A stretch of DNA of 64,000 nt from a virus, in IMG/VR virus record IMGVR_UViG_3300025534_000008, positions 3,310 through 67,309 of that record. One strand, 5' to 3'. The position numbers were made by a program, and so were the translations under genes. A model generated the notes under the pieces. The model did no database searches. It worked only from the letters and a program-made list of their open reading frames with translations, and was not told the DNA's origin. The first letter of the stretch is position 1, and each line of letters starts with the position of its first letter. This document shows, piece by piece, positions 1 through 64,000 of the stretch.

Positions 1-699
1 ACTCTGTTTTTCTGCTTTTATTTTATTATAATATTGATTTATAGACTTTAATGGTCTACCATTAATTATAAACGGTTTTAATCTAACATTATTTGCCACC
101 GTTGCCAAATTATCAACACCAATATCAATTCCTATTATTCTATGAGATTCTTCTTTTGCTTCTGGCACATCTATCTCATATACTATTTCCATTACATAAG
201 AATTTTTTCTTGGTATAAATCTAACTTGCATCAATTTACCTGTAGCATTTGTTTTAAATTTATTATTTAAAGGTTTTAATGGTTTCCAGCTAAATCTTAA
301 ATAACCATCTTTTATTTTACATTTAATATTATCAATTACTAAAATATTTCTACCTTTTTCTTTATCTTTGTATTTGGGAAGTTTAGGTCTGCCCAAATAT
401 TTGTCCTTATTTTTGTTCCAATCTTTAATGCTGGCAAAGAATGATTTCCAATTTTTATCAAGTAGTTTTAAAGTTTGTTGACCTACATTACTGCCTAAAT
501 CTCTATATGGTTCAGAATCTTTTATAATGTTTGCTAATTCATTATATCGAATCCATTTATTATTTTTAATAAATTCTTGTCTTACAATATAATTAGCATA
601 ATTATATACATTTTTTGATTTAAAACACAAATCGTCTATGATTTTATATATGCCATCACTTTTTTTAATTAAATGTTGCTCAACTCTATTTACTTTCAC
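1..699 (-). CDS. tnpB: TnpB (IS200/IS605 OrfB) RNA-guided nuclease, N-terminal part, truncated by window edge
   Basis: Manual translation from GTG at 699 (RBS AGAAGGGAAG): MKVNRVEQHLIKK...LCFKSKNVYNYANYIVRQ...RPKLPKYK...GIDIGVDNLAT (RuvC-I Asp intact)...PFIINGRPLKSINQYYNK. Not in the ORF track. Confidence 0.92.
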   Translation of the reverse strand, partial: MKVNRVEQHLIKKSDGIYKIIDDLCFKSKNVYNYANYIVRQEFIKNNKWIRYNELANIIKDSEPYRDLGSNVGQQTLKLLDKNWKSFFASIKDWNKNKDKYLGRPKLPKYKDKEKGRNILVIDNIKCKIKDGYLRFSWKPLKPLNNKFKTNATGKLMQVRFIPRKNSYVMEIVYEIDVPEAKEESHRIIGIDIGVDNLATVANNVRLKPFIINGRPLKSINQYYNKIKAEKQS

Positions 700-721
700 A
701 ATATACTTCCCTTCTTATAAA

Positions 722-819
722 ATTGCATTTATATATATGTGCGAGTTGCAACTACAATATAGTCATATGCCTGATTAACTGCTGTTAGGTTATATTCACA
801 CGTATGTGCAAGTTGCAAC
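722..819 (-). CRISPR. Putative CRISPR-like mini-array: two 31-nt repeats around a 36-nt spacer
   Basis: Minus-strand repeats GTTGCAACTTGCACATACGTGTGAATATAAC (819-789) and GTTGCAACTCGCACATATATATAAATGCAAT (752-722), 23/31 identical; spacer 753-788. Only two copies. Confidence 0.45.
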
Positions 820-866
820 AGCACCACATTAAAACATAGATATATCAATAGTTTTAAATTATAAAA

Positions 867-935
867 GTGCGAACATCACAATTTTGTGTGAATTTTATTG
901 AATAATTTAGTTACGTTCGCACCAAATTATTCAAT
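867..935. other. Structured non-coding segment (hairpin plus possible pseudoknot) upstream of the mini-array
   Basis: ATTGAATAATTT (897-908) is the perfect inverse of AAATTATTCAAT (924-935); loop segment GTTCGCAC (915-922) is complementary to GTGCGAAC (867-874). Confidence 0.45.
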
Positions 936-990
936 TGGGTAAAACCCATACCCTCTATTCTGTTTTGTCAGAACTACTTTTTAAAATAAT

Positions 991-1161
991 TCACATATGC
1001 GTTTCTTTTCTTATTTCTTCTTCTATTAAACGTAATTGTTCGCTAGAAAAATATCCTTCTTTACACAATTGACGCAATATGCCTATTTTGAAGTTATTTA
1101 TTAACCCTTTGCGTTCTTCTTCGGAAATATTAATTTTAAGTTTTCCATTTGACGTTACCAT
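991..1161 (-). CDS. Small hypothetical protein (56 aa), SHOCT-like C-terminus
   Basis: RBS GAAAGGAG; MVTSNGKLKINISEEERKGLINNFKIGILRQLCKEGYFSSEQLRLIEEEIRKETHM; own promoter at 1184-1212. Confidence 0.65.
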   Translation of the reverse strand: MVTSNGKLKINISEEERKGLINNFKIGILRQLCKEGYFSSEQLRLIEEEIRKETHM

Positions 1162-1183
1162 TTTATCTCTCCTTTCATTATTT

Positions 1184-1212
1184 ATTATAGTATTTCATTT
1201 TGATTTTGTCAA
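1184..1212 (-). promoter_or_regulatory. sigmaA promoter
   Basis: TTGACA-17 nt-TATAAT on the minus strand. Confidence 0.75.
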
Positions 1213-1312
1213 TACTTTTATATTAATATTTTATAAAAATTTTGTTTACGGTTATTCAAGCTAACACCGAAAAACGCTTTAAAAATAAACTAAGGGGGAA
1301 TGTATTATTTTT

Positions 1313-1399
1313 TGGTGCAGGATATGGGACTCGAACCCATACGGTATTATTACCAGAGGATTTTAAGTCCTCTATGTCTGCCAATTCCATCAATCCTGC
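1313..1399 (-). tRNA. tRNA-Leu (anticodon UAA)
   Basis: Acceptor stem GCAGGAT/ATCCTGC, anticodon arm GAGGA-CTTAAAA-TCCTC, long variable arm, GGTTCGAGTCC T-arm, encoded CCA. Confidence 0.96.
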
Positions 1400-1466
1400 A
1401 TTTCAACTATCACAATTACAATATATCATAGTCTATTTTATTTGTCAATAATATTATATTAATATT

Positions 1467-1652
1467 TTAATTCCACCCTAATATTTTATATAATTCTCTA
1501 CACTTTTGTTTTTCTTGCTCTTTTCTATATTCCAACTGTTCAGATGTACAAATCCTATGCAGCCAACTCATAGCAATATGTTTCAATTCGTCTTTTTTGA
1601 AAGATACAATTATTTCATTTTTTGTCTCACTTAACTTTTTCACAATACTCAC
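1467..1652 (-). CDS. Hypothetical protein
   Basis: 61 aa ORF in the direction of the arm. Confidence 0.6.
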   Translation of the reverse strand: MSIVKKLSETKNEIIVSFKKDELKHIAMSWLHRICTSEQLEYRKEQEKQKCRELYKILGWN

Positions 1653-1730
1653 CCAACTTTTGAATCAAATCAACTTTTTATTTTGATTTTAAGGTTTTCT
1701 TATTGTTCAAGATTTAAGTATTTATTTATC

Positions 1731-1781
1731 GTGAACAATTCATCTCATGACTAAAGCCACGAGTGTTCACGCTTGACTTTT
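1731..1781 (+). mobile_element. Solo IS200/IS605-type end hairpin (remnant)
   Basis: CAATTCATCTCATGACTAAAGCCACGAGTG resembles the iscB-distal ends of both IscB elements and is followed 17 nt later by ATAAA; no nuclease gene attached. Confidence 0.5.
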
Positions 1782-2125
1782 ATAAATATTATATCAGAAT
1801 TATATTCTACATGTCGCATCCATCTATGTTGTGCTTTAGGAGTTATATTGTTGTTCTCCAATACTTAATAATTATACCTTTCTGTGAATTTTCCACACTT
1901 TCACCATCCTTTTAATAAAACCTATTTTCTGTTTACTTTCCTTCAATATAAAGATTTAATAAACGTATAAGACGGATTATATCTCCATTTTCCATTTGGC
2001 TAAAATCTGGAACTTTACCTTTAGAATGTATTATTAATGCTGTAGCTTTTTCAATTAACTTATTCCTTATTTTATCACCATTGTTAATATTTGTCATACA
2101 ACTCCCCCTGCAATCAAATCAATAT

Positions 2126-2524
2126 CTATGTTGTTAAACTTTGTAACCTATTTTGCCAGTATTCAATTTGATATTTAGCAAACTCAATATCATATTCTTT
2201 TTTTAAAGCATCATTTTCTTCTGCAATTGATTCTAAAAATTGCACAACCTTATCTACGTCATTTTTATAAGAACAATATAAACTTCTATTAACTCTATCT
2301 TGAATTGCATATGCTACATCTAAAACATCATCTTTTTTAGGATCAAAAGGTTTATCATATTTAAGTTCAATTGTAAAACCATTTTTTAATTCTAATTCTT
2401 TTGCTCTATCAGCAAAATCGTTCCAATGAAATATATATTGTGCTTCTTTTCTCTCTGGATGGCACCAATCAAAATATCCTTCATATCTCGTATATGTAAC
2501 AAATCTCTTTTTAGATTTTTCCAT
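2126..2524 (-). CDS. Hypothetical protein
   Basis: 132 aa ORF with RBS. Confidence 0.75.
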   Translation of the reverse strand: MEKSKKRFVTYTRYEGYFDWCHPERKEAQYIFHWNDFADRAKELELKNGFTIELKYDKPFDPKKDDVLDVAYAIQDRVNRSLYCSYKNDVDKVVQFLESIAEENDALKKEYDIEFAKYQIEYWQNRLQSLTT

Positions 2525-2550
2525 TCTTATATTTCTCCTTCCATTTTATT

Positions 2551-2787
2551 TTAATAATATACATTATATCCTGCCAATCTCAATGCTTTATTCCTTATTA
2601 TTCTACCAAACCTATTTTTATATTTTGATTTATAACAATCAACAATTGCTTTTGCTCCCTTATTATTTGAAATATGTACATGTTTATAATTACTTGGATT
2701 ATACACTGAATAATATACTGATTTAAAATCGTCATTTATATTTTTGTAAATTATAAATCCTCTGTAGTTATATGTATATAAACACAT
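2551..2787 (-). CDS. Hypothetical protein
   Basis: 78 aa ORF, RBS GGAGGGAG. Confidence 0.7.
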   Translation of the reverse strand: MCLYTYNYRGFIIYKNINDDFKSVYYSVYNPSNYKHVHISNNKGAKAIVDCYKSKYKNRFGRIIRNKALRLAGYNVYY

Positions 2788-2806
2788 TTCAACTCCCTCC
2801 AGTATA

Positions 2807-3553
2807 TTATTTTATTCTTAAATTATTCTTATTTGCCATCACCTTTCTGTCATAACTTCTACTAATCTGACTAGTCTTATTTTTATATCTTATAAGTCCA
2901 TTAATACCGAGATTATAAGAATTTAAACTATGTATTAATAGTTCTTCACCTTCTAACCCTTGATTTTCCCAATAGTCCTGATAGTTTTTATATACTGCTA
3001 TACCTCCTTCTATATTATGATATGGATTTTTAGGGTCAAAATCATCTATACCTGTAAGTTCTCCATACCATTTTATGTAGCTTTCTTTACCTGTATTAAG
3101 TTGCATGTAGCCTACGCTATAACCATCTTCAGACTGATTTTTGCTACTTACATCATGTTGAAAATTACTTTCTGTTTGCATGATACCTAATATTATTTCC
3201 ATATTAACACCATATTGATTGCATTTTTCCCTTATAAAATCTTGTAATTCGTCTGATAACGGTATATCATAATATGTATTCTCTATCTGTGTTTTTTGAA
3301 TTTCTTGTTTTAATATTATATTATCATTTTTATCTGAATTGTCAATAGGTTTTTCTTCTTGTATTTGTATTGAGGTTGGAATTAATATTTGTTCTTGTAC
3401 AGCTACAATATTATCTTCTACTTCAGCATTTGTTACTGTGTCATTTGGTTTGCTTACTTGAGTATATAATAGAACAATAATTTGCACAATAATAACTATA
3501 ACTGTAATAATACTAAATATAAATCTTTTTTTATTTACTAACTTTACTTTCAT
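2807..3553 (-). CDS. Membrane-anchored lytic transglycosylase (SLT domain)
   Basis: N-terminal TM helix, IMQTESNF catalytic Glu, GYMQL and YNLG motifs. Native start is ATG 3553 (MKVKL); the ORF-track start at 3607 lies inside the inserted element. Confidence 0.85.
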   Translation of the reverse strand: MKVKLVNKKRFIFSIITVIVIIVQIIVLLYTQVSKPNDTVTNAEVEDNIVAVQEQILIPTSIQIQEEKPIDNSDKNDNIILKQEIQKTQIENTYYDIPLSDELQDFIREKCNQYGVNMEIILGIMQTESNFQHDVSSKNQSEDGYSVGYMQLNTGKESYIKWYGELTGIDDFDPKNPYHNIEGGIAVYKNYQDYWENQGLEGEELLIHSLNSYNLGINGLIRYKNKTSQISRSYDRKVMANKNNLRIK

Positions 3554-3581
3554 AAAATTGTGGCTGTGGAGACACGTGACT

Positions 3582-4832
3582 TTAGTCATGTGAGGAAACA
3601 GCCACATCTATCCTCCTTTCCCATAATAATGTTTTTGCCTTGCTTATAAGTTTTAAATCTTTACAATTGGCACTCCTATGAATAACTGTACCATCAAGTT
3701 TTCTTAAATCAAAATAACCAGAACTGCGTCTACCGAATATAAAACATTCTTGTCCTTTGTATTTTACCTTGTCAAACAATCTGAATCCTTTTACTAAATA
3801 AGGAGCTTGATTTAATTTCTTTTTGTCGCCCTTTAATATATTGGCTTTATGAATTTGTCTATTGTGCCTTCTTACTTGCTTAATATAATACCAATAATCT
3901 AATCTTTTAACATTAGGATTACCACTTATACATAATGCATCAATCCTATGTTCTTTTGGTAGATTATTCTGTATTCTAGTGTTTTTAGTAATATATCCAT
4001 AAGTTATTTTTACATTAGAATATATTTCTTTGAGTCTATTATAAAATGTCCACCTCATAATCCCCATAAAAGCTGCATCTTTAAACGATTGACCGCGTTT
4101 TAAATTTAATTTTAATTTACCAGCATGATAATCTTTATGGCAACTTTCACACAAAGTAATAAGGTTGCTTGGGGAATTTCCACCAGTTTTCCTTGATTCT
4201 ATATGATGTACATTTAATATTTTATTTTTGCAACCCTTTTTACCTTGACATTTATATCCATCTCTCCAAAGGACATATTCTCTTACATTCCAAAATCCCA
4301 ATTGTTCTCCTTGTTGGTATTGTTCACCTTCTATATCGGGATTTTTAATCTTTTGTATATCAAAGGAAGCAACTTCTATTATTATTTTTGATATAGGCAA
4401 AATTTCGTGTATCTTACTTGTTATTTTTAAATGTGTTTGTATTTTATTTTCAACAGAAGGTGCTAACCAACCTTTATTTTTACTATAAACACGATTTAAA
4501 AATCTGGGTTTTCTATACCTTAATCTATTCCTTCTTGTACGTCTGAATTCTCTACGTGTAGATAGTAAGTCTACAATATCGTTTCTTAATTCTACTTCTG
4601 CTGAAAATAGCTCTTGCTTTTCTGTTGTAGCAGATACTCCAATAAATTTACTTCCTGCATCTATACCTAATGTTATATCCTGCTTGGTTTCACCAGTTGC
4701 GTATAATAATTGAATTGTAAATGGTTCTCTTTTTACTACTTTTGCCTTACCTTGTTTTAATAATTTTCTCGCTTTACTTGGTGTTGTAGGCATTAATGGT
4801 TCTTTTCTTTGATTAATGACATATACTCTCAA
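3582..4832 (-). CDS. iscB: RNA-guided endonuclease IscB
   Basis: PLMP motif, RuvC-I GIDAG, Arg-rich bridge helix, RuvC-II IIIE, HNH VHHI...NLITLCESCH, RuvC-III HRIDA. Confidence 0.96.
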   Translation of the reverse strand: MRVYVINQRKEPLMPTTPSKARKLLKQGKAKVVKREPFTIQLLYATGETKQDITLGIDAGSKFIGVSATTEKQELFSAEVELRNDIVDLLSTRREFRRTRRNRLRYRKPRFLNRVYSKNKGWLAPSVENKIQTHLKITSKIHEILPISKIIIEVASFDIQKIKNPDIEGEQYQQGEQLGFWNVREYVLWRDGYKCQGKKGCKNKILNVHHIESRKTGGNSPSNLITLCESCHKDYHAGKLKLNLKRGQSFKDAAFMGIMRWTFYNRLKEIYSNVKITYGYITKNTRIQNNLPKEHRIDALCISGNPNVKRLDYWYYIKQVRRHNRQIHKANILKGDKKKLNQAPYLVKGFRLFDKVKYKGQECFIFGRRSSGYFDLRKLDGTVIHRSANCKDLKLISKAKTLLWERRIDVAVSSHD

Positions 4833-5054
4833 GTTATGTCCTCCTTTCTGGAGTTAGTACCCTTAGACAATGTTACCTATACTTTTTACACTTAACTCAC
4901 TGTTCCTACCCATCAGAACTGTTTAAAGTTAAGCAACAGAGCTACGAACTAGGGTAAACATTCGTAGGTGTTATGATATAGGTAACGTAGCTTTCGCTTA
5001 GTCTAGTCAATAAAGGCTTTTGCAAGCCCGCCACTTTAGTGGTGGGTTATTGAC
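4833..5054 (-). ncRNA. omegaRNA (HEARO-type) scaffold of IscB element 1
   Basis: About 220 nt structured leader directly upstream of iscB with GTCAA start and the CTACGTT and AACATTG motifs. Confidence 0.85.
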
Positions 5055-5086
5055 GTTTTCCTCCTTTGTTTTTTTATTATAGTTAT

Positions 5087-5115
5087 ATATTACCATAATG
5101 CTAAAACAAAGTCAA
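5087..5115 (-). promoter_or_regulatory. sigmaA promoter of the SLT gene, now upstream of the guide and omegaRNA
   Basis: TTGACT-17 nt-TAATAT with TG extension. Confidence 0.6.
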
Positions 5116-5157
5116 CTATTATTATATTAATATTTTATTTTGATAAAAAGGAATAGG

Positions 5158-5451
5158 CTATTCGCCTATCATAGTAATTAGCCAGCTTTTTATATTATTT
5201 ACTGTTTCATCAAATGTCTGAAATGTTTTTCCATCCATCAGAGAGGAATAAACAATATTATGTACTGAATCATTTTTACTTATAATCTCAAAATGATATC
5301 TTTCACTAGCTGGCGAATAATAAATATATGAAACTATTCTAGTACGTCTATTAGTATGTTTCCAAGTTTCATATATATTTCTCTTTTTTATCTTTTTAAA
5401 TTTCATATGCCATTTCCTTTCTATTTCAATATGTATCATCGACAATGACAT
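5158..5451 (-). CDS. Hypothetical protein
   Basis: 97 aa ORF; true start probably the internal MKFKK. Confidence 0.65.
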   Translation of the reverse strand: MSLSMIHIEIERKWHMKFKKIKKRNIYETWKHTNRRTRIVSYIYYSPASERYHFEIISKNDSVHNIVYSSLMDGKTFQTFDETVNNIKSWLITMIGE

Positions 5452-5495
5452 ATGAAATTTTTATATGTATGTTATAAGAGCATTTACTAATGCTC

Positions 5496-5897
5496 TTATA
5501 AATTGTCGTGTATTAATCTTTTTACTTCTTCTATTATATCAATTACAAGTTGTCTATTTTGTTTACTTAACTCTGTACCATAATAAAAAGTTTTATCAGT
5601 TTGTGCCTGTTTAATTATATTATCCAACATAGTTCCTACATCATTATCTGGATATCCTTCTTTAATATCTATATTAATATTTTCAACATCAAACAATAAC
5701 CAGTCAAGAGTAACTTTAAATTTATTGCAAATTGTTATTAAACGAGTAATATCAATTGTTGTAATATCCTTTTTCTTACTTAATTCTAAACACCAGTCCC
5801 CTGATAAGCCTACAAACTTACCAAATTCTTGATAATTTTTAAACCCCATAGACTCTTTTAATAATTGAATTTTTTGCCCTACATTCATTGATGTCAC
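5496..5897 (-). CDS. XRE-family HTH transcriptional regulator
   Basis: GQKIQLLKES...QEFGKFVGLS...ICNKFKVTLDWLLF pattern. Confidence 0.8.
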   Translation of the reverse strand: MTSMNVGQKIQLLKESMGFKNYQEFGKFVGLSGDWCLELSKKKDITTIDITRLITICNKFKVTLDWLLFDVENINIDIKEGYPDNDVGTMLDNIIKQAQTDKTFYYGTELSKQNRQLVIDIIEEVKRLIHDNL

Positions 5898-6343
5898 CTA
5901 CCTTGCCATCTATGATTTATATATTCATTTGCTCCTACATATTTTTTTTGACTAAAAATAATATAATAATGCTTAATTTCTGCACTGATATTTTTTTCAG
6001 ATAGATAAATTAAAGCATTATCATTTAACATACATTCTTGCAAAATATTTGCATCTTCTCTTTTTAAATTATCTTTATCTATAGAAATCAAATACCAGTC
6101 ACTTTTGTTTTTATTTATTAAACTAATATTGTCTAAACCCTTAATCACATCTACCAAAACTGGATAGTTTGTACTTTCTATTAAATTAATCAACAGATCA
6201 ATTTGACACTTATTTTTTAAATCTCTTATTAAATCTAATCTATTATTGATTCCATTCCATATTTTATACGAATATCCTTTATTAACTAATCCTTCAATTA
6301 AAGAGTGAAGTACTTTTTCTTTTCTAATAAGATAATCAAGCAT
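5894..6343 (-). CDS. Hypothetical protein in repressor operon
   Basis: 149 aa, overlaps both neighbours. Confidence 0.75.
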   Translation of the reverse strand: MLDYLIRKEKVLHSLIEGLVNKGYSYKIWNGINNRLDLIRDLKNKCQIDLLINLIESTNYPVLVDVIKGLDNISLINKNKSDWYLISIDKDNLKREDANILQECMLNDNALIYLSEKNISAEIKHYYIIFSQKKYVGANEYINHRWQGR

Positions 6344-7376
6344 TCATTACTCCATCCTTCATATTTTTTAAATAAATTTCTACATCATCTTTAATCTTTA
6401 AATAATACCGTTCAGGATTTTCATCTCCATATTTATATCGCTTACAAATATCAATATAATCATCTTTAGTAAGTTCGCCTTTTTTATTATACATATCAAT
6501 AGCCATACTAATCATACCAGACATATATAAATTATGAATAGTAATAAATTCATTACCACACCAGCTTTGAATACGCTGCATTCGTGCATTGATAACTACT
6601 GGATTTAACTTATCGCATTTTGTATTACCTACTGCACAAAGGACATAATTTCCATATCTATTTATTTTATACTTTCTTGAATCTGTCCCGTCTTCCTCGC
6701 CAATTCCATTATTACTTAAATACTCTGTATCATTATATGTTTTTAAAATTAAATCCATCGTTTCTTGAGATACAGTCAGTTCTCTCATAGTACCATCATT
6801 TCTTACAAGTTCTAAAATACAATCCTTAGTATTTTGACTTTTAGGGTCTATTTGTAAATTTATAATTTCTTCTAATGTTCCACCCCTTACAGTTCTACCT
6901 CTAACTCCGACATAAGGCAACTCTAATAATAATTTATCTTGATTATTAACTAACATATTTTGATATTCTTTTAATTGAGTAGGAGAAATATATCTAAATT
7001 CAGTAGCTTGTTTTGAAACAAAACGTTTTGCTTCTGATTTAGTCAATGTATCAAAAACATTCTGCATATGAACAACTACGCCTTTTTGAATACAAAAATC
7101 TATATATCCTTTTATTCTTGATATAGTACTCATTACTGCTCCAATCGTACTATTTTTAAATTTCATCATTAGCAATTCATCACGTTCAGCTAAAGAAAAA
7201 TTATAAACAGGTTTATTTAATAATTCTTCATATTCATCAACTGCTACAAACGTTGGATACTCCGCTTTAGCAGTATCCAATGGTTTTAACTTTAAATAGT
7301 CTTTCTTTAAATTTTCATCAAATTTAAAACTCAAATTATCTATATTAAACTTTTTTAATTCTTTAGCCATTATCAT
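6336..7376 (-). CDS. SPbeta MrpR/YopR-like repressor (degenerate tyrosine-recombinase fold)
   Basis: SAM-like N-terminus, GVRG...EIINL box, HxxR replaced by HNLYMSG; follows a DGQHR gene as in SPbeta yopQ-yopR. Confidence 0.7.
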   Translation of the reverse strand: MIMAKELKKFNIDNLSFKFDENLKKDYLKLKPLDTAKAEYPTFVAVDEYEELLNKPVYNFSLAERDELLMMKFKNSTIGAVMSTISRIKGYIDFCIQKGVVVHMQNVFDTLTKSEAKRFVSKQATEFRYISPTQLKEYQNMLVNNQDKLLLELPYVGVRGRTVRGGTLEEIINLQIDPKSQNTKDCILELVRNDGTMRELTVSQETMDLILKTYNDTEYLSNNGIGEEDGTDSRKYKINRYGNYVLCAVGNTKCDKLNPVVINARMQRIQSWCGNEFITIHNLYMSGMISMAIDMYNKKGELTKDDYIDICKRYKYGDENPERYYLKIKDDVEIYLKNMKDGVMNA

Positions 7377-8731
7377 TCAACTCCTTCCTTAAATAAATTA
7401 TAAAGATTAGTTCTTAATGTTTTGTTGGCGTCTTTTGGATTTAACATCCCCATGTCTTGCCACATTTGATTATTCATACTAAAATCAATTGACTGCATTT
7501 TTTCTTTAAATAATTCTTTCCAATTGTCTTTATTTAATAATGCCCTGGATAATGCAACATAACCATAAAACATGTTTTTCCAGTTGATAAAGCTACTCTT
7601 TTTAATTTCATAAGGATTTTCTTTGAAATCATATGAATAAAGTTTAATCATATAATCAAAGAATTCAGCAAGCCATCTACCTATCATCCTAATATTATCA
7701 TTATCTTGTTCACCATTTTCATCTATTAATAAATCTTCATATTGCTCTTTTATTGCCAATGCTATATTAGATTTTTTTACTAATGCCTGATTATTACTTA
7801 TATGTCTATCTGTTTCTTTCATAATATCGAAAAGATTAGATTTCTCATCTTCCATAATACCTAACACTCTATTTTCTGCTTTATTATAATCTTTTGTCGA
7901 TAACCACTCCTCACTCATAGGAGTTTGCTTATTAATTTGAACCATTATGGCATGAGCTTTTATCTCACTAACATTATAAATTGTTATACCCCACACAACA
8001 TCCAAATCGGGATTTTCTGCTACAGCAAGAGAATTTGCTTCTTTTCTATGCTGTCCATCAACTACATTAATTACACTACCTTCGTAAACAGTTAATGTTC
8101 TATTTTTAGCATTATAAATCATTTTTTCATTGCCGTTTTTAAGTATATTCAATTTGATATGGTCTGGTTCATATGTTCCCTCAAGTAGTGATTTTTTTAT
8201 TTCTAAAACTTTTTGAGGATTAACATTAATCTTATCTCCTCTTTTAGTTATTTTAGGATTTCTTTGAGTATTAGGATTGTAAATAATAACTTTAGCATCA
8301 TTTAGCTTGGCAAGTTCTTGCGCAGAAATAGTACCTTCCCAGTGATGGTCATTTATCATATTAATGTTTCTAAAAACAATAGGATATATTTTTTCTTTCT
8401 CTTTTTCAAATTTAAAATACTCTAACTCATCAATTTCATGTTTCAAAAAATATTCAGACAAATTAATATTGACATCTAAATCATTTTTAAGTAATGCCTT
8501 ATTTAAAGCATCAGTAAAGAAAAATAACAGTTTTGTATCACCATTATCGTCAACTAATTGCTCAACCGAAGCATTACCCATGATGATTTCAGATGCCAAT
8601 ATTATAATTGCTGAATCTACATTACGTTTTCTTAACTCAATCCCGATATCTTCTTTGACTTTTCTATAGTCTATATTCTTTAAAATATTATTTATTTTTT
8701 GAAATAACTTTTCTTGATTTTCCTTAAACAT
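7373..8731 (-). CDS. DGQHR/DndB-like (ParB-Srx fold) protein, YopQ-like
   Basis: VVDGQHR motif, NPNTQR, 452 aa, synteny with the MrpR-like gene. Confidence 0.8.
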   Translation of the reverse strand: MFKENQEKLFQKINNILKNIDYRKVKEDIGIELRKRNVDSAIIILASEIIMGNASVEQLVDDNGDTKLLFFFTDALNKALLKNDLDVNINLSEYFLKHEIDELEYFKFEKEKEKIYPIVFRNINMINDHHWEGTISAQELAKLNDAKVIIYNPNTQRNPKITKRGDKINVNPQKVLEIKKSLLEGTYEPDHIKLNILKNGNEKMIYNAKNRTLTVYEGSVINVVDGQHRKEANSLAVAENPDLDVVWGITIYNVSEIKAHAIMVQINKQTPMSEEWLSTKDYNKAENRVLGIMEDEKSNLFDIMKETDRHISNNQALVKKSNIALAIKEQYEDLLIDENGEQDNDNIRMIGRWLAEFFDYMIKLYSYDFKENPYEIKKSSFINWKNMFYGYVALSRALLNKDNWKELFKEKMQSIDFSMNNQMWQDMGMLNPKDANKTLRTNLYNLFKEGVE

Positions 8732-8768
8732 AATATATCACACCTTCCCCTTATACCATATATGTATT

Positions 8769-8797
8769 ATTGTAATATATTATATCCAGGAAGTCAA
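8769..8797 (-). promoter_or_regulatory. sigmaA promoter of the yopQ/mrpR-like operon
   Basis: TTGACT-17 nt-TACAAT. Confidence 0.7.
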
Positions 8798-8816
8798 GAA
8801 ATATACCTTTATTATA

Positions 8817-17769: not shown

Positions 17770-17955
17770 TTATCTCAATAACTTATCACACATTTCATCC
17801 GTCCATCTTCTAGGAATTTGTTTCCCTGCATATCTACCTAAGCCAGACATACCACCTAGTTTTAAATCAATATAATTATAAGATTCTTTTAGTGTTGACA
17901 TATCAACATTATAATCAACTATATGCCAAGTGCCATTCTTATTTGGTAATATCAA
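17770..17955 (-). CDS. Hypothetical protein (start uncertain)
   Basis: 61 aa ORF; the ATG with a good RBS just upstream is out of frame. Confidence 0.5.
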   Translation of the reverse strand: MILPNKNGTWHIVDYNVDMSTLKESYNYIDLKLGGMSGLGRYAGKQIPRRWTDEMCDKLLR

Positions 17956-18007
17956 ACAACCTCATTAGACCTCCATTCTTATTTAAAAAACTCATTTTAA
18001 TTTAATT

Positions 18008-19153
18008 TTATAAACACTCACTTATAGCATTATCAATGTAACTAAATTTGCCATTTTCATAATAATATATTTTCTTCTCATAATTAGTATCAATGAATGA
18101 TTTACCATTTGATGTTATTTTTTGCACTTTTGTTATTTTATTTGCTCTTATAATATATTTATCTATATCAGGAACATAATATAAACTCATGTAATCTGTT
18201 TCAATGTTTTCTGCTTCATCAATAAAAAAATAGTAATTATTATGTGCTAATTTCTTTAGGCTTTCTACAATTTCTTTATGTTTACCATCATAAGCCTGGT
18301 GGACAAGATAAGCATGTATACCTGACTCTCGTAAGGGCTGTATATAGCTGTCATAATCATTAGTTCTTTCAGGCAAAAATATAATAGACTTTCTTAGCTC
18401 ATTAATAATCTCTTCCCATGAAATTTTATCGCACAGTCTTTTATAATAATCATGTCCATAACAACAAAAATCTGACATTTTCGCTTTCCACAAATAAAAA
18501 GCCAACTCTGCTGTTAATCCACCATTTTGATTAAATAATTCATCATCCCATTTTTTGATTAAATTAGCTGGAGCATAAACTTTTGATGCGTTTCCATAGT
18601 AACATAAGTAGAATTTGATACCATCTTCTGTTATACACTCATACCACACGTTATCATCTGGATTTATTGTTGGATATATTCTTTCTTTTTTTACATTATC
18701 CAGATTATATACAGTTGTATAAACTAAACCTTTTGTAAGATTTTCCTGCCATTCTCTGTATTTTCTGCATTCTTCTTTTGCTATTTCATATTTTTTATAT
18801 CTTTCAAGTTCTTCCTGTTTTTTCTTTTCTTTTTGCTCTTTCCTTTGCTCTTCCAATTGCTCTAATGTTATAATTTTTATATCGTTTTTATTAGGATATA
18901 TGGCTAAAAACTTTTCTAATTCTTTCCCTGATATCCTGTACCCTTCAGCATAATGGAATAAATCTATTTCTTCCAAAAAGTTTTCACTATAGTATTGCAT
19001 TTTTACATTATAACTTTTTAATATATTTATTCCTTTTTTAACGAAGAACCTACCTGTTTCGGATACAATAGTATTATAAATTACATTCCCTTGTATATTG
19101 ACTGGTTTCTGCTCTTCAACTAAAATTATCTTTTCATTTAACATTTTTATCAT
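18008..19153 (-). CDS. Hypothetical protein (381 aa)
   Basis: Long ORF with RBS; no motif recognised. Confidence 0.85.
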   Translation of the reverse strand: MIKMLNEKIILVEEQKPVNIQGNVIYNTIVSETGRFFVKKGINILKSYNVKMQYYSENFLEEIDLFHYAEGYRISGKELEKFLAIYPNKNDIKIITLEQLEEQRKEQKEKKKQEELERYKKYEIAKEECRKYREWQENLTKGLVYTTVYNLDNVKKERIYPTINPDDNVWYECITEDGIKFYLCYYGNASKVYAPANLIKKWDDELFNQNGGLTAELAFYLWKAKMSDFCCYGHDYYKRLCDKISWEEIINELRKSIIFLPERTNDYDSYIQPLRESGIHAYLVHQAYDGKHKEIVESLKKLAHNNYYFFIDEAENIETDYMSLYYVPDIDKYIIRANKITKVQKITSNGKSFIDTNYEKKIYYYENGKFSYIDNAISECL

Positions 19154-19215
19154 CTCCTTTTATCTACTTTTTACTAATTATAATAAATTATTACTATATC
19201 ATTATTATAAAAATT

Positions 19216-19425
19216 TTACTTCATTGAATTTTTAAATTCAATATATTTATCTCTAAGTTCCATATAATTATTTCTTTGTTGTTGTAGTTCTTCCTCTAAT
19301 TCCTCAATTTTGTTATTAAGATCAACAACCAGTTTTTCATTACACCTTATCAATTTAATTAATTCATCCCTTGACATCTTATTTAACTCTTCTTCATTCA
19401 TTTTATAAGTATCAAACTTTAACAT
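19216..19425 (-). CDS. Small coiled-coil protein
   Basis: 69 aa, heptad-rich. Confidence 0.7.
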   Translation of the reverse strand: MLKFDTYKMNEEELNKMSRDELIKLIRCNEKLVVDLNNKIEELEEELQQQRNNYMELRDKYIEFKNSMK

Positions 19426-19468
19426 ACTATCACCTTTCTTTTTATATAAATAGAAACCTTGTTTTATT

Positions 19469-19657
19469 TTATTTCCGTTTTAAACCCTTATCCAATATCC
19501 GACACATTTTAGCATGAGATATGTTATTATCCTTTTCAAATTTAGTTATATCCTTAATTAATTTCTGTCTTTGCTGTTCCCATTCGTCTGAAGGAAAAAA
19601 TTCACCTTCATATATGCCATTCCTATATATTTTTGCCATAATATAACCACCTTCCAA
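19469..19657 (-). CDS. Hypothetical protein
   Basis: Short ORF; start probably MAKIY. Confidence 0.6.
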   Translation of the reverse strand: MEGGYIMAKIYRNGIYEGEFFPSDEWEQQRQKLIKDITKFEKDNNISHAKMCRILDKGLKRK

Positions 19658-19683
19658 AATATTAATATAATTTTTACATTATA

Positions 19684-19712
19684 AGTATAGCATATATATT
19701 TTATACTGTCAA
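19684..19712 (-). promoter_or_regulatory. Strong early sigmaA promoter, representative of a family
   Basis: TTGACA-17-TATACT with TG extension; similar promoters at 16515-16543, 23283-23311, 24151-24179, 24329-24357, 25806-25834. Confidence 0.8.
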
Positions 19713-19736
19713 TATTAATTTTGAAAATTTTGTACA

Positions 19737-19994
19737 TTATTTGATGAATTCTGTTATGCTGAAATTAAATCTTGTTGATATATACAATGCCTGCTCAAAA
19801 AGCGGTATATTTTTCGTGCTTTTGTTAGTCCAGGCATATACATTTCGATGACTATAACCTAAAGATATTATATCGGCTGGTTTAATGTTGTATATATCCA
19901 TAATGCGTTTTAAGTTAGCCTTTATGATACTGCGGTCTGTGCTGTTATACTGTTGTAATAATTGCAAAAATTCAGCTTGTGTATATTGTATCAT
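19737..19994 (-). CDS. Small HTH-like DNA-binding protein
   Basis: IKANLKRIM..YNIKPADIISLGYSHRNVYAW...NIPLFEQAL pattern. Confidence 0.65.
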   Translation of the reverse strand: MIQYTQAEFLQLLQQYNSTDRSIIKANLKRIMDIYNIKPADIISLGYSHRNVYAWTNKSTKNIPLFEQALYISTRFNFSITEFIK

Positions 19995-20053
19995 TGCATC
20001 ACCTCTATTCTGTTATACCAATATTTTACTATAGTACATTAATACTGTAAATA

Positions 20054-20341
20054 TCATCTTTGTATACTTTCAAGACACTCTTTATGTCCAAAATAATCAT
20101 TACAACCATATTTAGTCCAGCCTTCATGTATTATTTTTCCATCTCTTTCTATTGTATAGTATTGTTCTTCACTTTGTGAAAATACTTCGGAAGCATGTTT
20201 TCCGCATACTTCACAATTACCGTATTTATCGGATGAATAACCTGTTGATGTTAGTCTATAACGATATTGACTCATTTTATTATACCTCCATGCTTTAATA
20301 TTATATTTGTAAATATCCAACACAACCCAAATAAAACCCAT
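20054..20341 (-). CDS. Hypothetical protein
   Basis: Start probably MSQYR; contains CEVCG. Confidence 0.7.
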   Translation of the reverse strand: MGFIWVVLDIYKYNIKAWRYNKMSQYRYRLTSTGYSSDKYGNCEVCGKHASEVFSQSEEQYYTIERDGKIIHEGWTKYGCNDYFGHKECLESIQR

Positions 20342-20410
20342 AAAACTATATAATAAGCTGTTATAACCTTAAACACAGTAAGAAAATCCTGCATTATTGT
20401 TTGCCTCCTG

Positions 20411-21529
20411 TTATATAGTGCAATTATAAGCTGTTATTACTTCGTGCGGAATTTTAGCTGATTCTTCCCAATCTTCGTTTGTATAATCATTAAAATTATC
20501 TGCCTTTTTGCTTGCTATTTCCTGCTTTGTGAAATATGCTTTATATGCTTCTGTTATTGCTGTTATTCTCTTTTTTACATTTTCAGCTTTCCCTGAAGCT
20601 GCTCCTGCTGCTGCATTATATACATCATTGATGCTTGCGGATTTTTTGCCACTGAAAAATGTCATGGCAAATTCGGCAAATTCTTCAATAGGTATGTTGT
20701 CTTTTATGGATTGTAATGCTACAGGCACAAGGCTTAATAAATGTGTACGTGTTATTATGCGCTTTGCCACTTTTAAAGCTTCTTTGTCTCCTGCTCCAGC
20801 AATATCTTTATATATTGCCAATATCCTGTCATATACTGCTGTTATTTCTTCTGCTTGCTGTTCTGTTATCTCTGCTGATTCTATAAGTGGACGAATGAAT
20901 TTAGTTTCAAAAGAAGGATTATCGACATTGAGTAAAGCCCATGATTTTATAACTATATCTTCATTAGTGTATTTATTAAGTGCTTTTTCGGTCAAAGCTG
21001 AATTAAATAATTCATGTCTGCCTATTTCTTTTATTTTATCAATGCTTTTTGCTTTAACTCTTGTTAATTCAATGGCTGTTAACGGTTTTCCATTATTGAG
21101 TCTAAAAAACATTTCCGTTATTTCTTCGTCTGTTATACCGTCAAAGTAATATATAGTAAGCGAATAATCTTTTATCCTATCTTGCAATTCTTCAGGTAAA
21201 ATTCCAAACATCATTCCGTTAATGTCCATTGTTTCCCCCGATTCTAAAGTAACCTCTGGAATTCCTGTTAATTCGTATTCGTTATTTAAGTATCCTGCTA
21301 TTGCGTTTAACCTCTGTTTTCCGTCAAGCATATCATAGCCGTTATCATTTTTAGCTGCATAAAATGCCGGAATGGGATAACCTTCTATCATACTATGTAT
21401 TAGCAATGATTTTCTGTTATTGTCCCATACATAGCCCCTTTGTACTGCGTTGTCAAAATTAATTGTACCCCGTTCCATCATTTTTGTTAATTGTTTTGCT
21501 GACCATTGAATATTAGCTTTTTTAATCAT
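20411..21529 (-). CDS. DUF262 (ParB-like/GmrS) domain protein
   Basis: QRGYVW, LIHSMIEGYPIPAFY, LDGKQRL, FFRLNNGKPLT motifs. Confidence 0.9.
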   Translation of the reverse strand: MIKKANIQWSAKQLTKMMERGTINFDNAVQRGYVWDNNRKSLLIHSMIEGYPIPAFYAAKNDNGYDMLDGKQRLNAIAGYLNNEYELTGIPEVTLESGETMDINGMMFGILPEELQDRIKDYSLTIYYFDGITDEEITEMFFRLNNGKPLTAIELTRVKAKSIDKIKEIGRHELFNSALTEKALNKYTNEDIVIKSWALLNVDNPSFETKFIRPLIESAEITEQQAEEITAVYDRILAIYKDIAGAGDKEALKVAKRIITRTHLLSLVPVALQSIKDNIPIEEFAEFAMTFFSGKKSASINDVYNAAAGAASGKAENVKKRITAITEAYKAYFTKQEIASKKADNFNDYTNEDWEESAKIPHEVITAYNCTI

Positions 21530-21540
21530 TGTTAAACCCC

Positions 21541-21819
21541 CTATATATTAATAATTTCTAATTTGTTAATTTTTGAATATACTACAGGAATTTTATATTC
21601 TGCTGCAATCTGATTTATAACGCTTGTGTTTTCTATGTCTGTTACTAAGTCTGGATGATGATAGATAGGCTTTAAAATGTCTTTTTCGTGTTCTTGTCTT
21701 ATGAATTCGGCGTTTGTTTCTTCTCCTACATCTTCAACAAGTCCACTTTTAAGCAATTCATTATAAAGCTGTTTAAAATTTTGATGTTCCATACTAACAA
21801 TTACCCTTGCTTTTTTCAT
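21541..21819 (-). CDS. Hypothetical protein
   Basis: 92 aa ORF with RBS. Confidence 0.7.
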   Translation of the reverse strand: MKKARVIVSMEHQNFKQLYNELLKSGLVEDVGEETNAEFIRQEHEKDILKPIYHHPDLVTDIENTSVINQIAAEYKIPVVYSKINKLEIINI

Positions 21820-21908
21820 AATACATAACCTCCATAATATTATATTTTGCCTGTTATTGTGGGATAGGATTTTTAAGGCTCGGAAAATCCTTCAAAAACC
21901 TGTTATAG

Positions 21909-22106
21909 TTAATCAACTATAATAAAGTGTATTCCCTCCGTCAACAAAACTGTTCCGATGTTATTGTCATAATCTAATAATGTTCTTTTACCTATATATT
22001 CTTCAGGTAAATCAGACTGCCAGCCGTTATCTTTGATCCATCTTTCCCATCTTCCTTTATAGTCTTCTGGTATAGTATCCCATTGTTTTCTTGTTATCTG
22101 TATCAT
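21909..22106 (-). CDS. Hypothetical protein
   Basis: 65 aa ORF with AGGAGG RBS. Confidence 0.75.
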   Translation of the reverse strand: MIQITRKQWDTIPEDYKGRWERWIKDNGWQSDLPEEYIGKRTLLDYDNNIGTVLLTEGIHFIIVD

Positions 22107-22122
22107 TGTTAAACCTCCTTAA

Positions 22123-22464
22123 TTACATCCTGTTAATATATTCACCTTTAAAACAATGTCCAGCATATACCCAACCTTCGTTAGTTTTAACAAATGTCGA
22201 ATATGTAGGTCTATATTTTCCGTTTTTATCCATTCTGTGAGAATAAGGTTCTCCAATTTGCACCATATTATAAGTCATTGTTACAGGTGGTAAAACGTTT
22301 ATTGCATAATCTATCAATTCATCATCAACTAAACAACCAACAAATAAATATTCCGATAAATTACCCTTCCAATTTTTGTATGTTTTAACTTCATCACATT
22401 TACTTTTACATATTTCGCAAAATTCAGAATTCATACATGTTAATATCTCATTTCTGTTAATCAT
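22123..22464 (-). CDS. Hypothetical protein
   Basis: 113 aa ORF with AGGAGG RBS. Confidence 0.8.
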   Translation of the reverse strand: MINRNEILTCMNSEFCEICKSKCDEVKTYKNWKGNLSEYLFVGCLVDDELIDYAINVLPPVTMTYNMVQIGEPYSHRMDKNGKYRPTYSTFVKTNEGWVYAGHCFKGEYINRM

Positions 22465-22536
22465 TTCTCATACCTCCTGTTATGTGTTATATTTGTAACA
22501 TTTGGGCATTTTAAGCGGATGCCCTAACCGCTTATT

Positions 22537-22968
22537 TTAAAAATACCAATGGTTTCTTCTGTACTCCATTTCTTCACTTAGTTTCATAGGTTTATATACT
22601 TCTTTTGCGTTTGGATTCGGTCTGTAGATATGCAATGTATTTTCATCTGTTAAAAAGTAACAATCAACTATACTGCCATTAGATAACCCTTTTATTTTTT
22701 TAGCAGTATTTGGGACATCTTCAAACTTCCAGAAATATCCTTCTTCTTTTATATTGTGACTTAATGAAAATATTTCAAGTAAGCCATTATTTAAAGTCTG
22801 TTTTTCTTCTGCTTTCTCCATTTTTAAGCCTGTTATGTCTAAAAATTCTTGCAATTGCTCCATTGTGTTAAATCTTGCAAAATGCCACATTCCACGATGA
22901 ATAATTATTGGATATTGATAATACTGATTGTCTGTTTTTTCAACTTTTGTAACATACGCTTTATTCAT
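22537..22968 (-). CDS. Hypothetical protein
   Basis: 143 aa ORF with AGGAGG RBS. Confidence 0.8.
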   Translation of the reverse strand: MNKAYVTKVEKTDNQYYQYPIIIHRGMWHFARFNTMEQLQEFLDITGLKMEKAEEKQTLNNGLLEIFSLSHNIKEEGYFWKFEDVPNTAKKIKGLSNGSIVDCYFLTDENTLHIYRPNPNAKEVYKPMKLSEEMEYRRNHWYF

Positions 22969-23017
22969 TTTGAAACCTCCTTATTATATTTATATTATGC
23001 GCTGAAGCAATGAATAA

Positions 23018-23236
23018 CTATACTCTTTGAAGTAGTGGTAATTCAGCAATTATTTCCTCTAATTCATCTATGCGTTCCTCTGTCAATTCGCTGTCCCAAA
23101 ATGCCATTAATTCATTGCATAATTCGTGAATTTGCCAAAGATCGTCTTGCGATTCCTCCACCCCTAAAACGTTTACCTTTTCCAATCCAGTTTTTACCAA
23201 TGTGTCAATCGTAATTCTTAACCTGGTATAAGTCAT
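23018..23236 (-). CDS. Small acidic hypothetical protein
   Basis: 72 aa ORF behind its own strong promoter. Confidence 0.75.
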   Translation of the reverse strand: MTYTRLRITIDTLVKTGLEKVNVLGVEESQDDLWQIHELCNELMAFWDSELTEERIDELEEIIAELPLLQRV

Positions 23237-23375
23237 TTTTAAACCCTCCTTATAAAATTTTCAATGTTCATTTTATATTTATATTTTACCATAGCTTTTT
23301 AATACTGTCAACATTAATTTTAAAAATTTTTTAAGTTTTTATTCAAGATAAAACTAACATTTTATATTAATATAA

Positions 23376-23624
23376 TTAGTCGCACCATGCAGAATACTCC
23401 GAATTATATTCCCATTCGATGTTATTTCTTGTGCAATATATTTCAATAGCTGATACAATTTCTTGGTTAATTGGCTTATTCCCTCTTTGTATACTCCAGT
23501 TTCCGTTAATTGTTATTTCTTCACCATCAAAACTAATAGAATATATTTCTCTGTCTACTTCAATATTAGCCTTGTTTTTTAACCCTGCTATTTGTTTTTT
23601 TGTCAGTTGAATTCCTATGCTCAT
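23376..23624 (-). CDS. Hypothetical protein
   Basis: 82 aa ORF with RBS. Confidence 0.75.
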   Translation of the reverse strand: MSIGIQLTKKQIAGLKNKANIEVDREIYSISFDGEEITINGNWSIQRGNKPINQEIVSAIEIYCTRNNIEWEYNSEYSAWCD

Positions 23625-23637
23625 TATAAAACCTCCT

Positions 23638-23934
23638 TTATATTACTTTATTATATTGAAAATAAGTTCCTTTAAATATGACTTCTTGTACTTTATTAAG
23701 CATAATAGGTTTAAATGTCAATCCTGTTATATCTTTAAAATATTTTTTATATTCTTCTGAAAATACTGTCGCTGTCTTAATTGTTTTAACTTCCTGCAAG
23801 CCATTTTTGTCATTTGTTAGTTGCATCGGCTTGTTATTATTGCTATACACCACAAAAAACATTTTAATAACCTCCTTAAACTTCAAAATCCTTGCATATT
23901 TCTTGTATTTCTGTATTAATAATATTAAAATCAA
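23638..23934 (-). CDS. Hypothetical protein
   Basis: Start probably MFFVV. Confidence 0.65.
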   Translation of the reverse strand: MILILLIQKYKKYARILKFKEVIKMFFVVYSNNNKPMQLTNDKNGLQEVKTIKTATVFSEEYKKYFKDITGLTFKPIMLNKVQEVIFKGTYFQYNKVI

Positions 23935-24428
23935 TTTATTATCAATAAATCACATCTACAAACCTTCCGTTGACGTATTTTTCAATCAACGGTAGCAAAT
24001 GATAATTATCATTTGCTATTCTCTTTGCTTTATTAAGATTATTACCTTTATATAAGTCTCCGAAATTTTCCTCAAAACCTGGAACAACAACTTTATAAAT
24101 AACTTTTGATTTTTTCATTCTTATACCTCCATTTCTTCATTTATATATTAATAATACCATACTTTATTAATGTTGTCAATATTAATTTTTTAAAAATTTG
24201 CTATTTATTCTCATAATACCATCATAAACTGTCATCCTACATTTTGTAGTAATCGTCCATTGTTCGCTGATTCCAATGTTTATACCATGTTTTCATTCAA
24301 TCTCAACCCCCTTTTATTTTATATTTATATTTTATCATATATAATTAATACTGTCAATATAAATTTAAAAATTTTTTGTAAAATAAAAACTACCCTTTTA
24401 GGTAGTTAAGATAAAATTATATTTTATA

Positions 24429-24653
24429 TTATGTTTTGTCTCTTTCTTGTTTTATCTGAAGTCTTAACTTAGTTATTATATCCTGCATCCTCAAAAAATC
24501 TTGTTTTAGCTTTATTTCTTCTCCGTTTACTACTTTTTTTACTATTATATAGCCTTGTAGCTTTATTTTTTCTTCATCTTCTATTCTGGCAATTACTGGA
24601 TACCCAAGTTTTGGATGTAAATATTCAATCCAACTATTTATCGATTTATACAT
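24429..24653 (-). CDS. Hypothetical protein
   Basis: 74 aa ORF with GGAGG RBS. Confidence 0.75.
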   Translation of the reverse strand: MYKSINSWIEYLHPKLGYPVIARIEDEEKIKLQGYIIVKKVVNGEEIKLKQDFLRMQDIITKLRLQIKQERDKT

Positions 24654-24738
24654 TGTTTAATCCTCCTTGTATATTTTATATTAATATTTTACTACAATTT
24701 ATTATTATTATATACATCCATAGATAAAAGAGGGAATT

Positions 24739-25185
24739 TTAGTTCCCTCTTAATTGTTTCAGTTCGTTTTCCATTTTTTCAATTTGTTGAAAAATCATTT
24801 TCTTTATGTTTTCTGGATATTGTGTCCAGTCTGTTTTTTCGTTTTCTTTGTAAAGTTCTTTTAATTCTGTTTCTAATTCTGCAATTTTTGCTTTATTTTC
24901 CTGCTCTTTTTGTTCAAATGCTGCATTAATACGTTTATTTATAATATCCTGGTTATTTACTGTAATATATCCTGCTCCATTCAGCGGACTAACTAATATT
25001 ACTACATTGTATTTATTTGTATCTATATATAATCTCTTTGACCATCTGCGATCAGGTTCAAATTCCTGTTTTGCGCTCCCTATGTCTGCTAAAAATTTAA
25101 CTTGTTTCTGAGATAACCAGCAAGCGGATTTTTCTTGAATATTTGCTGTTTTGACCATGTTTTCGATTAATTCGTTAACTGTCAT
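24739..25185 (-). CDS. Hypothetical protein with C-terminal coiled coil
   Basis: 148 aa ORF with RBS and promoter. Confidence 0.8.
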   Translation of the reverse strand: MTVNELIENMVKTANIQEKSACWLSQKQVKFLADIGSAKQEFEPDRRWSKRLYIDTNKYNVVILVSPLNGAGYITVNNQDIINKRINAAFEQKEQENKAKIAELETELKELYKENEKTDWTQYPENIKKMIFQQIEKMENELKQLRGN

Positions 25186-25381
25186 TTAAAACACCTCTTT
25201 TTAATTTCTATAATTCTATTATAATACTATTAATATAATTTTACAATAGTTATTTTAACTATTTTTATTGTGCAATATGCACAAATTTTTAACATACCGA
25301 TATGGTAAATATATACAAATAAAAAGACTGTATTGCTACAGTCCGGAAAGATCAATATAAAAGTTATATTTTATATCATTA

Positions 25382-25585
25382 TCATATTGCCATAACTAGA
25401 TGACTTGAGGGATGCTTATCTATCATATAACCAATATAATTACCGTAAACGTGGACAAATTCGGGATATTTGTTGTTAAAATTATAATAATATTCTATTT
25501 CTTCTTTAATTCTACTAAATATTTCTTCTAATTGTTTTGAGTCCATTTTACTAATATTTACATCATAAAATTTAATATACTTCAT
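25382..25585 (-). CDS. Hypothetical protein
   Basis: 67 aa ORF with RBS. Confidence 0.7.
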   Translation of the reverse strand: MKYIKFYDVNISKMDSKQLEEIFSRIKEEIEYYYNFNNKYPEFVHVYGNYIGYMIDKHPSSHLVMAI

Positions 25586-25599
25586 TTTTTAACCTCCTT

Positions 25600-25791
25600 T
25601 TACCAATTCTTCATTATTTTATTTATCTTGCCTTCTTTAAAAATAAAATAGTCAAATACTTTATCGTTTTTGATTAAATCCTTTTTATATACTAGCATTA
25701 TTAAATTATGTATAATACTATCTGTATAATATTTGTACCCTTCCCTTTTAATTCTTATTTGTTCTGTTTTAGTCATTATATCAACCTCCAT
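25600..25791 (-). CDS. Hypothetical protein, first gene of the left arm
   Basis: Start probably MTKTE; promoter at 25806-25834. Confidence 0.7.
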   Translation of the reverse strand: MEVDIMTKTEQIRIKREGYKYYTDSIIHNLIMLVYKKDLIKNDKVFDYFIFKEGKINKIMKNW

Positions 25792-25874
25792 ATTTTTATA
25801 TTAATAATATATCATATATAATTAATACTGTCAATAGTAATTAAAAAAAATTATATTATTATTTTATTAACAAT

Positions 25875-25925
25875 TTATCCACATTATCCACATGTTAATA
25901 TTAAGTTATACACAGGTTATTCACA
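25875..25925 (+). promoter_or_regulatory. Cluster of four co-oriented DnaA boxes (candidate origin)
   Basis: TTATCCACA 25875, TTATCCACA 25884, TTATACACA 25906, TTATTCACA 25917, at the point where gene orientation flips. Confidence 0.7.
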
Positions 25926-26728
25926 AAATAAAGTGTAAAGTATTTTTACTTGACATATTTAAATATAGTATTTTAGCATATTTTCTCTGTCAAGTATTTT
26001 TACTTTACAGATAAGTAAACTGTTCACTCCTTCCCGCCATGTTATTCGATACAATTTTAACCGTATCGATACAATTTTACTTCAACAAATACACTTTTAC
26101 CAATTCTTCCCAATAGCATCCTTCCTGGTCCACTATCTTATATACTACCATATTGTACCATTCTATCCAGTACCATACAGTGCATTTTTAGCTTGCATAG
26201 TATGTTCATATTATATCTATATCCTGCTTATTATGCTTATGTTGCGTCAATCCTGCTTTATTCCTGCATTACAAGCTATTATATACATTCACCACATAAT
26301 TAATATTATATAGTGAGTATATGCTATGCCGGATACGTTTACAAATTTTTAGTTAGTTTTTAGCCAGCAAGCCAGGGTAGCACTTTAATCTCTCTACCCA
26401 CAAAATTTTTACCGATTCAATCCATTTTCTTACAAATCCACTAAAAAATCAATCGTACATCTATCGAACAAATCCAGTATTTATGCGTATTTCACAACAT
26501 CACAAATAACATAAAATTATACTAATTTATCTATATTACAATTCTTCAAACTTAGTAATATCAATGCTTTTATAGGTTTTATATTCAACACTTATCGAAC
26601 GTATTTTTTAGTAATCGTACTAAAGCATATAGAATACACTTCAAACTATTATAAAATAAACATTTATAGATAACTAACACAGTAAAGTTACGATACATAA
26701 TATAAATATAAAAATTTTCATTTTTCTA

Positions 26729-27637
26729 TTGACTATCATAATAAAAGATAGTAATATATTATTGAAGAAAACAACTAACAAAGGAGATGTTTATATGGTT
26801 AATTTAAATGAATTTAAAAATTATCTTATATCCTGTTCTAAGTCAGAGAATACTATATCTTCTTATATATCTGATTTAGAACAATACTTTAAACAATATC
26901 CTACACTAACAAGAGAAAATATACTAAAGTATAAGAATTCTCTTACTGGTAGTACATCTACTATAAATAGAAAATTAAGTTCATTAAAACAATATAATGA
27001 ATATCTTTTAGTAACCAAACAAATAGATGGTCTTTATATACTAAAAGAAGATTTTGTTAAAGTGCAAAATAAAGGTAATCCAACAGATATAACATCTAAA
27101 CAAGTAGAAAAATTTCTTGAAAGAGTATTAACTAAAGATGCAGACTATAAATCAAGAAATATAGCTATAGTTTTTCTTATAGCCAATACAGGAATAAGAA
27201 GGTCTGAATGTTGTAATTTACTTCTTAGGAATATTGATTTAGAAAATAATGAAATGATAGTTATAGGTAAAGGTAATAAAGAAAGAACTGTATTATTAAC
27301 TGATAAGGTTGTGGAAATATTAAGAAATTATCTTGTAGATAGAAATAAATCTAGGTATAAGGATAGTCCATATTTATTTGTATCTGAACGTGGTAATAAA
27401 TTATGTCCAGAGACTATAAATGATATTTTTGATTACTATAGCACACCTAAAAATAAGATTAGACCACATCAATTAAGGCATAATTATGCTTCTACTGTCG
27501 TAGAGAATAATATACTCACTCTACCTGAACTACAGAATCAGCTTGGACATAGTAATATTAATACAACTGGGTTATACACTCATGCTAGAAAGGATGCTAT
27601 AAAGAAAAAGATAAATAAATTGTGTATTGGTTATTAA
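26729..27637 (+). CDS. Tyrosine recombinase/integrase (XerD-like)
   Basis: TGIRRSE, GKGNKER, PHQLRH, LGH and LYT catalytic residues present; start probably MVNLN at 26796. Confidence 0.93.
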   Translation: MTIIIKDSNILLKKTTNKGDVYMVNLNEFKNYLISCSKSENTISSYISDLEQYFKQYPTLTRENILKYKNSLTGSTSTINRKLSSLKQYNEYLLVTKQIDGLYILKEDFVKVQNKGNPTDITSKQVEKFLERVLTKDADYKSRNIAIVFLIANTGIRRSECCNLLLRNIDLENNEMIVIGKGNKERTVLLTDKVVEILRNYLVDRNKSRYKDSPYLFVSERGNKLCPETINDIFDYYSTPKNKIRPHQLRHNYASTVVENNILTLPELQNQLGHSNINTTGLYTHARKDAIKKKINKLCIGY

Positions 27638-28115
27638 TATACCCTCATTTCGCAACTTGCGTTGCTCATTCCCTAAAGGAAATTATATGAATATAAATAA
27701 TATTTTTTCAGGTTGCTTTATAATACGTTAGAAGTACAATAGTTTAATTTAGCACATAGTATAATAGAGTATATTTGTTCGTACCTGAAAAAATAAGCAA
27801 CAAAATACTTTGTTGCTTTAGTATGTTAGATTATTTATACCACCCCCCTAAGCTTCAGGACTATCGTCCTTCGCTTCCCCCTCTAAGGGGGATTAATTAT
27901 AAATATAATATTGACAAATTTTCTCTTTAGTATATAATATAAGTAGAGATGATGATATATATGTTTATTTAGTAACAAGATATAAAAATAAAAATTAATA
28001 TTTTGGAATTCTTTTTCTTTACGAAAATGTTTTTGAAACATAGTATTATCAAGGCTTTCAAAAATTACTTAGCACCCTATTCGTGCTAAAAATTAAAATT
28101 TAAGGAGGTACTTAT

Positions 28116-29345
28116 TTGGAAAACAAAATCCACATTATTGATTCTATTATGGGGTCTGGTAAATCAACATGGAGTTTTAACTATATGTATAATAACAAAG
28201 ATAAAAAATTCATATATATAACTCCATATTTGAATGAAATTAAAAGACTAATTGGAGAAGGAACAGAAGATTGCCCACATACTAAATGGTATTATGAAAG
28301 AAGGTTTAGAGAACCTAAACATCTTGGTGAAGGTAAGCTCGATTCCTTACATACTTTATTAGTTAATGATTATAATATAGCCACAACTCATGCATTATTT
28401 AAAATGTCTACAAATGAAACTATGGATTTAATTGCTTCTAGTGAGTATATATTAATACTTGATGAAGCATTAGATGTTGTAGATATTAAGGAAATTAATA
28501 GAAAAGATTATGAAATGTTGATAGATACTAATAAAATTAAAGTCAATGAAAATCATATAGTTGAATGGGTAGATGATGATTATGATGGTGAATTATCTGA
28601 ATGGAAAACCTTATGCAAAAATGGTACTGTAGTTGAATTAAAAAAGACTAAAAAAGTACAGTTGTTAGTATGGAATTTTAATATTGAATCTTTTCTAAGT
28701 TTCAAAGAAATATTTATAATGACATATCTTTTTGATGCTTCACATTTAAAATATTATTTTGATATGCATAATGTTTTTTATGATAAATATGTAATTGAAG
28801 ATTTTAACTTAGTTCCTTATGATAATAAAAAACCATACAATAAAGAACAATATAAAAATTTAATGAATATATATCAAGGACAATTGAATAATATTGGCGA
28901 TAAAAATAATGCACTATCTTTAAATTGGTTTAAGAAAAATAAAGATTTAAAAGCTAAGTTGAAAAATAATATATATAATTATTTACGAAACATAATAAAT
29001 AGTAAAAGTAATGAAATAATATGGACAACTTTTAAGTCAGAACAAAGACACATACAAGGAAAAGGATATACAAAATCTTTTATACCATGTAATACTAAAG
29101 CGACTAATGAATATAAAGATTGTAATACTGTTGTATATTGTTGCAATAGATATATGAGTCCTGATTATGAAGATTATTTTAATCAATACAATATTACTAT
29201 AAATCAAGACTTATATGCATTGTCTGAAATGTTGCAATTTATTTGGCGTTCTGCTATACGAGAAAATAAACCAATTAATCTTTACATACCAAGCAAACGC
29301 ATGAGAGAATTATTAATAGATTGGTTAAACAATGAAAATTTATAA
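28116..29345 (+). CDS. P-loop/helicase-like protein (SPbeta YonV-like)
   Basis: Walker A DSIMGSGKS, Walker B LILDE, QFIWRSAIR motif. Confidence 0.75.
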   Translation: MENKIHIIDSIMGSGKSTWSFNYMYNNKDKKFIYITPYLNEIKRLIGEGTEDCPHTKWYYERRFREPKHLGEGKLDSLHTLLVNDYNIATTHALFKMSTNETMDLIASSEYILILDEALDVVDIKEINRKDYEMLIDTNKIKVNENHIVEWVDDDYDGELSEWKTLCKNGTVVELKKTKKVQLLVWNFNIESFLSFKEIFIMTYLFDASHLKYYFDMHNVFYDKYVIEDFNLVPYDNKKPYNKEQYKNLMNIYQGQLNNIGDKNNALSLNWFKKNKDLKAKLKNNIYNYLRNIINSKSNEIIWTTFKSEQRHIQGKGYTKSFIPCNTKATNEYKDCNTVVYCCNRYMSPDYEDYFNQYNITINQDLYALSEMLQFIWRSAIRENKPINLYIPSKRMRELLIDWLNNENL

Positions 29346-29363
29346 AATATTAATATAAAATTA

Positions 29364-29392
29364 TTGACATATTTTAAATTGTTTGCTATAAT
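29364..29392 (+). promoter_or_regulatory. sigmaA promoter upstream of the RNA polymerase operon
   Basis: TTGACA-17 nt-TATAAT with TG extension. Confidence 0.8.
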
Positions 29393-29517
29393 ACAATTAG
29401 GAATTAACCTATTCTCTATTGTGCGAAGAAAGAAGGTGATATAATTAATACAAATTTATTTCGGTAAATTTTATAAATTATTAATATAAAATATTAATAT
29501 AATATAGGAGGTAATAT

Positions 29518-29853
29518 ATGAGAATAGATTTATACGGTAAACTTAAAATGAATGATAATGGAGAGTACATAATAGATAAAACTAATCTGACTAAAGTGTT
29601 AGAAAAAATATATTATAGTAAGCGTCCTTTCTTATCTATTACAGTTGAATCAGAAGCTAGAACATTGTTTAAATCTAAAGGTGAATTGTATTTTGATAAA
29701 GATAACTACGGTGTTTGGTGTTGGCATGTAAACGGAGAATGTTTAGAATCTGTATTATTCAATCACACAGAAGAAGTAGTAGATATTATCATAGATACAA
29801 ATGTGGAAGCGGAGGATGCACAGGATGAAATACAAGAACTTATACATACATGA
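29518..29853 (+). CDS. Hypothetical protein
   Basis: 111 aa ORF with AGGAGG RBS. Confidence 0.8.
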   Translation: MRIDLYGKLKMNDNGEYIIDKTNLTKVLEKIYYSKRPFLSITVESEARTLFKSKGELYFDKDNYGVWCWHVNGECLESVLFNHTEEVVDIIIDTNVEAEDAQDEIQELIHT

Positions 29854-30019
29854 ATTAGATAACAATGCCAATACCATAATTACATCTCCTAAAACTCAAT
29901 ATTGTATGAAGTGTGGTAAAAAACTAAACGAAAACAGTTTAGATAGATTTTGTGATAGCGAATGTCGCAAAGAATATTATGCTGAAATAAGAAAAGATAT
30001 TGATTCATTAGAAATTTAG
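29801..30019 (+). CDS. Small Zn-finger protein
   Basis: CMKCG...RFCDSEC; start probably MKYKN. Confidence 0.7.
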   Translation: MWKRRMHRMKYKNLYIHELDNNANTIITSPKTQYCMKCGKKLNENSLDRFCDSECRKEYYAEIRKDIDSLEI

Positions 30020-30030
30020 GGAGGTATTGT

Positions 30031-30094
30031 ATGAGAAGTGGAATAATGCCAAATGGCAAAAAAGATAGAGAACATACACAATGGGAGATACATA
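30031..30094 (+). pseudogene. 5' part of a 35-aa ORF interrupted by IscB element 2 (3' part 31722-31765)
   Basis: RBS GGGAGG; joining the flanks gives MRSGIMPNGKKDREHTQWEIHNKSFIQNINIKLED* in frame. Confidence 0.6.
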
Positions 30095-30355
30095 GTCAAC
30101 TACCCCACCCTATAGAGGGTGGAGCTTGTGATTAACAAGCTCAGTTGATTAGCCTCAGCCAGGGGTATTAACCCTATCGGGCTACGTTATATGGGAATAT
30201 ATAGTCACCATAGGATGCTCCACAAGTCCTATGCTCTGAGGGCAGTGGTTAAACATATCTGAGGGTAGGAGAAGTGCTGCTGCCATACAAAACCCCATAT
30301 AACATTGGCGATGTGGACTTACCACTACTTTGTAGTGAGTTATTACTCTTTAAGG
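30095..30355 (+). ncRNA. omegaRNA scaffold of IscB element 2
   Basis: About 260 nt structured leader with CTACGTT and AACATTG motifs. Confidence 0.85.
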
Positions 30356-30364
30356 AGGGTTAAT

Positions 30365-31666
30365 GTGGTATTTGTAATATCTAAAGAAGGTAAACCTTTA
30401 ATGCCTACTAAAAATCATGCTAAAGTTAGAATACTACTAAAACACAAGAAAGCTAAAGTTATTAGAAGAAAACCATTTACTATTCAGCTTCTATATGAAA
30501 CCACTACCTATACACAGCCTATTATACTTGGAATAGATAGTGGCTACAGTTATATTGGTTTTTCTGCTATTACTGAAAAGGAAGAACTAATATGTGGTGA
30601 AGTTAAACTACTTCAAGGTATATCTGAAAGATTAAAGGAAAGAGCTATGTATAGAAGGCAAAGACGCAGTAGACTTAGATACAGAAAACCAAGGTTTGAT
30701 AACAGGAAGAAGTGCAGTGATTGGTTACCACCTTCTATACAACATAAATTTGACAGTCATATTAGATTTATTAACTTTTTAAAGAAAATACTTCCTGTAA
30801 CAGATGTGGTAATAGAAGTGGCTAACTTTGATACGCACAAGCTAAAAAATCCAGATGTAGAAGGCATAGGCTATCAACAAGGCGAACAAGAAGGTTTTTA
30901 TAACCTAAGAGAGTATATACTCTATAGAGATAATTATAAATGCCAGTTATGTGGCAGAGAAGATTTACCCTTAGAAGTTCATCATATAGGCTTTTGGAAA
31001 CAAGATAGAACAGATAGACCAAGCAATTTAATTACGCTATGCATTAAGTGTCATACTCCTAAAAACCACCAAGAGAATGGTAAGCTATGGGGATTAGAGC
31101 CTATTCTAAAACCACTTAAAGAAGCTACTTTTATGTCGACAGTTAGATGGAAATTAGTTAATATACTTAATTGCAAATACACTTATGGATATATAACTAA
31201 GTTCACAAGAGTAGCTTTAGGTTTAGAAAAAACGCACTATAATGATGCATTTTGCATAGCTGGTGGAATTAATCAAGCAAGAACAAAACCTATTATATTT
31301 GAACAAATTAGAAGAAACAATCGTTCATTAGAAAAATTCTATGATGCAAAGTATATAGACATAAGAACAGGTAAAGTTGCCACGGGACAAGAACTGTTTT
31401 GCGGCAGAAGAACACGAAACAAAAACTACAATACAGAAAATTTACGCAAATATAGAGGACAAAAGATATCTAAAGGACAAAGGAGAATACGCACTCAAAA
31501 ATATTTCTATCAGCCTAAAGATATTGTTATCTATAATGGTAAAAAGTATGTTGTTAAAGGAGTACAGAATAAGGGTAATTATATTAAGCTTGAAAAGTTA
31601 AATAAGCCAGTTAAAGTAAGTTTAGTTAAGCCTTATGAATTTAGAAAAGGATTTTGTGTAGTTTAG
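30365..31666 (+). CDS. iscB: RNA-guided endonuclease IscB
   Basis: GTG start after AAGGAGG; PLMP, GIDSG, VIE, HNH EVHHI...NLITLCIKCH, HYNDA. Confidence 0.96.
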   Translation: MVFVISKEGKPLMPTKNHAKVRILLKHKKAKVIRRKPFTIQLLYETTTYTQPIILGIDSGYSYIGFSAITEKEELICGEVKLLQGISERLKERAMYRRQRRSRLRYRKPRFDNRKKCSDWLPPSIQHKFDSHIRFINFLKKILPVTDVVIEVANFDTHKLKNPDVEGIGYQQGEQEGFYNLREYILYRDNYKCQLCGREDLPLEVHHIGFWKQDRTDRPSNLITLCIKCHTPKNHQENGKLWGLEPILKPLKEATFMSTVRWKLVNILNCKYTYGYITKFTRVALGLEKTHYNDAFCIAGGINQARTKPIIFEQIRRNNRSLEKFYDAKYIDIRTGKVATGQELFCGRRTRNKNYNTENLRKYRGQKISKGQRRIRTQKYFYQPKDIVIYNGKKYVVKGVQNKGNYIKLEKLNKPVKVSLVKPYEFRKGFCVV

Positions 31667-31770
31667 GGGAGGGCAATTCATCGCCCACCTATAGAGGTGG
31701 GCGTCTTCTTGCTATTATTAGATAAAAGTTTTATTCAAAATATTAATATAAAATTGGAGGATTGATATGA

Positions 31771-34590
31771 TTGTCTATTGCTAAAAAAATGGATTTGTTT
31801 TACATATTCAAGCTAAAAGTAAGTACAATATTAAGTCAAAATAATAATATAAATATAACATTTGATGAAGCAAAAAAGCAGGGATTTGTTGTCAGTATTG
31901 GTGATAATCAAATATTAAAATTTATAAGAGAGATAAAATTTATTGATTTTGAAAAGCAGAGATTTAGACTTGAACAATTGTATAGAGACCGAAATTTATT
32001 GAAAAGTATGCCAAAATGCTTTGAGAATAATGAAAAAATTGCTGAATACCAGAAGCAAATAGATGATATTTTATACATGCCCGATTTAATTACAGTACAT
32101 GCTGATACTACAAAAAAAGCATATATAGATTTATGTAAAACTGGATTCATAGTGAATGGTATTAAATTCAGAAGATTATGTGCAGGTAGTGGGCAATTAA
32201 GAAGGAACAATGTTTTGTTTGTGAATGAGAATTTTTATTCACAACTAAAAGAAAGAATGTTGTGTGGTTTAGATAAAAAAAGAATAGGTAAAATTAATTT
32301 AGCAAAGTTTTCTGCTTACTATTCCCTTTATTCAAGCTCGACAAATTTTATATCAACACCAAGAGTTTGTGTTGTAAACGATTATGAAACTATATTAAAA
32401 AATCAAGAAGTTGAATGGATTTGCACTAAAGAAAATGGAGAAAGAGATATTGAAAAGCGTACTATTGACATAAAAACAAATGTGTGGGATGGCTCAGGTT
32501 TAGTTAGTATTGAAATGGCTAAACAGTGGCAAAATGATTTAAAGTTAGATTATACACCCTCTGCTTTTATTGTGCGTAGTGCATGGATAAAAGGTTTGTG
32601 TGTAGTTTTTGATTGGAAAAGATTTGCTAAAGAAGTTGCTAAAAAAGAATACATAGTGGATGCATGGGGAAAGAAAAAACATATTGATGATATTGATGTG
32701 ATACTTACCACTTCTCAGTTTAAGATGTGGAAGAAATATAAAGATTGGGAAGAATATCTTGAATATCATACAAAATATGGACATGTATGGGGATGTAGTA
32801 GAGTTAATAAAAAGTATGATAATAACTATACTGCTCTAAATTATCAGTACATACAATCTAACTTTTTTACTGAAGATAGTATAAAAAAATTAGCAGAATT
32901 TTCTATTAATTGGGTCAAAAAGGTTTGTGCTGGTGATAGAATATATGTTTTATTGTATCTTTTAGGCAGCCACGAAGCAGATAAGTCAATAGATGAAATA
33001 GAAAAATCAACAGGGATGAATATTGCAAAAGCCTTAATGTATAGTGACGAAATTTTGAAAGATGATTATGTGAGAAGCAGGATTTACAAATCAATAGAAA
33101 AAAGGATTAGGCAATTAAAAGTAGGTAAATTACTTGTAGAAGGCTCTTACGAATTTGCCATTGTAGACCCCTATGCCTTTTGTGAGTATGTGTTTGGCAT
33201 GGAAGTAAAGGGTTTATTAAAAGCAAAACAACTGTGGCAAAAAAGATGGGTAGATAAAGGTTCAAAGAAAGTAGCAGTTTTTAGAAGTCCATTAGTTTCT
33301 TCTAATGAAAATCAGGTATTAGAAGTATATTCAGACGATAAATGTTTGGATTGGTATTCAAATATCAATAGTGGTGTTGTATTGAATATATGGGATACTA
33401 CACTTATGAGAGCTTCTGACGGAGATACTGATGGAGATTTACTTCTGAGCACTGACAATGAGTATATAGTCAACAGCATAGATAGAAATTTGCCACCTAT
33501 TACTTATGATAAGTCAACAGTAAAAGAGCAAACGTTAACTGATACAAATTTTGCTAAAATGGATGCAAGAAGTTTTAATACTAAAATAGGTTTTATAACA
33601 AACCTTGCTACATCGTTCTTTTGCTTGAGAGAGCAGTATGATGAAAATAGTGAAGAATACAAAGAGTTAACAAGAAGAATAAATTTGTTGCGTTTTCATC
33701 AAGGTTCTGCTATTGACGCAGGGAAAGGAAATGTATATATAGCACCGCCAAGTTACTGGTATAGAAAACAAAAAATAGATTATAAAAATGATACATCAGA
33801 AGAAATACAAAGAAAACAGTTTTATAATAAACTTTGTGGAGATAAAAAAAGTTATTTTATGTGCTACATCTACCCTGCCCTGCTGAATAAATATAAACAA
33901 TATAGAAAAAGTGCTGAGCGCATGTGTAAGGTTAATTTTGGTTGTAAGTTAAGCGAATTATTAATCAAAGAAAATAAAACAGATGAAGAAAAAAAATTTA
34001 TAAAGAACTATTACAAGTATTTGCCTGTGCTTACTAATAATTCAACAATGAATAGATTGTGTAGGCTAATTGAAGATGTTGACTTTGATTTGAAGTTTTA
34101 TAGGACTAAAGAAAATTTTGATTATACTGTACTTATGAATGAAAATATAAAAGTTAATACAGAAAGCAGTATGTATAAAAAGATATGTGAAGTCATAAAA
34201 AAATATCATTCTACTTATGAATTATACATAAATAAAACAGAAAATATTTTAAGCAATTATGATTTTGGCATTGACTTTTACGAAGAAGATGAAGATGTTT
34301 ATGATGATAATGGTATAAATATTTTGTTTAACGAAGTTGAAAATAGTTTATATAATATATGTTCAAATAAAGTTGAATTGTGTAATTATTTTGTACATAT
34401 TATGTATAATAGATTTCATAATAAATCAAAATCTTTATTGTGGGCTATATGTGGAGACCAAATACTTGATAATTTAAAGAAAAGAACAAATATAGCACAT
34501 ATTCCTATTGAAGTACAGAAAGGAGACGGATTTGAGTATTTAGGAAATTTTTATAGATTACAGGAAGGTGTTTTAGATGATAATATTTGA
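31771..34590 (+). CDS. YonO-like single-subunit DNA-dependent RNA polymerase (QDE-1/RdRP fold)
   Basis: 939 aa; DGSG, RSAWIKG, FRSP, catalytic SDGDTDGD and AIDAGK motifs. Confidence 0.9.
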   Translation: MSIAKKMDLFYIFKLKVSTILSQNNNINITFDEAKKQGFVVSIGDNQILKFIREIKFIDFEKQRFRLEQLYRDRNLLKSMPKCFENNEKIAEYQKQIDDILYMPDLITVHADTTKKAYIDLCKTGFIVNGIKFRRLCAGSGQLRRNNVLFVNENFYSQLKERMLCGLDKKRIGKINLAKFSAYYSLYSSSTNFISTPRVCVVNDYETILKNQEVEWICTKENGERDIEKRTIDIKTNVWDGSGLVSIEMAKQWQNDLKLDYTPSAFIVRSAWIKGLCVVFDWKRFAKEVAKKEYIVDAWGKKKHIDDIDVILTTSQFKMWKKYKDWEEYLEYHTKYGHVWGCSRVNKKYDNNYTALNYQYIQSNFFTEDSIKKLAEFSINWVKKVCAGDRIYVLLYLLGSHEADKSIDEIEKSTGMNIAKALMYSDEILKDDYVRSRIYKSIEKRIRQLKVGKLLVEGSYEFAIVDPYAFCEYVFGMEVKGLLKAKQLWQKRWVDKGSKKVAVFRSPLVSSNENQVLEVYSDDKCLDWYSNINSGVVLNIWDTTLMRASDGDTDGDLLLSTDNEYIVNSIDRNLPPITYDKSTVKEQTLTDTNFAKMDARSFNTKIGFITNLATSFFCLREQYDENSEEYKELTRRINLLRFHQGSAIDAGKGNVYIAPPSYWYRKQKIDYKNDTSEEIQRKQFYNKLCGDKKSYFMCYIYPALLNKYKQYRKSAERMCKVNFGCKLSELLIKENKTDEEKKFIKNYYKYLPVLTNNSTMNRLCRLIEDVDFDLKFYRTKENFDYTVLMNENIKVNTESSMYKKICEVIKKYHSTYELYINKTENILSNYDFGIDFYEEDEDVYDDNGINILFNEVENSLYNICSNKVELCNYFVHIMYNRFHNKSKSLLWAICGDQILDNLKKRTNIAHIPIEVQKGDGFEYLGNFYRLQEGVLDDNI

Positions 34591-35350
34591 TGAAAAAAAA
34601 TATGCTGAATATTTATTAAAAAACGGATACAAAAATAAAAAGAGAGTTTGTTTGGATAATATAATACTCGTAAAGTATTTTAAATATTTAGGATATTCTG
34701 AAGAAGAAATAAAAAATAAGCTTAGAGAACTTATGAAAGATTTTAAATATTTATATAATAGCAATATATTGGAATATGAAGTTAAAAAAGCATATAGTTT
34801 AGGATATAAATATAATTTAGTATTTGATAAAGTTATAAATATAACTCAAAAAGAGATTGATACTATTAATTCTATTGATGATTTAGAATTAAGAAAAGTA
34901 CTGTTTGTGCTTTTAGTTATATGGAAATTTAGAGATAAACAAAAATTTATGATAAGCAATAATAATCTAAAAAAATTAGCAAATGTAAAATGCAAAAATT
35001 CTGTTTTTTGGGATTATCTACACAAACTACATGATTTAGGTTATCTAAAAGCATTTGTATATAAGTGTAAACCGTATTATAAACTCTACATTGAAGAAGG
35101 TGGAAATGTAGTTTTAAGTATAAAAAACTATGATGATATAATAAGCTACTATTTGAGTATAGTATATCCAGAAGAATATATCTATTGTGCAGAATGTGGA
35201 ATAGCAATAAAGCAAACATCAAACCGTAGAAAATATTGCAGTAGTTGTTGGAAGAATAAAAAGCAAGAATGGAATAGAGAAAATTTTAAAAAATGGTATT
35301 ATAAACAAAAATCTAATACTTTAGAAAATCCCGCAAACCTGCATGAATAG
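34577..35350 (+). CDS. Hypothetical protein with C-terminal Zn ribbon
   Basis: CAECG...KYCSSC; overlaps the RNAP stop. Confidence 0.8.
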   Translation: MIIFDEKKYAEYLLKNGYKNKKRVCLDNIILVKYFKYLGYSEEEIKNKLRELMKDFKYLYNSNILEYEVKKAYSLGYKYNLVFDKVINITQKEIDTINSIDDLELRKVLFVLLVIWKFRDKQKFMISNNNLKKLANVKCKNSVFWDYLHKLHDLGYLKAFVYKCKPYYKLYIEEGGNVVLSIKNYDDIISYYLSIVYPEEYIYCAECGIAIKQTSNRRKYCSSCWKNKKQEWNRENFKKWYYKQKSNTLENPANLHE

Positions 35351-35541
35351 CGGATTTTGAGATTTGCTACCCCATTTTGTTATTAATGGAAGAGAATAAA
35401 TAAAAATTTCTTTAAATTATTAATATAATATTTGGTTAAACCACAACCAATCAAAATGTGGAGCTAACAAAGCATAGGGTATGTCCTGTCGTGATGATAG
35501 TACCTCTACCCTACCCTATTTCATGCGAAAGGAGTATATAT

Positions 35542-35691
35542 TTGGTTAAAATAAGTAAAGAACTTTTTAAGGAATTGCAAAAACTTGGCTATATTAAATT
35601 TAGCAAGTATAGCAAGAATTATAGTAAGTCAAAAAGATATAGATATGTTGAAGATTCGGTATTAACAGAATATAAGAAATATCTCGGCTGA
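35542..35691 (+). CDS. Small hypothetical protein (49 aa)
   Basis: TTG start after AAAGGAG; the ORF-track start at 35458 lacks an RBS. Confidence 0.6.
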   Translation: MVKISKELFKELQKLGYIKFSKYSKNYSKSKRYRYVEDSVLTEYKKYLG

Positions 35692-35731
35692 TGTTGGCTT
35701 ATCAACAAATACTAACGAAGGGAACGTATTT

Positions 35732-37009
35732 ATGCAATATGAGAAAGTATTTGTAGACACAAACGTGATTCTTTCTCCTAATTTTGATTTTGGTAAATAC
35801 AAAAAAGTTTATATAGCCATAACTTCTATCGAAGAACTCGATGGATTGAAGTATAATGAAACTGTTGGGTATCAAGCAAGAAAAGCAATAAAAAATATTA
35901 TAAATGCTGATAATGTAGAAGTCAAAATTAGTTATTCATTTGGTGGTACTAATAAATTTTTTGAACATAAAAATGATAATATAATACTTGCATTTGCTTA
36001 TGAAACTTATACTTTAGATAATCATTGTATATTTTTGACAGATGATTATAATTTATTTTTAAAAGCTAAAACATTAAATTTGCCATGTAGTTTATTTGAA
36101 AATAAAGATGACAAAGAAATATATATAGGAATTAAATATATTGAAATAGAAGACCCATTAGAAGATATAGAAAGTATAGTTAACAACATAAATATGGACG
36201 AATTATTAGAAAATCAATATGTGCTTATTGGAAATTGGATATATGATGAATATTATGAGCAAAAACAATTTAAAGCAATTAAATCATATAGATATACGAA
36301 TGGACATTTTGAGAACGTACGTAATCCACGATTAGGAGAAAACTTAAATAATTGCTTTAAAGATAATGCAGAGCAACGTTTAGTGTATGATGCTATAAAC
36401 AATGATGATATAGACATCATAATTGTTTATGGCGAAGCAGGAACAGGAAAAGATTTTAGTGTTTTGGCAAACTGTTTTAATAATGTTTGTCAACCTACAA
36501 AAAATAAAAAAGGCAACTATAAAACAAAATCTATACTTTATACACGTAGTACAATTGAAGTTGGGCAGAAACAAGGATATTTACCTGGAGATGCATATGA
36601 AAAATGTGAAATTTATATGCAACCCGCAAGACAAAACTTAAATAAAATACTAAATATACTTGATAAACAACAAACTTATGAAGATTTGATAAATGCTAAA
36701 TTATATCAAGAAGAACCATTAGCTTATATTCGTGGGTGTACTTATGATAATAAATACATGATACTTGATGAATCTGCAAATTGTACTGTAGAAGAAGTAA
36801 AAACATTCATTAGTCGTGCAGGACAAGACACTAAAGTGATAATTTTAGGCAGTTTAAATCAAATAGATAATAAAAACAATACATATACAAACAATGGATT
36901 ATATAAAGTAATAGAAGCGTTTAAAGGGCAAAAAAATTGTGCAATTATTAAATTGCGAAATCAACACAGGAGTAAATTAGCAAGACAAGCTGATAAATTA
37001 TTAATATAA
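35732..37009 (+). CDS. phoH: PIN-PhoH protein
   Basis: PIN FVDTNV...EELD...NDNII...TDD; GEAGTGKD, IRGCT, ILDE, QID motifs. Confidence 0.9.
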   Translation: MQYEKVFVDTNVILSPNFDFGKYKKVYIAITSIEELDGLKYNETVGYQARKAIKNIINADNVEVKISYSFGGTNKFFEHKNDNIILAFAYETYTLDNHCIFLTDDYNLFLKAKTLNLPCSLFENKDDKEIYIGIKYIEIEDPLEDIESIVNNINMDELLENQYVLIGNWIYDEYYEQKQFKAIKSYRYTNGHFENVRNPRLGENLNNCFKDNAEQRLVYDAINNDDIDIIIVYGEAGTGKDFSVLANCFNNVCQPTKNKKGNYKTKSILYTRSTIEVGQKQGYLPGDAYEKCEIYMQPARQNLNKILNILDKQQTYEDLINAKLYQEEPLAYIRGCTYDNKYMILDESANCTVEEVKTFISRAGQDTKVIILGSLNQIDNKNNTYTNNGLYKVIEAFKGQKNCAIIKLRNQHRSKLARQADKLLI

Positions 37010-37334
37010 GTGGAGGTAAAAATGTCAGATTTGTTAATAGATAGGAAATACGAAGGAATTATAACAATTGCGGATTATTTGTTTAATACGCATCCTGAGC
37101 AGTATGTAAATTTGTGTAACAAATATTTTGGTGGAAGCGTAAAAATTTTAAGCAAAGAGAGGTAAAAATTATGGTTAATAATTGTCTTTGTGATGATTGT
37201 AAACATGTATCAGTATGTAAAAAGTATGATGTGATACAAAAGTTTGATGATGAAAACAAGAAATTTATTGGTATAAACATAACAATGGATTCTTGCGAGG
37301 ATTATGAGAAGAAATAAATATTAATATAAAATAA

Positions 37335-37680
37335 AGGCTTTAATTTAACGCCTGTAGTTAAGCGTACTGAAGTATAGATACTACAAATTAAACGTAAAGT
37401 TTGAATAAATTTTTCATTTTGTTAACATGGAATGTACTTTTGTTGGGCAACTGGCAAAAGATATTGTTGGATTATATAATTTCAGCAGTACAAAGTCACA
37501 ACAAAGTTCAATAGAACCGCCGATAAGGCATCATTAATACAATATTTCATCACAAGTAACCAGTGCTTCGGTGTTCTTAGAGAGCCGAAGCCAATTTATA
37601 ATTCCAGTTTGTCCTCCAGATTCTTTCGAGACTGGGGGCTATACCAATCCAACAACTGCATGAGGTTTGCGGATTGTAAA
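37335..37680 (+). ncRNA. Candidate structured RNA upstream of hsp20
   Basis: About 350 nt without a long ORF, with several GC-rich hairpins (e.g. GCTTCGG...CCGAAGC). Confidence 0.3.
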
Positions 37681-37733
37681 TTATTAATATAAAAATATAT
37701 TATTATATTATTGTATTAGGAGGTATATTTTAT

Positions 37734-38165
37734 ATGTTAGAGAAAGGTTTTTACTCATTTAGAGCATTTGATGAATTGGACAGAATAACAAATAATATTA
37801 TGCGTACATTTTTCTTTGATAAGCCATATTCAGTAGTTTCAATTAAACAGGAAAAAGAAAAGCATAATTTCAGCACACGACATTGGCAGGAAATTGTAAA
37901 AGATGACAAAGCAATTCTTGTATATGATGTACATGGTATTAATCCAGATGATTTGACTGTAAAAAAGATTGTGGAAGATGGTATTGCTTATATCACAATT
38001 GAAGGAAAATCTAAAAATGAAGAATTAAATTGTGAGATGGAAGTTAAAGCAAGATGGGCTATACCATACAAACAATTCAAGAAACCTACTAAAAAGATTG
38101 AGAATGGTTTGTTGTATGTATATATTGAGAAAGATACAAATAATGAAGATGAAGAAATAATATAA
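37734..38165 (+). CDS. Hsp20/alpha-crystallin small heat-shock protein
   Basis: DVHGINPDDLTV...ITIEGK...ENGLLYVYIEK pattern. Confidence 0.75.
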   Translation: MLEKGFYSFRAFDELDRITNNIMRTFFFDKPYSVVSIKQEKEKHNFSTRHWQEIVKDDKAILVYDVHGINPDDLTVKKIVEDGIAYITIEGKSKNEELNCEMEVKARWAIPYKQFKKPTKKIENGLLYVYIEKDTNNEDEEII

Positions 38166-38191
38166 ATAATTCAGTGTAACCATGAGTAGGG

Positions 38192-39175
38192 GTGTATCTC
38201 CCCTACTCTATTTATTTTTATAGAAATAGAGTCGGGGAGGTTAAGATATTGAACAAAGAATTGCTAAATATATGTTACAAAAAGCACAATAAAGAAATTG
38301 ATAAATCTTGGGAAGAACTTGCAAAGCAATATAATTTTTCTTCAGGAGAATGTTTGCGTAGTTGGTTTAAAAGAATACGTAGAGAAAATGGAGAAATAGG
38401 ATATAAAAATAAAACAAGAATATTACATATATCTGATAATCATTACCCATTTAATCTTCCAAAAGAAGTTTTAAAAGGATATGTTGATAAAGTTGATGTG
38501 CTTGTCTTTGGTGGAGATGAACAAGATTGTCAATCAGTTAGTAAATTTAAGAAAAAATATAGAGTACCATTTGTAGATGAAATGATAGGTACTCGGCAAA
38601 TGATTATAGATATTATTGAGTACATAAAACCAAAACAAGTTAAATTAATAGCAGGCAATCATAACTATCGTTTAATTAATTATTTTAGTGAAAAGGTGCA
38701 TGAAGATTTATTAACTCTGATGCCTGAAACTAATCTTGATTTTATTATAGATTTAGGATTTTGGAAACATGACCATCAAACAAAAAGTAAAACTTTTTAT
38801 GAACCATTAACCAAAGTATTTGATGGAAAAATTGATATTGAATATATGAAAAATTGGTGGTGTAAGGTTGGGAATACACTTTTTGCTCATCCGAAGGCGT
38901 TTAGGAATGGTATACTTGCTACTACAGAAAAAGCATATTTATATTTCCTTCAATTAGGTGAAAAATTCGATACGCTTTGTCTTTCTCATACGCATCATCA
39001 AGGTTTTAGCAGATATGGTGGTGTATATATGTATGAAAGTGGTTGTTTATGCGAAGAACAATCTTATGCTTCAGATGGCACTATGATAAGACCACAAGAT
39101 AAAGGATTTGTATATTTAGTACAGGATGAACAAGGTAATCTTATATATGATGAATCAAAATTAATTTGTTTATAG
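38192..39175 (+). CDS. Calcineurin-like metallophosphoesterase with N-terminal HTH (YonJ-like)
   Basis: ISDNH, GGDEQD, AGNHN, AHP, SHTH motifs; true start probably about 38248. Confidence 0.85.
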   Translation: MYLPYSIYFYRNRVGEVKILNKELLNICYKKHNKEIDKSWEELAKQYNFSSGECLRSWFKRIRRENGEIGYKNKTRILHISDNHYPFNLPKEVLKGYVDKVDVLVFGGDEQDCQSVSKFKKKYRVPFVDEMIGTRQMIIDIIEYIKPKQVKLIAGNHNYRLINYFSEKVHEDLLTLMPETNLDFIIDLGFWKHDHQTKSKTFYEPLTKVFDGKIDIEYMKNWWCKVGNTLFAHPKAFRNGILATTEKAYLYFLQLGEKFDTLCLSHTHHQGFSRYGGVYMYESGCLCEEQSYASDGTMIRPQDKGFVYLVQDEQGNLIYDESKLICL

Positions 39176-39188
39176 AAAGGCTAACAGT

Positions 39189-39602
39189 GTGGTTATTATG
39201 AGATTTAGGGAAGAAATTTATAAAGAAAATGGAGAAATTATTAAAAAATTTTATATAGATGATAAAGAAGTTACTCAAGATGTATACTACAATCTTACTG
39301 ATGAATTATATGAAAATACGAAATTAAAACAAGAAGAACATAATGATGAAATATGCGATTGTGAAGAATGTCAATATTTTCTTGAATTAATCAATGAAAT
39401 AAGAAATTCTTCCGATAAAGAAGCATTAGAAATATTAAAAAGCGAAATTGATTTTAGAGTACAAGAAGCATATATAGAAGGACAGCATGTGTTGGCTAAT
39501 GAGTTGGGTAATTCTCTTTTAAAACATGCAGTTAAATTAGAAGATGAACTTGATGATTTGTACGAAAATGGCAGTTTAAACGAATATAACGAAGATAGTT
39601 GA
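39189..39602 (+). CDS. Acidic hypothetical protein
   Basis: 137 aa, CDCEEC. Confidence 0.8.
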   Translation: MVIMRFREEIYKENGEIIKKFYIDDKEVTQDVYYNLTDELYENTKLKQEEHNDEICDCEECQYFLELINEIRNSSDKEALEILKSEIDFRVQEAYIEGQHVLANELGNSLLKHAVKLEDELDDLYENGSLNEYNEDS

Positions 39603-40612
39603 AAGAAGGTGTAAATGTGGCAAACACAAAGAATAAGAAAGCAAACACATTAGAGCCTTTTTGTGTTTGCTGCGGGTCAACAAAAAGTAGTGATTTTTAT
39701 ATGAGTAAAAGCAAATTGTTTGCTGCTACAGGAAAATTGTTGGTATGCAAACAATGTATAGACAATTTATTCAATGATTATTTTGCTTTGTACGGAGAAA
39801 ATAAAAAGGCAATGTATTTTCTTTGTAGAAGGTTAGATGTGCCGTTTTCTATAGCTGCGTTTAATGGTGCTACTAATCATTCTATAAAAACTGGTTGGAA
39901 AATATGGCAATCATATTTTAAAGAAATAAATTCTTTAGGTGGTACAAATAATTATGGAGATTGTTTTGACCAAAGTGATGATTTTCTTGATGATGAAAAT
40001 ACAGAAAATAATAATATAAATTTAGAAAAAGAAGATTTATATATTTCAGATGAATTAGTACGTAAATGGGGCAATTTACCACAACAAGATATAATTTTTT
40101 TAGAAGAGCAATATAGAGAATGGTGTACAAGATATGATGTTTCTACTAAAGCTATGGAGTTATTAGTTCAGGAAATATGTTACCAACAATTAAATATAAA
40201 AAAGAATAGAGAACGTGGTAACAACGTTAGCAAAGAATTAAAAGATTTACAGGATTTAATGAATTCTGCTGCTTTAAAGCCAATTCAAGAAAGTGCAGCT
40301 ATGGCTGCTGATGTAAACACATTGGGTACTTGGATTAAGAAGTTTGAAAATGAAAAGCCAATTCCAGAGCCAGATCCAGAATTTCAAGATGTTGATGGTA
40401 TTAAAAAATATATTAGAGTTTGGTTTTTAGGACATTTCTGCCGTATGCTAGGTATTAATAATGAATATGCAAAAGAATACGAAGAAGAAACAAGGAAATA
40501 TTCAGTAGATATAACAGAAGAAGAATTGTCTAAAAATAAAAATATAAACAATGATGATGAAGAATATGATAATGGTATAGATGAAGAAGGTGTTCATGAT
40601 GCCTTGGTATAG
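39599..40612 (+). CDS. Zn-binding protein preceding TerL (possible small terminase)
   Basis: CVCCG...CKQC; position directly before the terminase. Confidence 0.55.
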   Translation: MKEGVNVANTKNKKANTLEPFCVCCGSTKSSDFYMSKSKLFAATGKLLVCKQCIDNLFNDYFALYGENKKAMYFLCRRLDVPFSIAAFNGATNHSIKTGWKIWQSYFKEINSLGGTNNYGDCFDQSDDFLDDENTENNNINLEKEDLYISDELVRKWGNLPQQDIIFLEEQYREWCTRYDVSTKAMELLVQEICYQQLNIKKNRERGNNVSKELKDLQDLMNSAALKPIQESAAMAADVNTLGTWIKKFENEKPIPEPDPEFQDVDGIKKYIRVWFLGHFCRMLGINNEYAKEYEEETRKYSVDITEEELSKNKNINNDDEEYDNGIDEEGVHDALV

Positions 40613-42422
40613 TGACTATGAACACCCCGATAAAAAGAACAGTATAAAAGACAATGTATTTGAACAAAGACGAAGTTTTAATAGACAAACAGATGCTATG
40701 ATGAAGCAAGAACGATTTATGAATGGTCTTGCTGTATGGATTGGGTATTGGAGAGAAAATCCGCATAGGTTCGTTTCCGAATATTTACAAATTACTCCAT
40801 TTTCGTTATTTCAAAAAATATTAATATATTTAATGTTTCATGTAGATTATTTTCTTTGGTGGGCATCGAGGGGAATTGGCAAGTCGCATCTTGTTGCCCT
40901 TTATTGTATAGTAAGATGTATTTTATACCCTGGCACAAAAATATGTATAGCAGCAGGTACAAAATCACAAAGTTTAAACGTAATAAGTGAGAAAATAAAA
41001 GGATTTTACGACAATTGTCCTAATTTACAAAGGGAAATATGTGAATTAAAGACAGCGATAAACGACCCTATTGTTAGGTTTCATAATGGCAGTTGGATAA
41101 AAGTTGTTGCTGCTAATGATAATGCTCGTAGTGCAAGAGCAAATGTTTTAGTTGTTGATGAATTTAGAATGGTTGACATAGAAGTAATAAAAAAGGTTTT
41201 AAGGAAGTTCTTGACTTCTCGTAGACAGCCAGGCTATTTAAAACATAAAGAATATGAGGGAATACAAGAGCCTAATACTGAAATATATTTGTCTTCGTGT
41301 TGGTTGAAAAGCCATTGGAGTTGGGATAGGTTTTTGGCATTTAAAGACGCTATGCTTGCAGGTAGAAGATATTTTACCTGTGGTTTTCCTTATCAATTAG
41401 GGGCAAAGCATGGAATAATTGACAGACAAAGAATAATAGACGAAATGAGCGAAAGCGACTTCGATCCGCTTTCTTTCCAAGTTGAGATGGAGACAATACC
41501 TTTTGGTGAGTCTGAAAAAGCATATTTTAAATTTGATGATTTGAATAAGTGCAGAAACATAACTAAACCATTGATACCATTGTCTAATTCTGATTATATT
41601 CAATTTAAAGGAGACTTAAAGAAAAATAAATTTTATAAACCCAAACATAAGAATGAGTTTAGATTATTAAGTGTTGACTGTGCTTTAATGGGCGGTCGTG
41701 AAAATGACCAAACTGTTTTTACATTTATTAGGTGTATTCCAAATAATGATGAATACATAAAATCAGTTGAATATATAGAGACAATGGAAGGTCAGCATAC
41801 AAGTGTTCAAGCGTTACGTCTTAAACAATTATTCTATGATTTAGAATGTGATATAGTTGCAATGGATACTAATGGTAATGCTATAGGCATTTATGATGAA
41901 TGTACTAAAGTTACGTTCGATAATGCACGTGGTATAGAATATCCTGCATTTACAGCATTTAATGATGAAAAAATGCAAGATAGAGCATACGATAAAGATG
42001 CCTTACCAGTAATATATTCTATAAAAGTTACTGGTGCTAATGCCACGCAAACAAACCACGAAATGGCTATATATACTAAAACTCAATTTGAGAAACGTAA
42101 AATAAAATTGTTGGTTAATGAAATTGAAGGTCGTGAATATATTCTTGACAATCAACAATCTTTAAAATTAGATGATACTGATATTGCAAGATTAAACGCT
42201 TGTTATTTCCAAACAACAAGACTAATTACTGAAATGATTAATCTTGAAATGGAAGTACGTAGTGGTTTTATAAAATTGACCGAACCAGCAGGACATAGAA
42301 AGGATAGATACAGCAGTTTAGCGTATGGTTTGTATTATATAAAACAGAAAGAAATGGAATTAAGGGTAAAAGAAGATACAAGCAATAAACTTGAAATACT
42401 GTTGAAATATAGTTACATATAG
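40581..42422 (+). CDS. terL: Terminase large subunit
   Basis: Walker A ASRGIGKS, Walker B VVDE, nuclease VDCA...ND and KDRYSS; start about 40596. Confidence 0.93.
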   Translation: MKKVFMMPWYSDYEHPDKKNSIKDNVFEQRRSFNRQTDAMMKQERFMNGLAVWIGYWRENPHRFVSEYLQITPFSLFQKILIYLMFHVDYFLWWASRGIGKSHLVALYCIVRCILYPGTKICIAAGTKSQSLNVISEKIKGFYDNCPNLQREICELKTAINDPIVRFHNGSWIKVVAANDNARSARANVLVVDEFRMVDIEVIKKVLRKFLTSRRQPGYLKHKEYEGIQEPNTEIYLSSCWLKSHWSWDRFLAFKDAMLAGRRYFTCGFPYQLGAKHGIIDRQRIIDEMSESDFDPLSFQVEMETIPFGESEKAYFKFDDLNKCRNITKPLIPLSNSDYIQFKGDLKKNKFYKPKHKNEFRLLSVDCALMGGRENDQTVFTFIRCIPNNDEYIKSVEYIETMEGQHTSVQALRLKQLFYDLECDIVAMDTNGNAIGIYDECTKVTFDNARGIEYPAFTAFNDEKMQDRAYDKDALPVIYSIKVTGANATQTNHEMAIYTKTQFEKRKIKLLVNEIEGREYILDNQQSLKLDDTDIARLNACYFQTTRLITEMINLEMEVRSGFIKLTEPAGHRKDRYSSLAYGLYYIKQKEMELRVKEDTSNKLEILLKYSYI

Positions 42423-42443
42423 TTTCAGAAAGGTGGTGAAAAA

Positions 42444-44000
42444 GTGCCACGTAAAGAAATTCAAGAAGATTCTAATTTTGCATTAGAATTTGCAAGAAGT
42501 CTTACACAGTTAAATGCTTATTTATTTAATCCTTTGCTTGCAAATAGTTATCTTAAAGATATAAACATGCGTCCTGTTGAACAAGACAGAGAACGTATAA
42601 AAAAACTTATCGCTAATCCGAGAGATAACGAACAAGCATTAAGAAGATTATCACAATATTTATATAATACACAGACTACATACAAACGAATGATACATTA
42701 TTTGTCAGACATTCTTACGTTTGACTGGTATCCTATTCCTATAAATGCTACTGAAGAAGATATGAAAAAGTCTACATTTAAAAAAGATTATGATAATATG
42801 TGTAGTTGGTTTGATAAGTTTAATGTAAAAAAGGAATTTTCAAAAGCATTATTAAAAATGTCTTTGGAAGATGGGTATTTTGTATATTTGCGTGAAAGCA
42901 AAGATGCTTTGTTTTTACAGGAAATGCCTATTGATTGGTGTATAGTAGATTCTTATTGGGAATATGGATATATGTATTCATTTAATCTTATGTATTTTCA
43001 GCAAATGGGTGTTGATATAAATGGGTTTGCACCAGAGTTTAAAAAATATTATAAAAATGCTTTAGATATGCAAAAAAATAAAACATATTATCCTAATATA
43101 AAAGCAGAAATGAGGAATGGTCAATGGATGTATTGGCAACAAATAAGTCCTGAAAACGGTTGGGTGTTTAAATTCCATACTCATTTTGCTGGATTAGTTC
43201 CACCTTTAATGGGTGTATTTTTAGATTTTGCAGACATACCATATTTGAAGGATTTGCAAAAAATAAAAGCAGATTTGGAAGTTTATAAGATAATACTTGG
43301 TGCAGTTCCAAGAAACAAAGAAAATAAAACAGGTTCAAAAGCAGATGATTTTGCAGTTGACCCTAATACATTGGCTGAATTTATAAAAATTGCTAAAAAC
43401 AATTTACCATCAAGTGTTGATATTAAAGCATTACCTTTGGAAAATCCAGAAATATTTTCTTTTGATAATGCAACGGAAGTTAAAAGTGACGTAGTATTAA
43501 AGGCATTGAATAACATCTTCTCTCAGACAGGTATAGATAAAAATTTATTTAATACAGACAGAGCAAATGTTGCATCAATGAATATATCTAAACTTATTGA
43601 TTCAGTATTTATTGAAAGATTATATAAGCAGTTTGAAGATTTTTGTACTTATCATGTAAATAGATTGACAAAACGATATAAGTTCCGTATCGTGTTTGAA
43701 GGTACAATCCATGATAGAGAAGATAGACAAAAACATGCTTTGGAGTTAGCACAAAATGGTATTATAACACCTAAAATTGCTTCTGCTGAAGGCATGAGTA
43801 TAAAAGAATTAGATGCTGGTATGCTTCTTATGAAGTGGCTTGGTTTCCCTGATAAGTTGACACCTATCAAAACTTCTTATGTAATGCCGAAAGAAGATAG
43901 TAAAGGTGGCAGACCAAAAAGCGATATTAAAACAGAATCAAGCGAAATTACGGAAACGGCTGGAAGCAATATAGACAAAGAAATAGATGATTATGATTAA
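42444..44000 (+). CDS. Portal protein
   Basis: 518 aa between TerL and the protease; SPbeta-like synteny. Confidence 0.8.
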   Translation: MPRKEIQEDSNFALEFARSLTQLNAYLFNPLLANSYLKDINMRPVEQDRERIKKLIANPRDNEQALRRLSQYLYNTQTTYKRMIHYLSDILTFDWYPIPINATEEDMKKSTFKKDYDNMCSWFDKFNVKKEFSKALLKMSLEDGYFVYLRESKDALFLQEMPIDWCIVDSYWEYGYMYSFNLMYFQQMGVDINGFAPEFKKYYKNALDMQKNKTYYPNIKAEMRNGQWMYWQQISPENGWVFKFHTHFAGLVPPLMGVFLDFADIPYLKDLQKIKADLEVYKIILGAVPRNKENKTGSKADDFAVDPNTLAEFIKIAKNNLPSSVDIKALPLENPEIFSFDNATEVKSDVVLKALNNIFSQTGIDKNLFNTDRANVASMNISKLIDSVFIERLYKQFEDFCTYHVNRLTKRYKFRIVFEGTIHDREDRQKHALELAQNGIITPKIASAEGMSIKELDAGMLLMKWLGFPDKLTPIKTSYVMPKEDSKGGRPKSDIKTESSEITETAGSNIDKEIDDYD

Positions 44001-44015
44001 GAAAGGAAGTTTTGA

Positions 44016-44246
44016 ATGTTTGTGGTTAACCCAGAAACTATTAATGAAAAGAAATTTTATTGTAAGAGTAAAAACTTAAAAAAATTTTTATGTGAAATTA
44101 AAAATATAAAATATATATCAAGACAAATTGATGAAAATGATAAAAAAATAGTATGGATTTTTCTTAAAACAGAAGAATTGAGTAAAGCATTGTTGGAATG
44201 GAAGAAGAATAAGGAAACTGGTAATTTGGCATTTCCTAAAAAATGA
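44016..44246 (+). CDS. Small hypothetical protein
   Basis: 76 aa with WIFLKTEELSKALLEW. Confidence 0.7.
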   Translation: MFVVNPETINEKKFYCKSKNLKKFLCEIKNIKYISRQIDENDKKIVWIFLKTEELSKALLEWKKNKETGNLAFPKK

Positions 44247-44283
44247 CCACTTCTTCCCTACTCTATAGAAAGGTGGTGAAGAT

Positions 44284-45993
44284 GTGAATAATGTTGTAAG
44301 TTTTACAATAAACAAATATAATATACAGGATATAAGTGACAATCAATTAGCAAAGATAGAAATGTGGGTTGCAAAAAGCGGTGACAACAAACATAATCTT
44401 CCCATAACCGAAGATGCTATAAGACAGTCAGCAGATACCCTTGTTGGCAAACCAATACTTTATAAATATAATAAATACACGAAAGACTTCATGGGGCATG
44501 AGGTAGACGAAATTCCATGTGGAGTTGTACTATCTAAAGATGATATTAGGTTTGAGTATGATGAAAATGAAGAATTATGGCTTGTATGTACTGCTTATAT
44601 ATGGAAGTATTACTGTCCCGAAGTATTAGAAGTATTTAAAAATCATGATGGTGAAAAACCTATATCAATGGAGATACAGATAGTTGAAAGCCAACAAAAA
44701 GACGATAAAACAGAGATTTTATCGTTTGTTTTTTTAGGTGTAACATTGATTGGTGATTCTCCTGCTATTCCTAACGCAAAAGCAACTGTATTAAAATTTT
44801 CTGAAGTGGTTGAAGAAGTGAAAAAAATATTGTTTGCTGTGTCTAAAGAAGATATGGGTAAGGGAGACCCTATTAAAATAGATTTATCTAAAGAAGCAGC
44901 AGATATGACTACATCTTGGGGTGATGTTGATAAAATAAAATTAAGAGACACCATTTTAAAAGCTAAAAATTATAAAACATTGGTTAACAAATGCTATTTG
45001 GTTGTTGAAGATGGATGGGAGGATTCTCCTAGTTTAAAACTCAAATATCCTGTATGCAGAATAAAAGATAATACGTTAGTATTATGCAAGTCTGGATGTG
45101 AAGCTGCGCTTTCTTTCTTAGAAAGAAACACAAATGCAGACTATTATAAATCTGCAAAAGCAAAATTAAAAAAATATTATAAAATACTTGGTTTAGATAC
45201 AAGTAACTTTTCATGTAAGGATGGTGAAGATATGAAATTTAATAAAGAAGAATTTGCTCAAACCTTTGGCATTACTGCAAATGAAATGTGGAACATTCTT
45301 CAATCTGCTTGTAATGATGTCAAATACAAAAATGGAGATATGGAATGTAGCAAATATTGGATGAGAGATTACGATGAAGATTATATTTATGCTATGGATG
45401 AAGAATTAAATAAAACTGTTGCTATTCCATACTCTATTGAAGATGGTGTAGCTAAACTTAATCTTGAAGGTGTAAAACGTGCAAAAATGACTTATGTCAT
45501 TATAGATGATGATGAAGATGAAAAAGACGATTTAATGGAATTTGTACATAAGTTAGTTGCAGAAAAAGAAAAGGCATTTGCAATAGAGAAAGAACAGCTT
45601 AATAAAGATATTGTTTCTTATAAAGAGAAAGTATCTGAATTGGAAAAAGTATCAGAAAAGTTTTCTGCTCTTGAAAAAGAAGTTGAAACATTGAAAGAAG
45701 AAAAAGCTAAACTTCTTGAATTTAAGACTAATGTTGAAGAACAAGAAAGAAAATCTAAAATTGAATTTGCAATCAATTCTGTTGCTGATGATTTAACACA
45801 AGAACAGATTGACGAATGGCGTGAAAAGGCTAAAGAATTTAGCAATCCAGATGATTTTAGTAATGCTATTAAGGCATTTGCTTATAGTGTTGCAAAATCT
45901 AAGAACAAAGGTGATGTTGGCTCTATAAGAGTTCCGATACATATAGATATTGTTGATGATAACACAAACAAGAGTTTGTGGGATAGGCTTTAA
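44284..45993 (+). CDS. Prohead protease/scaffold protein
   Basis: FMGHE, ISMEI, FLGVTLIG protease-like motifs; C-terminal acidic coiled coil. Confidence 0.8.
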   Translation: MNNVVSFTINKYNIQDISDNQLAKIEMWVAKSGDNKHNLPITEDAIRQSADTLVGKPILYKYNKYTKDFMGHEVDEIPCGVVLSKDDIRFEYDENEELWLVCTAYIWKYYCPEVLEVFKNHDGEKPISMEIQIVESQQKDDKTEILSFVFLGVTLIGDSPAIPNAKATVLKFSEVVEEVKKILFAVSKEDMGKGDPIKIDLSKEAADMTTSWGDVDKIKLRDTILKAKNYKTLVNKCYLVVEDGWEDSPSLKLKYPVCRIKDNTLVLCKSGCEAALSFLERNTNADYYKSAKAKLKKYYKILGLDTSNFSCKDGEDMKFNKEEFAQTFGITANEMWNILQSACNDVKYKNGDMECSKYWMRDYDEDYIYAMDEELNKTVAIPYSIEDGVAKLNLEGVKRAKMTYVIIDDDEDEKDDLMEFVHKLVAEKEKAFAIEKEQLNKDIVSYKEKVSELEKVSEKFSALEKEVETLKEEKAKLLEFKTNVEEQERKSKIEFAINSVADDLTQEQIDEWREKAKEFSNPDDFSNAIKAFAYSVAKSKNKGDVGSIRVPIHIDIVDDNTNKSLWDRL

Positions 45994-46027
45994 TTATTAA
46001 TATAAAATTTAAAGGAGGAATTTATTT

Positions 46028-46549
46028 ATGGCATATTCAGTTCTTATAGCTGGTGAAATAGCTGCTAAAAATATTGATGCGTTGAATAAATTTGGTAAGG
46101 CTGCTGTTGCAGTTGAAAACGGTCATGTCGTTGCTTTAGGAGATAAGTCTAATGTAAAAGGTGAGAACGATGTTTACAATGTAAATGTTCCTGCTACTGC
46201 TACTTTAGCAACTGATATTTTCTACATGGTAAACGAACCTGTAAATGTATTGGTGAATGGTAAATATTCTGGGCTTACTGATGACCCTAGGGAATTTAAT
46301 ATTCCTGCTGGTAAGAAGTTTACTATGTATAAACCTTTAATTGGTGACGAAGTGATAATTACTGCTGATGGTCTTGCAGGTACTAAGGGTACTAATACTT
46401 ATGTAGTTCCAGCAGATGGTACTACGAAACTTACTTGGGCTGCTGATGGTACTGGTGTTTCTCTTGCTTATAAGTATGTTGGAGACACTTATGTATCGAT
46501 TGGCAATGAAAGAGTACCAGCTTATAGGTTTATTTGTGTAAAGGCTTAA
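46028..46549 (+). CDS. Head decoration/cement protein (putative)
   Basis: Small beta-rich protein between scaffold and capsid genes. Confidence 0.6.
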   Translation: MAYSVLIAGEIAAKNIDALNKFGKAAVAVENGHVVALGDKSNVKGENDVYNVNVPATATLATDIFYMVNEPVNVLVNGKYSGLTDDPREFNIPAGKKFTMYKPLIGDEVIITADGLAGTKGTNTYVVPADGTTKLTWAADGTGVSLAYKYVGDTYVSIGNERVPAYRFICVKA

Positions 46550-46563
46550 AATATTAAAATAAA

Positions 46564-47670
46564 ATGAAAGGAGAATATCATATGATAAGAATTCCAGATA
46601 ATGTATTGAAATTTTCTAATGGAAATGTAGATTTGTATAAAGCATGGGGAGATTATTTCAATCACTATAGAGCAGTAAATTTCAAAACTAATGTTGATTA
46701 TGATAGAAACGTATCTTTTGAGGAAAAAACCGAGAAATTGCATAAAGCAATAGAAGCAAGGATTGGTGAAGTTGCAGGAATCAACAATACTGGTTTCTCT
46801 GATGCAGTATGGAAAACCAATCCTAACTACAGATGGGCTACTTTTGCAGTCATTGGTTCAATGATAGATATGGTTATACCTGAAGTTGTAGTTGATGACT
46901 TTATGCAGGTTGCAGAAGTCAGAAATGGTGGATTTGGTGATAATTTTGTATTTGATATTGCTTCTAGCGATTTGTTTATAGTATCAAAAGGTGCTAATGG
47001 TAAGAGACATACTTTTGCACAGAGACAGTTTAACGGGCAGGTTACTCTTATTCCAGAGCCTCGTTTTGTAACCGTAGAAGAAGATTTGTATAGAATTTTG
47101 TGTGGTAAGAGAAATCTTGCTGAATATGCTATGAAGTGTGCTTTGGCTATGGAAAAAGAATTGTCTATTGATGTTTATAAGGCAATTAATGATACATATG
47201 CTACACTTCCTACTAATTTCAAAGAAGCTTCTTTTACTGTTGATGGATTTGTAAAACTTGCTCAGAGAGTACAGGCTGCTAATGGTGGTGCAAGATGTGT
47301 TGTATTTGGCACTAAACTTGGACTTTCTAAGATACTTCCTTCTAATGATTATCTTAAAATGCAGCTTGGCGACATTTATAACCGCATGGGTTACTTAACT
47401 ACTTTCATGGGTGTAGACTTGTTTGAAATTCCTCAGAAGATAGACGATGCCGCTGGAGATTATTCTTTTGCTCTTGAAGATGATAAATTGTATTTCATTT
47501 CTACTGGAGTACAGAAACTTGTAAAAATTGGCTTTGAAGGCGATACTATTACAATTACTGATGGTCAGTATGCAAATGCTAATCTTACTCAGGCTACTAC
47601 ACTTCAGAAGAGATGGGCTGTTGGTATTGCTACCAATGCTAAATACGGAATGATGGATGTAATAGCTTAA
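46564..47670 (+). CDS. Major capsid protein
   Basis: 368 aa, position and HK97-like pattern. Confidence 0.8.
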   Translation: MKGEYHMIRIPDNVLKFSNGNVDLYKAWGDYFNHYRAVNFKTNVDYDRNVSFEEKTEKLHKAIEARIGEVAGINNTGFSDAVWKTNPNYRWATFAVIGSMIDMVIPEVVVDDFMQVAEVRNGGFGDNFVFDIASSDLFIVSKGANGKRHTFAQRQFNGQVTLIPEPRFVTVEEDLYRILCGKRNLAEYAMKCALAMEKELSIDVYKAINDTYATLPTNFKEASFTVDGFVKLAQRVQAANGGARCVVFGTKLGLSKILPSNDYLKMQLGDIYNRMGYLTTFMGVDLFEIPQKIDDAAGDYSFALEDDKLYFISTGVQKLVKIGFEGDTITITDGQYANANLTQATTLQKRWAVGIATNAKYGMMDVIA

Positions 47671-47742
47671 TTATAAATAATGGGAAGTGGGTTAAAACCA
47701 CTTCCCTATTTAATTATAGTGGAAAGGATGGATTTGTAGAAA

Positions 47743-48372
47743 ATGGCTGGAAGACCGAGTACAAAAACAAATACTGAAAATAATGATTTAGCAAAAAGAA
47801 ATGAAGAACTTGAAAAAGAACTTGAAAAAATGAAAGAAATGTTGCAAAAATTAATGGCTGAAAAAAAAGTAGATACTAAGCAAAATTCTGAAATAAAAGA
47901 AGAAGTTTTTCCTGAAATACCAATGCACAAGCCAATAAAAGTAATGTCTTTATATACAGGTGGGTTAAATTTAAAGAAATATAACGATGACAAAACGCCT
48001 TTTAGGTTTAATTTTTTTGGTGAGACCCAACCTATTTTGTACGGCGATTTAGTAAAGATAATTTCACATCAGAGAAAGTTCTTTGAAGAAGGATACTGTG
48101 TAGTTCTTGACAATGATGTAATCAAGGTACATTACCTTGAAAAATTTATGAAGAAAATACTTGATAAAAAGACTATAGATAAACTACTAGAATATGATGA
48201 TGAAAAAATCAAAGATTTATATAATGGTACTACAAAGCAGTTAAAACAGACTATAGTTGATTTGATAGTAGATAAAATTGTTAAAAAGGAATATGTAGAT
48301 AGGAACAAAGTTGCAGTAATAAGCGAATTGTATGGAAAAGATTTATATGAAATTGCTGAACATTTGAAATAA
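47743..48372 (+). CDS. Hypothetical virion-module protein
   Basis: 209 aa after the capsid gene, N-terminal coiled coil. Confidence 0.7.
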   Translation: MAGRPSTKTNTENNDLAKRNEELEKELEKMKEMLQKLMAEKKVDTKQNSEIKEEVFPEIPMHKPIKVMSLYTGGLNLKKYNDDKTPFRFNFFGETQPILYGDLVKIISHQRKFFEEGYCVVLDNDVIKVHYLEKFMKKILDKKTIDKLLEYDDEKIKDLYNGTTKQLKQTIVDLIVDKIVKKEYVDRNKVAVISELYGKDLYEIAEHLK

Positions 48373-48388
48373 GAAGGGGTGGTAATTT

Positions 48389-48823
48389 ATGTCTACACCC
48401 TACAGTGACGTATTCAATTTGTTTCTCACATCAATTCAAGATTACAGGATAAATAAATTATATAGTCAATCTGTTGAACAAATGGAAAATTATTTAATAC
48501 CATTTTTAATTAAAGCTATAACAAATTTTAGAAAATGCAAAACGGATTTAGAAGATAGAGATGATGTAAATAAGATTTTCAATCAAACATTGTCAACAGA
48601 TGAAAAAGTTATTCTTTCTAATCTTATGATAGTTGAGTGGTTGACTAAAGAAGTCAATGATATATTAAGTCTTAGAAACTTTCTTCAAGATACCGATTTT
48701 AAGACGTATAGTCAAGCTAATAATCTTAAAGAAAAAAGAGAATTGTTAACCACTATGAAAGAAATAGTTGACAAACAAATTGTACAATATTCATATAATA
48801 ATTTTGATTGGTCTAAACTTTAG
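48389..48823 (+). CDS. Head-tail adaptor (putative)
   Basis: MSTPYSDVF...FKTYSQAN pattern and synteny. Confidence 0.6.
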   Translation: MSTPYSDVFNLFLTSIQDYRINKLYSQSVEQMENYLIPFLIKAITNFRKCKTDLEDRDDVNKIFNQTLSTDEKVILSNLMIVEWLTKEVNDILSLRNFLQDTDFKTYSQANNLKEKRELLTTMKEIVDKQIVQYSYNNFDWSKL

Positions 48824-48838
48824 AAAGGAGTTGATAAA

Positions 48839-50038
48839 ATGGCATACGAGTCTTATAATGCTTACTTATCTGTAACAAAATCAACTCCTTCAGATATTTA
48901 TAAAGACGAGTTTCAGGAATTAGTAAACGCAGAGTATGAAAACACAACAACTCTAAAAACAGTATTACACAATGGGAATAGTATTACTGTACGGGTTGTT
49001 GATAAATTTAATGCTGAAACTTTATCGAGACAAAACGAGAATTATCAAAAAATAATATTTAGAACACCAGATTATGTTGTAAGTGTTGGAGATATATTTG
49101 AATTCGATAATGCTAAATGGATTTGTACTGATATTAGCTCAACAGTTGTATCAAAATCGTGTACTGTAACAAAAGCAAATAATGAAATAAAGGTATATAA
49201 AAACAGTATTTTATATAAAGTACCTTGTATTGTGGAAGATGTAACACGCTTATATAGTATGGGTGCAGATGAAAATAAATATATTATTCAGCCTAGCACC
49301 GATATTATTATTCGTGTACCTAATAATGAAGTTACAACATTGATTAAACGTGGAGATACGTACAAACTTGGGAATAATAATTATAAGGTTAATGATTTAT
49401 CTGATATAATTAATCCAGGACTTCTCATATTAAAACTTGAATGGACGGCAGAAGAGCAACATCTACCAAAATACAGTATTCATATATTAAATGGGTCAGA
49501 AGTTAATTTGCAACAATCTACGACATTACAATTAAATGTTAATGTATATGATAATGACACACTTATTTCACCCACTCCCTCACTTCTTTTTTCTAGTAGT
49601 GACGAGAATATATGTGTTGTTGATTCTAGCGGACTAGTTAGTGCATTAGATGTAACTGGGAGTTGTGTGATTACTGTTAGTTTAGCAAGTGATACTAGTA
49701 TATCACAAAATATTAATATAAATGTAGAAGATATATCAGAAGATAATTATACTGTTGAAATTATAGGTAGCAATTCAATTACAAAAGGCTATACTAAAAA
49801 TTATTCATGTGTATTTAAAAATAATGGCATTGAATATTCAGATGTTTCTGTATTTTATTTAACTGCTGACGATGAAACATCACCTACTACTATTGCCGAG
49901 ATAATAATGCAAGATAGTAATACAAATACTTGTACTATTAAGGGTAATAGCTTAGGATATGTTAAATTATTTGTTAAAAACATTAGTGAAACAGTTGTTT
50001 CTAATCCTTTAAGAATACAAATTAAAAATATATTTTAA
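48839..50038 (+). CDS. Head-closure-like protein with Ig-like (Big_2) domains
   Basis: FSSSDENICVVDSSGLVSA Ig repeat; beta-rich C-terminus. Confidence 0.65.
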   Translation: MAYESYNAYLSVTKSTPSDIYKDEFQELVNAEYENTTTLKTVLHNGNSITVRVVDKFNAETLSRQNENYQKIIFRTPDYVVSVGDIFEFDNAKWICTDISSTVVSKSCTVTKANNEIKVYKNSILYKVPCIVEDVTRLYSMGADENKYIIQPSTDIIIRVPNNEVTTLIKRGDTYKLGNNNYKVNDLSDIINPGLLILKLEWTAEEQHLPKYSIHILNGSEVNLQQSTTLQLNVNVYDNDTLISPTPSLLFSSSDENICVVDSSGLVSALDVTGSCVITVSLASDTSISQNININVEDISEDNYTVEIIGSNSITKGYTKNYSCVFKNNGIEYSDVSVFYLTADDETSPTTIAEIIMQDSNTNTCTIKGNSLGYVKLFVKNISETVVSNPLRIQIKNIF

Positions 50039-50050
50039 GGAGGTGGTTTA

Positions 50051-50551
50051 ATGGAGAAAAGTTGTAAGTTTAAACATATAGAAAATAATCTTATAAAATT
50101 ATTAGAAGTATTATTATCTAATGAAAATTTAAAAAAGTATATATATCATTTATCTGATGATCCATTGAACCAACCTACTGTTGAGGCAGATTTGCTAGAA
50201 ACTAATAATATAATTTTAAATTTATTTGATAGCGAAATACTTGACGAACAGCGTGTAACTTTATTTATTAATCCACTCGAAGGTGATTTAAGAAGTCAAC
50301 CACTTAGCGATTTAACCTTTACTATTGATATTGTTATACCATATAAAAAATGGATTATGGGTGAATTTGGTGGGCAACTACGTGTGTTCCGTATAGCTGA
50401 TGAAATTGCTAAAGAAATTGACCAAAAAAATGTTATGGGAATTGGTGATACAGAGATTGTAAGATTTAGGTTGTTCAAAGTAAATAGCGATTATTCTGGT
50501 ATGACGTTATGGATAAAAGTTAATAGTTCTACATTGAAGGGTGCGAGATAG
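50051..50551 (+). CDS. Tail terminator/completion protein (putative)
   Basis: Synteny; RVFRIADEI motif. Confidence 0.55.
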   Translation: MEKSCKFKHIENNLIKLLEVLLSNENLKKYIYHLSDDPLNQPTVEADLLETNNIILNLFDSEILDEQRVTLFINPLEGDLRSQPLSDLTFTIDIVIPYKKWIMGEFGGQLRVFRIADEIAKEIDQKNVMGIGDTEIVRFRLFKVNSDYSGMTLWIKVNSSTLKGAR

Positions 50552-51248
50552 TATGCAGGATATAAGAGAATTTTATATACTATGCGAACCCATTGAAACA
50601 AGAATAGGCAAAATGAAGTTTTTTAAGGTTAAAGAATATCTTACATTATTGCCTTATATACGACTTATATATTTAGAAAAAAAAGATATAATAAAACTTA
50701 TTTTACCAGAATACAAAGAACATTTTGAAAAGTTGTCCTTATTAGAAATAATTAAATTTTTTAACTACGAAAATTATAATTTATATCAAAGTTTTAAAGA
50801 TTTATTTAAATTGTGTTTTAATGAAGATGTTTTTGATTTAATTCGAGATGATAAAGAATTACAATATTATCTTGACTTGATTAAAAAAATAAATTGTTTA
50901 AATTATGAAAAACCAAGTTCTAATCCAGAAATTGAAAAATTTAATACCTTCAAAAAGTTTTTTCAAAAGAAAAATAATGATAACGTTGATTTTGAAGCAG
51001 TATATACAAGTGTTTGGTTAGGTTCTGGTACAAAGCCTGATGACTTGTATATATATGAAATGTATGCTCTTTTTTATAGATTAGGTCAATTTAAAAATTA
51101 TAATACAACTACATTATTTGCTACTGTTTCTAAAGATATAAAAATTGAATCTTGGTGCAAGTCTATAGATTTTTCTGAACTAAAGAAGAAAAAGACAACA
51201 TTAAAAAATTTCGAGGATATGTCTAAGTCAATATTTAGGAATAATTAA
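50541..51248 (+). CDS. Hypothetical tail-module protein
   Basis: 235 aa ORF before the tail tube gene. Confidence 0.7.
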   Translation: MRDSMQDIREFYILCEPIETRIGKMKFFKVKEYLTLLPYIRLIYLEKKDIIKLILPEYKEHFEKLSLLEIIKFFNYENYNLYQSFKDLFKLCFNEDVFDLIRDDKELQYYLDLIKKINCLNYEKPSSNPEIEKFNTFKKFFQKKNNDNVDFEAVYTSVWLGSGTKPDDLYIYEMYALFYRLGQFKNYNTTTLFATVSKDIKIESWCKSIDFSELKKKKTTLKNFEDMSKSIFRNN

Positions 51249-51261
51249 GGAGGTATAATTT

Positions 51262-51990
51262 ATGAATAATGTTGTAGTGCATGACACGTGTGAGGTTCTT
51301 ATTATTGATGAAAAAAACGATAAAACCTATTTTTTAGGTATTACTTCTACAAATAACGTAAATCAAACGGTAGAGTCAACTCCTATACGTGGTGGTATTG
51401 GAAACAAGCGTGTAACAACTATAAATAACAGTAAAGATATAAATTTTGAGGTTACTACCACATTGCACAATGATGATGTTTATGCTCTTCAAAGTGGTGG
51501 ACTATTTAATGATGAAGCGATAAATGTTTTAAGGTCTGAAACAAAACAGGCTGTAGATAACTCAGGTTCAGTGGAAGTTGCCATTGATGGTACTCCTATA
51601 GGTGAAGTGACAGTTATTGATAAATATGGTAAGGAATTAACAGGTAGTTTTACTGCTGGAAAAGTTACTATTACAGGAGGTCAGGCAGGGCAATTTTATA
51701 CGGTAATATACGAAGAAGCTCAACCTACTGCTAGTGTACTTGATTTGAACGCTGAAGAATTTCCAAAACCCCATAAAGTGCAATTAAGAACTATAGCTTA
51801 TGACCCAGACTCAGAAGAAGTTGTAGCTGACATATATTGGATTTTCGATAAAGCAAGACCAGATGGTAATTTAAGCGCTGCGTATACAGCAGGTGAGAAC
51901 CAACAGGATACAATAAACTTCGTATGTGAAACGCCAATAGGTTCTACTTCTTATGGTAAATATGTAGTTGTACCTAGAACAACACCTTGA
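51262..51990 (+). CDS. Major tail tube protein
   Basis: PIRGGIGN motif, beta-rich, synteny. Confidence 0.7.
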   Translation: MNNVVVHDTCEVLIIDEKNDKTYFLGITSTNNVNQTVESTPIRGGIGNKRVTTINNSKDINFEVTTTLHNDDVYALQSGGLFNDEAINVLRSETKQAVDNSGSVEVAIDGTPIGEVTVIDKYGKELTGSFTAGKVTITGGQAGQFYTVIYEEAQPTASVLDLNAEEFPKPHKVQLRTIAYDPDSEEVVADIYWIFDKARPDGNLSAAYTAGENQQDTINFVCETPIGSTSYGKYVVVPRTTP

Positions 51991-51992
51991 TA

Positions 51993-52021
51993 TTGACAAA
52001 ATAATAATATAATATTATAAT
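51993..52021 (+). promoter_or_regulatory. sigmaA promoter
   Basis: TTGACA-17 nt-TATAAT right after the tail tube stop. Confidence 0.8.
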
Positions 52022-52028
52022 GTAATTA

Positions 52029-52098
52029 AAGGGATAGGTTGGACTGATCACCCAACCGACAAGAAGTGTGTCCGAACACTTCTTCCCTATTTTTTATA
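52029..52098 (+). ncRNA. Small structured RNA (three-way junction) behind its own promoter
   Basis: AGGGA/TCCCT closing stem, GGTTGG-ACTGATCAC-CCAACC and AGAAGTGT-GTCCGA-ACACTTCT arms, T tract. Confidence 0.5.
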
Positions 52099-52409
52099 TT
52101 TAAACATAAATAATTATAAATACTTGGCATAATAATTTCTAGTAGTATTAAAAAATACAAATAGTAAAACATTTCATAATATACAATTCTTTTCATCACA
52201 TGTTTGCAAATCAAATGATTAACTCTTTGATTTTATAGATTCCCTTTAATAAACAATAAAGTAGTGAATATGTGGGTGTTATATTATATTCAGGTTTTAT
52301 AAGTTTAAAACATAAAGATAATTTGTCACTTCGGTATACTACGACTCAAAATAACGAAGGAATGGTATTCACTCTCCTACTTTTAATTTAAGAAGGTGGT
52401 TGTATTAAT

Positions 52410-52835
52410 ATTATAAAGCTAGTAATAGATAACAATATACTTCAGAAATATAATTCTTATTATTTTAAAAAATACCCCAAAAGAAAAAAAATACCTATTA
52501 GCAAGCCAATTCCTCCTTCTCTTAATCAATGGATGATAATGCCTAGACACCAGATGAACAAAGAAAAACAAAAATGGAAAGAATTTGGAGAATGGTTAGT
52601 TTCTTATTACGGATATCAAAATATGCAAATAAGTAAGTGCGATATAGTTATTACTTATTATTTTGATTCAAATCGCAGACATGATTCTGATAATTATACC
52701 CCTAAGAATTTATTTGATTCGTTTACTTCCTCTGGATTATTGGTTGATGATGATTTTAGTCATGTGCAATCTTTGACCATTAAGGGTGATTATTGTAAAG
52801 ATAATCCAATGACAGTTATTGAAATAAGATATTAA
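52410..52835 (+). CDS. RusA-like Holliday junction resolvase
   Basis: RRHDSDNY...DSFT..GLLVDDD motif; frame is open 5' of ATG 52533 through PPSLNQW up to an ATT after AAGGTGGT. Confidence 0.75.
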   Translation: MIKLVIDNNILQKYNSYYFKKYPKRKKIPISKPIPPSLNQWMIMPRHQMNKEKQKWKEFGEWLVSYYGYQNMQISKCDIVITYYFDSNRRHDSDNYTPKNLFDSFTSSGLLVDDDFSHVQSLTIKGDYCKDNPMTVIEIRY

Positions 52836-52891
52836 TATAAAATGTTTCACGTGAAACAAATTATTGAGATAAAAAGGAGTTTGATTTAAAT

Positions 52892-53356
52892 ATGGAAGTT
52901 AAGCAGTATTTACCTATAAGTACTAAAAAAGTAATCTGTGAACAAATAGTTAAAAACTCGATTATAGAACAAAATGGTATGAAATTTATAGATTATTGTT
53001 CACAAAAGTTAGCAATTGATATTAGTTTAATTCAGTTTTATACAGATATTAATATAGAAGAAATTGATATGGATGAATTTTATGAATCAGGCAAAATGGA
53101 AGAAATAAGAAAAGCAATTCCTGAATCTGAATATAGTTTTATAGTAAATAATGTAAAGCAGATGCTAAAACAAGAAATTGAAATTTATAATAGCTTATCT
53201 GCTGTAATTAATCGTAATCTTGAAAAGGTTATAAATAATCTTCCTACTGAGAAGGAAATAAACAAAATTTTAAACAAGTTGCCAAAAGTTTTAGATAAGA
53301 TATCGCCAGAAAACAAAGAAATTCTTAAAGGCGTAATTGAGGGAAAAATGAAATAA
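52892..53356 (+). CDS. Hypothetical protein (tail assembly chaperone candidate)
   Basis: 154 aa helical ORF in the tail module. Confidence 0.65.
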   Translation: MEVKQYLPISTKKVICEQIVKNSIIEQNGMKFIDYCSQKLAIDISLIQFYTDINIEEIDMDEFYESGKMEEIRKAIPESEYSFIVNNVKQMLKQEIEIYNSLSAVINRNLEKVINNLPTEKEINKILNKLPKVLDKISPENKEILKGVIEGKMK

Positions 53357-53396
53357 AATAAAATTAACATTTTATTAAAGCAAAAGTGGTGATAAT

Positions 53397-53861
53397 ATGC
53401 CTACATTTAATAATATTAAGGAATTAGAAAAATATTTGCAGAAACAGATAAATGAGACACTAAAAAAAGAAGTCGCTAAGCAAGTAAAAGATGAAATTCA
53501 GATGGCAATTGATGAAGTGGTTTATATGTCAGGTGAACCAGAAGTTTATTATCGAAGGGGTTCAAGAGATGGTGTATATATGGGTAATCCTTTATCAACT
53601 GGCAGTTTAGCTGACCAGAATGAAATGGAAGCAACACTCATTCAAGATGGTGTATTAGAAGTAGTAGATAATGCAGAACCTTCTAGTGATTATGATATGG
53701 ATTTAGATATTGCTATCGAATATGGATATGGTACAAGAGATAAATGGTATAACCAACCAAGACCATTTATGGAAACTGCTAAAAATAATATGAGAAGAAG
53801 TAAAAGTCATGTTGATGCAATGAAAGAAGGGTTGCAAAATCGTGGATTAAATGTTGTGTAA
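53397..53861 (+). CDS. HK97 gp10-like tail-completion protein (putative)
   Basis: IEYGYG...QPRPFM motif. Confidence 0.6.
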   Translation: MPTFNNIKELEKYLQKQINETLKKEVAKQVKDEIQMAIDEVVYMSGEPEVYYRRGSRDGVYMGNPLSTGSLADQNEMEATLIQDGVLEVVDNAEPSSDYDMDLDIAIEYGYGTRDKWYNQPRPFMETAKNNMRRSKSHVDAMKEGLQNRGLNVV

Positions 53862-53957
53862 ATAAAATAGTGATTTGATTGAATGTGTGGGTAGAGTTAA
53901 TATCCTCTGCCCTATTTTAATTTTGAAAACAACGTTTGTTGATATAGATATTTTTTT

Positions 53958-55004
53958 GTGAAGGTGGTGAAAATAATGCCTAGAAAAACAGTGTATAACA
54001 ATATTACTTCTCCAGAATTAATACAACAAGTATCAAAGGAAAATAAGGAATTGATGAATGAATTCATAGATTATTTAAAATCTATAGATAAGTCCCCTAC
54101 TACTATAAACGGGTATATTAATGATTTAAATATTTTCTTCGTTTGGAATTTACAAAATAATAAGAATAAGTTTTTTATTGATATAAATAAGAGAGATATA
54201 ATGAAATATCAAAACTATTTGATTAATACATTAAAACATAGTCCAAATAGGGTTAGAAGATTAAAAGCAGCAATAAGTAGTATGTCAAATTTTATAGAGT
54301 CAATGATGGACGACATATATCCTGATTTTAAAAATATAGTTAACAAAATACCTGCACCAAGTAAGGTTGAAGTACGAGAAAAAACAGTAATGACAGAAGA
54401 ACAAGTACAAAATTTACTACAATATTTGGTTGATAACAAGAAATATCAACAGGCATGTGTTTTAGCGTTAGCATTAGCAAGTGGTGCAAGAAAATCTGAA
54501 TTATTAAGATTTAAAGCAAGTTACTTTACAGATGATAATATAATTTTTGGTTCTTTATATAAAACTCCTGAAAAGATAAAAACAAAAGGAAGGTCGAGTT
54601 TAGGAAAACCATTATATAAATATATATTAGTTAAAAGATTTAAGCCTTATTTTGAACTATGGATGAAACAAAGAGAAGAATTGGGTATAAATGGAGATGA
54701 ATTATTTTGGAATTATAGAAATGGTGTGTGGAAACCTGCTACTATTACACTTCTAAATTCCTATGCTTTAACGTTTTCTAAAATATTGGGTATTGATTTT
54801 TATTTTCACAGTTGTAGGCATTTCTGGACTACCTATTTATCAGAATCGGGATTACCTCCAGAAGTAATCAAAAAAATTTCAGGATGGGAATCCTTAGACA
54901 TGGTTTCATTGTACACAGACACTGATATTGATGATGAGTTAGGTAAATATTTTAATGAAGATGGAATAAGGGTTACTGAAACAAAATCTTTAAGTGATTT
55001 GTAA
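53958..55004 (+). CDS. Tyrosine recombinase in the tail module (YomM-like)
   Basis: SGARKSE, KTKG, HSCRH, GW and LYT catalytic set. Confidence 0.9.
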   Translation: MKVVKIMPRKTVYNNITSPELIQQVSKENKELMNEFIDYLKSIDKSPTTINGYINDLNIFFVWNLQNNKNKFFIDINKRDIMKYQNYLINTLKHSPNRVRRLKAAISSMSNFIESMMDDIYPDFKNIVNKIPAPSKVEVREKTVMTEEQVQNLLQYLVDNKKYQQACVLALALASGARKSELLRFKASYFTDDNIIFGSLYKTPEKIKTKGRSSLGKPLYKYILVKRFKPYFELWMKQREELGINGDELFWNYRNGVWKPATITLLNSYALTFSKILGIDFYFHSCRHFWTTYLSESGLPPEVIKKISGWESLDMVSLYTDTDIDDELGKYFNEDGIRVTETKSLSDL

Positions 55005-55186
55005 ATAGCTCTCACGAGTCTGTACGGGTTATTTCCCTGCCAATCTTATTTTAAATCAAATTCTTATTTTATTAAAATATAATGAAAGGAGAAAATATAT
55101 GATAGTAGATAATAGAATAATATATACATCTAACAATAATATTTATGCGATTATCAAAAATAATTCTTATACATATAGCAATTGCA

Positions 55187-55588
55187 TTACCTTTGTATTT
55201 GATTTTGATTTATTTGCAAAACATGAATAGAATCAGTAGTTATATGTTGATAATCTATTGCTAAATCTATTTGATATGTGCCAGGTTTCGGGAAGTTAAT
55301 ATTATTCATTTCTAATATAATATTTGCAAACATATTATTTTGATTTACTTGAACTTCGCCTTCTAATGGAGGTATTACTTCTTTTCCATCATCATTTACA
55401 AAAGAAACTTTAAATTTATGTTTTCCAATTTCAGAACGGTGAAATTCTATACTTGCAACATATACAAATTTTGGGTGTACACATGGAAATTGTAATGCAC
55501 TAATATTTTGAAATATACCTAAAACATTAAGATTGCCTGATTGAGCAATATTAGCAGCATCACATACAAAAGAATATTTTAGTTTCAT
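55187..55588 (-). CDS. DUF6941-like hypothetical protein
   Basis: FVCDAA...LNVLGIF...FPKPGTYQI pattern; opposite strand to the late genes. Confidence 0.7.
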   Translation of the reverse strand: MKLKYSFVCDAANIAQSGNLNVLGIFQNISALQFPCVHPKFVYVASIEFHRSEIGKHKFKVSFVNDDGKEVIPPLEGEVQVNQNNMFANIILEMNNINFPKPGTYQIDLAIDYQHITTDSIHVLQINQNQIQR

Positions 55589-55775
55589 ATATGCCCCTCC
55601 AATATTATTTATGTTCTATGAAATAGATTATCATTATAGCATATATATGTCAATATATAATGTATTAATTTGTAACTTTATATAAAAATGGGGAGGCTAC
55701 TCCCCTACCCCATATTATTTGACGCTTGTGGAAATTTGGTATATAATTAATATATCAATTTTTCAGAGGTGTTAA

Positions 55776-55901
55776 ATGCTATATAAATATGCTAATGATT
55801 ATATTAAAGGATATCGTAAAAAGAAATATGATTGGAAAGGCTATCTTCTTTGGATAGGTATTTGTATTATTGTTTTTATTATTGTACATTTGTTTAGATA
55901 A
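55776..55901 (+). CDS. Small single-TM protein (41 aa)
   Basis: MLYKYANDYIKGYRKKKYDWKGYLLWIGICIIVFIIVHLFR after RBS GAGGTG. Confidence 0.55.
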   Translation: MLYKYANDYIKGYRKKKYDWKGYLLWIGICIIVFIIVHLFR

Positions 55902-56045
55902 GTTTAGGTATATTTTTATTAAAATATAAATATAATATTATTGACATTAATAAATTTTTATCATATAATAAAAACAGAAATAGCAATATCTTCCCTATTC
56001 TGTGTATTTTTTATATAATAAAGAAAAAAGAATGGGGTTGATATA

Positions 56046-56330
56046 ATGATTGATAGAACTGATTATAACGCTTTAGAAAATTTGAAGAAGATATATAAAG
56101 ACCAAATTGTAGATTATAAATACAAAGTGTGGAAAGAAGCATATTTGGCTCCCCCACCAAAAAAATCATTTTGCACAGGAATAACACGATATAGAAAGTG
56201 TATAAAAATTACCCATGTAATTTTGAAAGATGGTAGATATATACCTGTTGGTGGTAGTGGTTGTTTAATTTATTTAATTATGATTATTTTGATTATAGTC
56301 GCTTCCCTATTATACATATTTGTATTATAA
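56046..56330 (+). CDS. Small protein with C-terminal TM helix
   Basis: 94 aa with hydrophobic tail. Confidence 0.7.
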   Translation: MIDRTDYNALENLKKIYKDQIVDYKYKVWKEAYLAPPPKKSFCTGITRYRKCIKITHVILKDGRYIPVGGSGCLIYLIMIILIIVASLLYIFVL

Positions 56331-56343
56331 TAGTTTTGGGAAG

Positions 56344-56593
56344 GATGTGGATTATGCAAATTAAGATAAAAAAGAATAAAATAGAAGAAAAAATAATTGA
56401 ATATCAAAAACAAACCGGTGCTACTAAGACATGGATAGCAGAACAATTAGAAATGAGTAAACAGCGTATGTATTCTTTATTTAAAGCTGATAATATGATG
56501 CTTGATGTTGCATTGAAGTTTGCGGAATTTTTAAAATGTGATGTTAAAGATTTGTTTGAATATCAAGTAATTAATTTTAATGATAAAAAGTAA
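56344..56593 (+). CDS. Cro/C1-type HTH protein
   Basis: KTWIAEQLEMSKQRMYSL...ALKFAEFLKCDVKDLFEY; the ORF-track start at 56261 is probably too far upstream. Confidence 0.8.
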
Positions 56594-56718
56594 TAAAATT
56601 TAATGAATGTTTGTAAATAAATCTATTGACTTTTAGATAAAAACCTCTTATACTATAAGTGTAAGGTAAAACTTGGTTGCAACCTTCACCTTATAATTTA
56701 TAGTAAAGGGGTTTTATT

Positions 56719-57141
56719 ATGTTAGATTTTTCTGTCTTAAATAAATTCAACAAAGGTAAAGTAACTATTCACTTTAATCTAGAAGGTAACACTGGAGTAA
56801 CTTACACATATCGAAGTTTCGTATGGGACGAAGATGCAGGATACCTCATATTAGGCGATGCTAAAAATATAGATGAAGATGTAACGACTATTGATGTTGA
56901 TGAAATTGAAGATATTGTAGTAAACGACAATTTAAATAGTATTGAGATTGTTTTAACTAATGAAAGTATGTTTCTAATATTAGATGAAGACGTATCTTTG
57001 TGTTTCAAATGTAGGAAGAACAGACCTGTATTTTATATAAGAGCCTATGATGCAAAATCTGATGAATATGATGTTAGGATTTGCCAGAATTGCTTTGAGA
57101 AGATGATGGAAATGGAGGTTCAATGTAATGATAATGATTGA
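56719..57141 (+). CDS. Hypothetical protein with C-terminal CxxC...CxxC
   Basis: 140 aa, acidic. Confidence 0.75.
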   Translation: MLDFSVLNKFNKGKVTIHFNLEGNTGVTYTYRSFVWDEDAGYLILGDAKNIDEDVTTIDVDEIEDIVVNDNLNSIEIVLTNESMFLILDEDVSLCFKCRKNRPVFYIRAYDAKSDEYDVRICQNCFEKMMEMEVQCNDND

Positions 57142-57463
57142 ATTCTCCAAAAAAGCGGTAAAAAACTATAGAAACAGCAAATGTCTAATTATTGCAGATT
57201 ATAGATATGTGGATTACGAAAATGAATGTGAAACACTTCAGTCCAGACTTGCAGATACATATAATATAGACTTCTACCCTATCATAACACTCAATTGTTT
57301 TGTAGTTAAAATTTTATCAGAATATTTCGGCAATTATGATGTCTGGATTATAGATAGAAGCATTATGGAAGAAATTACGAGCAGTTGGAATGTAAGCAAA
57401 AAAATAAGGCTTATAAAAAGCCAAAAAAAACAAGCCCAATCCTATTATAGCATAGAATGTTGA
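57128..57463 (+). CDS. Hypothetical protein
   Basis: 111 aa, overlaps the previous gene. Confidence 0.7.
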   Translation: MIMIEFSKKAVKNYRNSKCLIIADYRYVDYENECETLQSRLADTYNIDFYPIITLNCFVVKILSEYFGNYDVWIIDRSIMEEITSSWNVSKKIRLIKSQKKQAQSYYSIEC

Positions 57464-57497
57464 AAAGAATCTACTAAGTAGTAGATTCTTTTTTTTA
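57464..57497 (+). terminator. Intrinsic terminator
   Basis: AAAAGAATCTACT-AAGT-AGTAGATTCTTTT followed by a T run. Confidence 0.85.
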
Positions 57498-57588
57498 TGT
57501 ATGCTTTATCATTGATTATTAAAATAAAACATCAATTACTTAAGAAAGAATTTTTCCTTTCTTCTTTTTTTTACTAATAAAGAAAGAG

Positions 57589-60500
57589 GTGAATAAAATG
57601 CCTGATAAAATTTCCGTATTAATTCAAAGTATATTAAAAGCTCCAAGTGATGCTGAAATTAGTAAACTAAAAAAAGAATTAGAGACAAAATTAAATAATG
57701 TTAAAATAAATACAAATAGTAAAGGAATAAAAATATTAGATCAAAAAGAAATAGATTTATATGTTCAAAAAATGCAAAATGCAATTTCTAGGTTGCAAAT
57801 AGGAAAAGATAAAGTATTTAAAAATACAGGTGTACAAGAAGAACTTTATAAAATAAATGAAATGCTTGCAAACCTTAAAAATGGTGCTTCTATATCTACT
57901 AAGGAAATCGGAGTTCAATTTGATAATCTTAAAACAAAAGTAGCACAAGTATCAAATGAATTTAAAAATGTTAATAAAGATGGTTATGATTTTATAACCA
58001 TGACTACATTAGCAGCAAAGAAGGTTCTTATTTGGACATTAAGTACTCAAGCTGTTTTTGGTACTATTAGAGCATTTAAAGAGATGACAGAAATTCTAAT
58101 GACTATTGAAAAGCAAATGACATCAATAGCTCGTGTAATGGAAGACGTAACATTTTCAATGAATACTTTTAGAGATTCATTAATTGATGTTGCTAATCAA
58201 ACAGGTAGTGCTTTTAATGAAGCTGCTGATGTTGCTTTAAGGTTTGCACAGGCTGGATATAATGTTAAAGAAACACTAGAATTAACTAAAACTGCTCTTG
58301 CTGCTATACAAACAGCAGAACTAGATGCTAAAAACGCAACTGAAAGCTTAATAGGTATTATGTCACAATGGAATATGCAAGCAAGTGACATGTCTTTATT
58401 GTTAGATAAAATTAATAAGATATCAGATGAATATACTTTAACATCGCAAGATTTAGTTGATGGTCTTCTTAGAAGCTCTAGTGCTGCTAAAAATTTGGGT
58501 ATAACATTAGATGAAACAATAAGCCTTTTAACTGTTCTTAGAGAAACATCTGGTCGTACTGGTCAAGAAGTTGGTAATGCACTTAATTCTATTTTGTCTT
58601 ACATGACAAGAAGTAAAACCCTTGATATACTGGAACAATCTGGAATACAAGTTTATGCAGATGAAGCTAGAACACAATTTAGAAATTTTATGGAAGTATT
58701 CAGAGATATCGGAAAACGATTTGATAAATTAAGTGCTGATATTCAGGATGGATTTATTCAGTCAGCAGAAGAAGCAGGTTTATTTAATGAAGAATTAGCA
58801 GAGACATTAGGTCTTGAAAAAGAATGGTCGGATATTCAAAAACGTGATATTTCTAATGCTGCTGCTGGAACTTATAGAAGAAATTATTTCCTTGGTTTAA
58901 TGAATAGTATTTCAAAAACTACAGATGTGTTGTTAGATTTACAAGAAGCTGAAGGATATACAGCTAATGAAATGCAGAAGCATATGGATACTTTATATGC
59001 AAAAACAACAATACTAGATAATGCTTGGAAACAGTTAGCGACTACTATTGGAGATAAGGGTGGATTGGACTTTTTAAAAGGACTTACTGAATTTGCTATA
59101 GATGCTGTTACAGCAATAGATAAGTTAGTTGATACTGTTGGAGGATTACAAACTGTATTAATTGCTATTACAGGAGTATTAATTGCATTAAAGGGCCAGG
59201 CAATTGCAGGAACTATAATTTCATTACAAACCTTTGTTTCTAATATATTGGCTGCTACTACTAATTTAAGTGGCTTTGTTAGTATAGCAAGTTTAGCAAC
59301 AAAAGCAATAAGTGCACTTAATGTTGCAATGCTTAGTAATCCAGTTGGAGCAATAGCACTTGGATTTACAGCAGCAGCGATTGCATTGTCTACATATACA
59401 TCTCATTTAGAAAAAGTCCAGCAAGCTGAAGAAGAACATAAAAGAGAAGTAGAACAAACAGTACAAAAAATTGATGAAGAAATACAAAAGTTAACTGAAA
59501 AAGAAAAGGCTTTAAGTGAGTTAAGTAAAGTATACAATGGATTATCTTCTAAAGTAAATTTATCAGATGAAGAACATAAAACCTTATTAGAAACTCAAAA
59601 TAAAATAGCTAGTATTTCTGAAGATTTAATAGCTTATTACGATGCTGAAGGAAACGCACATATCAAAAATAAAGAAGCTATAAATGAAGAAATTAAAAAA
59701 CTTAAAGAATTACAAGCACTAAAAGAACAAGAAAAACGTGATTATTATATAGATCAGTTAAAGGAAGAACAACAACACATACAAGATGTGTTGCAAACTA
59801 TTGATGATTGGAAAACTAGTTTAGAAGAGATTCAAAAGAAAAAGCCTGATAAAGAAGGAAAGATTTTCATTGGATATGAATTTCATGATCAAGAAAAATT
59901 AATAAAGGAAACAAGAGAAGGTATAGTTAAATGGCAAACTGAACTTGAAAATAGCAAACAAAAGGTTCAAGAATTAGTTGATAAAATAAAAGCAGGAATT
60001 CCAGAGTTTGCTAAATTGTCTGGAATTACAGAAAAAATAGTTGATAATTTAGCCAAAGATATTACTAGTAATTTTACTAATGGTATTATTGGTGCAGAAG
60101 AATATATTAAGTCATATACTGAATTAGTAAAATTAATAGAAGAAAATAATCTTGAACAGCATTATAAAGATTGGAATGAATTAACTGAAAGTTATCAGCA
60201 AGGCAAAGTAGCTACAGAAGAAGTAACTGAAGCCTACAAAAAATTATATGACATATTAATTAAAATTGGCATATCAAAAGCAAACATTCAAACATTCTTA
60301 CAAATGCCAGCATCTGTTAAACACATTATTGATGTATCTTCTGTATTAGATAAATTAATTGATTCAGTATCTACATATAATGATATTCTTTCTAAAGTAC
60401 AATCTGGACAAGAAATATATATAGAAGATATTATAAAATGGAAAGAAACTTTTCCTGATATCATAAAATATATATCTGTTGAAAATGGACAAATTAAAGT

Positions 60501-63159
60501 TCAAGAAGAAGCAATTAAAGCATTACAGAAAGCAAAACAGGATGAAGCAATAGCACACTTGCAAGCTGAAAAAAATAAACTTGAAGCAACTAAGACACAA
60601 ACATTAAATAGATTACAATTTTATAAAATAGAAGCAAGTGTATTACAACAATCGGCTGAAGAAATGGAACGTTCAATGATTGCTTCATATATGGCAACTG
60701 CTAAAAGATTGGGAGTTGACTTTAATAATCCAGATTTGAAAGCTCAATTTTTACAAGACAAAAAAGCATTGATGGATTACAAAAAAGTCGTTGACGAAAT
60801 TGATAAAGCTATTGCTTTAATTAATACTGGTAAATTTGAAAGCTCCAGTAAAAGTTCTACAAAAGACTCTTTTTCTGAAACATTTGATTTACGTTTGCAA
60901 AAAATTGTTAATATAAATAATGCAATAGACAAATTAAAGGATAAACTTGAAGATATTACTAATATTGAACAAAAACCAGCCATATATGACCAATTGATTG
61001 AACAGTATAAACTTAAAGAAAAAATATTAAAAGAAGTTCGTGATTCATATCAAAAAGAACTAGATTCTATTAAGTTTGCTGGTAAAGAAAAAATTTTAGC
61101 TGGTGATTTATCAAATATTAATACTACAGATAAAGATGTAGCTGCAACAATTAAAAGAATTCAAGAGATTGGTTCTACTCTATCTGATTTAGATAAGCAG
61201 TTATATAGTATTGATAATGATATTAATTCTTTAGTTAGCGATAAAATGTCTGTTTCATTTAAAATATTTGATAAATCATTAGAGCCATTTCAAAATAGAC
61301 TAGAAGAATTAGATTATCAGTTGAAGTTATTAGATGATAATGATTTAGATGGTCAGGCTAAAATTTTACAAGAACAGATAAAAATAACTACAGATGTAGT
61401 ATCAAAATATGAATCCGAATTATCTGATTTAATCTCTACTACTTCCGAAGCAGATAAGCAAACTGAATGGTATAAAAATAGAGTTGATGAATTAACTCAA
61501 AAGTATAAAGATGGAAATTTAGAATTAAAAAAATATAATGAGAGTCTTCAATTAATTTCATTTAAAATCCAAATTAATCCAATTACTGAAGCTATAGATG
61601 ATATTGAGTATGAAATTGACCGTTATAATGAAATTTTAAAGCAATCATCTGAAGAAAAACAAATTGAAATACTTGTTAAAGTAAATAAATTACTTGAACA
61701 GGAAAAGAATAAGTTACATGAATTAAATGAAGCTAGACGTAAGCAACTATCCCTACTCTCCCCTATTTCAGAAGAATATAAAAAATTACAAGAAGAAATT
61801 GAAGATACCTCATTAGCATGGTGGAGATTAGATAATCAACAAAATGAAAATATCAAAACCATGGGAGAGTTGTTAAAAAAGCAACAGGAATTAATAAAAC
61901 AAGAAAGTGCTGATAAATTAAATATTATTAAAGATGTTGAAGATAAAATAATACAGATTATAAAAAAAAGATATGAAGAAGAAGCTAAATTAGCAGAAAA
62001 AGCACATCAGGATAAATTAAAACAATATGATGAACGTCTTGATAAATTTAGAAAAGTTATAAATGATGAAATAGCTTTATTGGAAGATCAATTTAACGAA
62101 GAAGATTATCAAAGGCAATTGGCAGAAGAACAGAATAAATTACAGGAAATTCAATCAGAAATAAATAAATTATCTTTAGATGATTCGCTTGAAACTAGGA
62201 ATAAAATTGTTGAACTTACTAAAGAAAAAGCAGAACAAGAAAAAAGAATTGAAGAATTAAAACGTAATCATAGTCGTGAAGCTCAAAAGAAAAACCTTCA
62301 AGACCAATTAAAGGATTTTGAAGAATATATTAATGATAAAAAAGCAAAAGAAAATGAAGATTATGAGAATTTTAAGATTGGGTTAGAACAGCGTTCTTCA
62401 GACATGAATATATATCTTGAAGCTCAAAAAGCTTTACTTGAAGGCGTTATGTATGATGTAAATGGGCAATTAGTAAGTTTAACTGATGCTTATATTTCTT
62501 TTGAAAATACTTTTGGCGAAGGTATGTCTATTTTAGGTGATAAAATAAAAAATGAATTTATTGCTAAAATACTTGAAGCACAATCGGCAGTACAAAATTT
62601 AGAAAGCATAATGGGCAATTACATGAATTATGGTGGTTCAGTAAAAAATAGTTCATCTAATCCACTTGGTATGTCTGATGAAGATTTTCAAACATATTTA
62701 GAAAATAAGCGTTTAGCAGAACAATCCAGCTCTCCTGTTGTAAAACAGGCTTTAAGAAATAAAAATCAACAATTGCGTGATAAATATGGTATTGAAGAAG
62801 ATTTGTTTGATTATAATACTTTATTACAAATGACAAAAGGATATAGTGAAGGTGGATTAGTTGATTATACTGGATTGGCTATGGTTCATGGTACACCTTC
62901 AGAACCAGAAGGATTTTTAAAGCATGATGACTTGAGTAATTTATTAAAGGTATTAGATTTTACTGATAAAATAATACATAGAATTGAGATGCCTAAAATA
63001 CCTAATATTGTTAATGATGGTTTTTCATTTAAAATTGATAATTTAATTGCTATAAATGGTAATGTAACTAAAGAGACTGTTCCTTTAATACAAAATGAAG
63101 GAAATAAAATAATCGAGCGGTTAAAAAATGAATTTATTAAGCGTGGTATATATAGGTAG
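57589..63159 (+). CDS. Tape measure protein (TP901-type core)
   Basis: 1856 aa; FAQAGY, LLRSSSAA, GQEVGNALNSI core, TM-like middle, long coiled coil, GGLVDYTG.AMVHG end. Confidence 0.93.
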   Translation: MNKMPDKISVLIQSILKAPSDAEISKLKKELETKLNNVKINTNSKGIKILDQKEIDLYVQKMQNAISRLQIGKDKVFKNTGVQEELYKINEMLANLKNGASISTKEIGVQFDNLKTKVAQVSNEFKNVNKDGYDFITMTTLAAKKVLIWTLSTQAVFGTIRAFKEMTEILMTIEKQMTSIARVMEDVTFSMNTFRDSLIDVANQTGSAFNEAADVALRFAQAGYNVKETLELTKTALAAIQTAELDAKNATESLIGIMSQWNMQASDMSLLLDKINKISDEYTLTSQDLVDGLLRSSSAAKNLGITLDETISLLTVLRETSGRTGQEVGNALNSILSYMTRSKTLDILEQSGIQVYADEARTQFRNFMEVFRDIGKRFDKLSADIQDGFIQSAEEAGLFNEELAETLGLEKEWSDIQKRDISNAAAGTYRRNYFLGLMNSISKTTDVLLDLQEAEGYTANEMQKHMDTLYAKTTILDNAWKQLATTIGDKGGLDFLKGLTEFAIDAVTAIDKLVDTVGGLQTVLIAITGVLIALKGQAIAGTIISLQTFVSNILAATTNLSGFVSIASLATKAISALNVAMLSNPVGAIALGFTAAAIALSTYTSHLEKVQQAEEEHKREVEQTVQKIDEEIQKLTEKEKALSELSKVYNGLSSKVNLSDEEHKTLLETQNKIASISEDLIAYYDAEGNAHIKNKEAINEEIKKLKELQALKEQEKRDYYIDQLKEEQQHIQDVLQTIDDWKTSLEEIQKKKPDKEGKIFIGYEFHDQEKLIKETREGIVKWQTELENSKQKVQELVDKIKAGIPEFAKLSGITEKIVDNLAKDITSNFTNGIIGAEEYIKSYTELVKLIEENNLEQHYKDWNELTESYQQGKVATEEVTEAYKKLYDILIKIGISKANIQTFLQMPASVKHIIDVSSVLDKLIDSVSTYNDILSKVQSGQEIYIEDIIKWKETFPDIIKYISVENGQIKVQEEAIKALQKAKQDEAIAHLQAEKNKLEATKTQTLNRLQFYKIEASVLQQSAEEMERSMIASYMATAKRLGVDFNNPDLKAQFLQDKKALMDYKKVVDEIDKAIALINTGKFESSSKSSTKDSFSETFDLRLQKIVNINNAIDKLKDKLEDITNIEQKPAIYDQLIEQYKLKEKILKEVRDSYQKELDSIKFAGKEKILAGDLSNINTTDKDVAATIKRIQEIGSTLSDLDKQLYSIDNDINSLVSDKMSVSFKIFDKSLEPFQNRLEELDYQLKLLDDNDLDGQAKILQEQIKITTDVVSKYESELSDLISTTSEADKQTEWYKNRVDELTQKYKDGNLELKKYNESLQLISFKIQINPITEAIDDIEYEIDRYNEILKQSSEEKQIEILVKVNKLLEQEKNKLHELNEARRKQLSLLSPISEEYKKLQEEIEDTSLAWWRLDNQQNENIKTMGELLKKQQELIKQESADKLNIIKDVEDKIIQIIKKRYEEEAKLAEKAHQDKLKQYDERLDKFRKVINDEIALLEDQFNEEDYQRQLAEEQNKLQEIQSEINKLSLDDSLETRNKIVELTKEKAEQEKRIEELKRNHSREAQKKNLQDQLKDFEEYINDKKAKENEDYENFKIGLEQRSSDMNIYLEAQKALLEGVMYDVNGQLVSLTDAYISFENTFGEGMSILGDKIKNEFIAKILEAQSAVQNLESIMGNYMNYGGSVKNSSSNPLGMSDEDFQTYLENKRLAEQSSSPVVKQALRNKNQQLRDKYGIEEDLFDYNTLLQMTKGYSEGGLVDYTGLAMVHGTPSEPEGFLKHDDLSNLLKVLDFTDKIIHRIEMPKIPNIVNDGFSFKIDNLIAINGNVTKETVPLIQNEGNKIIERLKNEFIKRGIYR

Positions 63160-63192
63160 GGAATATTATATTCCTCTACCTATATTATTTTT

Positions 63193-63969
63193 TTGAAAGG
63201 GGTGGAATTGTTGTTTGGAAATGTTAATTTTTCGTTTGATTATATAGATGGAAGTACATATGGGTTATTTTTAGGATATATAGAAAATAAATCAGAAAGT
63301 CATTTTGGAGTAAGACAATCAATTATTGAAGAACAAGTTCCACGTAAACCTCTTCCCTATCTGTATGAAGTTAAACAAGAGCCGTTTGAGTTTGAAACTT
63401 TATTATTCCGAGAAAGTGAATGGGATTTGGATACAAGATTAACAATTTGTAGATGGTTGTTTCAAAAACAATATAAAGATTTTGTTTCATATGATAATCC
63501 TGATATTGTTTACAAAGTTATATGTATAGATAGTCCTTCAAAAATTCTAGGTAATGAAAGCGGATATATAAGATTAAAATGGAGAAGTAATGCACCTTGG
63601 GCATATACTAAAGTTTATTTAGATGAATTTGATTTATCATTAAATACAACTAGTAATATATCTCTTGAAAATAAAAGTAATATTCAAAATATTTATAAAC
63701 CTGAAATAGAAGTAGAAATTGTAGATGGTACAAGTTTTAGTATTAAAAATTTAACTTATAAAGGAGAAGCAGTCACATTTGAAAATTTAAATGTAAATGA
63801 AACGATTTATATTAATGGAGAGAATAAAAGAGTAATTTCTTCTACTGGATTGTATCGTTATAATAATTGGAATAAAAAAACTTTAAATCTTATATATGGG
63901 AAAAATAATATAGAAGTTACAGGAAAAATAAAATTGTTAGTTCGTAGTCAATATCCTATTGCTTTATAA
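63193..63969 (+). CDS. Distal tail (Dit)-like protein
   Basis: Follows the tape measure; APWAY and LNLIYGKNNIEV motifs. Confidence 0.75.
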   Translation: MKGVELLFGNVNFSFDYIDGSTYGLFLGYIENKSESHFGVRQSIIEEQVPRKPLPYLYEVKQEPFEFETLLFRESEWDLDTRLTICRWLFQKQYKDFVSYDNPDIVYKVICIDSPSKILGNESGYIRLKWRSNAPWAYTKVYLDEFDLSLNTTSNISLENKSNIQNIYKPEIEVEIVDGTSFSIKNLTYKGEAVTFENLNVNETIYINGENKRVISSTGLYRYNNWNKKTLNLIYGKNNIEVTGKIKLLVRSQYPIAL

Positions 63970-64000
63970 TGGGAGGTGATTTTTTTGCTAGGTGATATTA

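Follow-up and report, generated by a model that had tools for sequence, protein, structure and literature searches.

Transposon-CRISPR intermediates of the TranC kind include LaTranC (PDB 9jfq/9jfo) and the phage-borne CauTranC9; TranC clade 9 averages 414 aa, and a study of such systems restricted itself to those whose array follows the gene (bioRxiv 10.64898/2026.03.27.714800). In conserved associations of Cas12 with arrays, the array lies downstream of the gene in almost all cases, and Cas12f (type V-F) and type V-U systems combine a miniature TnpB-derived RuvC effector with a tracr-like RNA and arrays that lack adaptation genes (PMC10691335). IS607 elements such as ISFba1 (PDB 8iaz) encode a TnpB of about 400 aa with a conserved 3′ reRNA/omegaRNA that starts inside the ORF (PMC11061315).

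The window analysed here, a stretch of 64,000 nt from the viral record IMGVR_UViG_3300025534_000008, begins with a tnpB gene preceded by a short repeat-spacer array and a tracr-like segment. This locus is very probably a mini CRISPR-like system of the TranC/type V-U kind, encoded by a phage and derived from TnpB, a reading that draws on its directly observed anatomy, spacer variability, protospacer matches, scaffold-repeat covariation, intact catalytic triad and protein fold. TranC/type V-U intermediates are the closest known kind. As in TranC, the effector is TnpB-sized (404 aa) and without REC/WED expansions, the arrays are short and lack cas1/cas2, the guide RNA apparently comes in two parts, a scaffold derived from omegaRNA and the repeat-spacer units, an omegaRNA is kept beside the array, and the system is phage-encoded (like CauTranC9) with spacers matching other phages. 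Unlike in TranC, both array and scaffold precede the nuclease gene and the repeats measure 29–37 nt instead of 38 nt; LaTranC was a remote match in sequence and structure (Foldseek TM 0.55/0.48, 15% identity). The features named above for Cas12f and type V-U systems are also shared, with a putative tracr-like RNA, and AsCas12f (8j12/8j3r) gave the best structural matches, but identity to any solved Cas12f was at most 19% and the TnpB here lacks a zinc finger. The upstream position of the array differs from the Cas12/type V-U layout and runs counter to the rule reported for Cas12 (PMC10691335). Likeness to IS607 TnpBs (PMC11061315) extends to size, to the omegaRNA starting inside the ORF, and to the serine-recombinase TnpA found directly upstream in 32/141 homologues of this TnpB, whereas the locus itself has no TnpA, no match to RAGATH-18 in Rfam, and an extra upstream guide module with foreign spacers. 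As read from its sequence, the locus departs from the TranC/type V-U kind in combining an array upstream of the nuclease gene with a retained normal 3′ omegaRNA.

The nuclease gene and its 3′ omegaRNA

Features of the locus are listed in Table 1. The tnpB gene starts with GTG at nt 699 on the minus strand, and the full ORF, extended past the window edge, encoded 404 aa with OrfB_IS605 and Cas12f1-like_TNB domains (Pfam). The RuvC triad D192/E331/D372 was intact, and invariant in 41 homologues. An AF2 model (pLDDT 89.6) showed a TnpB/Cas12f fold and resembled AsCas12f, ISDra2 TnpB, ISFba1 TnpB and LaTranC in a structure search; sequence searches of the PDB returned only remote relatives among solved structures. 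A C4 zinc finger between RuvC-II and RuvC-III is common to most TnpBs, without strictly defining them. Here no zinc finger was found, residues 335–370 containing a single Cys, as they do clade-wide. The product is a TnpB by its RuvC fold and D-E-D triad and would be RuvC-active in the mechanism proposed below, and sequence comparison places the gene in an IS607 lineage. Some relatives (L008, L009) carry a truncated tnpB.

Table 1. Features of the tnpB locus (window positions)
Feature	Position	Strand	Remarks
Predicted sigma-70-type promoter	1184..1212	-	TTGACA-17-TATAAT; 12/12 consensus
56-aa ORF between promoter and scaffold	991..1161	-	no Pfam match
Tracr-like scaffold	820..981	-	diverged duplicate of tnpB ORF 3′ end and omegaRNA
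Scaffold hairpin 1	953-937	-	GGGTA-TGGGTTT-TACCC
Scaffold hairpin 2	935-921 and 911-897	-	15-nt arms, 93% complementary
Scaffold hairpin 3	891-876	-	with ATTCACAC
Variable linker of scaffold	875-820	-	
Repeat 1	788..819	-	32 nt, GTTGCAACTTGCACATACGTGTGAATATAACC; conserved in L012, L013, L263, L014
Spacer	753..787	-	35 nt, TAACAGCAGTTAATCAGGCATATGACTATATTGTA; 35/35 match in L172; unique in window
Degenerate terminal repeat	722..752	-	GTTGCAACTCGCACATATATATAAATGCAAT; without AACC tail
tnpB, 5′ part	1..699	-	233 codons; runs past window start, to G000:C1 2794

The initial annotation had proposed extending the contig to the 3′ end of tnpB and looking there for an omegaRNA. With a covariance model built from the 3′ omegaRNAs of relatives, a canonical one was located just beyond the window (L003 2753-2855, minus strand; 98 bits). 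The flanks of this locus and of its relative L012 diverged directly after GAATAAATT, which marks a sharp boundary between omegaRNA and guide. Rfam searches gave only tRNA matches on L003, where no family covered the scaffold or array, and only tRNA and HEARO on the whole window. A normal 3′ omegaRNA together with an invariant spacer in homologous loci had been named as findings that would speak against a TnpB-to-Cas12 intermediate: the omegaRNA is present, but spacers vary even among close relatives (see below). The kept 3′ omegaRNA and the upstream module are best described, from sequence, as a dual-guide system, and the intermediate reading is not refuted by the former.

Upstream scaffold and array

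The predicted strong promoter, of which a near-identical copy occurs at nt 1420-1448 (family D1), is the likely start of a transcript that would cover the small ORF, the scaffold, the array and tnpB. The segment upstream of the array echoes the 3′ end of the ORF itself (GAATAGAGGGTATGGGTTTTACCCA versus GAATAGAGGGTGTAGGTTTACACCCA), and the omegaRNA covariance model matched it at L003 4188-4276, corresponding to nt 879-967 of the window, with 17.1 bits, weak when taken alone (E 0.36). Matches were also obtained at the equivalent position in L263 (E 0.031) and L105 (E 0.21), and in these three loci they were full-length and had the same relative position. Hairpin 1 showed compensatory changes across loci, the linker was partly deleted in L012, L013 and L263, and the fold of scaffold plus repeat 1 was more stable than 200/200 shuffles (z = -4.16). 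An exact scan of viral contigs for the scaffold motif retrieved only the contig of L004 and a chance match inside a giant ORF (L011). The upstream segment is, by these similarities, evidently a diverged copy of the omegaRNA.

The two flanking repeats as first delimited (nt 819-789 and 752-722; 23/31 identical, both beginning with GTTGCAAC) were found again at the same coordinates, as were the 22 nt between the end of repeat 2 and the GTG start and the hairpin upstream of the array. The layout of a 31-nt repeat and a 36-nt spacer held, but not the lengths: the first C of the interval 788-753 belongs to the repeat, which gives a 32-nt repeat ending in AACC and a 35-nt spacer. The octamer ATTCACAC (nt 893-886) is perfectly complementary to GTGTGAAT of repeat 1, as had been noted, and this complementarity was conserved among the relatives compared. 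That of GTGCGA in the hairpin loop to TCGCAC applies to repeat 2 but not to repeat 1, which has TTGCAC, and the loop pseudoknot suggested earlier (GTGCGAAC/GTTCGCAC) was not conserved, its 3′ partner being deleted in L263 and altered in L013. A likeness of the repeat to those of Cas12f, proposed in the initial annotation, is not supported. This array represents the minimum, two repeats with one usable spacer; its degenerate terminal repeat adjoining tnpB was kept in L012, L013 and L263 too (four loci in all).

The 3′ half of repeat 1 resembled hairpin 3 plus tail of the omegaRNA. In all repeat classes every repeat ended in ...ACC, and the tail covaried with the loop of hairpin 1: GGGTTTT occurred with ATAACC, GGGTCTT with ATGACC, GGGTTCT with TGAACC, GAGTTAT with CATAACC, and GGGTTT(C/T) with TAAACC. 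The AACC tail of the present locus is likewise predicted to be able to pair with its hairpin-1 loop. These loop-tail pseudoknot helices were only 4–5 bp long, cross-locus controls averaging 3.8 bp.

Arrays and spacers in related loci

The module was seen again at no fewer than 20 related loci from viral and metagenome contigs, with one to six repeats and differing spacers; their proteins were 54% to 98% identical to this one. In all of these approximately 20 loci the array had the same orientation and was bounded by the omegaRNA-derived scaffold on one side and the start of tnpB on the other, and the last repeat often overlapped the ribosome binding site of tnpB. L012 (98% aa identity) had five repeats and four different spacers, L263 (93%) and L013 (92%) three repeats each, L014 (75%) three, L266 (77%) at least five, L008 and L046 two to three, and ten loci at 54–59% identity two to three, while L004, L015 and L264 possessed a single guide. 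Repeat/spacer sizes were 29-30/35-38, 32/33-36, 36/29-32 and 37/33-36 nt, depending on the subclade.

In the tree, the array-bearers fell in a clade (support 99) that was mostly viral, had no TnpA and was sister to IS607 copies linked to TnpA. No tnpA adjoined the gene at this locus, in agreement with the initial annotation, or in the clade of 46 rows, while it was present in the sister clade. The array-bearers fall into two separate subclades and so need not share a single origin. One clade displays a graded series from solo TnpB with a 3′ omegaRNA, through an extra upstream single-guide copy (L004, L015, L264), to arrays of 2–6 repeats, and lets the rise of CRISPR arrays from transposon guide RNAs be studied by direct comparison. 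The 80 closest relatives in cellular genomes (at most 59% identity, mostly Clostridia) were without the module. The repeat of this locus, allowing up to 3 mismatches, was absent from 401 sampled Clostridia-class genomes, which argues against the RNA anti-CRISPR considered earlier, and it was not found in the phage collection.

The spacer matched 35/35 nt (L172 1605-1639, minus strand) inside the major head protein gene of a phage contig, IMGVR_UViG_2778261583_000002, that is unrelated to the phage of the window and similar in GC content. Spacers 2 and 3 of L012, which differ mostly at every third position, matched a structural gene in ten small viral contigs at up to 34/37. No convincing match was obtained for this spacer or the L012 array among INPHARED phages, for L014 spacer 2, L012/L013 spacer 1 or L263 spacer 2 in IMG/VR, for the L046 and L266 arrays among phages, or for the pattern of this spacer in genome contigs. 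A search of all 32 spacers against the phage's own genome and about 170 loci returned noise only, so that no self-targeting is seen. From one exact and one near-exact protospacer, the PAM may tentatively be given as GAAA 5′ of the protospacer; the L172 protospacer is flanked by AAAGAAA. Given that its only spacer corresponds to part of a major head protein gene in an unrelated phage, the system likely serves to exclude phages that compete for the same host. A phage-carried system aimed at structural genes of other phages adds to the evidence for RNA-guided nucleases in inter-phage competition.

Proposed mechanism, spacer acquisition and alternatives

The TnpB-to-Cas12 intermediate with mini-array and tracr-like segment proposed in the initial annotation gains from the array variation, the omegaRNA copy, the tail-loop covariation and the capsid-gene target. 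An ancestral tandem arrangement may have placed the final ~60 nt of one tnpB ORF, along with its omegaRNA, directly upstream of an intact tnpB, and the terminal hairpin-plus-tail unit of that omegaRNA with its guide may have given rise to the repeat-spacer array. Regarding function, we infer transcription, RNA processing, use of the PAM and cleavage as follows. A transcript from the promoter would yield a scaffold-repeat-spacer RNA, in which the 3′ tail of the repeat (..AACC) would pair with GGGUU in the hairpin-1 loop, rebuilding the omegaRNA pseudoknot beside the guide, comparable to canonical TnpB RNAs. The 35-nt spacer, located 3′ of the repeat like Cas12/TnpB guides, would direct the 404-aa TnpB to cut matching DNA, and two guide sources, the upstream array and the omegaRNA of the gene, would coexist. 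Such a candidate nuclease of 404 aa, zinc-finger-less and having natural guides with at least one known natural target and its flank, is of practical interest.

Neither cas1 nor cas2 was found by Pfam in the 75-kb contig (42% complete), and because of this absence spacer turnover presumably relies on host adaptation machinery or recombination. In type II-A systems, the leader ends with ATTTGAG at the leader-repeat junction (PMC5382924). The subclade at 54–59% identity resembles these, with a junction ATTTGAG/GTTTTAGA(G/A)CTATG, a 36-nt repeat, a 66-nt period, and 28/36 identity to a Listeria type II-A repeat; it differs in that the 3′ third of the repeat is replaced by a ..TAATAAACC tail and no cas9, csn2, cas1 or cas2 is nearby, and the repeat of the window itself has no type II-A similarity. 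The likeness hints that host adaptation machinery is borrowed, and suggests a testable route of spacer acquisition for Cas1-less arrays. A tentative extension, possible though not probable, is that the arrays are chimeric: the repeat, through its 5′ part, would join the leader end in mimicking a host CRISPR so that host Cas1-Cas2 adds spacers, and the ..ACC tail and omegaRNA relic would load the guides onto TnpB. Explicit evidence comes from the type II-A-like subclade (ATTTGAG/GTTTTAGAGCTATG, with its repeat length and period), and the locus of the window would be an equivalent device tuned to another host CRISPR type. If true, the phage would possess adaptive, host-serviced immunity to rival phages through a 404-aa nuclease.

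Virus-borne mini-arrays with host-type repeats are known from inter-viral conflicts. The array might accordingly feed a host CRISPR-Cas effector, tnpB being merely a neighbour, as could be argued from the lack of cas1/cas2, the variation of repeat and spacer sizes between subclades, and the Listeria-like repeat, 66-nt period and ATTTGAG leader end of one subclade (PMC5382924). This is improbable, however, given the constant placement and orientation of the array between scaffold and tnpB in ~20 loci, the frequent overlap of its last repeat with the ribosome binding site, the ..ACC tail that covaries with the scaffold loop in all repeat classes, the resemblance of the repeat 3′ half to the omegaRNA terminal hairpin and tail, and the absence of the repeat from the sampled Clostridia-class genomes and the phage collection.

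More improbable still is that the module has no present function and is what remains, in decay, of two IS607-type insertions in tandem: a right end with omegaRNA whose ends were duplicated locally. Decay would suit the scaffold, clearly left over from a tnpB 3′ end, the minimal array with its degenerate second repeat, and the truncated tnpB genes of some relatives; but spacers turn over between loci 92–98% identical while repeats and scaffold are kept, their matches lie in coding genes of other phages and include one exact 35-mer, the scaffold loop and repeat tail show compensatory changes, and the degenerate terminal repeat itself is conserved in four loci. Tandem protein-binding (operator) sites regulating tnpB, considered in the initial annotation, would suit two imperfect direct repeats that lie shortly before the start codon and begin with a palindrome, GTTGCAAC. 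They are hardly credible, the number of repeats ranging from one to six in relatives, the intervening sequences being mutually unrelated, and that of this locus recurring exactly within a gene of a foreign phage. Because relatives carry such variable repeat numbers and differing spacers, operator sites and a fixed remnant are taken to be ruled out.

Finally, the spacer motif TAACAGCA is similar to an ACAGCAA motif repeated downstream of tnpB, which was read as coincidence since the whole spacer occurs unchanged in a foreign capsid gene.

Architecture of the module and its nuclease

The repeats, the 36-nt interval between them and the 22-nt gap to the tnpB start were confirmed on the minus strand, as were ATTCACAC (893-886), GTGCGA and a hairpin with 15-nt arms where the initial annotation had placed them. 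The leading C of the interval was assigned to the repeat rather than the spacer, because ..ACC precedes every spacer in every locus. Downstream of the putative promoter, one strand carries a 56-aa ORF, then scaffold, array and tnpB, and a search of that strand gave no terminator-like site. Two near-perfect sigma-70 promoters lie in a 29-nt direct repeat whose copies are 93% identical, one ahead of these elements and the other ahead of a tRNA-Leu(UAA).

Features of the module and of neighbouring and related loci (window coordinates unless a locus is named; L003, fetched left end of the same contig)
Feature	Position	Strand	Remarks
tnpB ORF, full	L003 2794-4008	minus	404 aa
Repeat 1	819-789	minus	23/31 identical to repeat 2
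Repeat 2	752-722	minus	ends 22 nt ahead of GTG start at 699
Promoter, putative	1212-1184	same as tnpB	perfect match to TTGACA-17-TATAAT
Scaffold, model match	L003 4188-4276 = window 879-967		E 0.36
3' omegaRNA of tnpB	L003 2753-2855		98 bits
29-nt direct repeat	1205-1233, 1441-1469
tRNA-Leu(UAA)	1313-1399
Stem-loop region	L003 2130-2790	minus	just left of window
DUF2828/DUF7788 protein	L003 639-2117		492 aa
IscB-type locus 1	3582-5054	minus	416-aa protein; HEARO/omegaRNA 4853-5054, 159.6 bits
IscB-type locus 2	30095-31666	plus	453-aa ORF; HEARO 30095-30322, 146.8 bits
Protospacer	L172 1605-1639		unrelated phage contig
Second nuclease of L013	L013 2-1066	plus	at least 354 aa
Second array of L013	L013 1535-1770		four repeats
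Array of L188	L188 5-300		~0.9 kb upstream of tnpB

The tnpB ORF, cut by the window edge, was completed from the left end of the parent contig, an IMG/VR virus record of 75,162 nt (42% complete by CheckV estimate) of which the window spans 3310-67309. Its product carries the Pfam domains OrfB_IS605 and Cas12f1-like_TNB, and the RuvC residues D192, E331 and D372 were unchanged across 41 homologues; the CxxC..CxxC zinc finger was absent, with one Cys in that region. The AlphaFold model (pLDDT 89.6) matched AsCas12f, ISDra2 TnpB (TM 0.73 on target), ISFba1 IS607 TnpB and LaTranC, a solved transposon-CRISPR intermediate (TranC), all at ≤19% identity. PDB sequence searches returned remote relatives only, and databases name this family only as 'transposase'.

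The fold of the scaffold plus repeat 1 beat 200 of 200 shuffles (z = -4.16). The scaffold opens with AAAAAGTAGTTC...GAATAGAGGGTATGGGTTTTACCCA, a near-copy of the last tnpB codons, AAAAAAGTATTTCC...GAATAGAGGGTGTAGGTTTACACCCA. The 3' omegaRNA of the family comprises hairpin 1 (within the ORF), hairpin 2 (across the stop codon), hairpin 3 and a tail, (A/G)AT(A/G)AAT, followed by the guide, each hairpin showing many compensatory changes among 28 loci. A covariance model trained on the 3' omegaRNAs of 28 relatives, with the window left out, recovered the window's own 3' omegaRNA and gave full-length, weak matches to the window scaffold and the upstream scaffolds of two related loci, L263 (E 0.031) and L105 (E 0.21). 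Given the near-copy and these matches, the tracr-like segment is, as judged from sequence, a diverged omegaRNA relic. In each repeat, the 3' half (CACA-TAC-GTGTG-AATATAACC) is similar to hairpin 3 of the omegaRNA and the tail after it (CAAAC-ATAAA-GTTTG-AATAAAT).

Related loci and scaffold-repeat coupling

About 250 loci were gathered by scanning viral, metagenome and genome collections with protein queries and by looking up close homologues. In a tree of 141 proteins, every array-bearer fell inside one TnpA-less clade (support 99), in two well-supported subclades with array-less genes between them, while 20 of the 32 members of the sister clade had an IS607 serine-recombinase TnpA directly upstream. 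The module was absent from all 80 nearest cellular-genome relatives (≤59% identity, mostly Clostridia).

Arrays, scaffold hairpin-1 loops and repeat tails of related loci (identity to window TnpB)
Locus	Identity (aa)	Array	Loop	Tail
Window			GGGTTTT	ATAACC
L012	98%	same scaffold; 5 repeats, 4 spacers, none like the window's	GGGTTTT	ATAACC
L263	93%	3 repeats	GGGTTTT	ATAACC
L013	92%	3 repeats	GGGTTTT	ATAACC
L264	82%	single repeat-like unit, single guide	GAGTTAT	CATAACC
L266	77%	at least 5 repeats, 37-nt unit	GGGTTCT	TGAACC
L015	76%	single repeat-like unit, single guide
L014	75%	3 repeats, related to the window's	GGGTTTT	ATAACC
L004	75%	single repeat-like unit, single guide	GGGTCTT	ATGACC
L008, L046	58% (ORF or contig truncated)	2-3 repeats, 30-nt unit	GGGTCTT	ATGACC
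Ten loci	54-59%	2-3 repeats, 36-nt unit	GGGTTT(C/T)	TAAACC

Invariance of the spacer across homologous loci, set beforehand as evidence against a guide array, was not seen, since spacers differed in related loci, including all those of L012. One spacer was common to L038 and L165, the latter carrying one more. The terminal repeat was degenerate, and the degenerate form was conserved in four loci.

The scaffold hairpin-1 loop and the repeat tail varied in step across loci, with 4-5 Watson-Crick pairs in cognate combinations versus a mean of 3.8 in non-cognate ones. Parallel coupling was observed in canonical 3' omegaRNAs (TTTA loop with ATAAAT tail; TCTA loop with ATAGAA tail). This covariation fits a pseudoknot adjoining the guide, and the predicted pairing would account for the invariant repeat end, ..CC. 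ATTCACAC, complementary to GTGTGAAT of the repeat, was retained across the window's group of five loci, with one G-U in L014. The partner of the loop pseudoknot proposed initially was not conserved, being deleted in L263 and altered in L013.

Neither Cas1/Cas2 domains nor a second array was detected in the contig, and the window repeat went undetected in 401 sampled genomes of the class containing the nearest cellular relatives and in the phage collection searched. The array of the 54-59% subclade aligned with type II-A arrays in 'Listeria phage' records (E 2e-6); its repeat was identical to GTTTTAGAGCTATGTTATTTTGAATGCTACCAAAAC at 28 of 36 positions, and both had a 66-nt period. ATTTGAG preceded the array in 9 of 10 loci (ATTTGAT in L095); in group-1 type II-A loci, ATTTGAG is conserved as the leader's 3' end and, with the first repeat, is reported to be enough for spacer integration (PMC5382924). 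The type II-A-like leader end and repeat suggest that host machinery may extend such phage arrays. In these ten loci (L025, L027, L029, L095, L097, L098, L038, L104, L105 and L165), arrays lie ~190 nt upstream of tnpB, with the junction ATTTGAG/GTTTTAGA(G/A)CTATG and a 36-nt repeat joined to the omegaRNA relic (tail ..TAATAAACC); the final repeat runs into the ribosome-binding site of tnpB.

Spacer targets and comparison with known systems

A query of IMG/VR with a codon-degenerate form of the window spacer returned one match, 35 consecutive identical nt in contig IMGVR_UViG_2778261583_000002 (L172), with a mismatch only at the opening C of the 'spacer'. A gene for a 274-aa major head protein (PHROG 267, E 7e-52; Pfam Phage_capsid_4) contains the protospacer. 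Similarity between this contig and the window's phage was undetectable, and their GC contents were similar (30.9% and 28.5%, respectively). Spacers 2 and 3 of L012 differ mainly at each third base and encode, on the opposite strand, T[T/A]LP[Q/D]HNYAVT. A degenerate search located this segment in ten small viral contigs, within a conserved structural gene (PHROG 16444, which has a relation to Ig-domain structural proteins), at an identity of up to 34/37. On their 5' side, the exact and the best near-exact protospacer are flanked by AAAAAGAAA and TACCTGAAA, respectively, which suggest a candidate GAAA-type motif from two cases only.

Cas12 arose from TnpB repeatedly and independently, with 40 'V-U' branches documented and arrays that nearly always follow the effector gene (PMC10691335). 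TranC intermediates, reported in a 2025 paper, work with crRNA as well as reRNA and have a split guide; a 2026 preprint, which retained only downstream-array systems, places a 414-aa-class TranC with phage-matching spacers in a Caudoviricetes genome (bioRxiv 10.64898/2026.03.27.714800). In its predicted function the window's clade fits TranC. It differs in having the module upstream of the nuclease gene, in the visible remnant of an upstream tnpB since deleted, and in combining single-guide with multi-repeat forms inside one clade. The feature is real, and its interpretation as a phage-borne transposon-to-CRISPR intermediate directed at rival phages is well supported by sequence comparison, with cleavage, RNA and PAM putative.

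Neighbouring elements

Both IscB-type loci have the HEARO RNA upstream of the ORF, that of locus 1 encoding an RRXRR+HNH protein with a PLMP N-terminus; counting tnpB, OMEGA-type nucleases in the window's phage number three. The stretch separating tnpB from the adjacent gene contains ~7 stem-loops, each with (C/T)(A/G)TACAGCAA, together with a pair of tRNA-like elements whose anticodon loops hold inserts of 49 and 38 nt (Rfam tRNA, 46.6 and 38.5 bits). The adjacent gene encodes a vWA (TROVE/Ro-like) protein, which with these RNAs resembles a Ro-type RNA-binding protein accompanied by Y-RNA-like or tRNA-like partners. This ~2.2-kb cassette is missing from L012 (L003 ~570-2795 versus L012 3715-3805), and the two genomes part exactly where the 3' omegaRNA of tnpB ends, after GAATAAATT. 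A longer CRISPR-like array occurs in L188, a relative from a Clostridiales MAG (54% identity). In L013, a second miniature TnpB/Cas12f-like protein with a CxxC zinc finger is followed by a second array (GTTTCTATAGTAACTATGTAGGTAGCAAAC) in the canonical downstream layout, ~0.7 kb upstream of the tnpB module.
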